DNA from: Opitutales bacterium | GTDB taxonomy: Bacteria > Verrucomicrobiota > Verrucomicrobiia > Opitutales > Coraliomargaritaceae | Direction of reading: 5' to 3' | Assembly (NCBI GenBank): GCA_046540835.1 | Contig: JBKHEL010000002.1 | Span: 1,723 to 65,722 of the forward strand | Length of the DNA: 64,000 nucleotides | Shown here: piece after piece, positions 1 to 64,000 of the stretch | How positions within the stretch are numbered: the first letter of the stretch is position 1 | Layout: each line of letters starts with the position of its first letter | Notes under the pieces: generated by a model | Seen by the model: the letters and a program-made list of their open reading frames with translations, nothing else | What the model was told of the DNA's origin: nothing | Databases searched by the model: none | Program-made: the position numbers and the translations under genes

Positions 1-1355
1 AGGAGCAGCAGGAGCTCGTCGACGCTCATCTGGTAGAGGTCGGGCAGGGTGTAGCCCCGCCATTTCCAGCAGAGGGCTTCGGGCTGGAGGCGGGCCCCCA
101 GGCAATCGGGGCAAGTCCGGTAGCTGCGGAATTTTGAGAGAAAGACCCGCACATGCATCCGGTAGACCTTGCTTTCGAGGTAATCGAAGAAGCGGCGAAC
201 GCCATACCACTGGCTGTCTTCGTTTCCCTCTTCGTAGCGGGGTTCGCCCGCGTGCACAAACTGCTTCTCGGCCTCGGTCATCTCGGCGTAGGGAACATTT
301 GTGCGAATGCCGTGGCGACGGGCCGCCCGCTGGAGATCCCGCAGGCTTGCGCTGTAGACTTCGCCCTGAAAGGGGCGAATTGCGCCGTCGTCAATTGAGC
401 GGCTGTGGTCGGGGATGACCAGGCGGTCGTCAATTTCGATGATTCGGCCAAAGCCCCGGCAGGTCGGGCAGGCTCCGATCGGGGAGTTAAAGGAAAAGAG
501 CGCGGGGATCGCGGGCCGAAAGACCTGCCCGGTCCGGGCCGAGTTCAGCCCCTCGCTGTAGGCGGCGAGGGGGCTGCCCTCGGGATCGAAGAGGTGCACC
601 CGGCCGCCGCCAAAGTGGAGCGCCTGTTGTGCGGCCTCGATAAAGCGTGGGCGGCTGCCCTTGTCGACTTTGATCCGGTCCTGGATGGCGAAGAGCGAAG
701 CTTTTGCGTGGCTGGCTTTTCCTTCCGCTTCCGGCAGCGGGTTTGCTTTTTTCAGGAGAGCATCGATACGTTGGATTTGGCCGTGCCTATCCGCTTCATT
801 GAATCGGAGGATGCGGCTGTAGCCCTGACCGCTGAGGGATTTGAGGATTTCCGTCCAAGTCAGGTTATCGGGCTTTTTCACCCGGAAGCCAATCAGGATC
901 GAATCGCCGCGATAAGCTTCGCAGACCGCTTTCCAGATCGTCTGCGGGTTATCATCGCGAATTGGGCTGCCATCAGCCGGATCATGAAGCGTGGCCTCGT
1001 TGGCAAACCACACTTTGAAGTAATCGCAGAGTTCGGTGATTGTGCCGACTGTGGAGCGTGAAGTTTTGACGGTGTTGGACTGGTGGATCGCAATAGAGGG
1101 GCGGATGTTTTCGATCCGGTCGACTGCCGGGCGGTCGAGCAGCTCCATAAATTGCCGGGTGTAGGGCGAGAAGGTCTCAACGTAGCGGCGCTGGCCCTCG
1201 GCGTGGAGGGTTTTGAAGACGAGGGAAGACTTCCCCGTGCCACTCAGTCCGGTGACCACCGTGAGCTGGCCGATGGGCAGGTCGAGGTCGAAGCCCTTGA
1301 GGTTGTGTTGGCGCACCCCGTGCAGCTGAATCGTCTCTTTTTTTCGCTTCGGCAT
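1..1355 (-). CDS. uvrA: Excinuclease ABC subunit A, N-terminal part (runs off left edge)
   Basis: Manual translation from ATG at 1355: MPKRKKETIQLHGVRQHNLKGFDLDLP..VVTGLSGTGKSSLVFKTLHAEGQRRYVETFSPY, later LFSFNSPIGACPTCRGFG and RTCPDCLGARL. Absent from the ORF track because it has no stop in the window. Confidence 0.93.
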   Translation of the reverse strand, partial: MPKRKKETIQLHGVRQHNLKGFDLDLPIGQLTVVTGLSGTGKSSLVFKTLHAEGQRRYVETFSPYTRQFMELLDRPAVDRIENIRPSIAIHQSNTVKTSRSTVGTITELCDYFKVWFANEATLHDPADGSPIRDDNPQTIWKAVCEAYRGDSILIGFRVKKPDNLTWTEILKSLSGQGYSRILRFNEADRHGQIQRIDALLKKANPLPEAEGKASHAKASLFAIQDRIKVDKGSRPRFIEAAQQALHFGGGRVHLFDPEGSPLAAYSEGLNSARTGQVFRPAIPALFSFNSPIGACPTCRGFGRIIEIDDRLVIPDHSRSIDDGAIRPFQGEVYSASLRDLQRAARRHGIRTNVPYAEMTEAEKQFVHAGEPRYEEGNEDSQWYGVRRFFDYLESKVYRMHVRVFLSKFRSYRTCPDCLGARLQPEALCWKWRGYTLPDLYQMSVDELLLL

Positions 1356-1480
1356 TCGGGAGAAAGTTGGTGTGGTGCGGAGAAAACGCAACCGGCAGCA
1401 GTGGGTTGAGCCTGCCGTGGATTGGAAAGGCGAAGTGGAATGTCCGGGTTCCGGGGGAGCGGGATGCGGACAAAATAAAT

Positions 1481-2122
1481 TCAGCCTTCGACGACGAACA
1501 AGGTCCCCCCGAGGCTGCGCGGCCTTTGCTGTATCCCGGTGCGTCCGTCCGGATCGACGATCCGCCCGTCCTCATAGTAGGCCGGCTCGCGGATCAGGTG
1601 TCGTTGTAATTCTTCGTAGAGTTCGAGGAGTTCGGAGCGGCTGCTGAGGCGGAATTCGATGGTTCGGGCATGGGTGCCGATGGGGTAGTCTTTGAAGACG
1701 GTCGTTTCGGTGATGGCATCGGCCGTTTGCGCTGCACTGCGATCAATCATGCCTTCGACGCTCTTCGGGAGGGGGCTGCGGATGAGTGAGCTGCCCGGGG
1801 CTCCGGCAGCTCGGGCTCCCCGGGTGGCTGCCCCGGCGACTTCGTCGGCTTCGAGGGGGCGGCTGTGGTAGATTCGCAACAGGGCGGCACCTTCGGTGAC
1901 GACGTTGATCTCCCGCACGCGAAACGCGGCTGTGAGGTATTCCTGGATCGAGACGGACTGAACCGCTGATTCCCGTGCGTAATAGGCACGGCTTGTTCCC
2001 GGGAAATCGATGCCGAAGATGGCGTTATTGCGGATCTCGCCGACTTTGACTTCGAGAGCCGTGAGTGGAAGCGGCAGGAGAGCGGTGAGCAGCAGAAGGA
2101 GATGATTTCGAAACCAAGTCAT
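1481..2122 (-). CDS. Hypothetical exported protein, 213 aa
   Basis: Sec-type signal peptide MTWFRNHLLLLLTALLPLPLTA; ORF fills the intergenic space; no family recognised. Confidence 0.75.
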   Translation of the reverse strand: MTWFRNHLLLLLTALLPLPLTALEVKVGEIRNNAIFGIDFPGTSRAYYARESAVQSVSIQEYLTAAFRVREINVVTEGAALLRIYHSRPLEADEVAGAATRGARAAGAPGSSLIRSPLPKSVEGMIDRSAAQTADAITETTVFKDYPIGTHARTIEFRLSSRSELLELYEELQRHLIREPAYYEDGRIVDPDGRTGIQQRPRSLGGTLFVVEG

Positions 2123-2176
2123 GTTCGTTAAAATGCTGGCCTTGTGAGCTTGGGCAAAGTTATTTTAATCCCGTGT

Positions 2177-3832
2177 ATGCTCTCTTGTGAAAATCTAAGC
2201 GTGGACGTGGCTCCTTCGGGGCCGCGCATCCTGGATCGGGCGACCGCTTCTTTCCAGGAAAAGGCGCTCAACGCGGTGATTGGGCCTTCCGGTTGTGGCA
2301 AGACCACGCTGGTCAAGGCGCTCCTCGGGATCCTCCCGGCTGAAGGGACGGTGCGGTTTGCCGGGAAGCCGGTCGAGCAAAGTGCAGACCTGCTGGGGCA
2401 TGTCTCGTTTGCCCCGCAGTTCAGCATCGCCCATTCCGGCTTGTTGGTGGAGGAAGCGCTCTGCTATGCGCTGGAGCTCACCGTCGCTGATACCGCGCTG
2501 CGGGTGGCCCGGCTCTCGGAGATACTCGACCGCGTCGGTCTGGCCGAGCACCGGGCGAAACGCGTGGGTGACTTGAGTGGTGGGCAACTCCGCCGCCTTG
2601 GGCTGGGGCTGGAGCTGGTGAGTAACCCGCCCTGCATGGTCTGTGACGAGGTGACCAGCGGGCTGGATCCCCGTTCGGAGGATGACATTTTAGAGGTCCT
2701 GCAGCGGCTCCGCGATGAGGAGGGCAAGAGCTTCATCTGCATCATCCATAACCTAGCCAAGCTGGATGTATTCGACCGGATTACGGTGGTTTATGGCGGT
2801 GTCGTCGTTTTCCAGGGGAGCCTGGATGGGCTCAAAGCGTATTTCGACATCCCCGATGCACTCGAGCTGTATGACCGGCTGGCCGAGCAGGAAGTTGAGG
2901 CCTGGCGTGCCCGTTGGGTGGCGGACGCGGGGCGGCCCGGGGATCTGCCGCCGGGAGAAGTCGACCCGGTGCCGAGGATGCCCGGGGTCGGTGCGCAGGT
3001 GCGGACGCTGCTGCACCGCCGGTTGTTGCTTTTTCGGCGCGACCGGGGCTACTGGCTGCTCACGCTGGGGATCACCCTTGGATTTCCGCTCATGGTGGTG
3101 ATTTTCGCGCTCGATGGGATTCCGCAACTACGCGGTCTGGCGCTGGACTCCTCGGCAGGTTTCCTCCAGCAGATGCAGGAGAGTCTGCGCTACCGGATCG
3201 ATGCGCTGGAGACCGCTTCACTGGTCAACGGCCTCATTCTATTTCAGGTGATTTTGTTGACGCTCATCGGCAGCAATAATGGGGCGAGGGAGATCGCCGG
3301 AGAGCGGCAAATCTACGAGAAGGAGCGCTTCGCCGGGCTCAGTCCACTTGCTTACACGCTGAGCAAGCTTGTTTTTGTCTCGGCATTGGCACTCGTTCAG
3401 GGCTTGTGGATGACGGTCTTCGTGAAATACATTTGTCAGTTCCCCGGTCCTGTTTTGACTCAAGCGGCTGTTCTGATGCTTTGCTGTGTCTCGATGACCG
3501 CGATTTGTCTCGGGTTTTCGGCTGTTTTCAAGTCTGCCGACCGGGCCTCGCTGCTATCGGTTTATTTGGTTGGTTTCCAGCTGCCGCTATCCGGAATCGT
3601 GCTGGCCCTGCCAGAGATGCTTGTTTGGATTTGCCGTCCGCTAATCAATGCCTATTGGGGGTGGGCCGGGTATTTCGGTTCCATGCGCGAGACCCGAATC
3701 TTCGACGCCTACCGGTTGGACTCGGCAGAGTGGCTGCCTTCGCCGACGCTGGCGATCTTCGTTCTTTGTTTGCACTTTCTTCTCGGTGCCGCGATGGTTT
3801 TTTGGGGTTGCCAGAGAAAGCAATGGGCGTAA
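2177..3832 (+). CDS. ABC transporter, fused ATPase + ABC-2 permease (ABCG-like topology, no FHA domain)
   Basis: Walker [10 protein letters not shown], signature LSGGQ, Walker B MVCDE, H-loop IIHN; C-terminal multi-TM region with [15 protein letters not shown]. Start ATG 2177 (alternative GTG 2144). Confidence 0.88.
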
Positions 3833-3882
3833 TGTGTCGGTGGTTTCGGAGCTTCGGCCCCCGTATGCCCATGTCTCTGTCT

Positions 3883-4278
3883 ATGAAAGTTCAACGCTGT
3901 TCCCGAGCGAGCTCCCCCGGCCCGTTCAGTCTCCGGATTTTTTTCGGTTTCCTGTTGCTTGTGCTCGTTGGCCTCCCAGGTTGCGGACGGGGGGAGTTTT
4001 CCTCGCTTGAAGCCTTGCCCATCGAGAGCTACCTGCGCCGCCCGGGAGATTTTCTGGGCAACACCTATTTGCTAAAAGGAAGAATTGATTCGCAGATCAA
4101 ATGGGAGGAGGGCGTCGGGCGGATTCTAGCCGTGCGTGCCGAATTGAGCGAGGCACGGCTGCCGGTTTTCGTTCCATCCGAGGTTGAGCAAAACCTGCAC
4201 GTCGGGCAAATTTACGAAATGCGGGCCATTATACGCCAGGGAGGATTGATTTATGTGGAAGCATTGCGGAAGTTTTAG
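3883..4278 (+). CDS. Putative lipoprotein, possibly OB-fold-like
   Basis: Hydrophobic stretch ending in lipobox-like LPGC; alternative ATG at 3832 overlaps the upstream TAA; 3' end overlaps the next start. Confidence 0.7.
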
Positions 4279-6232
4279 CCTCGGGCTGTTGGTGCTCGCC
4301 CTGATTTCGGCCGGGCAGGGAGGTCCGTCCGCACAAGACGGGGTCAATCGGCCGGACCGGGCCGTTTCTCAAAACGGCGGGTCCGGCTCCTCGCAGGGGC
4401 TGTTTGAGAGTGACACCTTTCTTGAGATGGCTGACCGGGTTTTTGATCCGGAGAGTGACGCCATGGATTTTCAGAATGGGAGTTTCAACTGGAAGGGAAA
4501 GAGCTTTAACCTGACGGAGCAGCGGGCTTTTCGATCCCGTTTTGAGCGCTATCTTCTGGCTTCGCCAACTCGGGAAGAATCCCGGTATGCCGCATTGATG
4601 ACGGATATCCGTAGCCGCCTCTCTGTGGAGGAGGCCAAAACGGATGACGCGCTGCTGGATACCTGGCAGCTCCTCTTTCGTGCATCCGCATTCGAGCTGG
4701 ACGGAGGAAACAGCACGATCATCGCGAATCAGGTTTTCAACGCCTGGCGGATCCGGAAAGAGAGCCGCAGTGCCGCGCTGACACAGCGTGAACTGGAGGA
4801 CATCCGGAAGTATCAGCAGGAAGTGGTCGCCAACCGGGCTCAGATGCTGGACTACCTCGGGCGGGCCAATCGGATCCGGGGGGCGCGCTCGGGGGACGAA
4901 GAAGAAAACGGAGCGGCTTCGGAGGATGAGGAAGGCGAAAGCGATTTACCGACAGAGGCCTCCTTCCGCGCACTTGATTTGGCCGAGACCGAAGCCAAAC
5001 TGGCCGCCCTCGAAGCCGATTCGGTCAATACCGGGATACAGGCGAAACTTCAGTTCCAGAGCCAAATCGTGAGCTTTTTGATTCAGCGGCGATTTGAGCA
5101 TGCGCTGGTGCTCTCCGGTTTTTATCGATCACTTTTCAAAGGCTCGCATCAGGAACTGGAGGTGGGCCGGTCGCAACTGGAAGCGTTCCTGCCGGGGAGT
5201 GATTTGAGCTACACTGTGGACAGCATGGCCTTCATCGCCCGGGAAGCGATCAACGATGTCAACAAGGGCATCGATGCGGTGAACACTGCCTACGATGAGG
5301 GGCGGATGATGCTCGCTCTGGAGCGCCTGCAGGAGGTCTTCTTCCTCGGAGAATATATGACTGAGGTGAATCGGCTCTCGACTCGGAAGCGGCGGCATCT
5401 GCTTGAGCTCTACCGTGGCCTCATAGATGCCAGTGAATTGGCCGATGCAAAGGACTACGACAGCCTGGCAACCGTGGCCGGGAAGATCGCCGCACTTGCC
5501 CAGGATTTCCCGAAAACGCGCGTGCTCTCTGCGATTGAAACGGCCAAGAGCATGAGCGATATGGCGGTTTTTGCGGCCTCCCAATACCGCAATCTGGGGC
5601 AGATCGACCAGGCTCGCGATGAGCTCAAGCAGGCGATCCGTATTTGGCCGGGCAATCCCTCGATTCGAGACTTTCAGCAGGAGACAACGAAGATGGCGAC
5701 TGCGGGCTCCCAGGGTGTGCAGGTATTTGACGATTTGTATAACCGCAATGACCGCCGGGGGATCTACGAGCGGCGGATGGAGCTGGGCTTTGCCTTGTCC
5801 GATGATGCGCAGCGGCGGCCTTTGCTCATGGAAGTGGTTGAGGAGGTTGCGCGGATCGATCTGTTGGTGAGGCAAAGCGAGGAGCTGGTCAAGCAGGGCG
5901 AAGCATATGCGGCGTGGGAGCTCCTCTACGAAGCGGCGCAGATTGATCCCACGGACGGGCCGATGAATCAGGCCCGGGCTGAACTGGCCCCCCGGGTATC
6001 GGAGTTTGTGGCGAAGCTCGACCGGGCGGAGCGGCTGGCCAAAGAAGGGCATGCCGCCGGGGCGCTTGCGGGCTACCTTGCGGCGCAGGATGTTTATCCG
6101 GCCAGCCGGCTGTGCCGCGTGGGCATTCTCCGGGAATCGGATGCCCTGTTTGAGGGCTTGCGCCAGCCGGAAGAGGAGCTGAAAGAACCGGTCGTGAACG
6201 AAGCAAGTGAGTCTACTGCGGAGTCGCCGTAG
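4253..6232 (+). CDS. Large exported alpha-helical (TPR-like) hypothetical protein, 659 aa
   Basis: N-terminal hydrophobic signal, coiled-coil-like segment, TPR-like C-terminal helices ([15 protein letters not shown]; [15 protein letters not shown]). Confidence 0.75.
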
Positions 6233-6266
6233 TCGAACGGATTGCCAGGCGTCCGGTTTCGGCGAC

Positions 6267-6295
6267 AAAAAAAGCGCCGCTCGAAAGAGCGGCGC
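6267..6295 (-). terminator. Intrinsic terminator of glnII
   Basis: 9-bp stem gcgccgctc/gagcggcgc, 4-nt loop, A7 tract on + strand (U7 on the - strand transcript), 30 nt after the GS stop. Confidence 0.85.
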
Positions 6296-6325
6296 CTGAT
6301 GGTAGAGCGTTCTTCGAAGTTCGGC

Positions 6326-7354
6326 TTATTTGAACTCGGCTTCGACTTCGGCGACCGTCTGAAGGACGCGGGAGACGATCTTATAGGGGTCTCCCTGCGA
6401 GTTCGGGCGGCGGTCTTCGAGGTAGCCCTTGTAGGCATCGTCCTTGACGAAGCTGTGGGGCACGCGAATCGAAGCACCCCGGTCGGCCACGCCCCAGGAG
6501 AACTTGTCGATCGACTGGGTTTCGTGAAGGCCGGTGAGCCGGAGATGGTTATCCGGGCCGTAGGCTGCGATGTGCTCGTCTTTATACTTCTCGAAGGCAT
6601 CCATGAGCTTCAGGAAGTAATCCTTGCCGCCGGTTTCACGCATGAACTCGGAGGAGAAGTTGCAGTGCATGCCGGAACCGTTCCAGTCACCGCTGTAAGG
6701 TTTGCAGTGGTATTCAATGTCGACGCCATACTTCTCGCAGAGGCGCTGGAGAATGTAGCGCGCGACATGGACCTGGTCGGCAGCCTTCTTTGAGCCCTTG
6801 CCGAAGATTTGGAACTCCCACTGGCCCTTGGCCACTTCGGCGTTGATGCCTTCGTGGTTGATTCCGGCTGCGAGGCAGATATCGAGGTGCTCTTCGACGA
6901 TCTGGCGGGCGATGTCACCGACGTTTTTGTAACCGACGCCGGTGTAGTAGGGGCCCTGTGGTGCCGGGAACCCATCGTAGGAGGGCCAACCAAGCGGTGC
7001 GCCGTCCTGCATCATGAAGTATTCCTGCTCCAGGCCGACCCAGAAATCGTCGTCATCGATGATCGTCGCACGTGCATTCGATGGGTGAGGTGTGCCATCC
7101 GGCATCATGACCTCGGACATCACGATAAAGGCGTTTTTCCGCGTGATGTCCGGGTAAAGCGCAACCGGCTTGAGCATGCAGTCCGAGCTGCCGCCTTCCG
7201 CCTGTTTGGTCGAGCTGCCGTCGAAGCCCCACATCGGGCAGTCTTCGAGCGTGAACTTTTCCGGGTCACCGTTCTCGATCTTTGTTTTACCGCGGAGGTT
7301 TGGGACCGGCTCATATCCGTCGAGCCAGATGTATTCTAGTTTGATCTTAGCCAT
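6326..7354 (-). CDS. glnII: Glutamine synthetase type II
   Basis: 342 aa; KLEYIWLDG, WGFDGSSTKQA, EQEY, NAEVAKGQWEFQ, DWNGSGMHCNFS, RLTGLHET, DRGASIRVP, YLEDRRP. Confidence 0.95.
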   Translation of the reverse strand: MAKIKLEYIWLDGYEPVPNLRGKTKIENGDPEKFTLEDCPMWGFDGSSTKQAEGGSSDCMLKPVALYPDITRKNAFIVMSEVMMPDGTPHPSNARATIIDDDDFWVGLEQEYFMMQDGAPLGWPSYDGFPAPQGPYYTGVGYKNVGDIARQIVEEHLDICLAAGINHEGINAEVAKGQWEFQIFGKGSKKAADQVHVARYILQRLCEKYGVDIEYHCKPYSGDWNGSGMHCNFSSEFMRETGGKDYFLKLMDAFEKYKDEHIAAYGPDNHLRLTGLHETQSIDKFSWGVADRGASIRVPHSFVKDDAYKGYLEDRRPNSQGDPYKIVSRVLQTVAEVEAEFK

Positions 7355-7448
7355 AGTAACTGTGCTTTATCAGGGAGTTTTGTATTTTTGTTAAAACCTC
7401 GGGACGTGCATTTTTTGTGGCACGGGATCCGTTGGTCAGGAGGAAGGC

Positions 7449-7464
7449 AGCAGAATGTGTGCCA
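7449..7464 (-). promoter_or_regulatory. Sigma-54 (-24/-12) promoter for glnII
   Basis: - strand TGGCACACATTCTGCT: GG and GC at canonical 12-nt spacing, about 95 nt upstream of the ATG; consistent with a nitrogen-assimilation gene. Confidence 0.75.
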
Positions 7465-7612
7465 CGAAAATGAGTGCAAGTGTATTTAACCAAAAATTAT
7501 ATCTGGGACGGTTGGATGGGATCCGGGGGAGAAGTTGATTTGCCGTGTTGCCTGTCATGGAAGTGCGCTGCATGCTTGCCATCCCCGGCAAAACTGGCAG
7601 TCATGCACTGGT

Positions 7613-8065
7613 ATGCAAGAGGCAAAAAACACAGGCCGGGCGACCGTCCACATCGGCTACGATGGGCGGGTGCACAAGACCTTCAAAGGCCCTCAGGCGC
7701 GGGAGCGCTATGAAAACGAGGTTCGGGTTCTTGAGTTTCTGGAGCAGCACAACTGTCGCTTTGTCCCGAGAATTCTGGAGAAGGACGATGCGGCGCTCTA
7801 TCTCGTCACGTCGAATTGCGGTGCGCGGGTGGAGCGCATGAGTGAGGGCAAGAAAGAGCAGATCTTCGCCGAACTGGAGCAATACGGCGTGCGTCACGAC
7901 GATGCGGAGGTCCGCAACATCACATACAGCCAGCAGCTGGGGCGTTTTTGCGTGATCGACTTTGAGTTTGCGACCATTCTGGTGCCCGGCTATCCGCCGG
8001 CACCCGAAATGAAGTCGGTGGCAAACCGTGCGGCCTGGGCCGAGCAGGAGGGCGCAGATGAGTGA
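7613..8065 (+). CDS. Minimal protein-kinase-like fold protein (~150 aa)
   Basis: Beta3 Lys (VHKTF), alphaC Glu (YENEVRVL), catalytic loop HDDAEVRN (HxDxxxxN), metal loop VIDFE; no large C-lobe. Confidence 0.72.
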   Translation: MQEAKNTGRATVHIGYDGRVHKTFKGPQARERYENEVRVLEFLEQHNCRFVPRILEKDDAALYLVTSNCGARVERMSEGKKEQIFAELEQYGVRHDDAEVRNITYSQQLGRFCVIDFEFATILVPGYPPAPEMKSVANRAAWAEQEGADE

Positions 8066-8918
8066 AGCCGAAGCGACGACAAAGGGGCCGTCGATCCGCT
8101 GGTCCGGGCTGACGGATGTGGGGCGCTTTCGCAAGGAGAACCAGGATGCCTTCCTGGCGCTATCGCTGGATGGTGAAGGCGTCTACCGGCTCGGTAAATA
8201 CGGCGAAGCCGGTCTGGCGAATGCGGACTACATATTTGCGGTCAGCGACGGCATGGGCGGGGCCAACGCAGGTGATTTTGCGAGCCGCGTGGCGGTGGAT
8301 CAGATCACGCGGCTTTTCCCGGCGAGCTTTCGTTCCGGGGCCGGAGGGCTGCAAGTGGGCTTTCAGGATTTGCTGACGGAGGTCTTCGAGTTCATTCACG
8401 AGGAGCTGCTTGAGATGGGCCGTTGCTATGAGGAGCTCAGCGGGATGGGCGCGACGCTGAGCTTGTGCTGGGTGCGGCCCGAGTGGCTCTACTTCGCTCA
8501 CATTGGCGACAGCCGGATCTACCACCTCCCGGCTGCCGGAGGCATCAAACAGGTCAGTGAAGACCACACCCATGTCGGGTGGTTGCAGCGCAAGGGGAAG
8601 CTAAGCGAGATACAGGCGCGAAGTCACCCCGGGCGGAACGGGCTACAGCAGGTGCTCGGCGGGAAAAACCAGCATTTGAACCCTCAGTTTGGGGCGATTG
8701 GCTACGAGCCCGGAGATCAATTTCTAGTCTGCTCGGATGGTCTGGTTGAGGGGCTCTTTAACAGCGGGATGGAGCGTTTGATACGAAATCCCGGTCCGAA
8801 TGACCGGGGCAACTCGGCCGAAAGGCTGGTGGCGGAGGCCGTGCGGACCGATGGGAAGGACAACACGACGGCCCTGGTGTTTCAGGTGTTTAGTCCTACA
8901 GAAAAGGGATGTAGCTGA
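8058..8918 (+). CDS. PP2C/PPM-family Ser/Thr phosphatase
   Basis: TDVGRFRKENQDAF, AVSDGMGG, HIGDSRIY, LVCSDGL, GKDNTT; start overlaps the kinase stop by 8 nt. Confidence 0.92.
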   Translation: MSEAEATTKGPSIRWSGLTDVGRFRKENQDAFLALSLDGEGVYRLGKYGEAGLANADYIFAVSDGMGGANAGDFASRVAVDQITRLFPASFRSGAGGLQVGFQDLLTEVFEFIHEELLEMGRCYEELSGMGATLSLCWVRPEWLYFAHIGDSRIYHLPAAGGIKQVSEDHTHVGWLQRKGKLSEIQARSHPGRNGLQQVLGGKNQHLNPQFGAIGYEPGDQFLVCSDGLVEGLFNSGMERLIRNPGPNDRGNSAERLVAEAVRTDGKDNTTALVFQVFSPTEKGCS

Positions 8919-9060
8919 GCGGGTTTGAGCTCCGCCGTTTTTCGATGGTCACGCCTTCTGGGGTCGTCTTGGTCGTGGAGCAGCCGACCGTGAGCAGCAG
9001 GCTGCCGATCAGGGCCAGAATAAGGGTGCGGTTGCGGCGGGTTGGTTTGGTTTTATGCAT
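8896..9060 (-). CDS. Small lipoprotein, 54 aa
   Basis: [27 protein letters not shown]: basic N-region, hydrophobic core, lipobox VGC; ATG overlaps the stop of the upstream ABC gene (ATGCATAA). Confidence 0.7.
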
Positions 9061-10807
9061 GGTCTTGGGCGGTTTTGGATTGTTTGTCGAAAAGACTTTT
9101 GTAGAGGGCACAGCCAGCGATCAACTCTGAATGTGTGCCGGCGGCGATGATCCGCCCGGCCTCGAAGACGAAAATCCGGTCAGCGTGCTGAATGGTGCTG
9201 AAGCGGTGGGCGATGGTCAGCACGGTGCGCCCCTTGGCGAGGGCGGCCAGGGCAATTTGAATATGGTGCTCACTCTCGGCATCGAGGGCCGAAGTTGGCT
9301 CGTCGAGGATGATGACCGGTGCGTCCTTGAGAAAGGCCCGGGCGATCGAGATGCGCTGGCGTTGCCCTCCGGAGAGCCGTGATCCGCGCTCACCCACCTG
9401 AGCCGAATAGCCTCCCTCCAATTCGTGAATGAAGCGGTCCGCCTGCGCTTGACGCGCGGCCGCCTCGACCTCCGCGTCGGTGGCGTCCGGTTTGCTCAAG
9501 CGGATATTATTGGCGATGGAGTCGTCGAACAGGATAGCCTCCTGGGAGACCAGGGCGACTTGCGCGCGAAGGTCCCGCTTGCGAAGCTCCCGGACATCGA
9601 TCCCATCGAGTGTGATGCGTCCGGAGGTGGCGTCATAGAAACGGGGCACCAGATTCGCAAAAGTCGATTTACCGGCTCCGCTGGGGCCGACGAGTGCGAC
9701 CGACTGGCCCGAGGGGATGTGCACGTTGATCTCCTGCAGCACGGGGATCTTCGGATCGTAGGCGAAGGCCACCTGTTCGAAATTGATTTCACCCCGGCGC
9801 GTGGCCAGCTCCCGGGGCTCAGTCGGCTCCGGGACGCTGTCCCGCGTGTGCAGGATATATTCGAGGCGATTCAGTGAGGCCTCGGCCCGGCGCAGGACAT
9901 TCGAGACCGCACCGAGTTTTTTGACCGGTTCGTAGCACATGTAAAGTGCGGTCAGAATCGAGGCGATGACCTCCGGTTGAACTTCCTTGACCACGGCGGT
10001 GTAGATCGCGAGCGGGATGACTGTAGCGGTGACCACCTCGATGATCGGGGTGAGCGCCTTGTCGTATTTCACCGTCTTCATCTGAAAACGGAAAAATGCG
10101 CGGCAAGCATCGGCGAAGCGCTCGTTCTCGCGGGACTCGAGGTTGTAGGCGCGCACTTCGCGGGCTGCCCCCAGGTTTTCGTTCAATACGCTGTTAACGC
10201 GGCCGGCCTCCTGTTGGGCAAGCGTCGCTTTTTTCAAAATCTTTTTTCCGATCCAGCGGATTGGCAGCACACAGCAGGGCACTGAGGCGAGCGCGATCAG
10301 CATGAAAATGGCCTGCTGCGACTCAAATGAGATATAGATGAGAAAACCGATCGCGCTGAGGAGCGTGATCGGTTCTTTGATCAAGCTGTTGACCGAGCGG
10401 ATAATCGCCGACTGGAGCTGCGCGGTATCGCCGCTCACACGGCTCATCAGGTCGCCGGTTTGATTCTGCTGGAAGAAGGCCAGTGGCAGTTGTTGCAGGT
10501 GGGCAAACACTTTGAGCCGAATTTGTTCTAAAACGTGCATCCCGCAGTAGCTCATGTAGTAAGCGTTGAGGAAGCTGCCTCCCGCGCGCAGGAGGAAGAC
10601 TGCGGGGATGGAGAGAAGAATGCCTAAAAGCATCCAGCCCTCCGGCGCATTCGGTTCGGTGACCAGGGGCACCAGGACCTTGATGACGAATGGCAGACCC
10701 GCACCGGAAGCTGACGCAGCAACTGCACCAGCTAACAGGCCGATAGCAAACTTGACGCGGACCGTTTTAAGGTAGGCAAAGTAGGGCTTGAAGCGCTGGA
10801 GGAGCAT
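9053..10807 (-). CDS. MsbA-like ABC exporter (TMD + NBD)
   Basis: N-terminal TM helices, [40 protein letters not shown]; 584 aa. Confidence 0.9.
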
Positions 10808-10980
10808 AGGTGGTATGGGACGGGCGCAGCAGTCAAACGGCTTCAGATCTTCTTTGACAAGCTTTTACGCGGAGCGAATTTGAAGTTGCGCGCCATCGAA
10901 AGCTTCTTAGTTTACCGACAGTCCAGAAATTCCATATAGTGCTACGAACCCCACGAACCCCACCAAAAAAGGCGACACCC

Positions 10981-11349
10981 ATGAAAACCTTGAAAATAAT
11001 CCTCCCCGCTCTGCTTCTGCTTTCCGGTTCTCTTGCATTCTCAGAAGGTAAAGGCAAGCCCGATTGGGCCGAACAGGCGGCTCGATCCTACGAGAAAAAA
11101 GCGGCGCACGCGTCCGCTCAGGGCCGATCTGAAAATGCGGCGATCTATAAGCGGATGGCGCAAATTAAGCGCGAAGCCGCCTCGAACAAGGGGAAAGATT
11201 TTGACTGGTCCGAATACCATAAACTCAAAGGCCAGCTTGATCACGGGAAAAAGCAGAAGCACGCGAAGGATAAGAAGCACGCGAAGGACAAGAAATCGAA
11301 GAAATACGAGAAGCAGAAGGATTATAAAAAATCCGAGAAAGCTTATTGA
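10981..11349 (+). CDS. Small exported lysine-rich protein
   Basis: Signal peptide MKTLKIILPALLLLSGSLAFS; very basic C-terminal tail. Confidence 0.75.
   Translation: MKTLKIILPALLLLSGSLAFSEGKGKPDWAEQAARSYEKKAAHASAQGRSENAAIYKRMAQIKREAASNKGKDFDWSEYHKLKGQLDHGKKQKHAKDKKHAKDKKSKKYEKQKDYKKSEKAY
11257..11292 (+). repeat. 18-bp tandem duplication (KHAKDK x2)
   Basis: aagcacgcgaaggataag / aagcacgcgaaggacaag, one mismatch. Confidence 0.85.
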
Positions 11350-11498
11350 TTCATTGATGATACGGATGTGTTCCGCATAGGGGGGATATGGAATTCCAGG
11401 GCATTCACTTTTTGCTGGAAAGGTCGTTGAGAAATGTTTTGTCTTCGAGAGGTCGAACCGACCAAACTAATCCTACTGACAAACAATCGAATCATAAG

Positions 11499-11801
11499 AT
11501 GACTGAAGAAAATGCTCCCCAACCTGCTCCGGCCCCGTCACCTGTTGGCAAACCCGCTGGCGCCGATAAAAAAATCCTCGCCGGTATTCTCGGAATCGTC
11601 CTCGGTGCCCTGGGCATTCACAAATTTGTTCTCGGTTACACTAAAGAAGGCGTGATCATGCTTCTGGTTTCCATTTTGACGCTTGGGCTGTTTGCCTGGG
11701 TCATGGGCCTGATCGGCCTGGTTGAGGGGATCATGTATCTGACCAAGTCGGACGAGGAATTCGTCGCCACCTACATCGACGGCAAAAAGGGTTGGTTTTA
11801 A
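11499..11801 (+). CDS. TM2-domain membrane protein
   Basis: KKILAGILGIVLGALGIHKFVLGY..EG..LL and C-terminal EGIMYLTKSDEEF..Y....KGWF. Confidence 0.85.
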   Translation: MTEENAPQPAPAPSPVGKPAGADKKILAGILGIVLGALGIHKFVLGYTKEGVIMLLVSILTLGLFAWVMGLIGLVEGIMYLTKSDEEFVATYIDGKKGWF

Positions 11802-11830
11802 ATCGAGCTGCCGCGCAAGAATAATCTTTC

Positions 11831-11855
11831 AGCCGCCCTCCGGGGCGGCTTTTTT
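11831..11855 (+). terminator. Terminator-like hairpin abutting the nth start codon
   Basis: agccgccc-tccg-gggcggct followed by T-run directly before the ATG at 11856. Confidence 0.7.
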
Positions 11856-12515
11856 ATGCCCATGACAAAAAGTGAGCGTGCAGCCTATGTTCTGAAGCGG
11901 TTGGGGGAGTTGTATCCGGACCCGCCGGTGCCTCTGGCGCACAAGGATCCCTATACCCTGTTGATCGCTGTGCTGCTATCAGCGCAGTGCACGGACGAGC
12001 GGGTCAACAAGGTCACGCCTCTGCTCTTTGCCCGGGCCGACAATCCCGCAGACATGGCTCAAGTTCCGGTTGAGGAGATCCGCGCGATCATACGGCCCTG
12101 CGGACTCGCGCCAATGAAGTCGAAAGGCATCGCCGGGCTCTCGCGGATTTTGCTCGATGTTCACGGGGGGCAAGTCCCTGCAGACATGCAGGCGCTCGAA
12201 GCGCTGCCCGGGGTGGGGCACAAGACCGCCTCGGTCGTGATGGCCCAGGCTTTTGGCCGACCGGCCTTTCCGGTCGATACCCACATCCACCGTCTGGCGC
12301 AGCGCTGGGGACTTTCAAATGGGCACAGCGTCGTGCAGACGGAGCGCGATTTGAAGCGGCTCTTCCCGGAGGAAAGTTGGAATGACCTGCATCTGCAGAT
12401 CATCTACTATGGGCGCGAGCATTGCTCGGCCCGCGGCTGCGACGGGCGGGTGTGTGAAATTTGCCGGGCGCTCTTCCCCGAGCGTAAGCGGGCCAAGCGC
12501 CTGAAAAAGGCCTGA
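11856..12515 (+). CDS. nth: Endonuclease III
   Basis: LIAVLLSAQCTDERVN, HhH LPGVGHKTA (catalytic Lys), PVDTH (catalytic Asp); alternative start 11862. Confidence 0.93.
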   Translation: MPMTKSERAAYVLKRLGELYPDPPVPLAHKDPYTLLIAVLLSAQCTDERVNKVTPLLFARADNPADMAQVPVEEIRAIIRPCGLAPMKSKGIAGLSRILLDVHGGQVPADMQALEALPGVGHKTASVVMAQAFGRPAFPVDTHIHRLAQRWGLSNGHSVVQTERDLKRLFPEESWNDLHLQIIYYGREHCSARGCDGRVCEICRALFPERKRAKRLKKA

Positions 12516-12824
12516 TGCTGCTGCCCTTTTCGTCGCATGCGCCGAGCCCTCTTGGGTTCAACCATTTGATTGTTTGGGCTCTGTCCGGTCGAGCAGAATG
12601 CCCGGCTTGCATCCGGGTGAAACCAGAGCATGGAATCCGGTGACTGAGAAGCAGGGTGTGTCATTTTGGCGCTATTCTTTTGCTCTGACTCAATCCCTTC
12701 GCCCAAGGACTGGCCGATTTAGGGCGGTTTGATTTATAAAATACTTTATATTAAATGTTTATGTTTAATCTGAGATTAGTTTGATGACGCCGCATTTGGG
12801 AATGCTCTATGCAGGGGTAAAGGT

Positions 12825-15440
<2,616 letters not shown>

Positions 15441-15499
15441 GTGCAAAAAATATGAAAAGGGAGACTTGTTTCGCTGCCTCAGCCTTGTAGGCTGCGGGG

Positions 15500-17440
15500 A
15501 TGAAGTGGATCAGCCCGGCCCTCGCCCTCATTTCCGGACTCCTGCTGGGCGCCTTGTTTTTTGGTGCCTCGCCGGAAGAAGAGGCCGAAAGGGCCCATGC
15601 AGCGGAGGATGCCGAGCAATCGTCAGTGACCGCCTCCGGTGCTCCTGTTGCGGAGTCCGGTTCGGCAGGGGCACCGGCCATCCGAGGCGAAAGCGAAGCG
15701 ATCAGCGAGTCCTGGCTGCGGTCGCTGGAAGGTTTGAATTCCTTCGACCGGATCGGGGCGCTGCATGCACGCTTGCGCGAGGTCTCGCCCGACCAGTTCG
15801 AGACGCTGATGGAAGAACTCGGCGAGATCGGCAGCAGCCCGGCCTCCTGGCAGAGCCGCTCGATGATTGCGGCCCGCTGGGCGGAGTCGGACCCGGAAGG
15901 GTTGGCACACTACATCCAGTCCCAACCACGGAACCAGCGCTGGGGCTTGCGCAGCACCCTATATTCAGTTTGGGCAAAAAGTGATCCGGATGCGGCCTTG
16001 CGCTCGGCTGATGGACTGCCCTTTGATGAAAGACGAAATGCCGTCAGTGCGATTGCCGGGGTGCTCGTTGAGCGCGCTCCGGATCGGGCACTGGCTCTGC
16101 TGGAGGAACACGCAGTCGGTTCGAGAAACCAGCATTGGTCCTATCGGAGCCTGTTTCAGAAGTGGGCACGCAGCGACCCCGATGGCGCACTTGCCGGGGC
16201 CTACCAACTGGAGGACAAACAGGCGCGCTCCGCTGCCCTGATCGGGGTGATTGCCGATTTGGCGGAAGACGATCCCCGGGCGGCGATCGAGTGGCTCGAT
16301 GGGCAGGAGTCCGGCGAACTGATCTCTCAGACCAAGGGGAATCTGCTCAATCAGATTTTGCATGAGGACAAAGACGCGGTCATGCGCTACATCGAATCCC
16401 GGGGAGATCCTGCGGAAGTTCGTAATATCCTGCAGCAACTCCAGTTCAGTCAACTGGGCGTGGAAGCGGATTTTAACGAGATTCAATCGGTGATGAATTG
16501 GCTGGGCACGGTGGCGACAGGGCAGACGCTCTCGAATAAAGTGGGCGACATCGTCAAAGCGATGGTCCAGGCCGATCCGGAGCGTGCCCGCAGCTATGTC
16601 GATGGGATGGACCCCGGCGCGGCGCGGCTGCAGGCGATCAATGCGGTGGCCCATTCACTGGTGCGCGAGGACCCGGCTGCGGCGATAGATTTCTTCAACT
16701 CGCTGGATTTCAAAGATGAGCGGCGGCGGGCGCTTTCGGGGCTCAGTTGGCAGCTGGTGCAAAACAATCCCGAGCTGGCGAAAGAATTTATGCTGACAAG
16801 TGAGGATCCGCTGGTGCAGCGTACGTTCTCGCATCAATTGGCCCGGTCGCTCGCCGAGCAGGACCGCGATTCGGCCCTCGACTGGGCGGGGCAGATCAAG
16901 GATTCATCCGCGCGCGAAAATGCGCTGCGCAATATCGTATCGGACTGGGTTGTCGGGGATCCGCAGGCCGCTTTTGATTATATTGGGGGCCTGGAAGAGG
17001 AAAATACATTGTCGCTGTATCAAAATGCGCTCAACAATTTCGTCCGCGAGGATCCGGCTGAGGCTGTGCTCTGGCTGGAGCAGCTCAGCGGCGACGGGGT
17101 CTTGAGTGATCAGGCGGCCCGCAGCTACCAGCAGGCAGCCAATGCCTATGTGCGGCACGATCCGATGGCGGCTTCCGAGTGGATTGCCTCTCTGGAGGCA
17201 GGGGAGAATCGCGACGGTGCGGTCAGCAGCCTGGTGCAGCAGATTCAACAGGACGATCCGGAGGCCGGGTTCCGGTGGGCGGCCACCATGGACGATGCGA
17301 ATCAGCGTGGCCGGAGTCTGGAACAGAGCGTGCGCACCTGGGCTGAGATCGATCCGGCAGGAGCCCGCGAGGCGATAGAGGGGGTTCAGATTGAGGCTGC
17401 GGAAAAGGAAAAACTCTTCGATCTGCTTCCGGACGGGTAG
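15500..17440 (+). CDS. Membrane-anchored or exported helical-repeat protein, 646 aa
   Basis: N-terminal hydrophobic segment; about 14 imperfect repeats centred on (W/L)xxxDPxxAxx(W/F/Y). Confidence 0.8.
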   Translation: MKWISPALALISGLLLGALFFGASPEEEAERAHAAEDAEQSSVTASGAPVAESGSAGAPAIRGESEAISESWLRSLEGLNSFDRIGALHARLREVSPDQFETLMEELGEIGSSPASWQSRSMIAARWAESDPEGLAHYIQSQPRNQRWGLRSTLYSVWAKSDPDAALRSADGLPFDERRNAVSAIAGVLVERAPDRALALLEEHAVGSRNQHWSYRSLFQKWARSDPDGALAGAYQLEDKQARSAALIGVIADLAEDDPRAAIEWLDGQESGELISQTKGNLLNQILHEDKDAVMRYIESRGDPAEVRNILQQLQFSQLGVEADFNEIQSVMNWLGTVATGQTLSNKVGDIVKAMVQADPERARSYVDGMDPGAARLQAINAVAHSLVREDPAAAIDFFNSLDFKDERRRALSGLSWQLVQNNPELAKEFMLTSEDPLVQRTFSHQLARSLAEQDRDSALDWAGQIKDSSARENALRNIVSDWVVGDPQAAFDYIGGLEEENTLSLYQNALNNFVREDPAEAVLWLEQLSGDGVLSDQAARSYQQAANAYVRHDPMAASEWIASLEAGENRDGAVSSLVQQIQQDDPEAGFRWAATMDDANQRGRSLEQSVRTWAEIDPAGAREAIEGVQIEAAEKEKLFDLLPDG

Positions 17441-17463
17441 TTTGCTGCGGGGTCCAGTCCGGA

Positions 17464-19113
17464 TCAATTCACATATTTCTGAACGATGGGGATCCGGCGC
17501 CCCACACCGAAGGCGAGGGGGGTCGTCTTCAGGCCGGGGGCCGCCTGCTTGCGCTTGTATTCGTTCAGGTCGACCTTGCGGACGATGTCGTCGACCACGG
17601 CGCGATCATAGCCTTTTTCAGCGATTTCGGCTCGGGAGAGGCCTTCTTCGACATAGAGCCGGAGGATGGCATCCAGCACGGGGTAGGGCGGCAGCGAGTC
17701 CTCGTCCTTCTGGTCGGGCCGCAGTTCCGCAGAGGGGGCCTTTTCGATGGTGTTGACGGGGATGCGTTCGTGACCGGCGGCGCTGTTAATGTGGCGCGCG
17801 AGCGCGTAGACCTTCATCTTTGGCAGGTCGGAAATCACGGCCAGGCCGCCGGCCATGTCGCCGTAGAGGGTGCAGTAGCCGACGGAGATCTCGCTTTTGT
17901 TGCCGGTGGTGAGCAGCAGGGCACCAAATTTGTTGGACAGCGCCATAAGCAGCAAGCCGCGGGCGCGGGCCTGAATGTTTTCCTCCGTGACGTCTGCAGC
18001 GCGGTCGCCGAAGAGCGGCTTGAGCGCAGACTCCGCCGCGTCGACGACGCCGGCAATCGCCACTTCATGGTATTCGATGCCGAGGTTGACCGCAAGCGCG
18101 GCTGCATCATCGCGGCTGTGCTGGCTGGATATGGCCGAGGGCAGAGCGATGCCGATGACGTTTTCCGGCCCGAATGCTTCCGCAGCCAAGGCGGCAACGA
18201 CGGCCGAGTCGATGCCACCGGAGAGCCCGATCAGGGCCTTGGTGAAGCCGCTTTTGTGCGCGTAGTCACGCAGCCCCAGCACGAGGGCGCGCTGCGTGGC
18301 TTCGTTGCCCTTGAGGTTGAAGTGGCTGGAGAAGTGGCGGGGCCCGGCCTCCAGGTCGATCACCTGGCTTGCTTCTTCGAAGGCGCTGAGCCCGGCGATC
18401 AGCCCTGCTTGTGGATCGGTGATCAGGCTCCCGCCGTCGAAGATGAGCTCGTCGTTTCCGCCGACCGCATTGCAGTAAACAACCGGGCAGTTGCAGCGTT
18501 CGGCAGCGTGTTGGACCAGGGGCTCACGGGCCTCGTTTTTCCCCTCGTGCCAGGGGCTTGCGGATAGATTGATGAGCAGGTCGATACCCCGCGCGGCGAG
18601 ATCCGCCACCGGATCGTCGCAGTAGCGGCGGCTTGTTGGAACCGCGCTGTGATTCCAGATATCCTCGCAGATGGTGATGCCGATTCGCTTGCCCCGCCAC
18701 TCGACCGTGGCCGGTCCGGCTGCCGGCTCAAAATAGCGCTCTTCGTCGAAGACATCATAGTTCGGGAGCAGTGATTTGCGGGCAATCTGCTGGACTTCAC
18801 CATCAAGGCACCAGGCTGCGGAGTTGTGGTAGAGTCGGCCCGGCAGGCCCGGTTCGCGCCTCTCGGCGAAGCCGATGAGCGCCGGCACCGCATGCACCTC
18901 GCCGGCAATCTCCCGGAGGCAGGCCGCTATGTCGGCGACGAAACGGCTCTTGAAAAGCAGATCGCGGGGTGGATAGCCGCAGACCGCAAGCTCGGGGAAG
19001 ACAATCAAGTCGGCTCCGTCTTCGACCAACTGATGATAGGCCCGCAGGATGCGTGCTTTGTTTCCGCTGAGGTCGCCGACAGTGGTGTTGATTTGAGCCA
19101 GACCGATTTTCAT
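17464..19113 (-). CDS. nadE: Glutamine-dependent NAD+ synthetase
   Basis: Nitrilase-fold domain ([23 protein letters not shown]) + synthetase [34 protein letters not shown]. Confidence 0.96.
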
Positions 19114-19212
19114 ATGGATTGAAACAATTGTTTAGGGAGACTGCTTGCAAAGGGGAACATTCGGCGGATAGTGGCGACGAATGCGTGTTGCGCTTTCAAG
19201 TAACGGATCATC

Positions 19213-20565
19213 ATGCGAAAACTCAAGATTATCAGCCTATTTCTGTTCTTTTCCAAGCTCTGTGGTTTGGCTTGGGCCGAGTTGCCCGAAAATGCCGAGC
19301 GCGCCGAGCCACCAGCAGCCGAACTTGAGCCGATCCGCTTAACCGTGGGGGAAACGATCAAGCGGGTGAAGGAGCAGAATCTGGAGCTGATGATCCAGCG
19401 CGAAGGTGTGCGCCGTGCGCTGGAGCAGACGTATCAGAGACGGGCGGCGCTGCTGCCGCAGTTTGGTCTGCGGGCAGAGCAGACCCGCACACAGGTCGGG
19501 CGTTTCCGGGGCTCGTCGATGGGCTCGCAGTCGCTGTTCAACTCCTTTGGCACGCGCGTGGAGGGTAGCCTGTCGCTGTTTGATGCCGAGCGGTATGCCG
19601 ATTTCCGTATCGCGCAATTGGGGCATGCCATTGAACGGTTTGACTACGAGGTGGCGGTGCAGGATCTCCTCGATCAGGCGATCTTTACTTACTTCACCCA
19701 CCTCAGGGACTTGCGCAGCGTTGAAATCCTTGAGGGGAATCTGGCCAGAGAGGAGCAGTTGCTGGATTTGGCTCAGCAGCAGTTTGATGCCGGCGTGGCG
19801 GTGAAGATCGATGTCACCCGGGCTGAGGTGCGTGTCGCTGCGGCGAAGCGCTCGCTGATGGAGGACCGCACACGGGCAGACGATTCGCTCCTGCGGCTGA
19901 AGACGCTGCTTGATCTTGAGCTCGATCGCCAACTGCGCTTCGAGCGTTCAATCGTCGATGGCATCAAATCGCCCCCGGCCCTGAAGCGTTATGGCCGGAT
20001 GATGGATTTGACCGAGACGCGCCCGGAATTGCTGCGTCAGGAGCGGCAACTGGATCAGGCGCGTCTGGCCAAGCGCGCGGTGACCTGGCAGCGCCTTCCG
20101 CGGATCGAGCTTTTTGCGGACTGGGGTTACGACTCAGCCGAGCCGCTTGACGGCGACGATGAAGAAGCCTGGCTCCTGGGTGTTCGTGCGACGATGCCGA
20201 TCTGGGAAGGCGGGCGCATTTCCGCTGAGCGGCGCGAGGCGCAGGCTGCGGTCCGGCAGAGCTTCCACGCCTCGAAACAGCTCCGCAATGAGATCGAGCG
20301 GGAATTTGAATTTGCGCTGCTGGATATGGAGTCGCGCTACGAGCAAATCGACTTTGCCCGGGACGAAGTGCGATTGGGGGTGGATGAGGTCAGGCAGGCG
20401 CGTGAGCGCTACCGCGAGGGCCTGGCAGACAACCGCGAACTGATTGACGCCCAGCAGAACCTTGCGGATGCCGAGCTCAGTCACCTGCGGGCGATTTATC
20501 GCTATGGGCTCAGTCGGCTTGCTTTCGCGCGTTCGATTGGTGCCGTTGAGCATGTATTGGAATAA
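19213..20565 (+). CDS. TolC-family outer membrane protein
   Basis: Signal peptide; two OEP-like halves ([11 protein letters not shown]; [12 protein letters not shown]); [15 protein letters not shown]. Confidence 0.88.
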
Positions 20566-20567
20566 GG

Positions 20568-21173
20568 ATGACAGAGCACCCGCAACGCTTGATCCTGGCC
20601 TCGGCGTCGCCGCGTCGCCGCGAACTCCTTGAGCGGATGGGGCTGGATTTCGAACTGCGCCCCGCAGAGGTGGATGAGGATAATCTGCCCCTTCAGGGGC
20701 CGGCGGCGATGGTTGCGGCCAACGCCTTACTCAAGGCCCGGGCGGTCAGTCGGGAGGTTCCGCAGGCTCTAGTGCTGGGCTCGGATACAACCGTGGCACT
20801 CGATGACGAGGTGCTTAACAAACCGGTCGATCTGGCCGAGGCCCGCTCCATGTTGCAGCGCCTCTGTGGACGCCGCCATGTGGTCTACACAGCAGTCGCC
20901 CTGCTGTGGCAGCAGGGTGGCTTCGAGGATACCTTTGTTGAGGCCAGTGAGGTCCATTTCAAAGCCTTTGACGAGGCGGTAATCGACCGCTATTTTGATG
21001 CAGTTCATCCGCTCGATAAAGCCGGTGCCTATGGCATCCAGCAAGCCAGAGAGTTGATTATCGAACGGGTGGAGGGCTCCGTCGAAAATGTGATGGGGCT
21101 GCCGATCCAGACGCTGGCCCGGAAGCTTGCCGAGCACGGCTTTGATTTTATTCCCCGAGCCGACTTTGCCTGA
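20568..21173 (+). CDS. maf: Maf-family nucleoside triphosphate pyrophosphatase
   Basis: [39 protein letters not shown]. Confidence 0.93.
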
Positions 21174-21176
21174 ATC

Positions 21177-22274
21177 ATGGAAGTGATGGCCCCCAATCCT
21201 TTGGAGGAATTTATTGGAGCTCGTCGGAGGCGGACGTTTCTGGCCCTCGCGTTGGCCCTGGTCGTGCACCTTGCGGTGATCCTGATGCTGCCGGAGCGAG
21301 TTCTGCCCGTGCATCGGACGGCGAACAAACAGGCGGAGGTGGTCTACGAGATTGATTTGGTGGAGCCTGAGAACATGCGCTTTGTCGAAGCGAACCCCGA
21401 AGCGCCCGAAAATGAGCCGGACCGGAGCGACCAGTATTCCTACCGCGCACAGCAAGCCGCCGATGAAAGCCCGGAGGCGACGGCCGATAACGCACCGAAA
21501 GTTGCCGGCGAAGAGGACTCTCAAAAGATTCTTCAGGGGCAGCTTGAGCAGGCCCCGCCAGTGCCGCCCGGCGTCTACTCGCCCCAAGCCCAGCCCGGCG
21601 AAGGCGAGGGCAGCGAAGGGGGCGAGGCCGGGGCGCAGACGTCGGCTCAAGTCGAGCCACCACAGCCGCTCCCGCCACCCGATTTCATCGAGCAGAAACC
21701 GGTCAACGAGTCAGGCCCGGGGAGTCGGCTCGAGCAGACTGCCGATGCACCGGAGGAGGTGCCGGAACTCGATCCGAATGCCCCGATTGATGTGTATCGG
21801 CCACCGGATACAGAGCAGGCGCAGGCCGACTCGGGAGATGGTTCGGGCGGTGCACCGGAGGCGCGTCCAACGCCCCGCGCTCGCCCGAGGCTCGCACCGG
21901 AACTGCTCTCCGGCCCGCTCATGCAGTCCAATAGCTCAGCGAGTCGGCGCGGTGAGCTTGCCATCGATGCGACTTTCAGCGAGTTCGGTGAGTATCAGCA
22001 GCAATTCTATGCCGCCGTGCAGGCAGGCTGGTATCAGGAAATCGAGTTTTTCGAGCCGATCGATACAGCCGCTCGGGTCCACGTGCGCTTCCGGATGCAG
22101 GCAGATGGGACCGTGGACCGGATCGAGGCGGTTCAGAGCACCGCAAGCAAATTGGCGACGGTCATTTGCGAGACTGCGATCAGCAAGCGCTCCCCCTTTC
22201 GCCCCTGGACGGAGGAAATGGTGCGGGTCTTTGGTGACGAACGCTGGCTCAACGTGGTCTTTCACTACCGTTGA
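21177..22274 (+). CDS. TonB/TolA-like protein (TM anchor, acidic Pro-rich linker, C-terminal alpha/beta domain)
   Basis: Single N-terminal TM; P/E/Q/A-rich spacer; VHVRFRMQADGTV..I.....S..L....AI....PFRP. Confidence 0.7.
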   Translation: MEVMAPNPLEEFIGARRRRTFLALALALVVHLAVILMLPERVLPVHRTANKQAEVVYEIDLVEPENMRFVEANPEAPENEPDRSDQYSYRAQQAADESPEATADNAPKVAGEEDSQKILQGQLEQAPPVPPGVYSPQAQPGEGEGSEGGEAGAQTSAQVEPPQPLPPPDFIEQKPVNESGPGSRLEQTADAPEEVPELDPNAPIDVYRPPDTEQAQADSGDGSGGAPEARPTPRARPRLAPELLSGPLMQSNSSASRRGELAIDATFSEFGEYQQQFYAAVQAGWYQEIEFFEPIDTAARVHVRFRMQADGTVDRIEAVQSTASKLATVICETAISKRSPFRPWTEEMVRVFGDERWLNVVFHYR

Positions 22275-22372
22275 GCGCCCAACGCGCGTTAAACTACGGA
22301 AACACGGGCTGTTTGCTCGAAACGATTGTGCAAGCAATGATCAACTGGACACCTCAGACAATGGCGGTGCCA

Positions 22373-22783
22373 CTAGCTTCGTTTTTTTGTCAGTCCTTCG
22401 GCGCTCTTAATATTTGTCACCGTTGCCTGGGATACACCGTATTTGTCCTGTGCATCTTTGATTTTCATGCCGTTTCTGAGGTCTTCGGCCAGTGCCTGGC
22501 GCTGCTCGTCTGTTAAGACCACGCGCTTGCGGGAACCTTTCCCTTGTTTTTTTGGCGCCGTGCGGCCCCGCTTCGAGCCACTTTTGCGTTCAAGCACTTC
22601 ATCCACGGTCATCTGGATGCCCCGCTTCGACATATCTTTTACGATTTTTTGCGCGTCGATAATATCCGAAGCAGCCGAGTCGACGACCTTTTTTGCGGCC
22701 TCTGTAGCCTCATTGATGAGCGAGTAGGTTGGGCTCACCCCGGTTGGTAACTTGATGTTGATTTTGAGTGTTCGTTTTGCCAT
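22373..22783 (-). CDS. Small basic protein with C-terminal helix-turn-helix
   Basis: LTDEQRQALAEDLRNGMKIKDAQDKYGVSQATVTNIK resembles an HTH; K+R about 22% by hand count. Confidence 0.75.
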   Translation of the reverse strand: MAKRTLKINIKLPTGVSPTYSLINEATEAAKKVVDSAASDIIDAQKIVKDMSKRGIQMTVDEVLERKSGSKRGRTAPKKQGKGSRKRVVLTDEQRQALAEDLRNGMKIKDAQDKYGVSQATVTNIKSAEGLTKKRS

Positions 22784-22862
22784 AATAGTTGTTAAGAATC
22801 CTGAATGTTTATGGTTCTATTTGGCCCCGTCAAATTATTTTTTAATTTCTTTATGATAAATT

Positions 22863-23654
22863 ATGCTTCTGAGCTTAGCCCAATATCGTGTTGCACGGGG
22901 TGATGTGGCGACAAATTTAAAAAGTATCGATACTTTTGCTGCCGAAGCAGCAAAAGCCGGATCGGCCTTACTTTGTCTGCCGGAAATGGCGACGACGGGA
23001 TTTGATTGGGCGCGTAACCGTGAACTGTGCAAGGATGCGTGCCGGCACCTGGAGCAGGTCGGTCAGATCAGCCGTAGCCGGGGGATATCCCTATGCGGCT
23101 CATTTTTGGAGCGCACCGAATCCGGAGGGATGGCGAATACGCTTTTTTATTTTTCCCGGGAGGGAAAGGTGGTTGGTCAGTATAGAAAAATCCACTTGTT
23201 TACACTTTTTCATGAAGAGCGCCATGTGGAGGCAGGCGATGCGGTTTGTGTAGCCGACACTGACGAGGGAAAGGTCGGATTCGCTGTTTGTTATGATTTG
23301 CGCTTTCCTGAACTTTTCAGGAAAAACACGGAAATGGGTGCGTGCTTGCAGCTGCTGCCGTCTGCTTTTCCGCACCCGCGTCTAGCGCACTGGCAAACGC
23401 TGGTGCGTGCCCGGGCGATTGAAAACCAATGTCTATTTGTCGCGGTCAACCAATGCGGCCCCGAGGGGCACGCGGGGAATGTCGGGCGTGTGCACTATTT
23501 CGGGCACTCCATGGTCGTCGACCCCTGGGGCGATATTTTGTTTGAAGCGGGTGAGGCGGAGGGCCTTTTTTCGGTTGAGGTGGACCTCAATGAGGTCGAG
23601 CGGATTCGCTCCAAGTTGACGGCCTGGCAGGACCGTCGGCCCGAGTTATATTGA
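22863..23654 (+). CDS. Nitrilase-superfamily carbon-nitrogen hydrolase (omega-amidase/Nit-like)
   Basis: Glu-Lys-Cys triad: LPEM, YRKIHLF, VCYDLRFPE; GHSMVVDPWG. Confidence 0.9.
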   Translation: MLLSLAQYRVARGDVATNLKSIDTFAAEAAKAGSALLCLPEMATTGFDWARNRELCKDACRHLEQVGQISRSRGISLCGSFLERTESGGMANTLFYFSREGKVVGQYRKIHLFTLFHEERHVEAGDAVCVADTDEGKVGFAVCYDLRFPELFRKNTEMGACLQLLPSAFPHPRLAHWQTLVRARAIENQCLFVAVNQCGPEGHAGNVGRVHYFGHSMVVDPWGDILFEAGEAEGLFSVEVDLNEVERIRSKLTAWQDRRPELY

Positions 23655-23657
23655 GCG

Positions 23658-24320
23658 CTATTCTGCGGTGACTTTTTCGATGAATTCCGCGCGATCCGCC
23701 GCTTTGAAAAAGGCGGTCCCGGCGACAAAGGTGTCCGCCCCGCGTTCCCTGCAGAGCGGTGCCGTTTCGACGTCGAGGCCTCCGTCAACTTCGATGCGGT
23801 AGCTGAGTTGCCGCTCTTGACGAAGCGCGGCCAGCCGGGCGATTTTCGGGAGCACGTCCTTGCGGAAGCTTTGGCCCCCGAAGCCCGGCTGAACGGTCAT
23901 GAGCAGAACGATGTCACAGCAATGCAGGAAGGGCTCGGCAGCCTCAGCGGGTGTGTCCGGATTGAGCACGACGCCCCTTTGACAACCTTTGGCCCGGATC
24001 GCTTCGAGTGTGTCCGCGACAGGGTAGTGGGGTTCGACGTGAATGGTGATCTGGTCGGCTCCCGCATCGGCGAAGGCATCGATGTATTCGTGCGGATTAT
24101 CGAGCATGAGGTGGACATCGAAAAAGAGCTTCGAGTCCGGGCGCAGGGCCTGGATACTCTGGGGGCCGAAACTCAGATTCGGGACGAAATGACCGTCCAT
24201 GATGTCCAAATGCACCCAAGAGAGGTTTGCCGCTTCAATCTCGTGCAAACTCGCCCTGAGATTTCCATGGTCTCCGGCGAGGAGGGAAGGTGCCAAAAGG
24301 TTTCGGTGTTGATGGCTCAT
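23658..24320 (-). CDS. rpe: Ribulose-phosphate 3-epimerase
   Basis: LAPSLLAGD, HLDIMDGHFVPNLSFG, DVHLM, MTVQPGFGGQSF, IEVDGG. Confidence 0.95.
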   Translation of the reverse strand: MSHQHRNLLAPSLLAGDHGNLRASLHEIEAANLSWVHLDIMDGHFVPNLSFGPQSIQALRPDSKLFFDVHLMLDNPHEYIDAFADAGADQITIHVEPHYPVADTLEAIRAKGCQRGVVLNPDTPAEAAEPFLHCCDIVLLMTVQPGFGGQSFRKDVLPKIARLAALRQERQLSYRIEVDGGLDVETAPLCRERGADTFVAGTAFFKAADRAEFIEKVTAE

Positions 24321-24442
24321 GTTCGCGAGCATGGAATAAGAGGGGCCAAATTGGCAAGCCATACCGTGTGCCACCGGGTTTTTGGGAAACGTGGCAACCC
24401 GGGAGGCGGGGCATCTTGCCTTGCACGTTTAATTGAAACCCC

Positions 24443-25402
24443 TCAAAAGTTATCGAAGATTTTCAGGTAGTTTCCATAGATTTGGAAGATTTGAACGATC
24501 ACCAGAGCGGCAACTCCCAGCAGGATAAGGGTCGGGTAGAGGATCGACGCGTAAGTCATCGCCCGGTTGGCCTGTTCCTGGAAGTGCTTCCCGGCCCGCA
24601 GCATGTTTTCGTCGAGGTGGCTGCTTCGCACGCCTGCTTTGTATTCGGAGCGGAACGTTTCGGGAAACAGGCTGAGCGAGTCGAGCGCATCGGCGGGCTC
24701 GAGTCCTTTTTCAAAAATTGGCTCGAGCTGTTGAAGTGCCTGACGGAATCTTCGATCTGCTGACAGATCGGTGCTGAGGCGCCAGGCCGCCGGTGCCGGG
24801 ACGCCCGCATGAATGAAGGTGCCGAGTGCGTGCGTGAAGTCGGCCATCGCCTGCATCCGGCTGTAGCGGCGCAGAAGGGGGAATACGCGGAGGATCTTCG
24901 AGAGGACCGGGTGTTGGCTCCGCGCCAGGAGGTAGGTGGCGAAGAGGAGCGCCCAAACGGGCAGAAGCAAGCAAGCGACCTGTATCGCATAGGCCCGGGC
25001 ATCCCAGATAAAGCCGACCTCGTAGTCGATCATCCGGGTGAGCGGCAGGAGCAGCGCGGCCGCGTGAAAGACGCCAAGCGGATAGAGCAGGCCGAGGGCG
25101 ACTTTGAGCTGGATGGCTCCGACGCGTGCGTGACGCTCGGCCAGCTGTTTCAGCGTTTGCGGCAGGCGGGCGGTGTGCATGGCGGCGGCGATGAAAAGCC
25201 GGTCCGGCTGCGGGAGCCAGCGCGGGGCGTGCTTGAGCACTTCTTCGATGGGCGCACCGGATTCGATACGCTGCGCAAGGTTCTCACGGGCGTCGGCGGG
25301 CATGCCTGTGCTCAGCCTGAGTGCCTCTGCCAGCATCACGCCCGCCTCCATCTGCTGGCCGAGTCGGGTATACCAGTGCGCGAGTTGCTGATGTGATGCC
25401 AT
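24443..25402 (-). CDS. Type II secretion/type IV pilus platform protein (GspF/PilC-like), divergent
   Basis: Two T2SSF-like halves (AGVMLAEAL..IESG; AGVPAPAAW..EKG), each followed by a TM helix with a YP motif. Confidence 0.7.
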   Translation of the reverse strand: MASHQQLAHWYTRLGQQMEAGVMLAEALRLSTGMPADARENLAQRIESGAPIEEVLKHAPRWLPQPDRLFIAAAMHTARLPQTLKQLAERHARVGAIQLKVALGLLYPLGVFHAAALLLPLTRMIDYEVGFIWDARAYAIQVACLLLPVWALLFATYLLARSQHPVLSKILRVFPLLRRYSRMQAMADFTHALGTFIHAGVPAPAAWRLSTDLSADRRFRQALQQLEPIFEKGLEPADALDSLSLFPETFRSEYKAGVRSSHLDENMLRAGKHFQEQANRAMTYASILYPTLILLGVAALVIVQIFQIYGNYLKIFDNF

Positions 25403-25419
25403 GGAGATGGATTATCGGA

Positions 25420-27876
25420 TCAACGGTGCCGAGTCGAGCGTTGTTGGGGCGTGAGTGGTGGCAGATTTTCAAAGGGCGAGGCCGGTTTGCGGCTGCCGAT
25501 GAAGTCGCTGCAAGCCTGCTTGAGCTCCATCCAGCGGGTCCATTCGAGGTCCGGGGCATGCGCTACATGGGTGCAGAGGCTACGCCACTCGATCTGGGCC
25601 CGCTCGATATCGCCCCGGCTTAATTCATCATCGAGATAGTCGTCGATCCGGCGGCTACGGCGTTCGAGGTTATAGAGGATCTCACTGGCACCTTCGCCGT
25701 AGTCCTCCGGAAGTCCCCCCCGCAGATAGCCTGTTATGTTGGCGCTGCCGAAGGTTTCCTGACAAAACTGGGTCAGCGGTCGCCCGGCGAGAGCCAGGGC
25801 GTTGAAGCGATGGCCGGACCGGATGTTGGCGAGATCATAGAGGAGCTCTTCGATCGGGTAGCGCCCCGCTTCAAGCCCGGCGGCGATGGCCAGCCCTTCG
25901 CCATGGTTGAAGAAGGAGAAGATCAGGCCCCGGCGGGTGGGCCGGGCCTGCCGATCAATCAGCCCCAGTTGGTGCCATTGCTCGGCGACGGAGCGATTTG
26001 CATGGAAGAGCGGCTTTTCGCTGCTGCCTGTTCTACCGCTACCAGGGATTTCGCGACTGCGCTCGTGCGGGTTGAGCAAGGCTTTGCCGTGAAGGTCGTG
26101 ATAAGCGTGCATCCGGGCACCGTCGTATTCGAGTAAGGCGCAGAGTTCGTTGCCTTCCGCTGTGAGCCGGACGGCGCGTCCGCCGTGGGTGTGGTCGCCG
26201 ATGATGGGGACGAGTTGGCGCTCGATTTTGTCGAGCGTCCAAAGTTTCGGGACGTTGGGCCGCTTCCCCTCCGCGCGGGCCGCTTCCCGGAGGCTTCGGA
26301 CGAGCCATTTCGCCAGGGTCAGGCGGTCTTCGTCGCCGGCTCTCGGGAACTGTGCCAGCGGGAGTTTCAGACCATAGCGCTTGTCGGCACCGTGTCCTAT
26401 TTTCCAGATGCGGCCCAGCCGAAGACTGGCGAGGATTTTGGGATGCGAGAGCGCCGGGACCCAGGTGTCGCCGACCCGCATCAAACAGTCGATCAATGGG
26501 GTCGGGCTCAGCGCCCGTTTCCGTTCCCAGACGCCCTCGCTGTTTTGAAACTCGCGTATGGCACCCCCGGAGAGCATCTGATCGTCGGGCTTCCGGGCGG
26601 GTGGCTGCGGGGTGGATTTGCGGTGCTGAAGAAAGTTTTCCAACCCGAGGACGATGGGGCGCTCACTGAAAAGCTGTCGCGTGAGCGTCCGCGTTGCTTC
26701 GAGCGGACACGAACCGGATTCTGCGGCCAGGTGCAGGACTGTGAGCAGGGAGGGCCAGTCGACATTTTGATCGCGCTGGAGTCGCAGCTGTCGAGCTTCG
26801 CTGAGCCGCGGGGTGCCCGTGGTGTGCAGTGCATACCCGCAGTGGTCGAGGCCGCGCCGTCCCGCGCGGCCAAACATCTGCAGCAGTTCATCCGGTCGCA
26901 GGCGGCGGTGGGTTTCGGCGATACGGTATTCATTATCCGAGATCAGCACCGAGCGCATGGCGAAGTTTATTCCTGCCGCGAGGCCCGTGGTGGCGACGAT
27001 GACGTCGAGTTGGTTGGCCTTGGCCAGGGGCTCGACAAGAGCCGCCCGTTGAGCGTAGCTCATCCCGCTGTGGTGGAAAGCGATGCGCTGTTTCAGGCAG
27101 GCGCTCAGCCGGGATCCGGCGATTGCTTTTTGCTCCGATGTGAGGGCGATTGGGTCGGCCACCTCCAGCTGCCCGCTCAGTTTGAGCGCGAGTGTCTCCG
27201 CCGCCCGGCGGCGAGGGGCAAAGAGCAGGATGGGTCCCAGCCCCGCTTGTAGTGCCCGCGCCACGTAGCGCGGCCAGCGCCCCTGAACCGTGCTGTTCTC
27301 GGGTAGTCCGGGCAGGGCGTCGAGCGCTGGTTCCTCAAGCGGCACGGGCCTTTCCCGGTGCTGCACAAGCTGGACGGAGCGGTTGAGCCGCCCGAGCCAC
27401 TCCTTTACTTCGGTGGCATTGGCCACGCTACCGCTAAGTAGTAGGAGGCGGGTCTGCGGGGGAGCCATGGCCAGAGCCAGTTCGTAATTTACGCCGCGCG
27501 CCGGATCGCTGAGCATTTGGTATTCGTCGATGACCAACAGCTGCGGTCCCTGAGCCTGCATCAGTTTGCGCTTTTGCGTTTCCAGCGTCGCGACGACGAC
27601 CGGTGCGTCGGTGCGGTAACTGATGTCGCCGGTCTCGATACCGACCCGCCAGCCGCGGGCCTCCCACTCGCGATACTTATCGTTGGCCAGAGCACGGGTC
27701 GGCACGGTGAAGACGCTCTTGCGGAATAGCCCCTGTTCGACCAGCAGCTCAAAGATGAAGGTTTTCCCGCTCCCTGTCGGGGCATCAATGATCACATCGT
27801 GCTCTGCCGCCAAGAGGTTGACTGCCCTTTGTTGCCATAGGTCCGGCACCGTCAAAGCTGTCGCAAGTCCATCCAC
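25420..27876 (-). CDS. Ski2-like superfamily 2 helicase
   Basis: APTGSGKT, PTRALANDKY..W, VIDEYQ, LSGS, AFHHSGM, TTGLAAGIN, QMFGRAGRRG. Confidence 0.85.
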   Translation of the reverse strand: MDGLATALTVPDLWQQRAVNLLAAEHDVIIDAPTGSGKTFIFELLVEQGLFRKSVFTVPTRALANDKYREWEARGWRVGIETGDISYRTDAPVVVATLETQKRKLMQAQGPQLLVIDEYQMLSDPARGVNYELALAMAPPQTRLLLLSGSVANATEVKEWLGRLNRSVQLVQHRERPVPLEEPALDALPGLPENSTVQGRWPRYVARALQAGLGPILLFAPRRRAAETLALKLSGQLEVADPIALTSEQKAIAGSRLSACLKQRIAFHHSGMSYAQRAALVEPLAKANQLDVIVATTGLAAGINFAMRSVLISDNEYRIAETHRRLRPDELLQMFGRAGRRGLDHCGYALHTTGTPRLSEARQLRLQRDQNVDWPSLLTVLHLAAESGSCPLEATRTLTRQLFSERPIVLGLENFLQHRKSTPQPPARKPDDQMLSGGAIREFQNSEGVWERKRALSPTPLIDCLMRVGDTWVPALSHPKILASLRLGRIWKIGHGADKRYGLKLPLAQFPRAGDEDRLTLAKWLVRSLREAARAEGKRPNVPKLWTLDKIERQLVPIIGDHTHGGRAVRLTAEGNELCALLEYDGARMHAYHDLHGKALLNPHERSREIPGSGRTGSSEKPLFHANRSVAEQWHQLGLIDRQARPTRRGLIFSFFNHGEGLAIAAGLEAGRYPIEELLYDLANIRSGHRFNALALAGRPLTQFCQETFGSANITGYLRGGLPEDYGEGASEILYNLERRSRRIDDYLDDELSRGDIERAQIEWRSLCTHVAHAPDLEWTRWMELKQACSDFIGSRKPASPFENLPPLTPQQRSTRHR

Positions 27877-28032
27877 AAATTCCAGAATCGCGCCAAACTC
27901 AGCCGGTGTAAAGCGCCGGGTGCCGATTTGCTGTTCAGCAAAAGAACCGGCGAGGGTGCTCCCCGGGAAAAGCAGTTTTTGGATCGAATCACCTTATTCC
28001 GGCAAGCGCATCAACCGAAGAAAGCGAGTTCG

Positions 28033-29010
28033 CTATGAGGCCTCGCGCAGTCCGACCATTCGCTGTCGCTCGACATCCCAGACTTTCAGTTTCAGGCAAC
28101 GGAGGATCTCTGCGGGCTTCAAAGAAGTCACTTTCGGCGACTGCAATTCCGGCATCGCGCTGTAGACCTCGGGCAGCCGATAGAAGGGGATTTTCGCGTT
28201 GAGGTGGTGGATGTGATGGTAGCCGATATTTCCTGTGAAGTAGTGCATGAGCGGGCTCATCCGGCAAAAGCTGGAGGAGAGAAGGGCGGCACCTTCGTAA
28301 GTCCAGCCATCTTTATCGATATAAGTGACCTCAGGGAAGTTATGCTGCGCGTAGAAGAGATAAGCCCCGATGGCACTGGCGACGAAAAATGGGATAAACA
28401 GGGCGAACAATGCCGTGGACCAACCAAAGAAAAAGATAAGGTAAGCGTAGAGCGCTCCGTGAAGTGCCAGAGCGAGAATCGAGTCCCTGTGCTTCTTCGG
28501 GTCTTCGAGTGCGGGAGCGAGGCTCATGCCGAGGAGGAATACGCTGAAATAGCCGCAGAGGATGGTCAGTGGGTGGCGCACCGCGAGGTATTTGATCCGC
28601 TCGCTGCGGGAAGAGTTCTCAAAGCGTTCAACGGTCATGACCGGATAGGAGCCGATGTGTGCGCTGCGGATCTTTGAATTGTGGTTGTGGTGGTGGTTGT
28701 GCGAATGGTTCCAAATGCTGTTCGGCGTCAGAGAAAAGATGCCCCAAAACCGCATGAACAGAGCGGCGGGTTTCGACTTCGGCAGGATCGCGTGATGTTG
28801 ATGGTCGTGGTAGATAACGAACATCCTGAGGAAAAAAAGCCCGGCGAGGATGGATGCTGCGGATTGAGCGATCCAATGCGGCAGGAGAACAGCTGCCGAA
28901 ACCGTCAGCAGGTAAGCACAAAAAGTGGAAAGAATAACCCACCAGCTGCGGCTGCTTTGATCACCGGTGTAGATCCGGGTGGCGAGGATGAGTTCTTTTC
29001 CTGTTCGCAT
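28033..29010 (-). CDS. Membrane fatty acid desaturase
   Basis: Three His boxes HDHQH, HNHHH, HHIHH; LFYAQHNF; KIPFYRL. Confidence 0.9.
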   Translation of the reverse strand: MRTGKELILATRIYTGDQSSRSWWVILSTFCAYLLTVSAAVLLPHWIAQSAASILAGLFFLRMFVIYHDHQHHAILPKSKPAALFMRFWGIFSLTPNSIWNHSHNHHHNHNSKIRSAHIGSYPVMTVERFENSSRSERIKYLAVRHPLTILCGYFSVFLLGMSLAPALEDPKKHRDSILALALHGALYAYLIFFFGWSTALFALFIPFFVASAIGAYLFYAQHNFPEVTYIDKDGWTYEGAALLSSSFCRMSPLMHYFTGNIGYHHIHHLNAKIPFYRLPEVYSAMPELQSPKVTSLKPAEILRCLKLKVWDVERQRMVGLREAS

Positions 29011-29024
29011 GGCGTGGAGTGTTG

Positions 29025-29058
29025 AAAAAAAAGCTCCCTCGCGGACTGCGAGGGAGCT
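29025..29058 (-). terminator. Intrinsic terminator after cspA
   Basis: 11-bp stem agctccctcgc/gcgagggagct, 5-nt loop, A8 on + strand (U8 on transcript). Confidence 0.85.
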
Positions 29059-29082
29059 GTTACCAAAAATTCGTCTGATAGA

Positions 29083-29286
29083 CTAAGCGGGTTTTACTTG
29101 CGAAGCGCAAGGGCCTTTGGGACCGCTGCCGACTTCGAATTCCACTTTTTGTCCGTCTTCCAGTGAGGCGTAGCCGTCCATTTGAATTTCTGAATGATGG
29201 ACAAAGAGATCTTTGCTACCGTCTTCTGGTTGGATGAATCCGTAGCCTTTTTCGGCGTCGAACCATTTTACTGTTCCTGTACTCAT
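29083..29286 (-). CDS. cspA: Cold-shock protein
   Basis: 67 aa; [15 protein letters not shown] (RNP1), DLFVHHSEI (RNP2). Paralog naming uncertain. Confidence 0.95.
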
Positions 29287-29431
29287 ATACTGATGTTGAT
29301 TTACTGTTACTGATACAATACCGGCCGTTTGCTGGTGTTGTATTTACAGGCGTATCCGAGAAAAGGACGACTGTCGCTATAAATCTTCAGTTTTTTTGAG
29401 GTGCGAAGAAAAGAGTCCAGCGTGGCGCCGC

Positions 29432-30397
29432 TTATCCGGCTTTATTGGATTCGTCGATGATGGCTTGGATGCGATTCAGAGTCTCCCCATCCAGACGGTC
29501 TACGGCATCCAGGGCTTTGACATTGTCCTCGACTTGACTCGCTTTGGAGGCGCCGATTATTGCCGTGCTAACGGCTGGGTCTTTGATGCACCAGGCAAGC
29601 GCCAAGTGATTTAGCGCAATTCCCTGTTCGTCGCCGAGGGCTTGGAGTGCCTGAACTGTAGCAAGCGACTGAGGGTTTCGTAAACTCTGCATCCACTTGT
29701 CACCTTTGGCAATGGCGCTGTCCGCCGGAATGCCATCGTTGTATTTGCCGGTCAACAGGCCCACAGCCATGGGAGAGTAAATCGTGGTGCCCAACCCGTA
29801 TTTTTCAATGAGTGGCTTGAGTTCGCCGTGGACACGCCTGGTGTGAAGCAAGCTGTGGTTTGTCTGCTCCATAGCCGGACCGACCAACCGGTCCCGACGG
29901 GCTATCTCCATCATTTCCTGGATGTCTGAAGCCGGGAATTCACTCGTTCCCCAGTAAAAAATTTTACCCCGCCCGATGAGTTCATTCATCGTGTGGACGA
30001 TTTCCTCCAGAGGCGTATCCGGATCGGGGCGATGGCAGAAAAAGAGGTCGAGGTAGTCCAGCCCCATACGCTTCAAGGCCCCGTCACATGCTTCCACAAG
30101 GTGTTTGCGCGAGAGCCCGCGTTGCGTCGCGGCTTCACCGATATGCATGACTTTACTCGAGACGATAAAGCTGTCGCGCGGCCATTTGACCTCTCGAAAA
30201 ACCTTCCCCATGGCATTTTCCGCAGCCCCCAGCCCATAGACTTCAGCACCGTCAAAAAAATTAATACCGAGGTCGTATGCCTTGCGCATGCATTGATCGC
30301 AGATGTCCTGACTCTCTTCCTGGCCGTAGGTCCTCCATGATCCCAGCGAAAGTGCGCTGACTTGAAGTCCCGTATTTCCTAGTTTTTTATATATCAT
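29432..30397 (-). CDS. Aldo/keto reductase (Kv-beta/AKR6-like)
   Basis: GLQVSALSLGSW, NFFDGAEVYG, SSKV, GLSRKHLVEAC, DLFFCHRPD, YWGTSE, IIGASK. Confidence 0.92.
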   Translation of the reverse strand: MIYKKLGNTGLQVSALSLGSWRTYGQEESQDICDQCMRKAYDLGINFFDGAEVYGLGAAENAMGKVFREVKWPRDSFIVSSKVMHIGEAATQRGLSRKHLVEACDGALKRMGLDYLDLFFCHRPDPDTPLEEIVHTMNELIGRGKIFYWGTSEFPASDIQEMMEIARRDRLVGPAMEQTNHSLLHTRRVHGELKPLIEKYGLGTTIYSPMAVGLLTGKYNDGIPADSAIAKGDKWMQSLRNPQSLATVQALQALGDEQGIALNHLALAWCIKDPAVSTAIIGASKASQVEDNVKALDAVDRLDGETLNRIQAIIDESNKAG

Positions 30398-30507
30398 CAA
30401 TGTAAGGATGTTCTGCGCACCCACGCTGTCAAAAAATAAAAGGAGCTGTCCACTGGGGCAGACGGTTTCCAGACCTGCGATATCAACACCTCTTCGAGGG
30501 AAATGAA

Positions 30508-32466
30508 TCAGAAGTCGCTTCGCGAAACGCGAATATCCTCACCATTGACGATCACCCCGAGTTGACCGACGCGCAGGGTGCGATCGGTCACTCCGCTGCC
30601 TCTTAGGCTGATGATCTCCGGATGGGGCGCTCCTTCCGGAACCACGGTCATCACGACCAGGTGGTCGCCATCCTCTGAGAAGGAATTGATCCATTTCGCA
30701 TTACGGTAGCGCTCACCATTAAAAAAGAAGTCAGAGCCGCGATCCAAATCACCCTCGTCAAAACGAAAGTCGCGCGGATAGATAACCGTGGCGCGCAGGC
30801 TGCCGTTCGGGGCGGTAACGGTGAAGGTGTTGCCACTTGTGGAGATGTCGTTGAGCCCGTTGACTGCGACATATTGCCAAAAGTGACCATTCTCACTGGT
30901 ATCGGCGACGACGAATACCGCTTCGGCGCCTGATGCCGCACTGAAGTCGGTGAGCAGGCGCCTTGTGTGGTTTTTGACATTCAGATTGGTGGTTTCCATG
31001 TGTCCAACAAGAGCGCCTGAACCATTCTTGTTGAGGAGCGGCGTATCGGCCGTGGAGACAATCTCGCCTTGAAGCCGGTTGTCGACCTCACTGGGGCTCG
31101 TGTTGCCCGGATTTTCAACATACAGCGTGTTCTGAAGTCGATAGTATGGATTTCCCTTACTGTAGCGTCCCCCGCCGATTGCCAGAGGACCTCCCATGCC
31201 GTTGATACGAAAGCTCAAGCCGTCGGGGCCATCATGACCTCCGGGAGTGCGCCGCCGCAAATTGATCCCCAGGATCACGTCGTTTTCGTCCTGGTAGCGG
31301 TTGCGGAAGATGTTCCAGCCATTGCCGCGATGATCCTGAAAAAGAGCCTTCCACTGTGGAATCGTCATCGGATTCGCCAGATCCTCGTTTCCGGGATGAT
31401 AAAGGATAGAGTAAATGACTCCGGCTCGTTCATTGTCCCAGGTCTGATCACCATTCATCCCGCGCATACGATCATACATCCAGACCTGCCCGGGAATCAG
31501 CGATTCGGGTAAGAAGGCAAAGCCAAGACCGTAAGTCCCCTCACCGGCTGAGTGGTTATTATCATCGGTGAAGTCAAAATGCGATCCAATGATCCCGTCC
31601 GGAGCTGTTTCGATGGCGATGCTGCGATAGAGTGCGGTATGACCGGTTGCTGTCCACCAGGTGTTCGCCATGGCGGCATTTCCCATAAAGCGGTCTCCGC
31701 CTTCAACCAATCGCTCATAGGCCAGGGCAGCTGGCCCCACGGCCGCCATGGGGAAAGTCATGTAGCCGAGGCCTTCGTAGTTCCAGCCCGGACTCGGATG
31801 AGTGCCCAGGTTCGCATCGAGGTAGTCGCGCATTCGATCAATCGAGGCGGTGAGGTATTCGGCATCGTAGGGATCGTCTGTTGCCAGGTAACCGAGCACC
31901 GCAGAGGCGCCACGCAGGCCTTGCCAGTTGCTGGAGGCATTGGTGTTTTGCCGCGTGCCGCCCTCCAGGTGGATTACATCACTTTGTTGTTTCAGGGCGG
32001 CGGAGACAGTGGCATTGAACGAGGCGTCCCAGGCGTCGGAAGCGTAACAAAAGTCGTAGGCTTGGGCGACGTGCCTGTTCCACGTATACATGCGCAGGCC
32101 AAAGGTGAGCCGGTGTCCCCAGCGGTCCGGGTTATCCAGTACCGCCTGAGTGTAATCTCTGGCCTTTTCGGCCCAGCTTTCGTCGCCCGTCAGAATGTAT
32201 AAGAACCCGCAACTGCTGGCCCGCCAGGCGTCGTTGTAAGGTTTGAAGGGCATGACGTCTTTTTCAGCGTCAGCCAATAAGCGCGCATACATTGATTTCC
32301 ATGGTTCCTTACGGATCTTTTCCCGTAATTCAGGGATATCCGACTCGCTGAAAAGCAAACGCGGGTGCTCTGCCGCAGATAAAAGCGATAAAAGTGATTG
32401 GACGAGAATGCACAGAAGTGAGAGGGCAATCAGGGAGCGGCGGTTGGGCTTCAACGAGAAGGACAT
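30508..32466 (-). CDS. Exported heparinase II/III-like (alpha/alpha toroid + beta-sandwich) protein, putative polysaccharide lyase
   Basis: Signal peptide then HPRLLFS..DI.ELREKI; SNWQG; W.YEG.GY; GGHDGPDGLSF. Alternative start 32496. Confidence 0.6.
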   Translation of the reverse strand: MSFSLKPNRRSLIALSLLCILVQSLLSLLSAAEHPRLLFSESDIPELREKIRKEPWKSMYARLLADAEKDVMPFKPYNDAWRASSCGFLYILTGDESWAEKARDYTQAVLDNPDRWGHRLTFGLRMYTWNRHVAQAYDFCYASDAWDASFNATVSAALKQQSDVIHLEGGTRQNTNASSNWQGLRGASAVLGYLATDDPYDAEYLTASIDRMRDYLDANLGTHPSPGWNYEGLGYMTFPMAAVGPAALAYERLVEGGDRFMGNAAMANTWWTATGHTALYRSIAIETAPDGIIGSHFDFTDDNNHSAGEGTYGLGFAFLPESLIPGQVWMYDRMRGMNGDQTWDNERAGVIYSILYHPGNEDLANPMTIPQWKALFQDHRGNGWNIFRNRYQDENDVILGINLRRRTPGGHDGPDGLSFRINGMGGPLAIGGGRYSKGNPYYRLQNTLYVENPGNTSPSEVDNRLQGEIVSTADTPLLNKNGSGALVGHMETTNLNVKNHTRRLLTDFSAASGAEAVFVVADTSENGHFWQYVAVNGLNDISTSGNTFTVTAPNGSLRATVIYPRDFRFDEGDLDRGSDFFFNGERYRNAKWINSFSEDGDHLVVMTVVPEGAPHPEIISLRGSGVTDRTLRVGQLGVIVNGEDIRVSRSDF

Positions 32467-32520
32467 GAGTAGGGATAGATTGATCGGGTAACGCATAGAT
32501 CGGTGCGCGTTTCTCAAGAG

Positions 32521-33717
32521 TTATTTGCTGCCGGGGCCAGATCGTGTCAAGCTCGTGAGGATGCTTTCACGGTAAGCACCGGCGAGTGTGCTCCATCTCG
32601 GCAGTGTTTTGCGATCAGTTTTTTGCGGGGGAGCACCGCTCAATAATTGTCTCAGAGCGTCCTTCAAGTTGTCAATGTCAGTCGCCTGATCCTCTGTTGA
32701 GCCTTCATAGAAATAGGCTCCGGGGAGGCATTCCGGGTAAGCGAGGCGACGGGGGACGACAACTGTGGCACCAGCCTGAGCCAGCTCAAGAATGGCGAGT
32801 CCCTGGAAATCGTGCAGGGCGGAGGAGACGCCGATCCCGGCCTCGCGCATAAAGGCGGTGTAAGTTGCTTCGTCTGCTTCGCCCCAATGACGCACGCAGC
32901 GACCGAGCGCCTCGCGGTATTCCCGGAACTCCTCGGGATTGCGCCCTCCGCCGGAGCCGAGCATAGCCACTTCGAAGTCGATCCCTTCGGAGGCAAGTGC
33001 GGTGAGCCCTTTGAGAAAACGCTCCGGCTGTTTGTCCCATTCCCAGCGGTGGTTCCAGACGATGAGGCGGGGGTTTTTGGGTGCGCTGCACAAAGTTTCG
33101 AAGCGCTCTGTCAACGGAACCGGGAGCACTTCAGAGCGAACCTCCAAACGCTGGATTGGCTGATTGGGCAGGCGTTCGGGAAACTTTTTCAGGAGCTGAC
33201 GGGCACCGGCAAAGAAGCTGTCCCGGTTGAAGGCAGTGTTGAAATAAATGCGGTCTGCGCAAAGGGCGTTCTGGATACTCTGGAATTGCCAGCCCTTTTG
33301 GTGGCTGGCCCATTGGTGAGCGCCAATCGGGTGGGCAAACTGGTTTTCATGGAAGTAAAGCCAGAGCGGCGTGCCGTGGAGAGCCGGGCAGAGGGCTTTG
33401 AGGGTGACCACCTCACTCAGGCTGGTCGCGATCACCAGATCGTATTCCTCCGAAAGGTCGGGGTCCTCGGCCAGCGCCCAGAGCCAGCCAGAGGCGCGCA
33501 CCCGCCAGCTGAAGTGACGGGAGGGTTGCGTCTTCAGTGTCCAGTCAAACTCCGGGAGCGCGGCCATCAGGCCCTCGCACCAGTAGCGGTGACTGGCGGA
33601 GTGGTAGGCGCTGAGTAATAAAATTTTCGGGGATGCACTCGGTCGCTGGCACCTCCGTGTTCGCCCGGAACGTGAGGAGCTCAGTCCTGATTTGTTTTGA
33701 GCGGGCTCGGGCTTCAT
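32521..33717 (-). CDS. DUF3524/GTDC1-family GT-B glycosyltransferase
   Basis: KILLLSAYHSASHRYW, RHFSWR, YFHENQF, VWNHRWEWDKQPE.F, HDFQGLAILE, VVPRRLAYPE. Start uncertain (33717 or 33747). Confidence 0.85.
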   Translation of the reverse strand: MKPEPAQNKSGLSSSRSGRTRRCQRPSASPKILLLSAYHSASHRYWCEGLMAALPEFDWTLKTQPSRHFSWRVRASGWLWALAEDPDLSEEYDLVIATSLSEVVTLKALCPALHGTPLWLYFHENQFAHPIGAHQWASHQKGWQFQSIQNALCADRIYFNTAFNRDSFFAGARQLLKKFPERLPNQPIQRLEVRSEVLPVPLTERFETLCSAPKNPRLIVWNHRWEWDKQPERFLKGLTALASEGIDFEVAMLGSGGGRNPEEFREYREALGRCVRHWGEADEATYTAFMREAGIGVSSALHDFQGLAILELAQAGATVVVPRRLAYPECLPGAYFYEGSTEDQATDIDNLKDALRQLLSGAPPQKTDRKTLPRWSTLAGAYRESILTSLTRSGPGSK

Positions 33718-33787
33718 GGTATCCCCAGTTGAAGCCGAAGCGGACAAGGGGCAAGTTTATCCTTACCGCAGATTGCGACGAAGGTGC

Positions 33788-34807
33788 TTAGCCAAACAGC
33801 TGTCGCCGCAAGGCATTGACTACCGCCAGATCCCCCCAAGGCGCTCCGCGTGCCCGGTGCACTTTCACTGGAAACTGCCGCCCACAGCCCGACTGCCAGG
33901 CCCCGGTGTAGCCCCGCACGAACTCCGCCGTGCCCAGGACCGCCCCGTCCGTAAAATAGCGCACCCGGCAGCGCAGCACCGCCGCCAGTGGGAGTTCGCC
34001 TTTTTCCTCGTTGAGCACCCGCTCGGCGGTAGCCCGATCGATCACCTTGCCCCGGCAGGTCCAGGGTGACGAGCCCTTGCCAAAGATCAGACTCCGGTGA
34101 TCCGCCAGCGCTGCCTGCAGGCAGGCCGCATCACCCTCACGCGGCGAGCCATCCGCATAGCTCGACCAAATCCGCGCCAGCCCCCACTGTGCCAGCCGAT
34201 TTCCCGCCACCGCCTCTGCATAGCCGCACCAGCGGTAGTCCTTCGGGTCCTCGACCAGGCCCGCCCGCACCGGATTCAGGTCGATGTAAGCCGCCATCGT
34301 GTGCAGCGGATTGCCCGCGCCCTGCACCAGCACGCTCTTGAAACGCTCCATCCACAGCGTCCCCAGCCGCTTGTTGTGGTTGCGATTATACCAGATCGAG
34401 AAACGCTGTTTCAGCGTCTTCATAAACGCCGACAAGTCATGCATCCGCCGGAGCAAGCGGGCCCGCATCGCCAGCGCCTCCTCCGCGCCCGCCTGCAAGC
34501 CCGCTTCAAAGCGCTTGAACGAAGCCGTCTGATACTTCGTCGGTTTCGGGTAGAGCACGCGGAAGCGGCGCAACAGCTCCGCATCTGAGATGGCCCGATC
34601 CCGCTCCGGCACCCGGACCAGCACATGAAAGTGGTTATCCATGATGCAATAGGTCAGCACCTCCACACCCGAAAAGTCCGCCACCCGCCAGAGCATCTTT
34701 CGGAAAACCTCCTTCTCACGAGCACCCAAAAGCCGCTCACTTCCCACAACCCGACTCATCGCGTGATGAATACTTACTGAATCTGATGTTCGTAATCGTT
34801 TTCTCAT
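33788..34807 (-). mobile_element. REP-associated tyrosine transposase (RAYT, Y1 HUH family), long form
   Basis: HAMSRVVG, YCIMDNHFHVL (HUH), FMKTLKQRFSIWYN, GTLWMERFKSVLV, AAYIDLNPVRAGLV..PKDYRWCGY. Confidence 0.88.
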
Positions 34808-34931
34808 TTTAGGCGAGAAAACAAAAAGATCATTCCACGTCAATACGAAAAAATATTAGCAGGTTATAGATTTTTATATGGATCCAGGTCGCGGAGAAAG
34901 CTCAGAACAACCCCGCCTTCGTCAATCACCG

Positions 34932-34974
34932 TTCTAAATGAATAAGCCTCCCCCGGGGCTTATTCATTTGAGAA
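34932..34974. repeat. Long inverted repeat (candidate REP or bidirectional terminator) overlapping the prfC stop
   Basis: aaatgaataagcc-tcccccgg-ggcttattcattt (13-bp perfect arms, 34936-34969), extendable by ttct/agaa across a 1-nt bulge. Confidence 0.8.
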
Positions 34975-36564
34975 TTCGGGCGGGGTGGTGTGCAGTTTGA
35001 TGTCGCTGTGCTCGCGGTGGAAGTAGTCGAGGTTCCAGGTTGACTCGAAGAGGATGCAGGGGCGGTCGAGGTCGTCTTTGACGCGGGTGGCACCGGAGAG
35101 GTAGCCGCTGAGTGCGGGATGCTGAAGTGAGGCGGGGTCGATCCAGCGGGTGATGGTCCAGGGGGCTTTTTCCATGCGCGATGTCGCGCCGTATTCGGCT
35201 TCCAGGCGGTAGCGGACGACGTCGAACTGGAGTTGACCGACGGCACCGATCAAGGGGATGCGCTGGTCGGCGTGGAGCGGGTAGAAGCGCTGGATGACCT
35301 TTTCCTGGAGCAGTTGCTGGAGGCCTTTATTGAAGCGCTTGTAGGTTTTTGTATCGGTGTGGTGGAGATAGACAAAACACTCGGGGGCGAAGCGGGGGAT
35401 GGCGTTGTAGGTGATATCGTCTGTCTCGGTCAGGGTATCGCCGATTTCGAGATCGGCTTGTCCGGTGACGCCGAGGATGTCGCCGGGCCAGGCCTCGTCG
35501 CCTGTTTCTCGCTCGCGTCCGAAGACCTGGTGGGTGTGTGAGAGGCGAAGCGTTCTGCCGGTGCGGGCGAGGCGGACGCGCAGGTCGCGGTGGAAGCGCC
35601 CGGAGCAGATGCGCAGGAAGGCCAGGCGGTCGCGGTGGTTGGGGTCCATGTTGGCCTGGATCTTGAAGACGAAGGCGGAAAAGTCCGCGCGCCCGGGCTC
35701 GACGAGTTGGTCGCCCGCTTTTCGGGATTGTGGGGCGGCTGAATGTTGGAGCAGGCCGTCGAGCAGTAACTGGACGCCGAAGTTGTTGATTGCGCTGCCG
35801 AAAAACACGGGCGTCAGGGTCCCGTCCGCGACAGCTTCGTGGTCAAGGCAGCTGCCGGCAGCTTCGAGGAGTTCGTCGGTCTCAGCGAGTTGCTCGAGGA
35901 TACTTGAGGGGACGGCTTCGCGGACAGCGGGGTCGTCGAGCCCCCCGATCGAGACGGGAGCGCGGTAGCGCCCGCCGGTGACACGTTCGAAGCGGTGGAG
36001 CGCCCCGCGTTCGCGATCGAGGATACCGACAAAATCCGCACCATCGCCGATCGGCAGGTTGGCGGCGAAGGTCCGCAGTCCCAGGCGGGACTCGATTTCG
36101 TCGAGCAGTTCGAGGGGCTCTTTGCCCGGGCGGTCACATTTGTTGATAAAGGTGATGATAGGGATGCCCCGGTTCCGGCAGACCTCAAAGAGTTTGAGGG
36201 TCTGGTCTTCGATGCCCTTGGCTGCGTCGAGGACCATGATCGCGGAATCGACCGCCATGAGCACCCGGTAGGTGTCTTCGGAGAAGTCGCGGTGACCTGG
36301 CGTATCGAGAATATTGATGCAGTAGCCTTCGTAATCAAAGCGCATGACGGCTGAGGAGACCGAGATGCCGCGCTTTTTCTCCAGTTCGAGCCAGTCGGAA
36401 GAGGTATCCTGCGCGTTTTTACGGCTTCGCACGCCTCCGGCCTGTTCTTTGGCGCCGCCGTAGAGGAGTAACTTTTCGGTAAGTGTGGTCTTGCCCGCGT
36501 CCGGATGGGAGATGATGGCGAGGGTGCGCCGCCGGGCGCACTCCTGTTGTATTTGTTTTGTCAT
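34960..36564 (-). CDS. prfC: Peptide chain release factor 3
   Basis: RRTLAIISHPDAGKTTLTEKLLLYGGA, SDWLELEKKRGISV, DTPGHRDFSEDTYR, FKIQANMDPNHRDR, GAVGQLQFDV. Confidence 0.95.
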   Translation of the reverse strand: MTKQIQQECARRRTLAIISHPDAGKTTLTEKLLLYGGAKEQAGGVRSRKNAQDTSSDWLELEKKRGISVSSAVMRFDYEGYCINILDTPGHRDFSEDTYRVLMAVDSAIMVLDAAKGIEDQTLKLFEVCRNRGIPIITFINKCDRPGKEPLELLDEIESRLGLRTFAANLPIGDGADFVGILDRERGALHRFERVTGGRYRAPVSIGGLDDPAVREAVPSSILEQLAETDELLEAAGSCLDHEAVADGTLTPVFFGSAINNFGVQLLLDGLLQHSAAPQSRKAGDQLVEPGRADFSAFVFKIQANMDPNHRDRLAFLRICSGRFHRDLRVRLARTGRTLRLSHTHQVFGRERETGDEAWPGDILGVTGQADLEIGDTLTETDDITYNAIPRFAPECFVYLHHTDTKTYKRFNKGLQQLLQEKVIQRFYPLHADQRIPLIGAVGQLQFDVVRYRLEAEYGATSRMEKAPWTITRWIDPASLQHPALSGYLSGATRVKDDLDRPCILFESTWNLDYFHREHSDIKLHTTPPEFSNE

Positions 36565-36783
36565 TAGCGGCAGACTCGAAGTCATGCGCGGGATCAGCAA
36601 GCACTTTTAAGTCGCGATGGCAGCGTGCGGGGGGTGCAGAGAGATTCATTTGCCGCGGCCAGTTGGCTGATCGTCGAGTTCTTCGAATCTAATTCCTCGG
36701 TGAGGTGCTTCGGTTCACGACGTTTTGTTAAGGATTGGTTTAAACAAAAGCTTAGCAAAGTTGAGTTCCGGGAGTCTTGACGC

Positions 36784-36798
36784 TTGACCGCCGGTCAA
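36784..36798. promoter_or_regulatory. Perfect palindrome, candidate operator upstream of the sulP-usp gene
   Basis: TTGACCG-C-CGGTCAA, about 130 nt upstream of ATG 36926; contains a -35-like TTGACC. Confidence 0.45.
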
Positions 36799-36925
36799 TC
36801 TCCGCCCCTTATCCGCAGCTTTTTTGAACTCGGCACCTGAGGCTGGCTGACAAAGCAGCCGGTTCCTGCGATGGCCCGGTCCCACTACTATACCCGCTGC
36901 CATTTTGAGGGAGGCTTTAATACCC

Positions 36926-38113
36926 ATGACCAAAACCAAGTATTTTAACGAATGGTTCGGCAATTCGCGTCGGGACATCATTGCGGGTGCCGTGGTGGCG
37001 CTTGCGCTTATTCCGGAGGCGATCGCGTTCTCCATCATCGCGGGGGTTGCCCCGCAGGTCGGTCTCTATGCGTCCTTTTGCATGGCGATTTTGATTTTTA
37101 TGGCGCAGCTCCCTGAGTTTAGCGGTCAGGGGTGGATGATGTATGCCATGGTCGCGGCCGGTTTGGTGATCATTTACGGCTTTCCCCAGCTGACGACATC
37201 GGTTCCTTCGCCGCTTGTCTGCATCGTGGCGCTGACGGGTGTTTCCATGGTGTTCGGGCTGGACGGGCTCTTGACGATTGGGGACAAGGGCGAGCTGCCG
37301 ACCACGCTGCCGGTGTTTTTGCTGCCGGACATTCCTCTGAACTTTGAGACGCTGGCGATCATTCTGCCTTACTCGATTCCACTGGCCGTTGTGGGGCTTC
37401 TTGAGTCGCTGATGACCGCGACCATCGTGGACGATTTGACGGACACGCCAAGTGACAAGAACCGGGAGTGCTCCGGGCAGGGGATCGCGCAGAAACGCGG
37501 GCAGGCGATTCTGGATGATGCGGAGGCGCGCTTGCGCGAATCAGGCCTTGAGCGGATTCGCACGGAGCAGCGCCACGAGCGGTTGAGTGACTCCATCGCC
37601 GAATACGAAAAAGACGCCGATCTGATCATTTTGGGCAAGCGGGGGAACCACGCAGACTTCTCCAGAGGGCATCTGGGGAGTAATCTGGAGCGGGTGATCC
37701 GCATTTGCAAACATCCGGTGCTCGTGGCTTCGTCGGCGGTCTGGCCGATGGAGCGTTTCGTCCTCGCTTACGATAGTGGGCCGAGTGCTGAAAAGGCGGT
37801 CGATTATCTCGTCTCGCAACCGCTCTTGAAGGGGCTTGAGTGCCACTTGCTCTGTGTTGGCAAGAGCGGTTCGAAGCACGAACAATCCCTGCGCCGGGCC
37901 GAGCAAAAGTTGAGCGCAGCCGGCTATGAGGTCGAGGCGGATTTGCGCCCGGGTGATGCAGACGAAGTGATTGGCGAGGCGATCAACCGGGACGGTGCGG
38001 ATTTGCTGGTGATGGGTGCTTTCGGGCACTCGCGGATCCGGCAAATGATCGTGGGGAGCACGACGGCCGCGATGATTCGCGGGACGAAGCGGCCGGTTCT
38101 ACTTTTTCGCTAG
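36926..38113 (+). pseudogene. Internally deleted SulP-family anion transporter fused in frame to a 5'-truncated universal stress protein
   Basis: SulP motifs ([22 protein letters not shown]; [10 protein letters not shown]; [18 protein letters not shown]; ECSGQGIA) run directly into USP sequence (DLIILGKRG; [10 protein letters not shown]; [21 protein letters not shown]). Could be a real fusion or an assembly chimera. Confidence 0.7.
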
Positions 38114-38291
38114 CGTTCTGGGCCGACCCGGTCAGGCATGGTTTCTCTCGTTGGAGTATCGGGCGAAGCTGCTCAACTGTGAAGTGGCAAAGCTCGTTTT
38201 CGGCGAGTTGAAGTGTGGTTGCATGTGGAGCGGATCGGTCGCGGATCGGATTTTGTTGAAAAGATGTGCTTTGGCCACACTGTTTGAGGCG

Positions 38292-39641
38292 ATGGACACT
38301 TCGGAGACAAAAACTTCAGCCAGTATCGTCGAAGGTCCTGAATGGCTCGAGTTGCTTCGAGAGCAGCATCCTCACGACATCGCAGTCGAGTTGCGTGATC
38401 TTCCGATTAAGAAAATCCGGGCGGTGCTGCGGCAGCTACCGGATACACTGGTCTCGGAGGTCATCCTTGAACTGCCGCCGCACACGCAAGTGCTGCTGCT
38501 TGAATCCATGCGGGTCTCGCGGCTTTCCGGTATTCTCGAAGAGATGTTCAGTGATGATGTGGCGGATTTGCTGGGGCAGATTTCGACGGATCGGCTGGAG
38601 AAGATTATGGAGCAGTTGCCCCCCGGCGATGCCCGGGAGATCTCGGACCTCCTCAAATACGAGGAGGATACGGCGGGTGGCATCATGCAGACCGAGGTGA
38701 TCCATGTCCTCGAGGATCTGACGATTGCCGAGACCATCGAGCGGCTCCGGGGGATGGAGCATTTGACCGAGTCCGACGGCTATTTCTACGTCTACGTCAC
38801 TGATACGAGCGAGCGGTTGCGTGGCGTTTTGCGTATCCGGGACCTGCTCTTCAGCAGGCCGGAGCGCCAGGTGCGCGATATCATGATCCGCGAGGTGCGC
38901 GCGGTCTCCGTGCACGCTGACCAGGAGGAGATTGCGCGGATGTTCAAGCACTACGGGTTTTCGGTGGTGCCGGTCGTAGATGATTTTCAGCGGCTGCGCG
39001 GGTTGGTGACGAGTGATGACGTGATGGACGTCATGGAAGAAGAGGCGACAGAGGACATGCAGCGGATGATTGGTTTGTCCGGTGAGGAGAGCACGGCGAC
39101 GCCCTGGCAGGAGTCGGTGCGGAAGCGTTTGCCCTGGCTCTACGTGAATTTGGTCACTGCATTTTTGGCGGGTTCGGTGGTAGCGATTTTTGAGAGCACC
39201 ATTGCCCAGTATGCGGTGCTCGCGGTCTTTCTGCCGATCATTGCGGGGCAGGGGGGCAATGCCGGCACACAGGTGTTGACGATCGTCGTGCGGTCCCTGG
39301 CACTTGGGGATGTGCCTGACAAGGGGCAGCGGGCGATTCTGGTCAAGGAGTTGATTGTCGGGGTGCTCAACGGGCTGGCGATCGGCATCGTCGTGGGGCT
39401 CATTGCATTGCTCTGGAAGCAAAATATCGCGCTTGGCGTGGTTGTCTTTGTGGCGATGCTGCTCAATATGGTCGCGGCGGGTCTCGCCGGGGTGATCATA
39501 CCCTTCGGTTTGAAGACGCTGCGGATCGACCCCGCGCTGGCTTCGGCGATCATGCTCACGACGGTGACCGACGTGGTTGGATTTTTTCTTTTCCTCGGGT
39601 TTGCGGCCCTGGCTCTGGCGTTGTTTCCTCTGCCGCTTTGA
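38292..39641 (+). CDS. mgtE: Magnesium transporter MgtE
   Basis: N-domain, CBS pair (YEEDTAGGIM), RLPWLYVNL, GQGGNAGTQ, IDPALAS..LTTVTDVVG. Confidence 0.93.
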   Translation: MDTSETKTSASIVEGPEWLELLREQHPHDIAVELRDLPIKKIRAVLRQLPDTLVSEVILELPPHTQVLLLESMRVSRLSGILEEMFSDDVADLLGQISTDRLEKIMEQLPPGDAREISDLLKYEEDTAGGIMQTEVIHVLEDLTIAETIERLRGMEHLTESDGYFYVYVTDTSERLRGVLRIRDLLFSRPERQVRDIMIREVRAVSVHADQEEIARMFKHYGFSVVPVVDDFQRLRGLVTSDDVMDVMEEEATEDMQRMIGLSGEESTATPWQESVRKRLPWLYVNLVTAFLAGSVVAIFESTIAQYAVLAVFLPIIAGQGGNAGTQVLTIVVRSLALGDVPDKGQRAILVKELIVGVLNGLAIGIVVGLIALLWKQNIALGVVVFVAMLLNMVAAGLAGVIIPFGLKTLRIDPALASAIMLTTVTDVVGFFLFLGFAALALALFPLPL

Positions 39642-39657
39642 TTGAATCTTTTGAAGG

Positions 39658-41382
39658 CTATTCTGCGTTCTCCAGTTCGGCGAAGCGCATGACTTCCTCG
39701 AAGGTGGTGGTGCCTTTTTTAATGTGCTCCCAGCCGCTCTGCATGAGGGTCCGCATATCCTGTTGGACGGCAGTTTGGCGGATGAGGCGGGCGGAGTCGC
39801 GCTTGACGACGTGCTCGTGGATTTCGTCGGTCACGCGGAGGATTTCAAAGAGGCCGACGCGCCCGCGGAAGCCGAGGCTGCGGCAGCGCTCGCAGCCGAC
39901 AGCTTCTTTGGCCAGGTGTGCGTGTGCGGCCTCGGCAGAGTCGATACGCATCGTGGCCAGAAAGGTGGCGATTTGCCGGTCGCTGTAGCTGGCGGGCCGT
40001 GCACAATTGGGGCAGAGTCGGCGTACGAGCCGCTGAGCGATGATCATTTCGACGGAGGATGCGATGAGAAAGGGCTCGATCTCCATGTCGACCAATCGGG
40101 TCAGAGCGCCCGGGGCATCGTTCGTGTGGAGGGTGCTGAGCACGAGGTGGCCGGTGAGTGATGCCCGGATCGCGATGTCAGCGGTCTCGCGGTCGCGGAT
40201 CTCGCCAACCATGATGACGTCCGGGTCCTGTCGCAGCACGGCGCGCAGGGATTGTGCGAAGGTGAGGCCGATCTCGGGGTGGACCTGTGTCTGGTTAACG
40301 CCCGGCACTTCGTATTCGACCGGGTCTTCGACGGTGATGATGCGGCGTTCCGGGCGGTTGATCAGCCGGATGAAGGCGGTGAGCGAGGTTGATTTCCCCG
40401 AGCCGGTGGGACCGGTAACGAGGATAATCCCGTGGGGCGTGGCAAGTGTCTGACTGACCCGGCGCTCTTCGTCTGCTGCCAAACCGAGGTCCCGCATGGA
40501 AAGGGGGGAGGATTTCTGATTGAGCAGGCGCAGCGATACGCTCTCTCCATACATGGTGGGGAAGGTGGAGATTCGGATGTCGAGCTCGTTATTGCCCGAG
40601 CCGAAGGAGATGCGCCCGTCCTGGGGCCGGCGTTTTTCCGAGATGTTGAGCTTCGCCATGATCTTGAGCCTGGAGATGATGGCACCCTGAAAGCGGATCA
40701 AATTCTCCGGGACACGTATGGGCACCAGTTCACCGTCGATCCGGTAGCGGATCTGCAGTTCGTCGCGGTGGGGCTCAAAGTGGATATCGGTCGCGCGGTC
40801 GCTGAGCGCTTTGGTCACGACTTCGTTGACGAAGCGGATGACGGCGGCGTTCTCGTCCTCTTCGTTTTCACCCTTATTGTCTTCGGTGTCTGCGATATCG
40901 GTGACCAGTTCAGACTCATCGAGGCTGCCGGAACCGACACCGAAGTGCTCGGTGATGGTCTCGCTGACTTTTTCCGGATCACTCAAATGCCATTCCGGCA
41001 GTCGACCGCAGGTTGCGTAGATCCAGCGATCCATTTTTTCGTCTGGTGGCCAGAGCGTGACCAGTGGGATGGGAGTGGTTGGCAGTGCGGCGGCTTCAGG
41101 GGGACTGTCGCTATCAGCGCTTTCTTTATCAGCCGTTTGCACGGGCACGCATTGATATTCGTGGATCAATCGCAGGGGGAGGGTTGCGGTGGGATTTTCG
41201 ATCAGTTCGATTCGGTCGATGATCGGCAGGCTTGTGCGCTCGGCGATTTCGAGAAGCAGGTCCTTGTTCGAGAGCTGCCGGAAAGAGGCGAGCAGTCCGA
41301 GCTTTTCCGAGAGCGGGGCCTGCTCGACCATAAGGCGCTGCTCATCGTCGATGCGGTGGTAAAGTTGGCTGTTGGTGATCAT
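39658..41382 (-). CDS. GspE/PilB-family secretion ATPase
   Basis: [73 protein letters not shown]. Confidence 0.92.
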
Positions 41383-41421
41383 GAGGTGTGGCAAAAAACT
41401 GATGCACTGGATGCACGGGTA

Positions 41422-41805
41422 TTACTCCCAATAATCCTCTCCATAGTCGAAGAAAATCTCTTCGCCCGGCTGAATATCCCGGAGCGCTTCAAAGCGAGCG
41501 GTCTTCCAGCGACTGGAGACAACAAGAAAGGCATTGGGTTCGTCGCTGTGATTGATAAAGCGCGTATAGTTGGCTTTGGGGCCTTCACCGACAATAATAT
41601 GTGTGCGGCAAACCCAGAGCACATAGGCGGAAAAAGGACGATCCGGATCGTAGAACTCTTTTTCCCCGATTATTTCGCCTGTATAGTAGCCGATTGTGTC
41701 TTCCTGTGCGATGGAAACTTTGGTGAAAAGGCCGCGGCCGGCACCCTCGATGGTCGAGGGGCGGACATCAAAGTCGGCTTCGGTCCAGATTCTTTTCTTT
41801 GGCAT
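41422..41805 (-). CDS. SET-domain protein (putative lysine methyltransferase)
   Basis: S.IEGAGRGLF, YTGEII, TRFINHS..PN, RDIQPGEEIFFDYG. Confidence 0.9.
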   Translation of the reverse strand: MPKKRIWTEADFDVRPSTIEGAGRGLFTKVSIAQEDTIGYYTGEIIGEKEFYDPDRPFSAYVLWVCRTHIIVGEGPKANYTRFINHSDEPNAFLVVSSRWKTARFEALRDIQPGEEIFFDYGEDYWE

Positions 41806-41834
41806 ATGGTGGGAACTGAATCATTTTATCCAGA

Positions 41835-42872
<1,038 letters not shown>

Positions 42873-42983
42873 GATGGGTGAGGAGCCGGGGGGCTCCCGG
42901 GGGATTTCAGCATAATTTTCGTGGGGCACATGCGCTTTGTCGCTGACAGTGGAGTGGGATTGTTGCAAAGAAGGAGTAAAGAT

Positions 42984-43976
42984 ATGGCAACGAAGAAGAA
43001 AAAACAGCCCTTGGCGGATGAAGGTCCAAAAGTACGGACGATGTATACGATCCAGCTCGACGAAGCGCAGATGGATCGCCTCGCAGACTATCTTGAGGCA
43101 GGGCATCAGGGGCCCTGGACTCACTATGATGTGGCCTATTCGCTTTTTGCATTCAAGGGCGAAAAGGTGAATGTAGTCGGATATCAGAGTGGAAAACTGG
43201 TCGTCTCCGGCAAGCGGACCGAAGAATTTGTGCAAAACATTCTCGAGGCGGAGATCACCGGAGATCCCCGTCTCGGCTATGATGAGGTGCACCACCCCGA
43301 GTGGTTTGAATTGCATGCCGGGTGTGATGAGAGCGGAAAAGGGGATTTATTCGGCCCCTTGGTTACCGCCTGTGTGATCGCGGATGGCGACATGGTGCGG
43401 CAATGGATCGCGCTCGGCGTAGCCGATAGCAAGAAACTGACGGACGGGAGCATCCTTAAGCTCGACAAAGCGATTCGCCAGACAGAGGGGGTGGTCATCA
43501 GGACTGCATTTGCGCGGATGCCGAAATACAATCAACTCTACGCCAAATTTGACAAGAACCTGAATAAACTGTTGGCCTGGTATCACAGCAAATCGCTGAC
43601 GCAGGCGCTCGACGAGCGTCCGGCACCCTGGGGGCTGCTCGATCAGTTTACCAAGCAAAAGCTGGTCGATGCCTACGTGAAGGACCGCAAGGAGTTTAAA
43701 CTGATCAGCCGGACCAAAGCCGAGTCGGACCCGGTCGTGGCAGCGGCCTCCATAGTCGCCCGAGCGGTTTACGTGCGCGAGATGAAGCGCCTCTCCGATG
43801 AGGCAGGGGAAACTCTGGTGAAAGGGGCGGGGGCCAAAGTGCTGGAGCAGGCAAAAAAAATCGTTGAAAAGAAAGGCCCCGAAGCTTTGGGGAATTTTGC
43901 AAAAATGCATTTTAAGACGGCCTACGAGGCTCAGGGCCTCAAGCCTCCACCCAAACCGCCCTGGGCAAAATATTAA
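42984..43976 (+). CDS. rnhC: Ribonuclease HIII
   Basis: N-terminal TBP-like region (VVGYQSGKLVVSG), GCDESGKGDLFGPLV, GVADSKKL, LLDQF, KAESDPVVAAASIVAR. Confidence 0.92.
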   Translation: MATKKKKQPLADEGPKVRTMYTIQLDEAQMDRLADYLEAGHQGPWTHYDVAYSLFAFKGEKVNVVGYQSGKLVVSGKRTEEFVQNILEAEITGDPRLGYDEVHHPEWFELHAGCDESGKGDLFGPLVTACVIADGDMVRQWIALGVADSKKLTDGSILKLDKAIRQTEGVVIRTAFARMPKYNQLYAKFDKNLNKLLAWYHSKSLTQALDERPAPWGLLDQFTKQKLVDAYVKDRKEFKLISRTKAESDPVVAAASIVARAVYVREMKRLSDEAGETLVKGAGAKVLEQAKKIVEKKGPEALGNFAKMHFKTAYEAQGLKPPPKPPWAKY

Positions 43977-44058
43977 AGCAAGCGTTACAGCGGAACCGCC
44001 CGGCTGGCCATGTCTGCCTTCCATCTGCGGGATGCGGGCTGAGCATCTGAAGACTGCA

Positions 44059-44763
44059 ATGAATTTAAATCCCCTCCAGGCTCACGATGCCCACTGCCTC
44101 AAAGAAAGCAGCTATCTGGTTGGAGTCGACGAGGCCGGTCGGGGTGCGCTCGCCGGGCCCGTCGTCGCCAGTGCTTGCCTGATCGCGCGGGAATTTTTCA
44201 GTTCGGAATCGGTTCTGAGGGGTTCTGCCAGGATCAACGATTCGAAGCAACTCACCGCTGCCGACCGCGAAACCCAGCTTCTCTGCATTGAGAATTTGCG
44301 TGCAAAAGGATGGATCGATCTTGCCGTGGCCGAGGCCTCGGTTGCCGAAATTGCGGACCTGAATATTCTCGGGGCGACACGCCTGGCCATGCAGCGTGCG
44401 CTCTTGCAGCTTTCGGAGCGGGCTCGGGGGTGGACTCTCCCCGCAGCGGAAGCCTCTGGTCCTCTTTTCCAGCAGCAGCCCGCAGTTGTTCGCTGTTTGG
44501 TGGACGGGCGTCCGCTTCGACCTTTTCCCTTCCTGCACGAGGGGCTTGTGAAAGGCGACAGCCGCTCGCTTGCCATTGCCATGGCCAGCATCGCAGCCAA
44601 GGTCCACCGGGACCGTAAAATGACCCGCCTGGCAGACCAGTTCAGCGGATACGGATTTCACCAACATAAGGGCTACGGGACAAAAGCCCACCGCGAGGCG
44701 ATCCGTCATTTGGGACCGAGTCCGATCCACCGAACCCTGTTTCTGCGAAAAATTTTGAACTGA
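44059..44763 (+). CDS. rnhB: Ribonuclease HII
   Basis: GVDEAGRGALAGPVVASA, INDSKQL, LVDG, VKGDSRSLAIAMASIAAKVHRD, HKGYGT..H, HRTLF. Start 44059 or 44032. Confidence 0.93.
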   Translation: MNLNPLQAHDAHCLKESSYLVGVDEAGRGALAGPVVASACLIAREFFSSESVLRGSARINDSKQLTAADRETQLLCIENLRAKGWIDLAVAEASVAEIADLNILGATRLAMQRALLQLSERARGWTLPAAEASGPLFQQQPAVVRCLVDGRPLRPFPFLHEGLVKGDSRSLAIAMASIAAKVHRDRKMTRLADQFSGYGFHQHKGYGTKAHREAIRHLGPSPIHRTLFLRKILN

Positions 44764-44788
44764 GGCGCTTATTTTTTCGAAATAAGTG

Positions 44789-44817
44789 TTGACTGGACTG
44801 AAGCCGCGCGGCACTTT
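44789..44817 (+). promoter_or_regulatory. Candidate sigma-70 promoter of the tRNA-Thr-tuf operon
   Basis: TTGACT-17 nt-CACTTT followed by a GC-rich discriminator (cgcggg). Confidence 0.45.
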
Positions 44818-44894
44818 CGCGGGCTTTCAATTTTTCAACCACGTTCGTGCGTTGAGAACAAGCTCTTTCCGATTCCTTTTCAACAATGCGACAA

Positions 44895-44973
<79 letters not shown>

Positions 44974-45027
44974 AGAAAACGATTCACCCAAACAACAACA
45001 ATCTGATAACAATAACGAACAACCACC

Positions 45028-46218
<1,191 letters not shown>

Positions 46219-46246
46219 TCGAGGGTCTCCTCCCTCCCACAGTTTT

Positions 46247-46275
46247 GCCGAGGGCTCTAACTCAGAGCCCTCGGC
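46247..46275 (+). other. Strong hairpin between tuf and tRNA-Trp (stability or processing element)
   Basis: 12-bp perfect stem gccgagggctct/agagccctcggc, 5-nt loop, no 3' U-tract. Confidence 0.6.
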
Positions 46276-46312
46276 TTCGCTGTCTTCAAACTCACTCGTC
46301 ATTATTTCCCAA

Positions 46313-46388
<76 letters not shown>

Positions 46389-46404
46389 CTTTTCCATCAT
46401 TCGT

Positions 46405-46608
46405 ATGAAAAACCCGTTCAGAAGCATCCGTCTCTTTTATAAAGAGATGATGACCGAGCTTAAAAAAGCTTCATGGCCCACCAAGACAGAGTTGAGGGAT
46501 TCGACCGTCGTGGTGCTGGTTGCGACAGCCATACTTGGTTCCTATATTGCACTGGCGGACTTTTCCCTGATGAACGGGGTTGAACTGCTGACCTCCTGGG
46601 TCCGCTAG
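46405..46608 (+). CDS. secE: Preprotein translocase subunit SecE
   Basis: ELKKASWPTKTEL...TVVV plus one TM; synteny. Confidence 0.93.
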   Translation: MKNPFRSIRLFYKEMMTELKKASWPTKTELRDSTVVVLVATAILGSYIALADFSLMNGVELLTSWVR

Positions 46609-46686
46609 CTGCTGCTTTGGCGACGACCTCACCCATTCGGGATTAAATCCCGAGAAAGCCACCTATACACACTTTAACAGAGAACC

Positions 46687-47262
46687 ATGTCGGATTCTTC
46701 CATTACAGGCCCACGCTGGTATGCCGTCCAGACGCTCTCCAACCAGGAGCAGAAGGCAAAAAAATATCTCGATAAGTTTATCGCTGTCGAAGAGATGGAG
46801 GATTTTGTTTTCGACGTGCTGATGCCTGTCGAGACGGTCACAGAAGTCAAAAGTGGCAAGAAGTCGACCAAGACCCGAAAGTTCTACCCGGGTTATGTAT
46901 TCGTCAACATGCGTCTTTATGACGACGACGGCAAACTCCTGCAAAAACCCTGGTATTTCGTGCGCGAAGCGCAGGGGGTGATCAATTTCGTCGGAGGCGA
47001 CCGTCCGACCCCGCTGAAGAAAAGCGAGATTGAGCGCATTCTCACCCAAGTCGAGGAGGCTGAAGGTAAAGAGAAGCCAAAGATTGAATACGATCTTGGA
47101 GAAATGGTCAAAGTCAACGACGGTCCCTTTGCGAATCTGGTTGGTAAGATCGAGGAAATCGATCCCGACCGGGGTCGGCTCAAAGTCTCCGTTTCCATTT
47201 TTGGGCGCTACACGCCCGTCGAACTCGAATACTGGCAAGTCCAGCGAACCGAAGAAAGCTAA
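46687..47262 (+). CDS. nusG: Transcription termination/antitermination factor NusG
   Basis: WYAVQT.S.QE, KFYPGYVFV, KOW motif VKVNDGPFA, VSIFGRYTPVEL. Confidence 0.97.
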   Translation: MSDSSITGPRWYAVQTLSNQEQKAKKYLDKFIAVEEMEDFVFDVLMPVETVTEVKSGKKSTKTRKFYPGYVFVNMRLYDDDGKLLQKPWYFVREAQGVINFVGGDRPTPLKKSEIERILTQVEEAEGKEKPKIEYDLGEMVKVNDGPFANLVGKIEEIDPDRGRLKVSVSIFGRYTPVELEYWQVQRTEES

Positions 47263-47268
47263 TCCATC

Positions 47269-47694
<426 letters not shown>

Positions 47695-47747
47695 TTCAAA
47701 CGAAGGGCTGTTCCGGCTCTTCACTCACCCAAAAAATAGAGATAAAC

Positions 47748-48452
47748 ATGGCCACCCAGCAAATAAAGGGAAGCAAACGCTACCGTTCGGCCGTCGAAAT
47801 GGCGGACTTGACGAAGACTTACTCGGTCGAAGAAGCGTCTGCGTTACTCAGCAAACTACCGAAGGCAAAATTCGACGAAACGGTCGAAATTTATGCCCAC
47901 CTCGCCGTCGATGCGCGCAAAAGCGATCAGATGGTCCGCGGCACGCTCTCGCTTCCAAACGGAAGCGGGAAGACCGTGCGCGTGATCGTCTTCACCGAAA
48001 ACCCGGAGGAAGCGACAGCGGCCGGGGCCGACGAAGCCGGCCTCGACGAGCTGATTGAAAAAGTTCTCGGCGGTTGGACCGATTTCGATGTCGCGATTGC
48101 CACGACCAGTGCGATGAAGAGTGTGCGTAAAGTCGCCCGTGTGCTCGGCCCCCGCGGGCTCATGCCGAATCCGAAGTCCGGCACGGTGACCGACGACGTC
48201 CCTGCGGGGATCAAAGAGGTAAAAGGGGGGCGCGTTGAATTCAAGATGGATAAGACCTCGAATGTCGCCATCGTTGTCGGGAAGCGCTCCTTCACCCCGG
48301 AGCAGATCGTCGAAAATGCCGAAGCTGCCGTCAAAGCGCTCAGCGAAGCAAGACCCAAGGCGATCACCGGGAAGTTTATCAAGAGCCTCACCTTGAGCGC
48401 CACCATGAGCCCGGGCATCTCCGTTGATCCCGCGCCGTATAACAAAAACTAA
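47748..48452 (+). CDS. rplA: 50S ribosomal protein L1
   Basis: AKFDETVE, LGPRGLMPNPKSGTVT, TMSPG. Confidence 0.98.
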   Translation: MATQQIKGSKRYRSAVEMADLTKTYSVEEASALLSKLPKAKFDETVEIYAHLAVDARKSDQMVRGTLSLPNGSGKTVRVIVFTENPEEATAAGADEAGLDELIEKVLGGWTDFDVAIATTSAMKSVRKVARVLGPRGLMPNPKSGTVTDDVPAGIKEVKGGRVEFKMDKTSNVAIVVGKRSFTPEQIVENAEAAVKALSEARPKAITGKFIKSLTLSATMSPGISVDPAPYNKN

Positions 48453-48467
48453 GGAGAGACCGAACCG

Positions 48468-48989
48468 ATGAGACCAGAAAAAGAATATCTCGTGGAAGAG
48501 GTGAGTGAGCATCTCGCCAAGTCCGATTACGTCTATCTCGCCAATTACGAGCGGATCACCGTCGACGAAACAGAAGAGCTCCGGACCTCCCTGGCTGAGC
48601 ACGAAGCGGAATTTCATGTCGTCAAGAACAGCATCTTCAATGTTGCGGCAACCCGAAAGGAATATCCGGACCTGAGCGAGCATCTGAGCGGCCCGACGGC
48701 CATCATTGTCGGGGGGAATAATCCCTCCGGCGTGGCCAAGGTGCTCGGTAAGTTTTTTAAGGACAAGGAAAAGGTTGAAGTCAAAGCCGGTCTGCTAAAC
48801 GAACGGACCTTGACGAAGGAACAAATCGAAGCACTGGCCAAGCTGCCCGGCCTCGAGTCACTCCGCGCCCAGCTCCTCGGTCTGCTCACGCAGCCCGGCA
48901 CCGGACTCGTCCGCGTGCTCAATGCTGTGCCGCAAAATCTCCTCAACGTGCTTCAGGCCAAAGTCCGGGAGGAAGAGGGCGCAGCCTGA
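48468..48989 (+). CDS. rplJ: 50S ribosomal protein L10
   Basis: FHVVKNSI, LSGPTAI, LAKLPGLESLRAQLLGLL; SD aaggag. Confidence 0.96.
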   Translation: MRPEKEYLVEEVSEHLAKSDYVYLANYERITVDETEELRTSLAEHEAEFHVVKNSIFNVAATRKEYPDLSEHLSGPTAIIVGGNNPSGVAKVLGKFFKDKEKVEVKAGLLNERTLTKEQIEALAKLPGLESLRAQLLGLLTQPGTGLVRVLNAVPQNLLNVLQAKVREEEGAA

Positions 48990-49124
48990 GGCTTTCCACC
49001 AATTTTGCCGCAGCCAATTGGCAGCGGCCGAAAACACAACAGAACCAAAATATACGGTTAGGAGGAATTCGCCTCTTAAATGTCTCTGTCGAAGAGACGC
49101 TAACCCATTGAAAGGTAAAACATC

Positions 49125-49514
49125 ATGTCAGACATCACAAAAGAACAAGTCGTCGAGTGGCTCAGTGCCCAAACCGTGCTCGAAGTCGCCGATCTGGTTA
49201 AAGAACTCGAGGAAAAGTGGGGCGTCAGCGCTGCTGCTCCTGTCGCTGTCGCCGCTGGTGGCGCTCCTGCCGGGGGTGGCGCCGAGGAAGCTGAAGAGGA
49301 AAAAGACGAGTTTGACGTCATCCTCAAGGCTGCCGGCTCGAACAAGATTGGCGCGATTAAAGAAGTTCGCGCGATTACAGGTCTCGGCCTGAAGGAAGCC
49401 AAAGAACTGGTCGAAGGTGCTCCCAAGCCCGTCAAGGAAGCAGTTTCGAAGGACGAGGCCGAAGAGCTCAAGAAGAAGCTCGAAGCTGCCGGCGCCGAAG
49501 TCGAATTAAAATAA
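49125..49514 (+). CDS. rplL: 50S ribosomal protein L7/L12
   Basis: [43 protein letters not shown]. Confidence 0.98.
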
Positions 49515-49554
49515 ATCTGAATACTCGCATATACCCAGTATACGAACAGTTGCA

Positions 49555-49606
49555 CAGTTAGGTGAGTTTCGGGCTGTAAAGCCCGAGACTCCGCCTAGCT
49601 GTTTTT
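49555..49606 (+). terminator. Long terminator/attenuator hairpin between rplL and rpoB
   Basis: cagttagg..gagtttcgggct-GTAA-agcccgagactc..cctagctg followed immediately by TTTTT. Confidence 0.8.
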
Positions 49607-49677
49607 GTCTTTCCGCCGCTCACACGGCACCTTGCAAGTCACATCACAAATAAATACCGTTTCACGGATCCCGCATC

Positions 49678-52600
49678 ATGTCACAGCGCAAAAACTTCGG
49701 TCAACTCAAGGAAGTCATTCAACCACCCAACCTGATTGAGAATCAGGTGGATTCCTATAAGGAGTTTCTCCAGATGGATTTGCCCCCGACGCAGCGGAAG
49801 CACACCGGTCTCGAGGCAGTTTTTTCCGAGGTTTTTCCGATTGAGAGCTATGACAGCCGCTGCCATCTGGAGTATGTGAGCTACAGCGTGACGCCCCCCC
49901 GCGAGACAGAGATCGAAGCGATCCGCGAGGGTGTGACGTATTCTGTTTCACTTTATGTCAAACTTCGCTTGCGCGAGGAGGACCACATCAAGGACGAGGA
50001 AATTTACATGGGCGAGCTGCCCCTGGTCTCGGAGCGGGGCTCTTTTATTATCAACGGTGCTGAGCGGGTGATCGTCAGTCAGCTCCACCGCTCCCCGGGC
50101 ATCTCTTTCGAAGAGAGCACCCACACCAGCGGTAAAACGCTCCACGCCTTTCGGATTATCCCGGACCGCGGGACCTGGCTCGAAGTCCAGTTCGACCAGA
50201 ACGATCTCCTCTACGTTTATCTCGACCGCCGCCGCCGTCGCCGCAAGTTCCTGTTGACGACCCTCCTGCGCGCCATGGGCTATGGCTCGGACGCGGAGAT
50301 TCTCAATCTTTTCTACGATCTCGATGAAGTCTCCGTTGCCGATGCACTGAAGCGGGAGACGGTCTCCAATCTGGTCTTGACCGAGGACATTGTCGACGCG
50401 GACAAGGGCGTCGTTCTGGCCCGCGCCTTTGAGCCCCTGACGAAGACGATTGTCCGCTCCTTTGAGAAGGCCGGCCTGAAAAAAGTTGTCGCGATCGATA
50501 CCTCGGTCGACGACGGCGCCGTCATCCGCTGCCTCAAGAAGGATCCGACGCAGAACGAGGAAGAAGCGCTGAAAGATATCTACAAGCGTCTCCGCCCCGG
50601 GGAACCGCCCACAACGGCAAATGCCAAGGCACTGCTCCAGCGTCTGTTTCAGGATCCGCGCCGTTACGACCTTGGGCGCGTTGGCCGCTATAAGCTGAAC
50701 CAGAAGCTCAAGATGGATACCGATCTCGACTTCCGCGTGATCAACGCGGAGGATGTGGTCGAGGCCACGAAATACCTCTCACGCCTGAAGCGGGGCGAGG
50801 GGACGCTTGATGACATCGACCACTTGGGGAGTCGTCGTGTGCGCACTATTGGTGAGCTGCTGGCGAACCAATGCCGACTCGGGCTGGCCCGCACCGAGCG
50901 CCTCGTGCGCGAGCGCATGACGCTCTATGATCAAAGCGTCGATTCGATCTCGCCTCAAAAGCTGATTAATCCAAAAGCGCTGAGCACGGTGATCCGTGAT
51001 TTCTTCGCCCGCAGCCAGCTTTCCCAGTTCATGGACCAGATCAACCCACTGGCTGAGCTGACGCATAAGCGCCGTCTCTCCGCGCTGGGGCCGGGTGGTT
51101 TGAACCGTGAGCGCGCCGGCTTCGAAGTGCGCGACGTGCACCCGACACACTACGGGCGGATCTGCCCGATTGAGACACCGGAAGGCCCCAACATCGGGTT
51201 GATCAACTCGCTCTCGCTCTACTCCCGGATCAACGAGTTCGGTTTTATCGAGACGCCCTATCGTAAGGTGGTCGATGGTAAGGTTTCCGATGACGTCGAA
51301 TACCTGAATGCTGACCAGGAGGAGCCCTTCATGATCGCTCAGGCAAACTCTGAGATCGATGAAAACGGTTACCTTGTGGGTAAGCGGGTGACATGCCGGA
51401 ACCAGGACGAAGTCCTCGAGCTTTCCCCGGTGGAAGTCGATTACATGGATGTGTCGCCGAAACAACTCGTTTCCGTAGCAGCCGGCCTCATTCCCTTCCT
51501 TGAGCACGATGATGCCAACCGTGCGCTCATGGGTTCGAACATGCAACGCCAGGGCGTGCCGCTTCTGAAGTCCGAGGCACCCTTTGTCGGGACAGGGATC
51601 GAGAGCCGTGTCGCGATCGACTCCAAGTCGGTTGAAGTCGCCGATATCGACGGGATTATTGCCGAGGTCGACGCCCGCCACATCGTCCTGACGAAGGATG
51701 GGCAGCTGCCTGCCCGCACGAAGGACCTGAAGACGGATCCCAAAAAGGACATTTACGTTTACCCACTTCGCAAATTCATGCGCTCAAACGCGGGCACTTG
51801 CTTCAACCAGAAGCCCATCGTGACCCGGGGGCAACCGGTGAAGAAGGGGGATATCCTCGCTGATGGTGCGTCCACAGATGAGGGCGAACTGGCGATTGGG
51901 CGCAACGTGCTCGTGGCCTTCATGCCGTGGAACGGGTATAACTTTGAGGATGCGATCCTGATCTCGGACAAGATCGTCAAAGACGATGTCTTCACCTCGA
52001 TCCACATCAGCGAATACGAAGTGACCGCGCGTGACACCAAATTGGGTCCTGAAGAGATTACCCGCGATATCCCGAATGTCGGTGAAGAGGCGCTCAAGAA
52101 CCTGAACCACGACGGGGTCATCCGTGTCGGCGCTGAAGTGAAGCCCGGCGATATTCTGGTGGGTAAAATTACCCCGAAGTCCGAGACCGAACTCGCACCG
52201 GAAGAAAAGTTGCTGCGTGCGATTTTCGGCGAAAAAGCCGCCGATGTGAAAGATACTTCGCTCATCGTTCCTTCGGGCGCGACCGGCATTGTCATGGACG
52301 TTAAGGTCTCCGCCCGTGTGGACGGAGAGCCCGAACAGATGTCGGCCTCCGACCGCCGCCGCCAGATCAAGAAAATCAATGAAGAATACCGCTCACAGAG
52401 CGATAAGCTCCGCGAAGATCTGACCGAGGCGCTCTCGAATATTCTACTAGGTGAAAAAATCCCGCTCGACGTGAAAAACGGTGAAACGGGTGAAGTCATC
52501 ATCCCGGCGAACCGCAAGATCACCAAGACCTTGCTCCGTCGGCTCGCTGCAGTCTCCAAGGATCTCGATATCGACCCCTCTCCGGTGAAGATCAAGATTA

Positions 52601-53472
52601 TGGAGATCGTCAACAACTACCAAAGCAAGTTTGACGAACTCGACTACGACCGCGAACGCAAGGTTGAGGGCGTCGAATCCGGCGAAGATACCGATCAGGG
52701 AGTCGTCAAAAGCGTGAAGGTCTACGTGGCGAAAAAATGCAAGATGCAGGTCGGGGATAAGATGTCCGGCCGTCACGGGAATAAGGGCGTCGTTGCGAAA
52801 ATCGTGCCCGAAGAAGACATGCCGCATCTACCCGATGGCACACCGATCGAAATCTGCCTCAACCCGCTCGGGGTGCCTTCCCGGATGAACGTGGGGCAGG
52901 TGCTTGAAGTTCACCTCGGCTGGGCCTGTAAGAAGCTCGGCCTAAAGGTTGGCACGCCCGTCTTCGACGGGATCAGTGAGACCCGCGTCCGTGAATACCT
53001 CGAAGAGGCCGGTCTCCCCTCGACTGGAAAGAGCATCCTCTACGATGGACAGACCGGAGAGCAACTCCACCAGGAAGTGGTCGTCGGCTACATGTATATG
53101 TTGAAGCTGAATCACCTTGTTTCCTCCAAGATTCACGCCCGTGCGGTCGGTCCCTACTCGCTCATCACACAGCAACCGCTGGGTGGCAAGGCGCAGTATG
53201 GCGGTCAGCGCTTCGGGGAGATGGAAGTCTGGGCGCTCGAAGCGTATGGTGCCGCCTACACCCTGCAGGAACTCCTCACCGTCAAGTCCGACGATGTGGC
53301 GGGGCGGACGCGTATCTACGAGTCGCTCGTCAAGGGGGACAACAGCCTGCAAGCCGGCACGCCTCAGTCCTTCAATGTCCTGATGAAAGAGATCCAAAGT
53401 CTCTGCCTCGACGTCCGCCTGGGCACTGAAGGCAAGCTCGATTTGGAAACCGCCGCTCCGCTTGAAGCCTGA
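49678..53472 (+). CDS. rpoB: RNA polymerase beta subunit
   Basis: [61 protein letters not shown]. Confidence 0.99.
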
Positions 53473-53515
53473 GCGTCTTCGCATACACGAAACATTTAAA
53501 AAAAGGTTGAACTCA

Positions 53516-57751
<4,236 letters not shown>

Positions 57752-57775
57752 TCTCCGGCGGATATCATTCTCCAC

Positions 57776-57806
57776 AAAAGCCCGCTCAGCCGAGCGGGCT
57801 TTTTTT
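57776..57806 (+). terminator. Intrinsic (bidirectional-type) terminator after rpoC
   Basis: aaaagcccgctc-agcc-gagcgggcttttttt. Confidence 0.9.
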
Positions 57807-57833
57807 GAACCGCCCGTATCACTCAACGAATCC

Positions 57834-58895
57834 ATGGCAATGGCGACGCAAGACAGCGATCAGGAAGAGAAGACCGCGCTGGAATGGCTGGCCCGGGACT
57901 ACCCGGACAGTCCGAAGAAGCGATTGAAGGCGTGGTTCGCCCGGGGCCGTGTCCGGCTCGACGGCGAACTTCTCTCCAAACCCCATTTGCGGCTTTCCGA
58001 TCCGGGAGAGCGCCTGCAGATGGGCGAGATGCCACCGAGTGCCCGGGTTTTGCTCAAGCGCATGCCCACACGGATCCATGCTCAGGTCAATCTACTCTAC
58101 ATCGACAGTGCGCTCGCCATCGTCAACAAGGGGGCGGGGCTGCTTTCGGTCCCACCCCCGCCCGGAAATCCCGCTCAGCGCGTTTCCGGCAATCCGGTGC
58201 CCGGTCAGTCACAGCCTTCTGCCCTGGGCATTCTGGACGCCTATCTGCGAACGCAGGCCGGTGGAGCTTCGGGCAAAAAGGGCTCCGTGCACAAGCATCT
58301 CAGCCCTTTGCCCGTGCATCGAATCGATCAATACACCAGCGGCCTGCTTTGTTTTGCCATGAATCCGCAGGCCCGTCAAAATCTCGTCGATCAAGTGCGC
58401 TCACATCGCTTCATCCGTGAGTATCTGGCCCTCGCGGACGGGGTGCCCGATCCCGAAAAAGGCACCTGGCGCAGCTGGTTCAAGCTCGATGAGGAGGGGA
58501 TGGAGCAGGTGGTGCGCGGCGAAGCATTCGAGGGGGCGACGGAGGCGATCAGCCACTACGATGTGCTCGATGCGATCCGGTGGCCGGTCCGCAGCGGTGG
58601 CACGCACGGCGTCTCGCGGCTGCGCCTGCGGTTGGAGACCGGCTTGAAGCACCAGCTCCGAATCCACGCCGCTCGGGCCGGCGTGCCCTTATTGGGCGAC
58701 CGCAGCTACCACCCGGACTTTAAAAAGGCGGCAGACCGGGGCACCTCCCCGCCGCATGGCTGCAAGCGGCAGGCGCTCCATGCTTCCAGCATCGGTTTTG
58801 TCCACCCGGAAACGGGTAAGACCATGCGCTTCAGCTGCAAGTTCCCCAAAGACCTGGCCGCGCTCGAGCAAAGTCTGCGCGAAAAAAACCGGTGA
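57834..58895 (+). CDS. RluA/RluC/RluD-family pseudouridine synthase with S4-like domain
   Basis: IVNKGAGLLS, VHRIDQYTSGLL (catalytic Asp), LETGLKHQLRIH, LLGDRSY, QALHA..GF.HP. Confidence 0.9.
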   Translation: MAMATQDSDQEEKTALEWLARDYPDSPKKRLKAWFARGRVRLDGELLSKPHLRLSDPGERLQMGEMPPSARVLLKRMPTRIHAQVNLLYIDSALAIVNKGAGLLSVPPPPGNPAQRVSGNPVPGQSQPSALGILDAYLRTQAGGASGKKGSVHKHLSPLPVHRIDQYTSGLLCFAMNPQARQNLVDQVRSHRFIREYLALADGVPDPEKGTWRSWFKLDEEGMEQVVRGEAFEGATEAISHYDVLDAIRWPVRSGGTHGVSRLRLRLETGLKHQLRIHAARAGVPLLGDRSYHPDFKKAADRGTSPPHGCKRQALHASSIGFVHPETGKTMRFSCKFPKDLAALEQSLREKNR

Positions 58896-58941
58896 GGTCC
58901 AGGTTCCGTTTCATCCCGGTTGTCACAGATCTTCCGTTAAA

Positions 58942-60339
58942 ATGGCTAAAATGACCGATCCTATCCACGAGCCCGAAGGTGGTTCCAGCCGGTTTTGGCA
59001 CCCCCAGTTTCCTCTGCGGCCCGGGAAATTTCCGTTTTTCTATGGCTGGTTTCTCGCCTTTGTGGCGACGCTTGGCATCTGCGCCAGTATGCCCGGTCAG
59101 ACGATTGGCGTCGGTGTGTTCAAGACGCGCTTGATGGAGGCGCTCGGGCTCAACTCGATGCAGTTGAGTGTCGCCTACATGCTCGGCACCTTTCTCAGTG
59201 CGCTTTTTCTGGGGGTGGGCGGGCGCTTTTTTGATCGTTTTGGAGGGCGGAGGGCGCTGGTTTACTCGGTCGCGGCGCTTGGTGTCGTGCTGCTGGGGTT
59301 GAGCGGGATCGAGTGGATCAGTTCGCTCGCGGAGCGGATTCCCCTGCTGAATTTGAAGGTCTGGTTGCCTGCGTTTTTTTGCCTGACTGTCGGTTTCGCC
59401 TGTTTGCGCTATACGGGGCAGGGGATGGTGACGCTCTCGTCCCGGGCGATCCTCGGGAAGTGGTTTGACCGGCGGCGGGGAACGGTGACGGCGTTCAGCG
59501 GTGCACTGGTCTCCTTCATGTTTTCCGCTTCCCCGATCTGTCTTGAGTATTTGATCCGAACGTTCAGTTGGCAGGGTGCCTGGATGGTGATGGGGCTTTT
59601 TATGCTCTTGGTTCTGGTTCCCTTCTTTTGGGCGTTTATCCGGGACAACCCTGAAGAGTGCGGGCTTGTCATGGATGGCGGCCCAGGCAAGAAAGTGCGC
59701 AAGCCGAATGCCGACTCCACCGTCCATCGGGACTATACTAGAGCCGAGGCGGCACGCACGTTTTCATTCTGGGCCTTTACCCTGATGTTTGCGCTCAGCG
59801 GCATGGTGATCACCGCCTACACCTTCCATATTCTTGCGATCGCCGCCGAGCTGCGTGTGAGCACAGACTACATTCTGATGCTTTTTGTGCCGACGGCCGT
59901 GGTCTCTGTCGTCTCGGGGTTTATCATCGCATCGTTGACGGATCTCTCTTTTGTCAAAATCAAATACATGCTTGTGCTTATGGGCTTGAGCAGTTGCGGG
60001 GCTTATGCTGCGATCGGCTTCGGCCATTATCCTGATATCTCCTGGCTCCACATCGCGGCTTTCGGTGTGTCGAGTGGTTGCTTCGCCAGTATCTCGACTA
60101 TTGTCTGGCCACGCTTTTTCGGGCGCAGCCACTTGGGGGCCATTTCAGGGTTGTTCATGACGACCATTGTCGTCTCGAGTGCCGTCGGGCCCTTTCTCTT
60201 CAATCTGGGGGAGAGTTTGTTGGGTGGCTACCGGATTGCATTCATCGTTTCTGCGGGGATCGCCGCAGTCCTCGCCGTTGCGGCCTTCTGGGCAGACAAT
60301 CCGCAGCGTAATCAAAAACCGGAAACGACCGGAGCCTGA
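58942..60339 (+). CDS. MFS transporter
   Basis: About 12 hydrophobic segments; GRFFDRFGGRR (motif A); FFGRSHLGAISG. Confidence 0.88.
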   Translation: MAKMTDPIHEPEGGSSRFWHPQFPLRPGKFPFFYGWFLAFVATLGICASMPGQTIGVGVFKTRLMEALGLNSMQLSVAYMLGTFLSALFLGVGGRFFDRFGGRRALVYSVAALGVVLLGLSGIEWISSLAERIPLLNLKVWLPAFFCLTVGFACLRYTGQGMVTLSSRAILGKWFDRRRGTVTAFSGALVSFMFSASPICLEYLIRTFSWQGAWMVMGLFMLLVLVPFFWAFIRDNPEECGLVMDGGPGKKVRKPNADSTVHRDYTRAEAARTFSFWAFTLMFALSGMVITAYTFHILAIAAELRVSTDYILMLFVPTAVVSVVSGFIIASLTDLSFVKIKYMLVLMGLSSCGAYAAIGFGHYPDISWLHIAAFGVSSGCFASISTIVWPRFFGRSHLGAISGLFMTTIVVSSAVGPFLFNLGESLLGGYRIAFIVSAGIAAVLAVAAFWADNPQRNQKPETTGA

Positions 60340-60421
60340 TCCGGGGGTGCTGGCGGCGGATTCTACCTCGCGGGATTTTTACAGTTTGCCATCTGCGCAT
60401 CGGAAGCCTAGCGCTTGGGTT

Positions 60422-61825
60422 ATGTCAGAGCGTCAGGTAAAAACGACTTACGAAAAAGCGCAGAGGATCAATCTGGATCCTTTGCGCTATGGAGTCTTTG
60501 CGGAGATCGGAGCCGGGCAGGAAACGGCCAACTGGTTTTTTCGTGTTTCCGCAAGTGCGGGCACGGTAGCAAAGACGATTTCCGCCTACGACATGACGAT
60601 GAGTGATGCGCTCTATGGCAAGACCGCGCGCTATGTCTCCGCAGACCGTCTGCAGGCGATGCTGGTCTATGAATATAATTTACTTGAAGAGCGATTGGGG
60701 CCGAAGCGGGGAGCGGACACGGCATTTTTCTCGTTTTGTAATACGGTCCGCGCCAGAGGGTATAAGGATACCGGGGAGTGTCACGGCTGGTTGGGGATCC
60801 GCCTGCAGTTGCGCCCGGGAGCGGAGCCCTGCGAGATCGTCGTGCATCTGCGGCTGCTGGATGAAGCGAATTCGGACCAGATGGACGCGCTGGGGAAGGT
60901 TGGGGTGAATCTCATTTACGCGGCATTCCACTACCGCGACAGCTTGCACGATTTTGTCGATTCCCTGGTCGACGGAGTCTCTCCGGAAAGTGTGGAGATC
61001 GATATGTTGCGCTTCACCGGGAAGGATTTTCGCTATGTGGATAATCGGCTCTGTGCGCTGCAACTTGTGCAGAGTAAGCTGACGGACGCCGCGATGTTTA
61101 ACTCCTCCGGCGAGGTGGTGCAGGCGGCCGATGCGCTCTATAAACGACAGATTCTTCTGCTTCGGGGCAGCTTCAATCCGGTGTTGAAACTGCACCTCGA
61201 TATGATCCGGCAGTCGCGCAAGATTTTCTTTGAGGGGATGGACCCGGATGCGGAGGACCGGGCGATCGAAATTTGTGAGATCAGCACGAACAACCTGTTG
61301 CGCGACGACGGAGGCCTCGATCACGAAAACTTCATCAACCGGGCGGATGTGCTGCAAAAGCTGGGGAAGAATGTTTTGATCAGTAGAACGGCGGAGTTCC
61401 ACCGCATCGCGACCTATCTCAGTCGCTACACGGCCGAGCCGATCGCGATCATCCTGAGCATCGGCTTGCTCAATGAACTCTTCAAAGAAAAGTGGTCAAA
61501 GGATCTTCCTGGCGGGATCCTCGAATCTTTCGGACGGCTCTTCAAAAACCGGGTGCAGCTCTATGTCTACCCCTGGCATAACACCAGGAGCATGGAGCTG
61601 GTCACGGCGGAAAACTTCAAGGCGCCGCAGGCATGGGGGCATTTCTATCAGCACCTGCTTGAGAATAAACGGATTCTCCCTGTCGGCGTGGGGGATCCCA
61701 GTCTTCTTGCAAATACTGGACGAAAGGTGATGAAGATGATTCAGTCAGACGATTTGGAATGGAGGCAGTGGGTGCCTGAAGAGGCGCATGAGATGGTGCG
61801 GATCAATCAAAGCCGTGGAGCTTGA
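60422..61825 (+). CDS. Conserved hypothetical protein; possible CinA/PncC-like + nucleotidyltransferase-like fusion
   Basis: YGVFAEIGAGQE, GTVAKTISAYD, YVS..RL..ML; later LLLRGSFNPVLKLH. Confidence 0.7.
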   Translation: MSERQVKTTYEKAQRINLDPLRYGVFAEIGAGQETANWFFRVSASAGTVAKTISAYDMTMSDALYGKTARYVSADRLQAMLVYEYNLLEERLGPKRGADTAFFSFCNTVRARGYKDTGECHGWLGIRLQLRPGAEPCEIVVHLRLLDEANSDQMDALGKVGVNLIYAAFHYRDSLHDFVDSLVDGVSPESVEIDMLRFTGKDFRYVDNRLCALQLVQSKLTDAAMFNSSGEVVQAADALYKRQILLLRGSFNPVLKLHLDMIRQSRKIFFEGMDPDAEDRAIEICEISTNNLLRDDGGLDHENFINRADVLQKLGKNVLISRTAEFHRIATYLSRYTAEPIAIILSIGLLNELFKEKWSKDLPGGILESFGRLFKNRVQLYVYPWHNTRSMELVTAENFKAPQAWGHFYQHLLENKRILPVGVGDPSLLANTGRKVMKMIQSDDLEWRQWVPEEAHEMVRINQSRGA

Positions 61826-61828
61826 GGG

Positions 61829-62572
61829 ATGGCCTTGCTCTGGTCTCATAACGACGGGGGAAATCACTACGAGGTGCGCTCGGCAGGGGCCTCCATCCGT
61901 CTCTATCGCAACGGGGTGAATCACTCCCAGTGGAATCCGGGTCGACCCTTGGCGGGCTCGGTCTGGGATCTGTTGACGCTGCCCGCACTTCATCGTGAGG
62001 GCGGTCAGATTCAGGATGGATTGCTGCTTGGCTTCGGGGCTGGTGCGGCCGGCCGTCAACTGCTGGATCTGGCGCATGTCGCGACACTGGTCGGTGTGGA
62101 GATGGACCCGATGCACCTTTCAATTGCTGATGGGTTTTTTCAGTGCACGGATGGCTGTGAGCTTGTCGCGGCAGACGCTGTCGAGTGGGTTGCCTCCCAG
62201 CAAGCCGGATGCTACGATTACATTGTGGACGATCTGTATGCGGAGGAAGCCGGTGTGCCCGAGCGCTTTGCTCCGCTGGACCGGGATTGGTGTGGGCAAT
62301 TGGCCGGGCTGCTTCGGCCGGGGGGGATTCTTGTTTTCAATATGATTGAGCCGGACCGGGTGGCGTCCCTTCCTTTTTGCCGGGAGCCCGCGCTTCGGGC
62401 GCAATTCCCGTATCGGGTGGGCTTTCAACTGAAGGGCTACGAAAACCGGGTGGTCGCATTCAGCGATCAGCCCTTTCGGCCGGATTGCCTCGAGACCAAT
62501 CTTCGGGAGATCGGTCGCCGTTTTCCTGCTTGCCGGGGAGTGGGCCGCCGCTACCTGAGCCTGACGCTGTGA
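61829..62572 (+). CDS. Class I SAM-dependent methyltransferase/spermidine-synthase-like protein
   Basis: LLLGFGAGAAG, VGVEMDP, AADAVEW, YDYIVDDLY, LRPGGILVFN. Confidence 0.8.
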   Translation: MALLWSHNDGGNHYEVRSAGASIRLYRNGVNHSQWNPGRPLAGSVWDLLTLPALHREGGQIQDGLLLGFGAGAAGRQLLDLAHVATLVGVEMDPMHLSIADGFFQCTDGCELVAADAVEWVASQQAGCYDYIVDDLYAEEAGVPERFAPLDRDWCGQLAGLLRPGGILVFNMIEPDRVASLPFCREPALRAQFPYRVGFQLKGYENRVVAFSDQPFRPDCLETNLREIGRRFPACRGVGRRYLSLTL

Positions 62573-62700
62573 GCCTTCCGTGTGGAGGCTTGAGGTGGCT
62601 GTTTCAGGAATGCGACAATCAGGTGAGATCGGAGCTGGAGCACAGATAGGTCTTGCCCGTTTTATCGTGAAAACGCTAGGCTCGCCAGTTTCTGTATCCT

Positions 62701-64000
62701 GTGCCCGAGCGTTCCACCAGTCGTCAATACAACCAGGCCTCACTCGAAGTGTGGTTCGGCCATGTGATGGATGATTGGGAATCGTCTTTTTCGGCTCCGG
62801 TCCTGCGCCGCGGCCGTGAGATCTACCGGCAGGGAAAGATCACGGCTCTGGAGCTTTCGGCCGGCGAGGTCATCGTCAATTGTGCTTTCGAGCGCAAGGA
62901 TACCTGCTATGCGGTGATCGAATGGGTTGACCGGTGCCCGGCCGTGCGCAGTTCCGTCGAAGACACGAGCGTGGGGGAGGCGGTGGCAGTCGCCGGGCTC
63001 TATGAGCTCGAGGAATTGATTGCCGACGAGATTCCGGACTTGCCGCAGGATCTAAATGACCAGAGACCGGAAGCGGAGCCCGCAGAAGCTCCCGCCTCCG
63101 GGCCTGCGGAAGCGGATACGGCAGAGGAGGAAGCAGGACCGGCCCGTAGTTTACACTTGAAATTCGAGGGTTTGGCCACGGGCCTGCGCATGACCGTGCA
63201 CTGGAGAGACGCCGGGGGTGCATTATGCGCTGCGCTGGATAGCAGCCCGGCACCTGTGCCGGCGGCCGAGCGTGAATTGCTTGTGCGCCTGACCGGGAGG
63301 GCCCGCGAGGCCGGATTTGTCTACCGCAAAGAAAACTGCGACTTTATGCTGAAGGATGCCGAGCGCATCGCGGCTTTTTTTACCGTCACCCGCAAGCGCT
63401 GGGAAGCGCAGTTGGGGGAGCTTGAGCTTGATTTCGGAGCCGCGCAAATGGCGGAGGGTGTGCAGTCAGTTCAGGTAATTGGGCGCGTCGAAGCAGAAGG
63501 GCGCGGTGCGATGCGGGTGGATTGGCGAATGAAGCTGGGGCAGCGCTGGCTCGATCCGGAGGATGCCGAGCGCCTGGCCCGATCCGGGCGGGGGCTGCAT
63601 GTCGTGCCCGGGATTGGATTGGTTCGGGTCGGGGAGGAGCAGTCCGAAGCCCTGGCTGATTGGCATGTGGTTCGTGCCGGCCGTTCGGAGGCGGCGCAGA
63701 CCTGGCCGCGCTATATGGTCTTTTCCCTTTTTGGCGGGCGCGGTGCCGAGTTGGACCTCGAGGGCGAAATGGCTTCCTGGCGGGCTGCCCTGACTGAGGG
63801 GGCAGCCTCAGCGGGGAAAGCGCTCGAATTACCCGATTTTCTCCGCGACTACCAAAAACTGGGTGTATACTGGATGGCCAATTTGCGCGAGCGGGGCTGC
63901 CATGGCTTGCTCGCGGACGAAATGGGGCTGGGCAAAACGCTACAGGTGCTCACGCTCCTGCAGCATCTGCCTTTTGAGGGGAAAGACAGTCTGATCGTCT
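62701..64000 (+). CDS. SNF2/SWI2-family helicase, N-terminal part (runs off right edge)
   Basis: Manual translation from GTG 62701 (in-frame TAG at 62677-62679 upstream); near the edge [27 protein letters not shown]. Absent from the ORF track. Confidence 0.9.

Follow-up and report, generated by a model that had tools for sequence, protein, structure and literature searches.

A 64-kb stretch of DNA from an Opitutales bacterium (the window) carries a type II glutamine synthetase gene divergent from two overlapping genes, one for a very small kinase-like protein (mini-kinase) and one for a PP2C-type phosphatase, which raises the question of whether a writer and an eraser of phosphate are dedicated to this synthetase. 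Ammonium enters biomass through glutamine synthetase (GS), and adenylylation of type I GS by GlnE is the textbook case of covalent enzyme control. We know of no action of GlnE on the type II enzyme (GSII), nor of an established equivalent control for bacterial GSII; plant GS, likewise type II, is reported to be phosphorylated. From the sequence comparisons below, we see about an even chance that the overlapping pair serves as a module dedicated to the reversible phosphorylation of GSII.

Organization of the locus and the putative glnII promoter

The glnII gene (6326–7354, minus strand) encodes 342 residues matching Pfam Gln-synt_N and Gln-synt_C as well as the NCBIfam GlnII model, and the top PDB match of its product is 4BAX (S. 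coelicolor GlnII; 2e-86). GS beta-grasp and catalytic domains, a length of ∼340 residues and nearest solved structures that are GSII place the product among type II synthetases. Its score against the GlnII equivalog NF041605 (360 bits) lies under the 500-bit cut-off, and the product therefore belongs to a distinct GSII subclade rather than the rhizobial/actinobacterial equivalog. A terminator-like hairpin (11 bp, 8 GC, with a T-run) lies just past its stop (6272–6297, minus strand), and the gene looks monocistronic. A 258-bp divergent region (7355–7612) separates glnII from the mini-kinase gene (7613–8065, plus strand; 150 residues). The PP2C gene (8058–8918, plus strand; 286 residues) starts at an ATG at 8058, ahead of the kinase TGA at 8063–8065 (ATGAGTGA), and through this 8-nt overlap is predicted to be translationally coupled to the mini-kinase. 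Past the PP2C gene lies a weak candidate terminator-like hairpin (8919–8935, plus strand), in a region whose number of hairpins is not above shuffle expectation. A preliminary description of the locus, made from the letters and open reading frames, had listed glnII, a kinase core of ∼150 residues, a complete PP2C gene overlapping it by 8 nt, a shared 258-bp upstream region and a clean −24/−12 promoter for glnII; coordinates, profiles and motifs bear out this anatomy, and the promoter held up as well.

The putative promoter, TGGCACACATTCTGC (7464–7450, minus strand), lies 95 nt 5′ of the glnII ATG and fits the sigma-54 consensus TGGCAC-N5-TTGC at 14/15 positions; at this stringency of one mismatch, the window holds two matches in total. 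A homologous element occurs 64 to 117 nt 5′ of the glnII ATG, in equal orientation, in 72/73 related loci, and the genome encodes rpoN (RpoN profile, 196.7 bits). Matches directed toward the kinase were found in only 6/73 loci. Together, these features mark TGGCACACATTCTGC as a predicted sigma-54-dependent promoter, putatively of glnII only. A sigma-70 consensus scan did not find a promoter for the kinase operon. Two further boxes may belong to the glnII promoter. The first, CTTGC (7476–7480, minus strand), lies 11 nt 5′ of the −24 element, is preceded by an A-tract in relatives and is a candidate activator or bending site. Its inverted partner, GGCAA(G) (7539–7543, minus strand), lies ∼60 nt further 5′, inside the kinase promoter region, and is a candidate enhancer half-site. 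CTTGC occurs 5 to 25 nt 5′ of −24 in 37/72 loci (0.7 expected from shuffles) and GCAAG 45 to 100 nt 5′ of −24 in 43/72 (3.1 expected), counts that are not independent since the 72 loci are related to one another. Within the 95-nt glnII leader, a possible two-tier hairpin (7395–7437, minus strand) has a topology that recurs in four diverse leaders, with modest z-scores from single-sequence folds (−1.1 to −2.3); RNAalifold on a MAFFT alignment of 21 glnII leaders predicted no pairs, and Rfam gave zero matches in the leader or the intergenic region.

A truncated kinase fold with a complete set of catalytic residues

The mini-kinase carries the motifs VHK (K22), ENE (E36), HDDAEVRN (H95, D97, and N102) and IDFE (D116), so that the β3 Lys, αC Glu, HxD Asp, catalytic-loop Asn and DFG-position Asp of an ePK are all present. 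None of the six varies among 15 diverse homologues from several families of the order, at identities down to 56%. The conserved core comprises residues 1 to 125 (subdomains I–VII), and conservation stops ∼10 residues past DFE; distant homologues end at residues 126 to 132, and the protein itself ends 34 residues past DFE. An AF2 model (pLDDT 87.8, pTM 0.81) likewise contains subdomains I–VII only, with no C-lobe past the DFE hairpin, and the activation segment, APE motif and helices F–I (subdomains VIII–XI) of ePKs are missing from both sequence and model. The family is large, with 5,844 homologues and 476 cluster representatives at 50% identity. The Pkinase profile (PF00069) gave no match to the mini-kinase at E ≤ 0.1, and profile matches were confined to APH (24.7 bits) and Kdo (12.7 bits). 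The APH match, just over its 23.2-bit cut-off, spans residues 88 to 149 of a 176-aa ORF and positions 136 to 200 of the 239 in the profile, that is, the catalytic loop only; lacking the C-terminal subdomain with which APH/ChoK-type kinases bind small substrates, the protein is not a full-domain APH/ChoK member (PF01636). Invariant catalytic residues and the modeled fold are consistent with a catalytically complete minimal kinase core consisting of N-lobe, helix E, catalytic loop and DFE metal loop. Without an activation segment or substrate-binding lobe, such a core would probably need a partner that holds the substrate.

Comparison with known structures placed the model nearest to ArkI in Foldseek (Ark1, 8yv4; E 3e-6, TM 0.60 on query, 24% identity), with Rio2 and Bud32/PRPK also among the top folds. 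The comparison with RIO, Bud32 and Kdo kinases proposed in the preliminary description is thus borne out at the level of fold only, and the best structural match is a different one, ArkI. The best PDB sequence-profile matches, weak at E 0.004 to 0.04, were to NleH/OspG-type domains. These minimal kinase domains of type III effectors also lack an activation segment; in contrast, they are secreted enterobacterial proteins with extra N-terminal regions and more of a C-lobe, and show no significant homology to the mini-kinase. OspG activity requires a bound host partner, and minimal kinases of known structure need a partner in general.

The resemblance to ArkI raises the prospect of a nonprotein substrate, the mini-kinase being either an ArkI-like RNA 2′-kinase or a kinase of a glutamine/glutamate analogue or GS inhibitor. 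ArkI, the archaeal tRNA U47 2′-kinase (COG2112/AQ578; PDB 8yv4/8yv5), has an HGQ catalytic loop and a DFE metal loop and retains both subdomains IX and XI and, at the C terminus, a YKR RNA-binding motif (PMC9095486). The mini-kinase is likewise small, has DFE rather than DFG and is paired with a dedicated eraser enzyme, and its sole Pfam match is to the small-molecule kinases of the APH family. However, it has HDD instead of HGQ, lacks subdomains IX and XI, the YKR motif and any small-molecule-binding subdomain, and its obligate partner is a PP2C-type protein phosphatase, where the ArkI eraser is KptA. In addition, the thermophiles that carry ArkI have it linked to tRNA genes, and the hosts of the mini-kinase are mesophiles. 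We therefore regard a nucleic acid or small-molecule substrate as very improbable.

A second reading of the fold is that the protein is an ATP-binding or ATPase regulatory subunit that gates PP2C or binds GSII, the phosphate removed by PP2C coming from autophosphorylation or another kinase. Small atypical kinases such as Bud32 and Rio are mainly ATPases. Bud32/PRPK and Rio kinases are, like the mini-kinase, atypical and minimal with a shortened C-lobe, and the absence of activation segment and substrate lobe, together with tight coupling or fusion to PP2C (below), would suit such a role. The mini-kinase differs from these families in that their C-terminal helices are missing and neither a Kae1/KEOPS nor a ribosome-biogenesis context was seen; the NCBIfam Bud32 model TIGR03724 scored 12.5 bits, a tenth of its 125-bit cut-off, and PP2C and glnII are the neighbors in over 100 loci. 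Against an ATPase role, the full phosphotransfer set is invariant, including the HxD catalytic Asp and the Asn, and Prosthecobacter retains a glnII-adjacent kinase with no adjoining PP2C. An ATPase subunit is thus an improbable account, less so than an RNA or small-molecule kinase.

Coupling of the mini-kinase to PP2C

The phosphatase matches PP2C_2 (59.7 bits) and PP2C (27.5 bits) and contains the motifs RxxN(Q)D, DGMGG, GDSR, DG and DN, which are invariant in kinase–PP2C fusions; profile and metal-binding Asp motifs together place it in the PP2C (PPM) family. Its score against the Stp1-type equivalog (173.6 bits) is under the 230-bit cut-off. Among 80 kinase loci, PP2C lies directly 3′ of the kinase in 74 and 2.1 kb 3′ in one more. 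Of 41 genomes of the order, 30 carry the kinase, and exactly these also encode the PP2C orthologue (46% identity or more). Fusion of the two genes was seen in nine loci; single-ORF fusions of 401 to 441 residues are encoded by some Opitutaceae and by Pirellula MAGs, and among the best ∼50 cluster representatives of the mini-kinase, 13 have a length of 381 to 420 residues. This pattern is consistent with a mini-kinase that acts in complex with PP2C or, in lineages that have fused the two genes, within a single polypeptide. An AF2 model of a natural fusion, built from a nine-sequence alignment, was too poor for reading the domain interface (pLDDT 68, pTM 0.58).

The arrangement is reminiscent of operons of Hanks kinase and PP2C (PknB/PstP, Stk1/Stp1, PrkC/PrpC), in which the genes likewise adjoin and are translationally coupled, the kinase has the Lys, Glu, HxD, Asn and metal-binding Asp, and the PP2C is of Stp1 type. 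In contrast to those kinases, the mini-kinase consists of subdomains I–VII only (∼125 conserved residues), without a Pkinase Pfam match, activation loop, transmembrane segment, PASTA or other sensor domain. Here the kinase gene comes first, at times fused to the phosphatase gene, and the constant genomic partner is glnII.

Co-inheritance with GlnII

The preliminary description had proposed that the pair may reversibly phosphorylate GSII or another nitrogen-metabolism target, and had asked for a check of linkage to nitrogen genes in other genomes. Such linkage proved very strong, in support of the proposal, glnII being the divergent neighbor of the kinase in 24/25 testable Opitutales loci and in 51/80 loci across Verrucomicrobiota. 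A sample of 301 high-quality genomes of Verrucomicrobiota contains 56 with the mini-kinase and 62 with GlnII; 56 genomes have both, none the kinase only, six GlnII only and 239 neither. Among the 41 genomes of the order, kinase and GlnII occur together in 29 and are both missing from 11, and one genome has the kinase alone. Kinase and GlnII are jointly absent within one genus and within three families, and throughout two further families. The module lies away from glnII in Pirellula MAGs and some Chthoniobacterales, and in all 13 genomes with a nonadjacent kinase GlnII is still encoded. The mini-kinase is thus strictly co-inherited with, and adjacent to, glnII, and kinase and PP2C apparently form a real, widespread module with a predicted functional coupling to GSII.

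Most of this co-occurrence evidence comes from one phylum, in which related genomes are not independent observations, and the linkage might accordingly be inherited synteny without function, the pair being a generic Ser/Thr signaling module. This reading is strongly disfavored, to the point of being scarcely credible: the other flanking genes (a TPR protein and an ABC exporter) vary while glnII stays, kinase and GlnII have been lost together in several separate lineages, with zero kinase-only genomes in the phylum sample, and co-occurrence survives unlinking (13/13). Recruitment of another kinase type beside glnII, described next, also speaks against it.

A different kinase beside glnII in other lineages

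Each of the six GlnII-only genomes (five Kiritimatiellia-type and one from another family) encodes a Hanks-type kinase directly 5′ of glnII, and two Phycisphaerae homologues of that kinase sit directly 3′ of glnII. Five ∼50%-identical homologues (one labeled Trueperaceae, four on planctomycete or other contigs) have no glnII within 4 to 5 kb, and the Hanks-kinase family is therefore not universally linked to glnII. The mini-kinase has no detectable similarity to the glnII-adjacent Hanks kinases (E 0.73 and 6.7), and the idea that it is a truncated copy of them was rejected. The Hanks kinases point to convergent recruitment of a different kinase type beside glnII. A complete Hanks kinase next to glnII in Kiritimatiellia and Phycisphaerae also argues for real protein phosphorylation as the common theme, and against an ATPase subunit.

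Candidate target and relation to other nitrogen regulators

GSII is the most likely candidate substrate of the mini-kinase, judging from the genomic association. The kinase would phosphorylate, and PP2C dephosphorylate, Ser/Thr, with GSII itself as the most probable target. GlnE is absent from these genomes, its sole profile match being a cross-match inside glnD, and GlnII is the only GS-family match in many relatives. In these GlnE-less bacteria, most of which use GSII as their sole canonical GS, the module could switch ammonium assimilation on and off quickly at the post-translational level, layered over putative sigma-54 (NtrC-type) transcriptional control of glnII. Phosphotransfer by the mini-kinase, the direction of its effect on GS activity and the signal sensed are all things that we infer. 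In function, the pair would be analogous to GlnE and to AceK (the isocitrate dehydrogenase kinase/phosphatase), bifunctional or paired writer/eraser systems that covalently switch a central metabolic enzyme, although their folds and chemistry are unrelated to mini-kinase and PP2C. A bolder version is that the ∼125-residue core is the smallest known protein kinase domain capable of catalysis, active only when docked on or fused to PP2C, and that the pair is a bifunctional GSII kinase/phosphatase, the long-missing GSII counterpart of GlnE, for which Kiritimatiellia and Phycisphaerae found their own solution in a Hanks kinase; as a whole, this version is possible but somewhat doubtful.

Genomic coupling does not pinpoint a substrate, and instead of being the target GSII might act as an activator or sensor. 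GSII, for instance in its feedback-inhibited state, might dock on and activate the kinase as part of nitrogen-status signaling, with the substrate elsewhere (PII, a sigma-54 activator, GOGAT or a transporter) and PP2C resetting the system. Co-inheritance with GlnII is equally well explained in this way, and partner-dependent minimal kinases, with the NleH/OspG-type profile matches, fit it. The genome's own PII has an RGSEY T-loop with Ser49 and Tyr51; a sigma-54 response regulator is the divergent neighbor of the kinase in some Chthoniobacterales, and an NtrC-like gene adjoins the Hanks kinase and glnII in a Kiritimatiellia locus. However, PII, GlnD and RpoN are kept in genomes without the kinase (G026 is one), and therefore none is an obligate partner; with GlnD present, PII already has a modifier; and no second conserved neighbor was seen across lineages at the kinase loci examined. 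We consider signaling to a substrate other than GSII rather unlikely, more probable nonetheless than an ATPase subunit. The narrower idea of a PII kinase was suggested by cyanobacteria, where PII is phosphorylated on Ser49 (by an unknown kinase) and a PP2C, PphA, likewise acts in nitrogen control; it was rejected, as the module follows GlnII rather than PII, and PII and GlnD occur without it.

Should GSII prove to be the phosphorylated protein, abundant Verrucomicrobiota and Planctomycetota of sea and soil would regulate a central enzyme by a new mechanism. The system would also parallel the phosphorylation reported for plant GS and add a new minimal kinase family with which to test how little of the kinase fold catalysis needs. 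The preliminary description had not recognized the pair as a described system, and the module is apparently undescribed: openly searchable literature (keyword searches, the GOS protein-family paper and the microbial kinome paper) yielded no prior description. The GOS paper handles PP2C and GSII separately, and the kinome paper does not mention glutamine.

An alignment of 85 GSII sequences from the Planctomycetota–Verrucomicrobiota superphylum (PVC group) contained no clade-specific surface Ser/Thr. Only one Ser/Thr, S227, is both invariant in 85/85 and missing from two reference GSII sequences; it belongs to the NG(S/A)GMH loop of the active site, and since GSI shares the Ser of this loop, S227 is a weak phospho-acceptor lead only. 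As to database labels, JGI names some members of the mini-kinase family Bud32, and many carry the NCBI name “serine/threonine protein phosphatase,” a misnomer in the case of the kinase gene.

Organization of the glnII locus

The glnII gene of the window (6326–7354, minus strand) encodes a type II glutamine synthetase (GSII) of 342 amino acids with both GS Pfam domains, which scores 360 bits against the NCBIfam GlnII model, under the equivalog cut-off of 500 bits, and whose best relative of solved structure is S. coelicolor GlnII (4BAX, 2e-86). A strong terminator-like hairpin follows its 3′ end. Divergent from glnII is the gene of a 150-amino acid kinase-like protein, the mini-kinase (7613–8065, plus strand), and the ATG of a Stp1-type PP2C gene (8058–8918, plus strand; 286 amino acids, 173.6 bits) is placed 8 nt ahead of the mini-kinase stop codon (ATGAGTGA). 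The kinase-like gene, its 8-nt overlap with PP2C, and the 258-bp spacer common to glnII and this two-gene module were all claimed in the preliminary description and were confirmed here. The module is flanked in the window by a 659-amino acid TPR-containing protein (4253–6232, plus strand) and an ABC exporter to which a transmembrane domain is fused (9053–10807, minus strand), neither of which, unlike glnII, is kept as a neighbor in related loci. Judged by how its closest homologs are named, the sequence comes from a Puniceicoccaceae/Coraliomargarita-like bacterium of the order Opitutales (Verrucomicrobiota).

Fold and family of the mini-kinase

Six residues (K22, E36, H95, D97, N102, and D116) are invariant among 15 of 15 mini-kinase sequences from several families of the order, as are K5, D17, G18, and others. 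The six correspond to the β3 lysine, the αC glutamate, the HxD catalytic loop with its asparagine, and the DFE metal loop, so that the kinase core proposed from a single sequence (Lys, αC Glu, HDD loop, and DFE) holds across diverse homologs. Conservation stops about 10 residues past DFE, and distant members comprise 126 to 132 residues in all. The confident AlphaFold2 model (pLDDT 87.8, pTM 0.81) shows only helices C and E, an N-lobe sheet, the catalytic loop, and the DFE hairpin, in agreement with the near-absence of a substrate-binding C-lobe noted previously. As modeled, the 150-amino acid protein adopts a genuine kinase fold of minimal size. Because it has no lobe to bind a protein or small molecule substrate, a partner must present the substrate; the obvious candidates would be the GSII oligomer itself and PP2C, with which the mini-kinase is fused in certain lineages. 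The missing lobe would also suit an ATPase, or a regulatory subunit, that performs no trans-phosphorylation, a reading that we consider unlikely beside the invariant catalytic residues.

A word-indexed search returned 5,844 homologs, and the mini-kinase profile matched only 476 of 1.84 billion cluster representatives at E ≤ 1e-3, and therefore does not spill over into ordinary kinases. The mini-kinase is outside the ArkI, Bud32, Hanks-type Pkinase, and APH families: it has no Pkinase Pfam match, scores 12.5 bits against a Bud32 cut-off of 125, and matches APH (24.7 bits) in the catalytic loop only. In ArkI (PMC9095486), the catalytic loop reads HGQ, and both a YKR motif and the subdomains IX and XI are present; the mini-kinase has HDD instead of HGQ and lacks both subdomains and the YKR motif. 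By fold, the top Foldseek match in the PDB is nevertheless the archaeal RNA kinase Ark1 (8yv4; E 3e-6, 24% identity); Rio2, Bud32/PRPK, and CK2 come next in rank. The suggested comparison with RIO, Bud32, and Kdo kinases thus stood in part, with Rio2 and Bud32/PRPK among the top folds and Ark1 in first place. A kinase for RNA or a small molecule would accord with this closest fold; considering the HDD motif, we regard it as improbable. Sequence-profile searching of the PDB gave weak matches only, the best being NleH/OspG-type minimal kinase domains. Public names of the family are inconsistent ("phosphatase," "Bud32," "hypothetical"). JGI uses "Bud32" or "predicted Ser/Thr protein kinase," and NCBI calls many members "serine/threonine protein phosphatase," apparently taken over from the overlapping PP2C.

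PP2C is an obligate partner of the mini-kinase

Among 80 loci taken from a search of 185,579 species genomes, PP2C directly follows the mini-kinase in 74, and one further locus has it 2.1 kb downstream; in a few Prosthecobacter loci, the mini-kinase has no adjoining PP2C. The order was sampled with 41 genomes: all 30 with a mini-kinase, and no others, encode a PP2C ortholog (≥46% identity), always adjoining it, and the remaining 11 have only paralogs of ≤33% identity or none. In Pirellula-labeled metagenome-assembled genomes (MAGs) and one Opitutaceae genus, the two form a single ORF of 401 to 441 amino acids with a short variable linker, and about one-quarter of the best full-length cluster representatives from the profile search have the fused length. 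PP2C is thus an obligate partner of the mini-kinase. The AlphaFold2 model of the fusion is of low confidence.

At five "Pirellula" MAG loci (L060, L065, L068, L078, and L088), a 427-amino acid protein that weakly matches Lar_N (lactate racemase N-terminal) ends 4 nt before the fusion, with trigger factor further upstream. A pair 76% identical to that of the window (L036) is on a contig labeled Polaribacter sp. MAG (a Bacteroidota bin), which is probably a mis-binned verrucomicrobial contig.

Linkage and co-inheritance with GlnII

Counting nitrogen genes beside mini-kinase homologs, as proposed earlier, revealed glnII as the divergent neighbor at 24 of the 25 Opitutales loci that allowed the test and as the neighbor at 51 of all 80 (Opitutales, Verrucomicrobiales, Limisphaerales, and part of Chthoniobacterales); linkage to a nitrogen gene thus extends to other genomes. 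In the 41-genome sample, 30 have the mini-kinase, 29 GlnII, 29 both, and 11 neither, the sole exception being an 83% complete MAG; when each family (f2 to f17) is represented by a single genome, six have both and 10 neither (Fisher p = 1e-4). Across 301 genomes of the phylum, each at least 90% complete, 56 carry both, none the mini-kinase without GlnII, six GlnII without the mini-kinase, and 239 neither (raw Fisher p = 2e-54, inflated by kinship of the genomes). More telling than this value are joint absences nested in carrier groups: one genome inside genus g5; genera g35, g36, and g45 inside family f18; genus g56 inside f14; genus g61 versus g64 inside f23; and every sampled genome of families f20 and f21. 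All 13 genomes in which the mini-kinase is apart from glnII, Pirellula fusions included, encode GlnII of the same subtype at another place. Synteny by itself could be without meaning, which we consider very improbable given joint loss and co-occurrence at a distance; the module is very probably coupled functionally to GSII.

At three Chthoniobacterales/Spartobacteria MAG loci (L067, L092, and L099), the divergent neighbor is a sigma-54-dependent response regulator (REC, Sigma54_activat, and HTH_8) instead of glnII; GlnII is encoded elsewhere in the genomes of L067 and L092, the two searched.

Unrelated Hanks-type kinases beside glnII

The genomes with GlnII but no mini-kinase, six in all, come from other classes of the phylum; five are of a single family whose kinase homologs are named Kiritimatiellia. 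All six encode a complete Hanks-type kinase (316–395 amino acids; Pkinase 127–142 bits) directly upstream of and co-directional with glnII, with no detectable similarity to the mini-kinase. Two Phycisphaerae homologs of this Hanks-type kinase are directly downstream of glnII; five others (∼50% identity) are not near glnII, and the linkage is therefore lineage-specific. In all, the 62 GlnII-bearing genomes of the phylum sample each have a kinase-fold partner for GlnII, usually adjoining glnII, of two unrelated kinds in three gene orders, and the Hanks-type kinases provide convergent support for a kinase–GlnII tie. One such locus (L121, on contig C48 of genome G201) is a compact one-strand nitrogen cluster, kinase-glnII-amtB-glnK.

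Promoter elements and a proposed phospho-switch

The −24/−12 promoter described for glnII corresponds to TGGCACACATTCTGC (7464–7450, minus strand), 95 nt ahead of the ATG, with one mismatch to the sigma-54 consensus; only two such matches, this element included, occur in the whole 64-kb window, and rpoN is present in the genome. A sigma-54 element is found in 72 of 73 divergent spacers, 64 to 117 nt upstream of and always towards glnII, and matches towards the mini-kinase (6/73) are at chance level. Just upstream of the −24 element is a CTTGC box (7476–7480, minus strand), and ∼60 nt above it an inverted GCAAG-type box (7539–7543, minus strand). Among 72 loci, an A-tract with CTTGC recurs in 37 (expected, 0.7) and GCAAG in 43 (expected, 3.1). 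These inverted half-sites, in the region where the mini-kinase promoter must be, differ from the NtrC consensus (TGCACC-N5-GGTGCA) and are candidate sites for binding of the sigma-54 activator or for bending.

Operons that pair a kinase with PP2C are a known kind of system, as is the covalent control of GS. In the mechanism that we consider the most likely, a sigma-54 activator would turn on glnII transcription under nitrogen limitation, and the mini-kinase/PP2C pair, expressed from its own promoter rather than from sigma-54, would set GSII activity through reversible Ser/Thr phosphorylation, filling for GSII the role of GlnE, which controls type I GS. The genome encodes no GlnE, the single match being a cross-match inside glnD. 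We hold the chances of such a GSII-directed phospho-switch to be evenly balanced. A search of GSII for a clade-specific phospho-acceptor yielded no convincing one. GSII could instead be an activator or sensor from which the signal passes to another nitrogen target; this is possible, if rather unlikely. For the GSII-directed switch, three features appear undescribed in the searchable literature: a kinase core of ∼125 residues acting as writer, the joining of this core with the eraser in one protein, and its dedication to a type II GS.

The 95-nt glnII leader (7355–7449, minus strand) is predicted to form a two-tier hairpin (∼7395–7437), followed by an A/C-rich stretch, which in relatives has a conserved CAGUCAA...CCUGACA box. 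The hairpin has no Rfam match; diverse relatives share its topology although their sequences differ, and the z-scores are modest. PII (T-loop YRGSEYTVDF) and GlnD are encoded in the genome and also in relatives without the mini-kinase. GlnII is the sole GS-family match in many relatives; some, like this genome (contig C3, 32291–33715, outside the window), have a GlnT-like "type III glutamate-ammonia ligase" (472 amino acids; TIGR03105, 612.7 bits), which may be a γ-glutamyl-amine synthetase rather than a true GS.

What the first reader, a model, noticed from the sequence alone, without database searches (positions are those of the whole stretch)
32521..33747. Bacterial homolog of the tRNA queuosine mannosyltransferase family (DUF3524/GTDC1)
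Seen: family hallmarks HENQ, HRWExDK.P..F, HDFQG and RLAYPE. Established: human GTDC1 (QTMAN) adds mannose to queuosine in tRNA-Asp; glycosylated queuosine is not known from bacteria and the bacterial members' substrate is, to my knowledge, unassigned. Either bacteria have an unrecognised tRNA glycosylation or the family has another acceptor. Context points both ways: a glycan-lyase-like gene follows closely, while the translation gene prfC lies upstream beyond the transposase.
Basis: partly seen in the sequence, partly recalled or inferred. Interest (0 to 1): 0.65.

Follow-up and report, generated by a model that had tools for sequence, protein, structure and literature searches.

The report
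Bacterial relative of queuosine mannosyltransferase
This marine Verrucomicrobium carries an intact, full-length relative of the animal enzyme that puts mannose on the tRNA base queuosine, so it may sugar-coat its own tRNA, but that rests on homology only and databases already name the family.

Summary
A minus-strand gene (32521-33717, 398 aa) encodes a two-domain GT-B glycosyltransferase. It has a complete QTMAN_N (ex-DUF3524) domain (E 2e-44) and a GT1/GT4 C-half, and all four quoted motifs are present.

It aligns end to end with human-identical QTMAN (26% identity, E 7e-37). Human K296, required for manQ formation, corresponds to K229 here. The acceptor-side N-domain motifs (SH, WR, YFHENQ, FN) are 96-100% conserved across 154 representatives, vertebrates included. 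The N-domain is about as conserved as the donor domain, which argues for a shared acceptor.

The genome has tgt, queA, queG and a ManC-like gene, so queuosine-tRNA and probably GDP-mannose are available.

Gene context adds nothing. The heparinase-like neighbour is not conserved. Adjacency to prfC exists only in the closest relative. No partner gene recurs across 95 loci. Co-occurrence with queuosine genes holds but has no power, because queA is in 97.5% of the phylum. GluQRS co-occurs with the gene in Gammaproteobacteria rather than replacing it.

Verdict: a genuine bacterial QTMAN-family member. It is probably (about 50%) a queuosine-tRNA hexosyltransferase, but this is untested. NCBI and UniRef already name the family this way, and this scan has flagged it 41 times.

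The parts
32521..33717 (-). QTMAN-family (GTDC1/DUF3524) glycosyltransferase gene, 398 aa plus stop, ATG start at 33717
   Evidence: It is single copy in the genome. GC is 59.6% against 58.6% for the genome.
33628..33717 (-). 30-residue basic N-terminal extension (MKPEPAQNKSGLSSSRSGRTRRCQRPSASP, pI 11.8), absent from homologues and modelled as disordered
   Evidence: (pLDDT about 50). Homologues start at M-x-I-L-L-L. In the window that position reads K-I with no start codon.
33112..33627 (-). QTMAN_N domain (the acceptor-side Rossmann half of the GT-B fold). It holds S42-H43, R67/W71-R72/R74, Y121-F-H-E-N-Q126, F159-N160 and N164.
   Evidence: PF12038, E 2e-44; these residues are 92-100% conserved in 154 representatives.
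33340..33351 (-). HENQ motif (residues 123-126)
   Evidence: H 99%, E 97%, N 99%, Q 99%
32641..33048 (-). GT1/GT4-type nucleotide-sugar (donor) domain
   Evidence: PF13692 27.2 bits, PF00534; the C-half matches GT4 chains in the PDB. Foldseek hits to GlgM, MshA and PimA.
33031..33051 (-). HRWEWDK motif. R224 and K229 are 100% conserved. K229 (33031-33033) aligns with human QTMAN K296.
   Evidence: K296A abolishes manQ formation in human cells (bioRxiv 10.64898/2026.06.28.735034).
32785..32814 (-). HDFQG...E (D303-x7-E311), the counterpart of the GT4 E-x7-E motif
   Evidence: position 303 is E in 57% and D in 41%; E311 92%
32731..32748 (-). RLAYPE motif (residues 324-329)
   Evidence: Y327 98%, E329 88%
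33788..34843 (-). RAYT / IS200-like Y1 transposase between prfC and the glycosyltransferase gene. It is not part of the function.
   Evidence: In L002 a VapBC pair occupies this position instead.
34960..36600 (-). prfC (release factor 3). It is a neighbour only.
   Evidence: Adjacency is seen only in the window and L002.
30508..32517 (-). Downstream secreted 669-aa protein, weakly heparinase-like. The probable true start is the ATG at 32466. It is a neighbour only.
   Evidence: It is absent from all related loci.

Best explanation
The gene encodes a soluble, cytoplasmic, retaining GT-B (GT4-like) glycosyltransferase of the QTMAN/GTDC1 family. Most likely it transfers a hexose from a nucleotide sugar onto a hydroxyl of the cyclopentenediol ring of queuosine-34 in the cell's own tRNA. 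The best guess for the donor is GDP-alpha-D-mannose. The target is tRNA-Asp(GUC) or another GUN-anticodon tRNA, and the product is an alpha-hexosyl-queuosine like animal manQ. Shown here: the domain architecture, the fold, conservation of the catalytic and acceptor-side residues with the characterised vertebrate enzyme, and the presence in the same genome of the enzymes that make Q34-tRNA and probably GDP-mannose. Inferred: the C-domain binds the NDP-sugar (R224 and K229 on the diphosphate, D303/E311 on the sugar or ribose). Also inferred: the QTMAN_N domain (S42-H43, the R67/R72/R74 cluster, H123-E-N-Q126, F159-N160) holds the flipped-out Q base and the anticodon loop. The identity of the acceptor, the donor and the tRNA species is inference from homology. 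The gene works alone, with no conserved partner, as most tRNA-modification enzymes do.
For: PF12038 matches full length at E 2e-44, together with a GT1 C-half. The protein aligns end to end with the human-identical QTMAN P0121 (E 7e-37, 26% identity); the only large difference is a linker insertion of about 110 aa in vertebrates. Human K296 is needed for manQ formation (bioRxiv 10.64898/2026.06.28.735034); it corresponds to K229, which is 100% conserved. Identity to vertebrates is 27-29% in the N-domain and 30-33% in the C-domain. 16 of the 34 columns invariant across 49 bacterial and vertebrate sequences lie in the N-domain. Across 154 representatives at 50% or less mutual identity, S42, H43, W71, R72, Y121, H123, E124, N125, Q126, P130, F159 and N160 are 96-100% conserved. 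In GT-B enzymes the N-domain carries acceptor specificity (established knowledge), so this pattern argues for a common acceptor. The AF2 model has pLDDT 91 and pTM 0.87 and shows a GT-B fold; its nearest solved structures are retaining GT4 enzymes, including the GDP-mannose-using PimA. That fits an alpha-linkage. The own genome has tgt, queA, queG, all four GUN tRNAs and a ManC-like guanylyltransferase. The gene is never found in LPS, EPS or glycolipid clusters in 95 loci. It is absent from plasmids and essentially absent from phages.
Against: There is no biochemical evidence for any bacterial member, and glycosyl-queuosine has not been reported from bacteria. No paper was found; that it is unreported also rests on my own knowledge. 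Identity to the characterised enzyme is only 26-30%, a range where GT-B acceptor specificity can change. The gene is patchy and horizontally moved: it is in 16 of 401 genomes of the phylum and, within its own family, only in its own genus. The Opitutales clade nests inside a Saccharospirillum (gammaproteobacterial) clade. This behaviour is unlike a core tRNA-modification enzyme. There is no neighbourhood or fusion link to queuosine genes. In Gammaproteobacteria 47 of 49 carriers also have GluQRS, which already decorates the same diol on tRNA-Asp Q34. Co-occurrence with tgt and queA is uninformative because both are nearly universal.
Confidence: 0.5

Rival explanations
1. The enzyme has the same fold and chemistry but a small-molecule acceptor. 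It would glycosylate a soluble cyclitol, polyol, organic acid or sugar phosphate (for example to make a compatible solute or a thiol or cofactor precursor). In that case only the eukaryotic branch was recruited to queuosine-tRNA.
For: The closest solved folds include several GT4 enzymes with small acceptors: MshA, BshA, GlgM, sucrose-phosphate synthase, SenB and VldE. Carriers are overwhelmingly marine or halophilic (Halomonadaceae, Marinobacter, Saccharospirillum, marine Opitutales). The distribution is patchy and HGT-prone, as for accessory metabolism. The gene coexists with GluQRS. Earlier scan notes report some subfamilies in operons with a HAD-IIA hydrolase (not tested here).
Against: The acceptor-side N-domain motifs are 96-100% conserved between bacteria and the tRNA-acting vertebrate enzymes. 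No phosphatase or other pathway partner recurs in the 95 loci examined. The marine bias may reflect sampling.
Confidence: 0.28
2. The enzyme is an envelope glycan or glycolipid glycosyltransferase (LPS core, EPS, glycolipid), functionally linked to the adjacent heparinase-like gene.
For: The GT4 C-domain resembles WaaG, PimA and PglA. A secreted, weakly heparinase-like protein is encoded directly downstream on the same strand.
Against: The downstream gene is not next to the glycosyltransferase in any of 16 verrucomicrobial relatives, including the 74%-identical one. Neighbours in 95 loci are housekeeping or miscellaneous genes (nth, rnf, trpS, ArsA-like ATPase, kinases); other glycosyltransferases, flippases and sugar-nucleotide genes never appear. 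There is no signal peptide or membrane segment.
Confidence: 0.07
3. The enzyme acts on a nucleic acid or protein substrate other than Q34. Examples are another diol-bearing modified base, or queuosine/queuine as a free nucleoside or base (a salvage or storage form).
For: A conserved basic cluster (R67/K, R72, R74) is shared with vertebrates. Nothing in the data fixes the substrate to intact tRNA.
Against: No fusion or neighbourhood points to DNA-modification or salvage genes. The gene is absent from phages, where 7-deazaguanine DNA systems are common.
Confidence: 0.1

Closest known systems
Vertebrate QTMAN (GTDC1), tRNA-queuosine alpha-mannosyltransferase (Zhao et al. 2023, Cell, cited from memory and via bioRxiv 10.64898/2026.06.28.735034)
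   Same: Both have a full-length QTMAN_N + GT1 architecture. They share the motifs S-H, W-R, YFHENQ, F-N, HRWE-DK-P, H[DE]F-G...E and YPE. The catalytic Lys is conserved (human K296 = K229 here). The predicted retaining GT-B fold fits an alpha-linkage.
   Different: Identity is only 26-30%. Bacteria lack the interdomain insertion of about 110 residues. Bacterial sequences have HDFQG and R-AYPE where vertebrates have HEFFG and LVYPE. The activity, donor and tRNA target are untested in any bacterium. The bacterium makes Q de novo on tRNA (tgt/queA/queG) rather than salvaging queuine.
Retaining GT4 GT-B glycosyltransferases (PimA 2gej, MshA 3c48/3c4q, GlgM 6tvp, BshA, sucrose-phosphate synthase)
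   Same: The overall fold matches (Foldseek E 2e-13 to 1e-10, TM about 0.6). The C-domain donor-binding motifs match: an R/K pair and E-x7-E.
   Different: Sequence identity is 10-16%. Their N-domains are unrelated to QTMAN_N at sequence level; PDB sequence and profile searches hit only the C-half. Their acceptors are lipids or small molecules.
GluQRS (YadB), glutamyl-queuosine tRNA-Asp synthetase of bacteria
   Same: It is the only known bacterial enzyme that decorates the cyclopentenediol of Q34 (on tRNA-Asp). It is likewise a stand-alone, patchily distributed gene.
   Different: It has an unrelated fold (class I aaRS catalytic domain) and unrelated chemistry. It is absent from this genome and from L002's genome, but present in 47 of 49 gammaproteobacterial carriers, so the two are not alternatives.
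QTGAL (B3GNTL1), tRNA-queuosine beta-galactosyltransferase
   Same: It glycosylates Q34 (on tRNA-Tyr) in animals.
   Different: It is an inverting enzyme of a different family (stated in bioRxiv 10.64898/2026.06.28.735034). It was not looked for here.

Membership tests
QTMAN / GTDC1 family (Pfam QTMAN_N PF12038 + GT1) | Complete QTMAN_N (ex-DUF3524) N-terminal domain above the gathering threshold | tested here: met
   151.8 bits against a cut-off of 25, profile positions 1-168 of 168. 154.5 bits in the genome search.
QTMAN / GTDC1 family (Pfam QTMAN_N PF12038 + GT1) | C-terminal GT1/GT4 nucleotide-sugar domain, giving a GT-B two-Rossmann fold | tested here: met
   PF13692 scores 27.2 bits (cut-off 27) and PF00534 21.2 bits. 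AF2 pLDDT is 91.1, with Foldseek matches to GT4 enzymes.
QTMAN / GTDC1 family (Pfam QTMAN_N PF12038 + GT1) | Catalytic lysine equivalent to human K296 (K296A abolishes manQ) | tested here: met
   K229 aligns with K296 in BLASTP and MAFFT. It is 100% conserved in 154 representatives. The requirement comes from the paper read.
QTMAN / GTDC1 family (Pfam QTMAN_N PF12038 + GT1) | Family motifs YFHENQ, HRWE-DK-P, H[DE]F-G...E and YPE shared with the characterised vertebrate enzymes | tested here: met
QTMAN / GTDC1 family (Pfam QTMAN_N PF12038 + GT1) | End-to-end collinear homology with animal QTMAN | tested here: met
   BLASTP E 7e-37 covering residues 32-392 against 3-455, with one linker insertion in the human protein.
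tRNA-queuosine alpha-mannosyltransferase activity (EC 2.4.1.110) | Transfers mannose from GDP-mannose to Q34 of tRNA-Asp | not testable with these tools
   This needs LC-MS of tRNA nucleosides or an in vitro assay.
tRNA-queuosine alpha-mannosyltransferase activity (EC 2.4.1.110) | The substrate is available: Q34-tRNA is made in the same cell | tested here: met
   tgt 486 bits, queA E 2e-106, queG 376 bits. tRNA-Asp(GTC), Tyr, His and Asn genes are present.
tRNA-queuosine alpha-mannosyltransferase activity (EC 2.4.1.110) | The donor is available: GDP-mannose synthesis | tested here: inconclusive
   A ManC-like guanylyltransferase domain scores 304 bits. That is below the cut-off of the bifunctional GMP_PMI model, and the match covers positions 3-353 only. 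Sugar specificity is not determinable.
tRNA-queuosine alpha-mannosyltransferase activity (EC 2.4.1.110) | Phyletic dependence on the queuosine pathway | tested here: inconclusive
   tgt is in 48 of 51 carriers and queA in 15 of 16, with every miss in a MAG. But queA is in 391 of 401 genomes of the phylum, so the test has no power.
Envelope glycan/LPS GT4 enzymes (WaaG/PimA/PglA-like) | Located in a polysaccharide, LPS or glycolipid gene cluster, or membrane-associated | tested here: not met
   No such neighbours appear in 95 loci. The N-domain is unrelated at sequence level.

The most novel reading that the evidence does not exclude
Glycosylated queuosine is not an animal speciality. Bacteria carrying this family (1,392 clusters at 50% identity, in Gammaproteobacteria, Verrucomicrobiota and other phyla) would hexosylate Q34 of their own tRNA, and animal QTMAN would descend from this bacterial family. 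Because the gene is accessory and horizontally mobile, the sugar might serve as a shield for the anticodon loop against Q34-directed anticodon nucleases. Colicin E5-type toxins cut next to Q34, and glycosylation was reported to protect human tRNA from angiogenin cleavage. On this reading it would not be a general decoding aid.
Probability: 0.4. Interest if true: 0.75.

Novelty: new member of a known kind. Interest (0 to 1): 0.42.

Why it matters
ManQ and galQ have been known in animal tRNA for about 50 years, and their enzymes were found only in 2023. Both are regarded as animal-specific. If the bacterial homologues act on tRNA, a new bacterial tRNA modification would exist. The origin of the animal enzyme would be explained. 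Simple, genetically tractable systems (Halomonas, Marinobacter, or expression in E. coli) would become available to study what sugar on queuosine does. If they do not act on tRNA, the family becomes a clean case of an acceptor switch despite a nearly invariant acceptor pocket. This particular locus adds no special context: it is one ordinary, intact member of a family that databases already name.

Tried and rejected
(1) Gene-neighbourhood inference. I called ORFs in 80 loci (mostly gammaproteobacterial; two are from Puniceicoccaceae MAGs) and in 15 verrucomicrobial loci, then clustered them. The most frequent neighbour cluster appears in only 17 of 80 loci, and that is lineage synteny (Halomonadaceae nth/rnf). 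Nothing is family-wide.

It holds only in the window and L002.

(3) Co-occurrence with tgt, queA and queG. The test is passed but has no power.

(4) Mutual exclusion with GluQRS as a sign of a shared substrate. Rejected: 47 of 51 carriers have both.

(5) Domain fusions as a Rosetta stone. Longer family members only have linker insertions and no extra domains.

(6) Phage or plasmid carriage. There is none apart from one distant phage glycosyltransferase.

(7) A solved QTMAN structure. There is none by sequence, profile or fold.

(8) Recent HGT signal in composition. There is none: GC is 59.6% against 58.6% for the genome.

(10) Electrostatics of the model. Whole-protein pI varies from 5.5 to 9.2 across the family and is uninformative.

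(11) Literature. There are no papers on DUF3524 or on bacterial QTMAN or manQ.

Full report
**1. Observation**

The finding's coordinates hold one long ORF on the minus strand, 32521..33747. The only plausible start upstream of the conserved N-terminus is the ATG at 33717, which gives 398 aa. A database gene call starting at Met52 (P0001, 348 aa) would remove the conserved first strand and the S-H motif, so it is probably wrong.

Pfam gives a complete QTMAN_N domain (PF12038, formerly DUF3524) at E 2e-44, 151.8 bits, covering profile positions 1-168 of 168. Weaker GT1 matches cover the C-half. NCBIfam has no model for the family.

The flanks are as described:
- prfC lies at 34960-36600.
- An IS200/RAYT-type transposase lies at 33788-34843.
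- A co-directional 669-aa secreted protein follows. Its 'glycan-lyase' likeness is weak: HepB model 23.6 bits against a cut-off of 600, and no Pfam family.

**2. Organism and distribution**

Names attached to the nearest homologues place the genome in Verrucomicrobiota, Opitutales/Puniceicoccaceae. One genome that the genome search places in the same genus, with a contig of 284,793 bp, matches the Coraliomargarita sinensis record. The assembly is 2.65 Mb, 98.9% complete, and carries one copy of the gene.

The family is large. A profile search of 1.84 billion representatives finds 1,392 clusters at E <= 1e-30. More than 583 species genomes match, mostly marine or halophilic Gammaproteobacteria.

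Within Verrucomicrobiota the gene is patchy. It is in 16 of 401 sampled genomes (13 of 184 genera), and within the window's own family only in its own genus.

In a maximum-likelihood tree the Opitutales proteins form a clade nested among Saccharospirillum (gammaproteobacterial) sequences, with 100/100 support for the joint clade. Other Verrucomicrobiota carry a different subfamily, only 28-36% identical. The gene has therefore moved horizontally. The transfer is not recent, because its GC content (59.6%) matches the genome (58.6%).

**3. Relation to the characterised enzyme**

I used a remembered human GTDC1 sequence only as bait. It retrieved real database entries: P0121 (listed at 100% identity to the bait), macaque entries at 96% that NCBI and UniRef name tRNA-queuosine alpha-mannosyltransferase, and alligator, opossum and turtle entries.

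The window protein aligns with P0121 end to end (E 7e-37, 26% identity). The one large difference is an interdomain insertion of about 110 residues in vertebrates.

A 2026 preprint reports that the K296A mutant of human QTMAN cannot restore manQ34 on tRNA-Asp (bioRxiv 10.64898/2026.06.28.735034). K296 is the lysine of HRWEHDK and aligns with K229 of HRWEWDK in the window protein. That lysine and R224 are 100% conserved in 154 representatives.

**4. The most informative result: acceptor-side conservation**

In GT-B enzymes the C-terminal half binds the nucleotide sugar and the N-terminal half binds the acceptor. Families that change acceptor usually keep the former and lose similarity in the latter (established knowledge).

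Here identity to vertebrate QTMAN is 27-29% in the N-domain and 30-33% in the C-domain. Of the 34 columns invariant across 49 bacterial and vertebrate sequences, 16 lie in the N-domain.

Conservation of N-domain residues across 150 representatives at 50% or less mutual identity, plus four vertebrates:

| Residue | Conserved |
|---|---|
| S42 | 98% |
| H43 | 96% |
| W71 | 96% |
| R72 | 96% |
| Y121 | 97% |
| H123 | 99% |
| E124 | 97% |
| N125 | 99% |
| Q126 | 99% |
| P130 | 99% |
| F159 | 97% |
| N160 | 100% |

A basic cluster (R67/K, R72, R74) is also shared with vertebrates. This near-invariant acceptor pocket is the best argument that bacterial and animal members recognise the same chemical group. 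It is an argument, not a demonstration.

**5. Fold**

An AlphaFold2 model built from the 49-sequence alignment is confident (pLDDT 91.1, pTM 0.87). It shows two Rossmann-like halves, and the 30-residue basic N-terminal extension is disordered.

Foldseek against the PDB returns retaining GT4 enzymes at E 2e-13 to 1e-10 and 10-16% identity: GlgM, MshA, PimA (GDP-mannose dependent), sucrose-phosphate synthase, SenB, PglA and BshA. There is no solved QTMAN structure. A retaining mechanism fits the alpha-linkage of manQ.

**6. Substrate supply**

The genome encodes:
- tgt (486 bits), queA (E 2e-106) and queG (376 bits);
- tRNA genes with GTC, GTA, GTG and GTT anticodons;
- a ManC-like mannose-1-phosphate guanylyltransferase domain (304 bits).

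Q34-tRNA is therefore expected in this cell, and GDP-mannose is plausible.

**7. Tests that could have discriminated but did not**

Carriers have tgt in 48 of 51 genomes and queA in 15 of 16, and every miss is in a MAG.

I asked whether the gene replaces GluQRS, the bacterial enzyme that glutamylates the same diol on tRNA-Asp Q34. It does not. 47 of 51 carriers, nearly all of them Gammaproteobacteria, have a GluQRS above the curated cut-off. The window's genome and its closest relative lack one. Coexistence neither supports nor excludes a tRNA role, but it slightly weakens a strict 'tRNA-Asp, same hydroxyl' model for Gammaproteobacteria.

**8. Context**

I called and clustered ORFs in 80 loci from genome contigs and in 15 verrucomicrobial loci. 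No partner is conserved. The commonest neighbour cluster occurs in 17 of 80 loci and reflects Halomonadaceae synteny (nth, rnf genes).

Other local patterns:
- an overlapping ArsA-like ATPase in five Halomonadaceae loci;
- trpS 56-85 nt downstream on the same strand in six Cellvibrionales/Spongiibacter loci (a seventh, L050, has it two ORFs further downstream);
- histidine kinases in one verrucomicrobial family.

None of the loci is a polysaccharide, LPS or lipid cluster.

The heparinase-like downstream gene of the window is found next to the glycosyltransferase in no relative. prfC is adjacent only in L002, which is 74% identical. There a VapBC toxin-antitoxin pair, rather than a RAYT, sits between the two genes. 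prfC is not adjacent in four other Opitutales loci. So the window's context carries no functional information in either direction.

No family member is fused to another domain. The gene is not on plasmids and is essentially absent from phages.

**9. Interpretation**

Membership in the QTMAN/GTDC1 family is secure: every defining sequence and structural feature I could test is met. Function is inferred.

| Hypothesis | Odds |
|---|---|
| Physiological acceptor is queuosine-34 in tRNA (tRNA species and sugar open; GDP-mannose and tRNA-Asp as default guesses) | about 50% |
| Small-molecule acceptor | about 28% |
| Another nucleic-acid or free-queuosine substrate | about 10% |
| Envelope glycan or lipid role | about 7% |

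The first hypothesis rests on the conserved acceptor pocket, the conserved catalytic lysine, substrate availability and the stand-alone gene organisation. The small-molecule rival is supported by the accessory, HGT-prone, largely marine or halophile distribution and by small-acceptor GT4 relatives.

**10. Novelty and prior notes**

NCBI and UniRef already name these bacterial proteins 'tRNA-queuosine alpha-mannosyltransferase (domain-containing)'. This scan has flagged the family 41 times, and earlier follow-ups reached the same conclusion.

I found no paper on the bacterial members. The biological question, whether bacteria make glycosyl-queuosine, is open, interesting and easily testable in cultured carriers. 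This locus is an ordinary member with uninformative context.

- the K296/K229 equivalence;
- quantified conservation of the N-domain pocket;
- the GluQRS co-occurrence result;
- the answer to the prfC question;
- the Saccharospirillum-Opitutales transfer.

One tool (look-up of sequencing runs) was closed, so transcript evidence could not be sought.

Noticed in passing
window 33718-34959; L002 7149-8006: The prfC-to-QTMAN intergenic space holds different inserted elements in two close relatives. The window has a RAYT/IS200-like transposase. L002 (74% identical QTMAN, 85% identical prfC) has a VapC/AbrB-type toxin-antitoxin pair on the opposite strand. A RAYT 70% identical to the window's lies elsewhere in L002 (13702-14451).
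   Followed up: partly
window 33628-33717: The gene has a 30-residue, very basic (pI 11.8), disordered N-terminal extension that no homologue has. Homologues start M-x-I-L-L-L, but the window reads K-I with no start codon at that position. The original start seems to have been lost and an upstream ATG adopted, possibly in connection with the RAYT insertion about 70 nt upstream.
   Followed up: partly
tree of alignment A3: The Opitutales QTMAN-like proteins are nested within a clade of Saccharospirillum (Gammaproteobacteria) proteins (100/100 support) and are about 60% identical to them. They are only about 40% identical to other Gammaproteobacteria and about 30% to other Verrucomicrobiota. This points to an old inter-phylum transfer.
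   Followed up: partly
window 30508-32517 (-): A 669-aa protein with a signal peptide (probable start at the ATG at 32466) has no Pfam family and only a 23.6-bit match to the HepB heparin lyase model. It is possibly an undescribed polysaccharide lyase. It is not conserved next to the glycosyltransferase in any relative.
   Followed up: partly
L012, L036, L060, L063, L076, L077 (also L050): In Cellvibrionales/Spongiibacter-type Gammaproteobacteria a tryptophanyl-tRNA synthetase-like gene follows the QTMAN-like gene on the same strand, after 33-75 nt in six loci and two ORFs further downstream in L050. An M18 aminopeptidase often precedes it. This is a lineage-restricted translation-related neighbour.
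   Followed up: no
L009, L011, L014, L015, L022: In five Halomonadaceae loci the QTMAN-like gene overlaps the stop of an upstream ArsA/GET3-like ATPase gene (by 1 nt in four loci), which is itself preceded by a small unknown ORF. In four of these loci (not L009) a CstA-like transporter gene lies further upstream. This may be a local operon of unknown meaning.
   Followed up: no
own genome G000 and G001: The window's genome and its closest relative lack GluQRS: only GltX/GlnS-like matches below the cut-off were found. By contrast 47 of 49 gammaproteobacterial carriers of the QTMAN-like gene have it.
   Followed up: partly
G001:C84:3385-4479 and G425:C2:28532-29635: The ManC-like guanylyltransferase match in two related genomes is read through one in-frame TGA, whereas the window's genome copy has none. 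This could be an assembly error, a frame boundary or a pseudogene.
   Followed up: no
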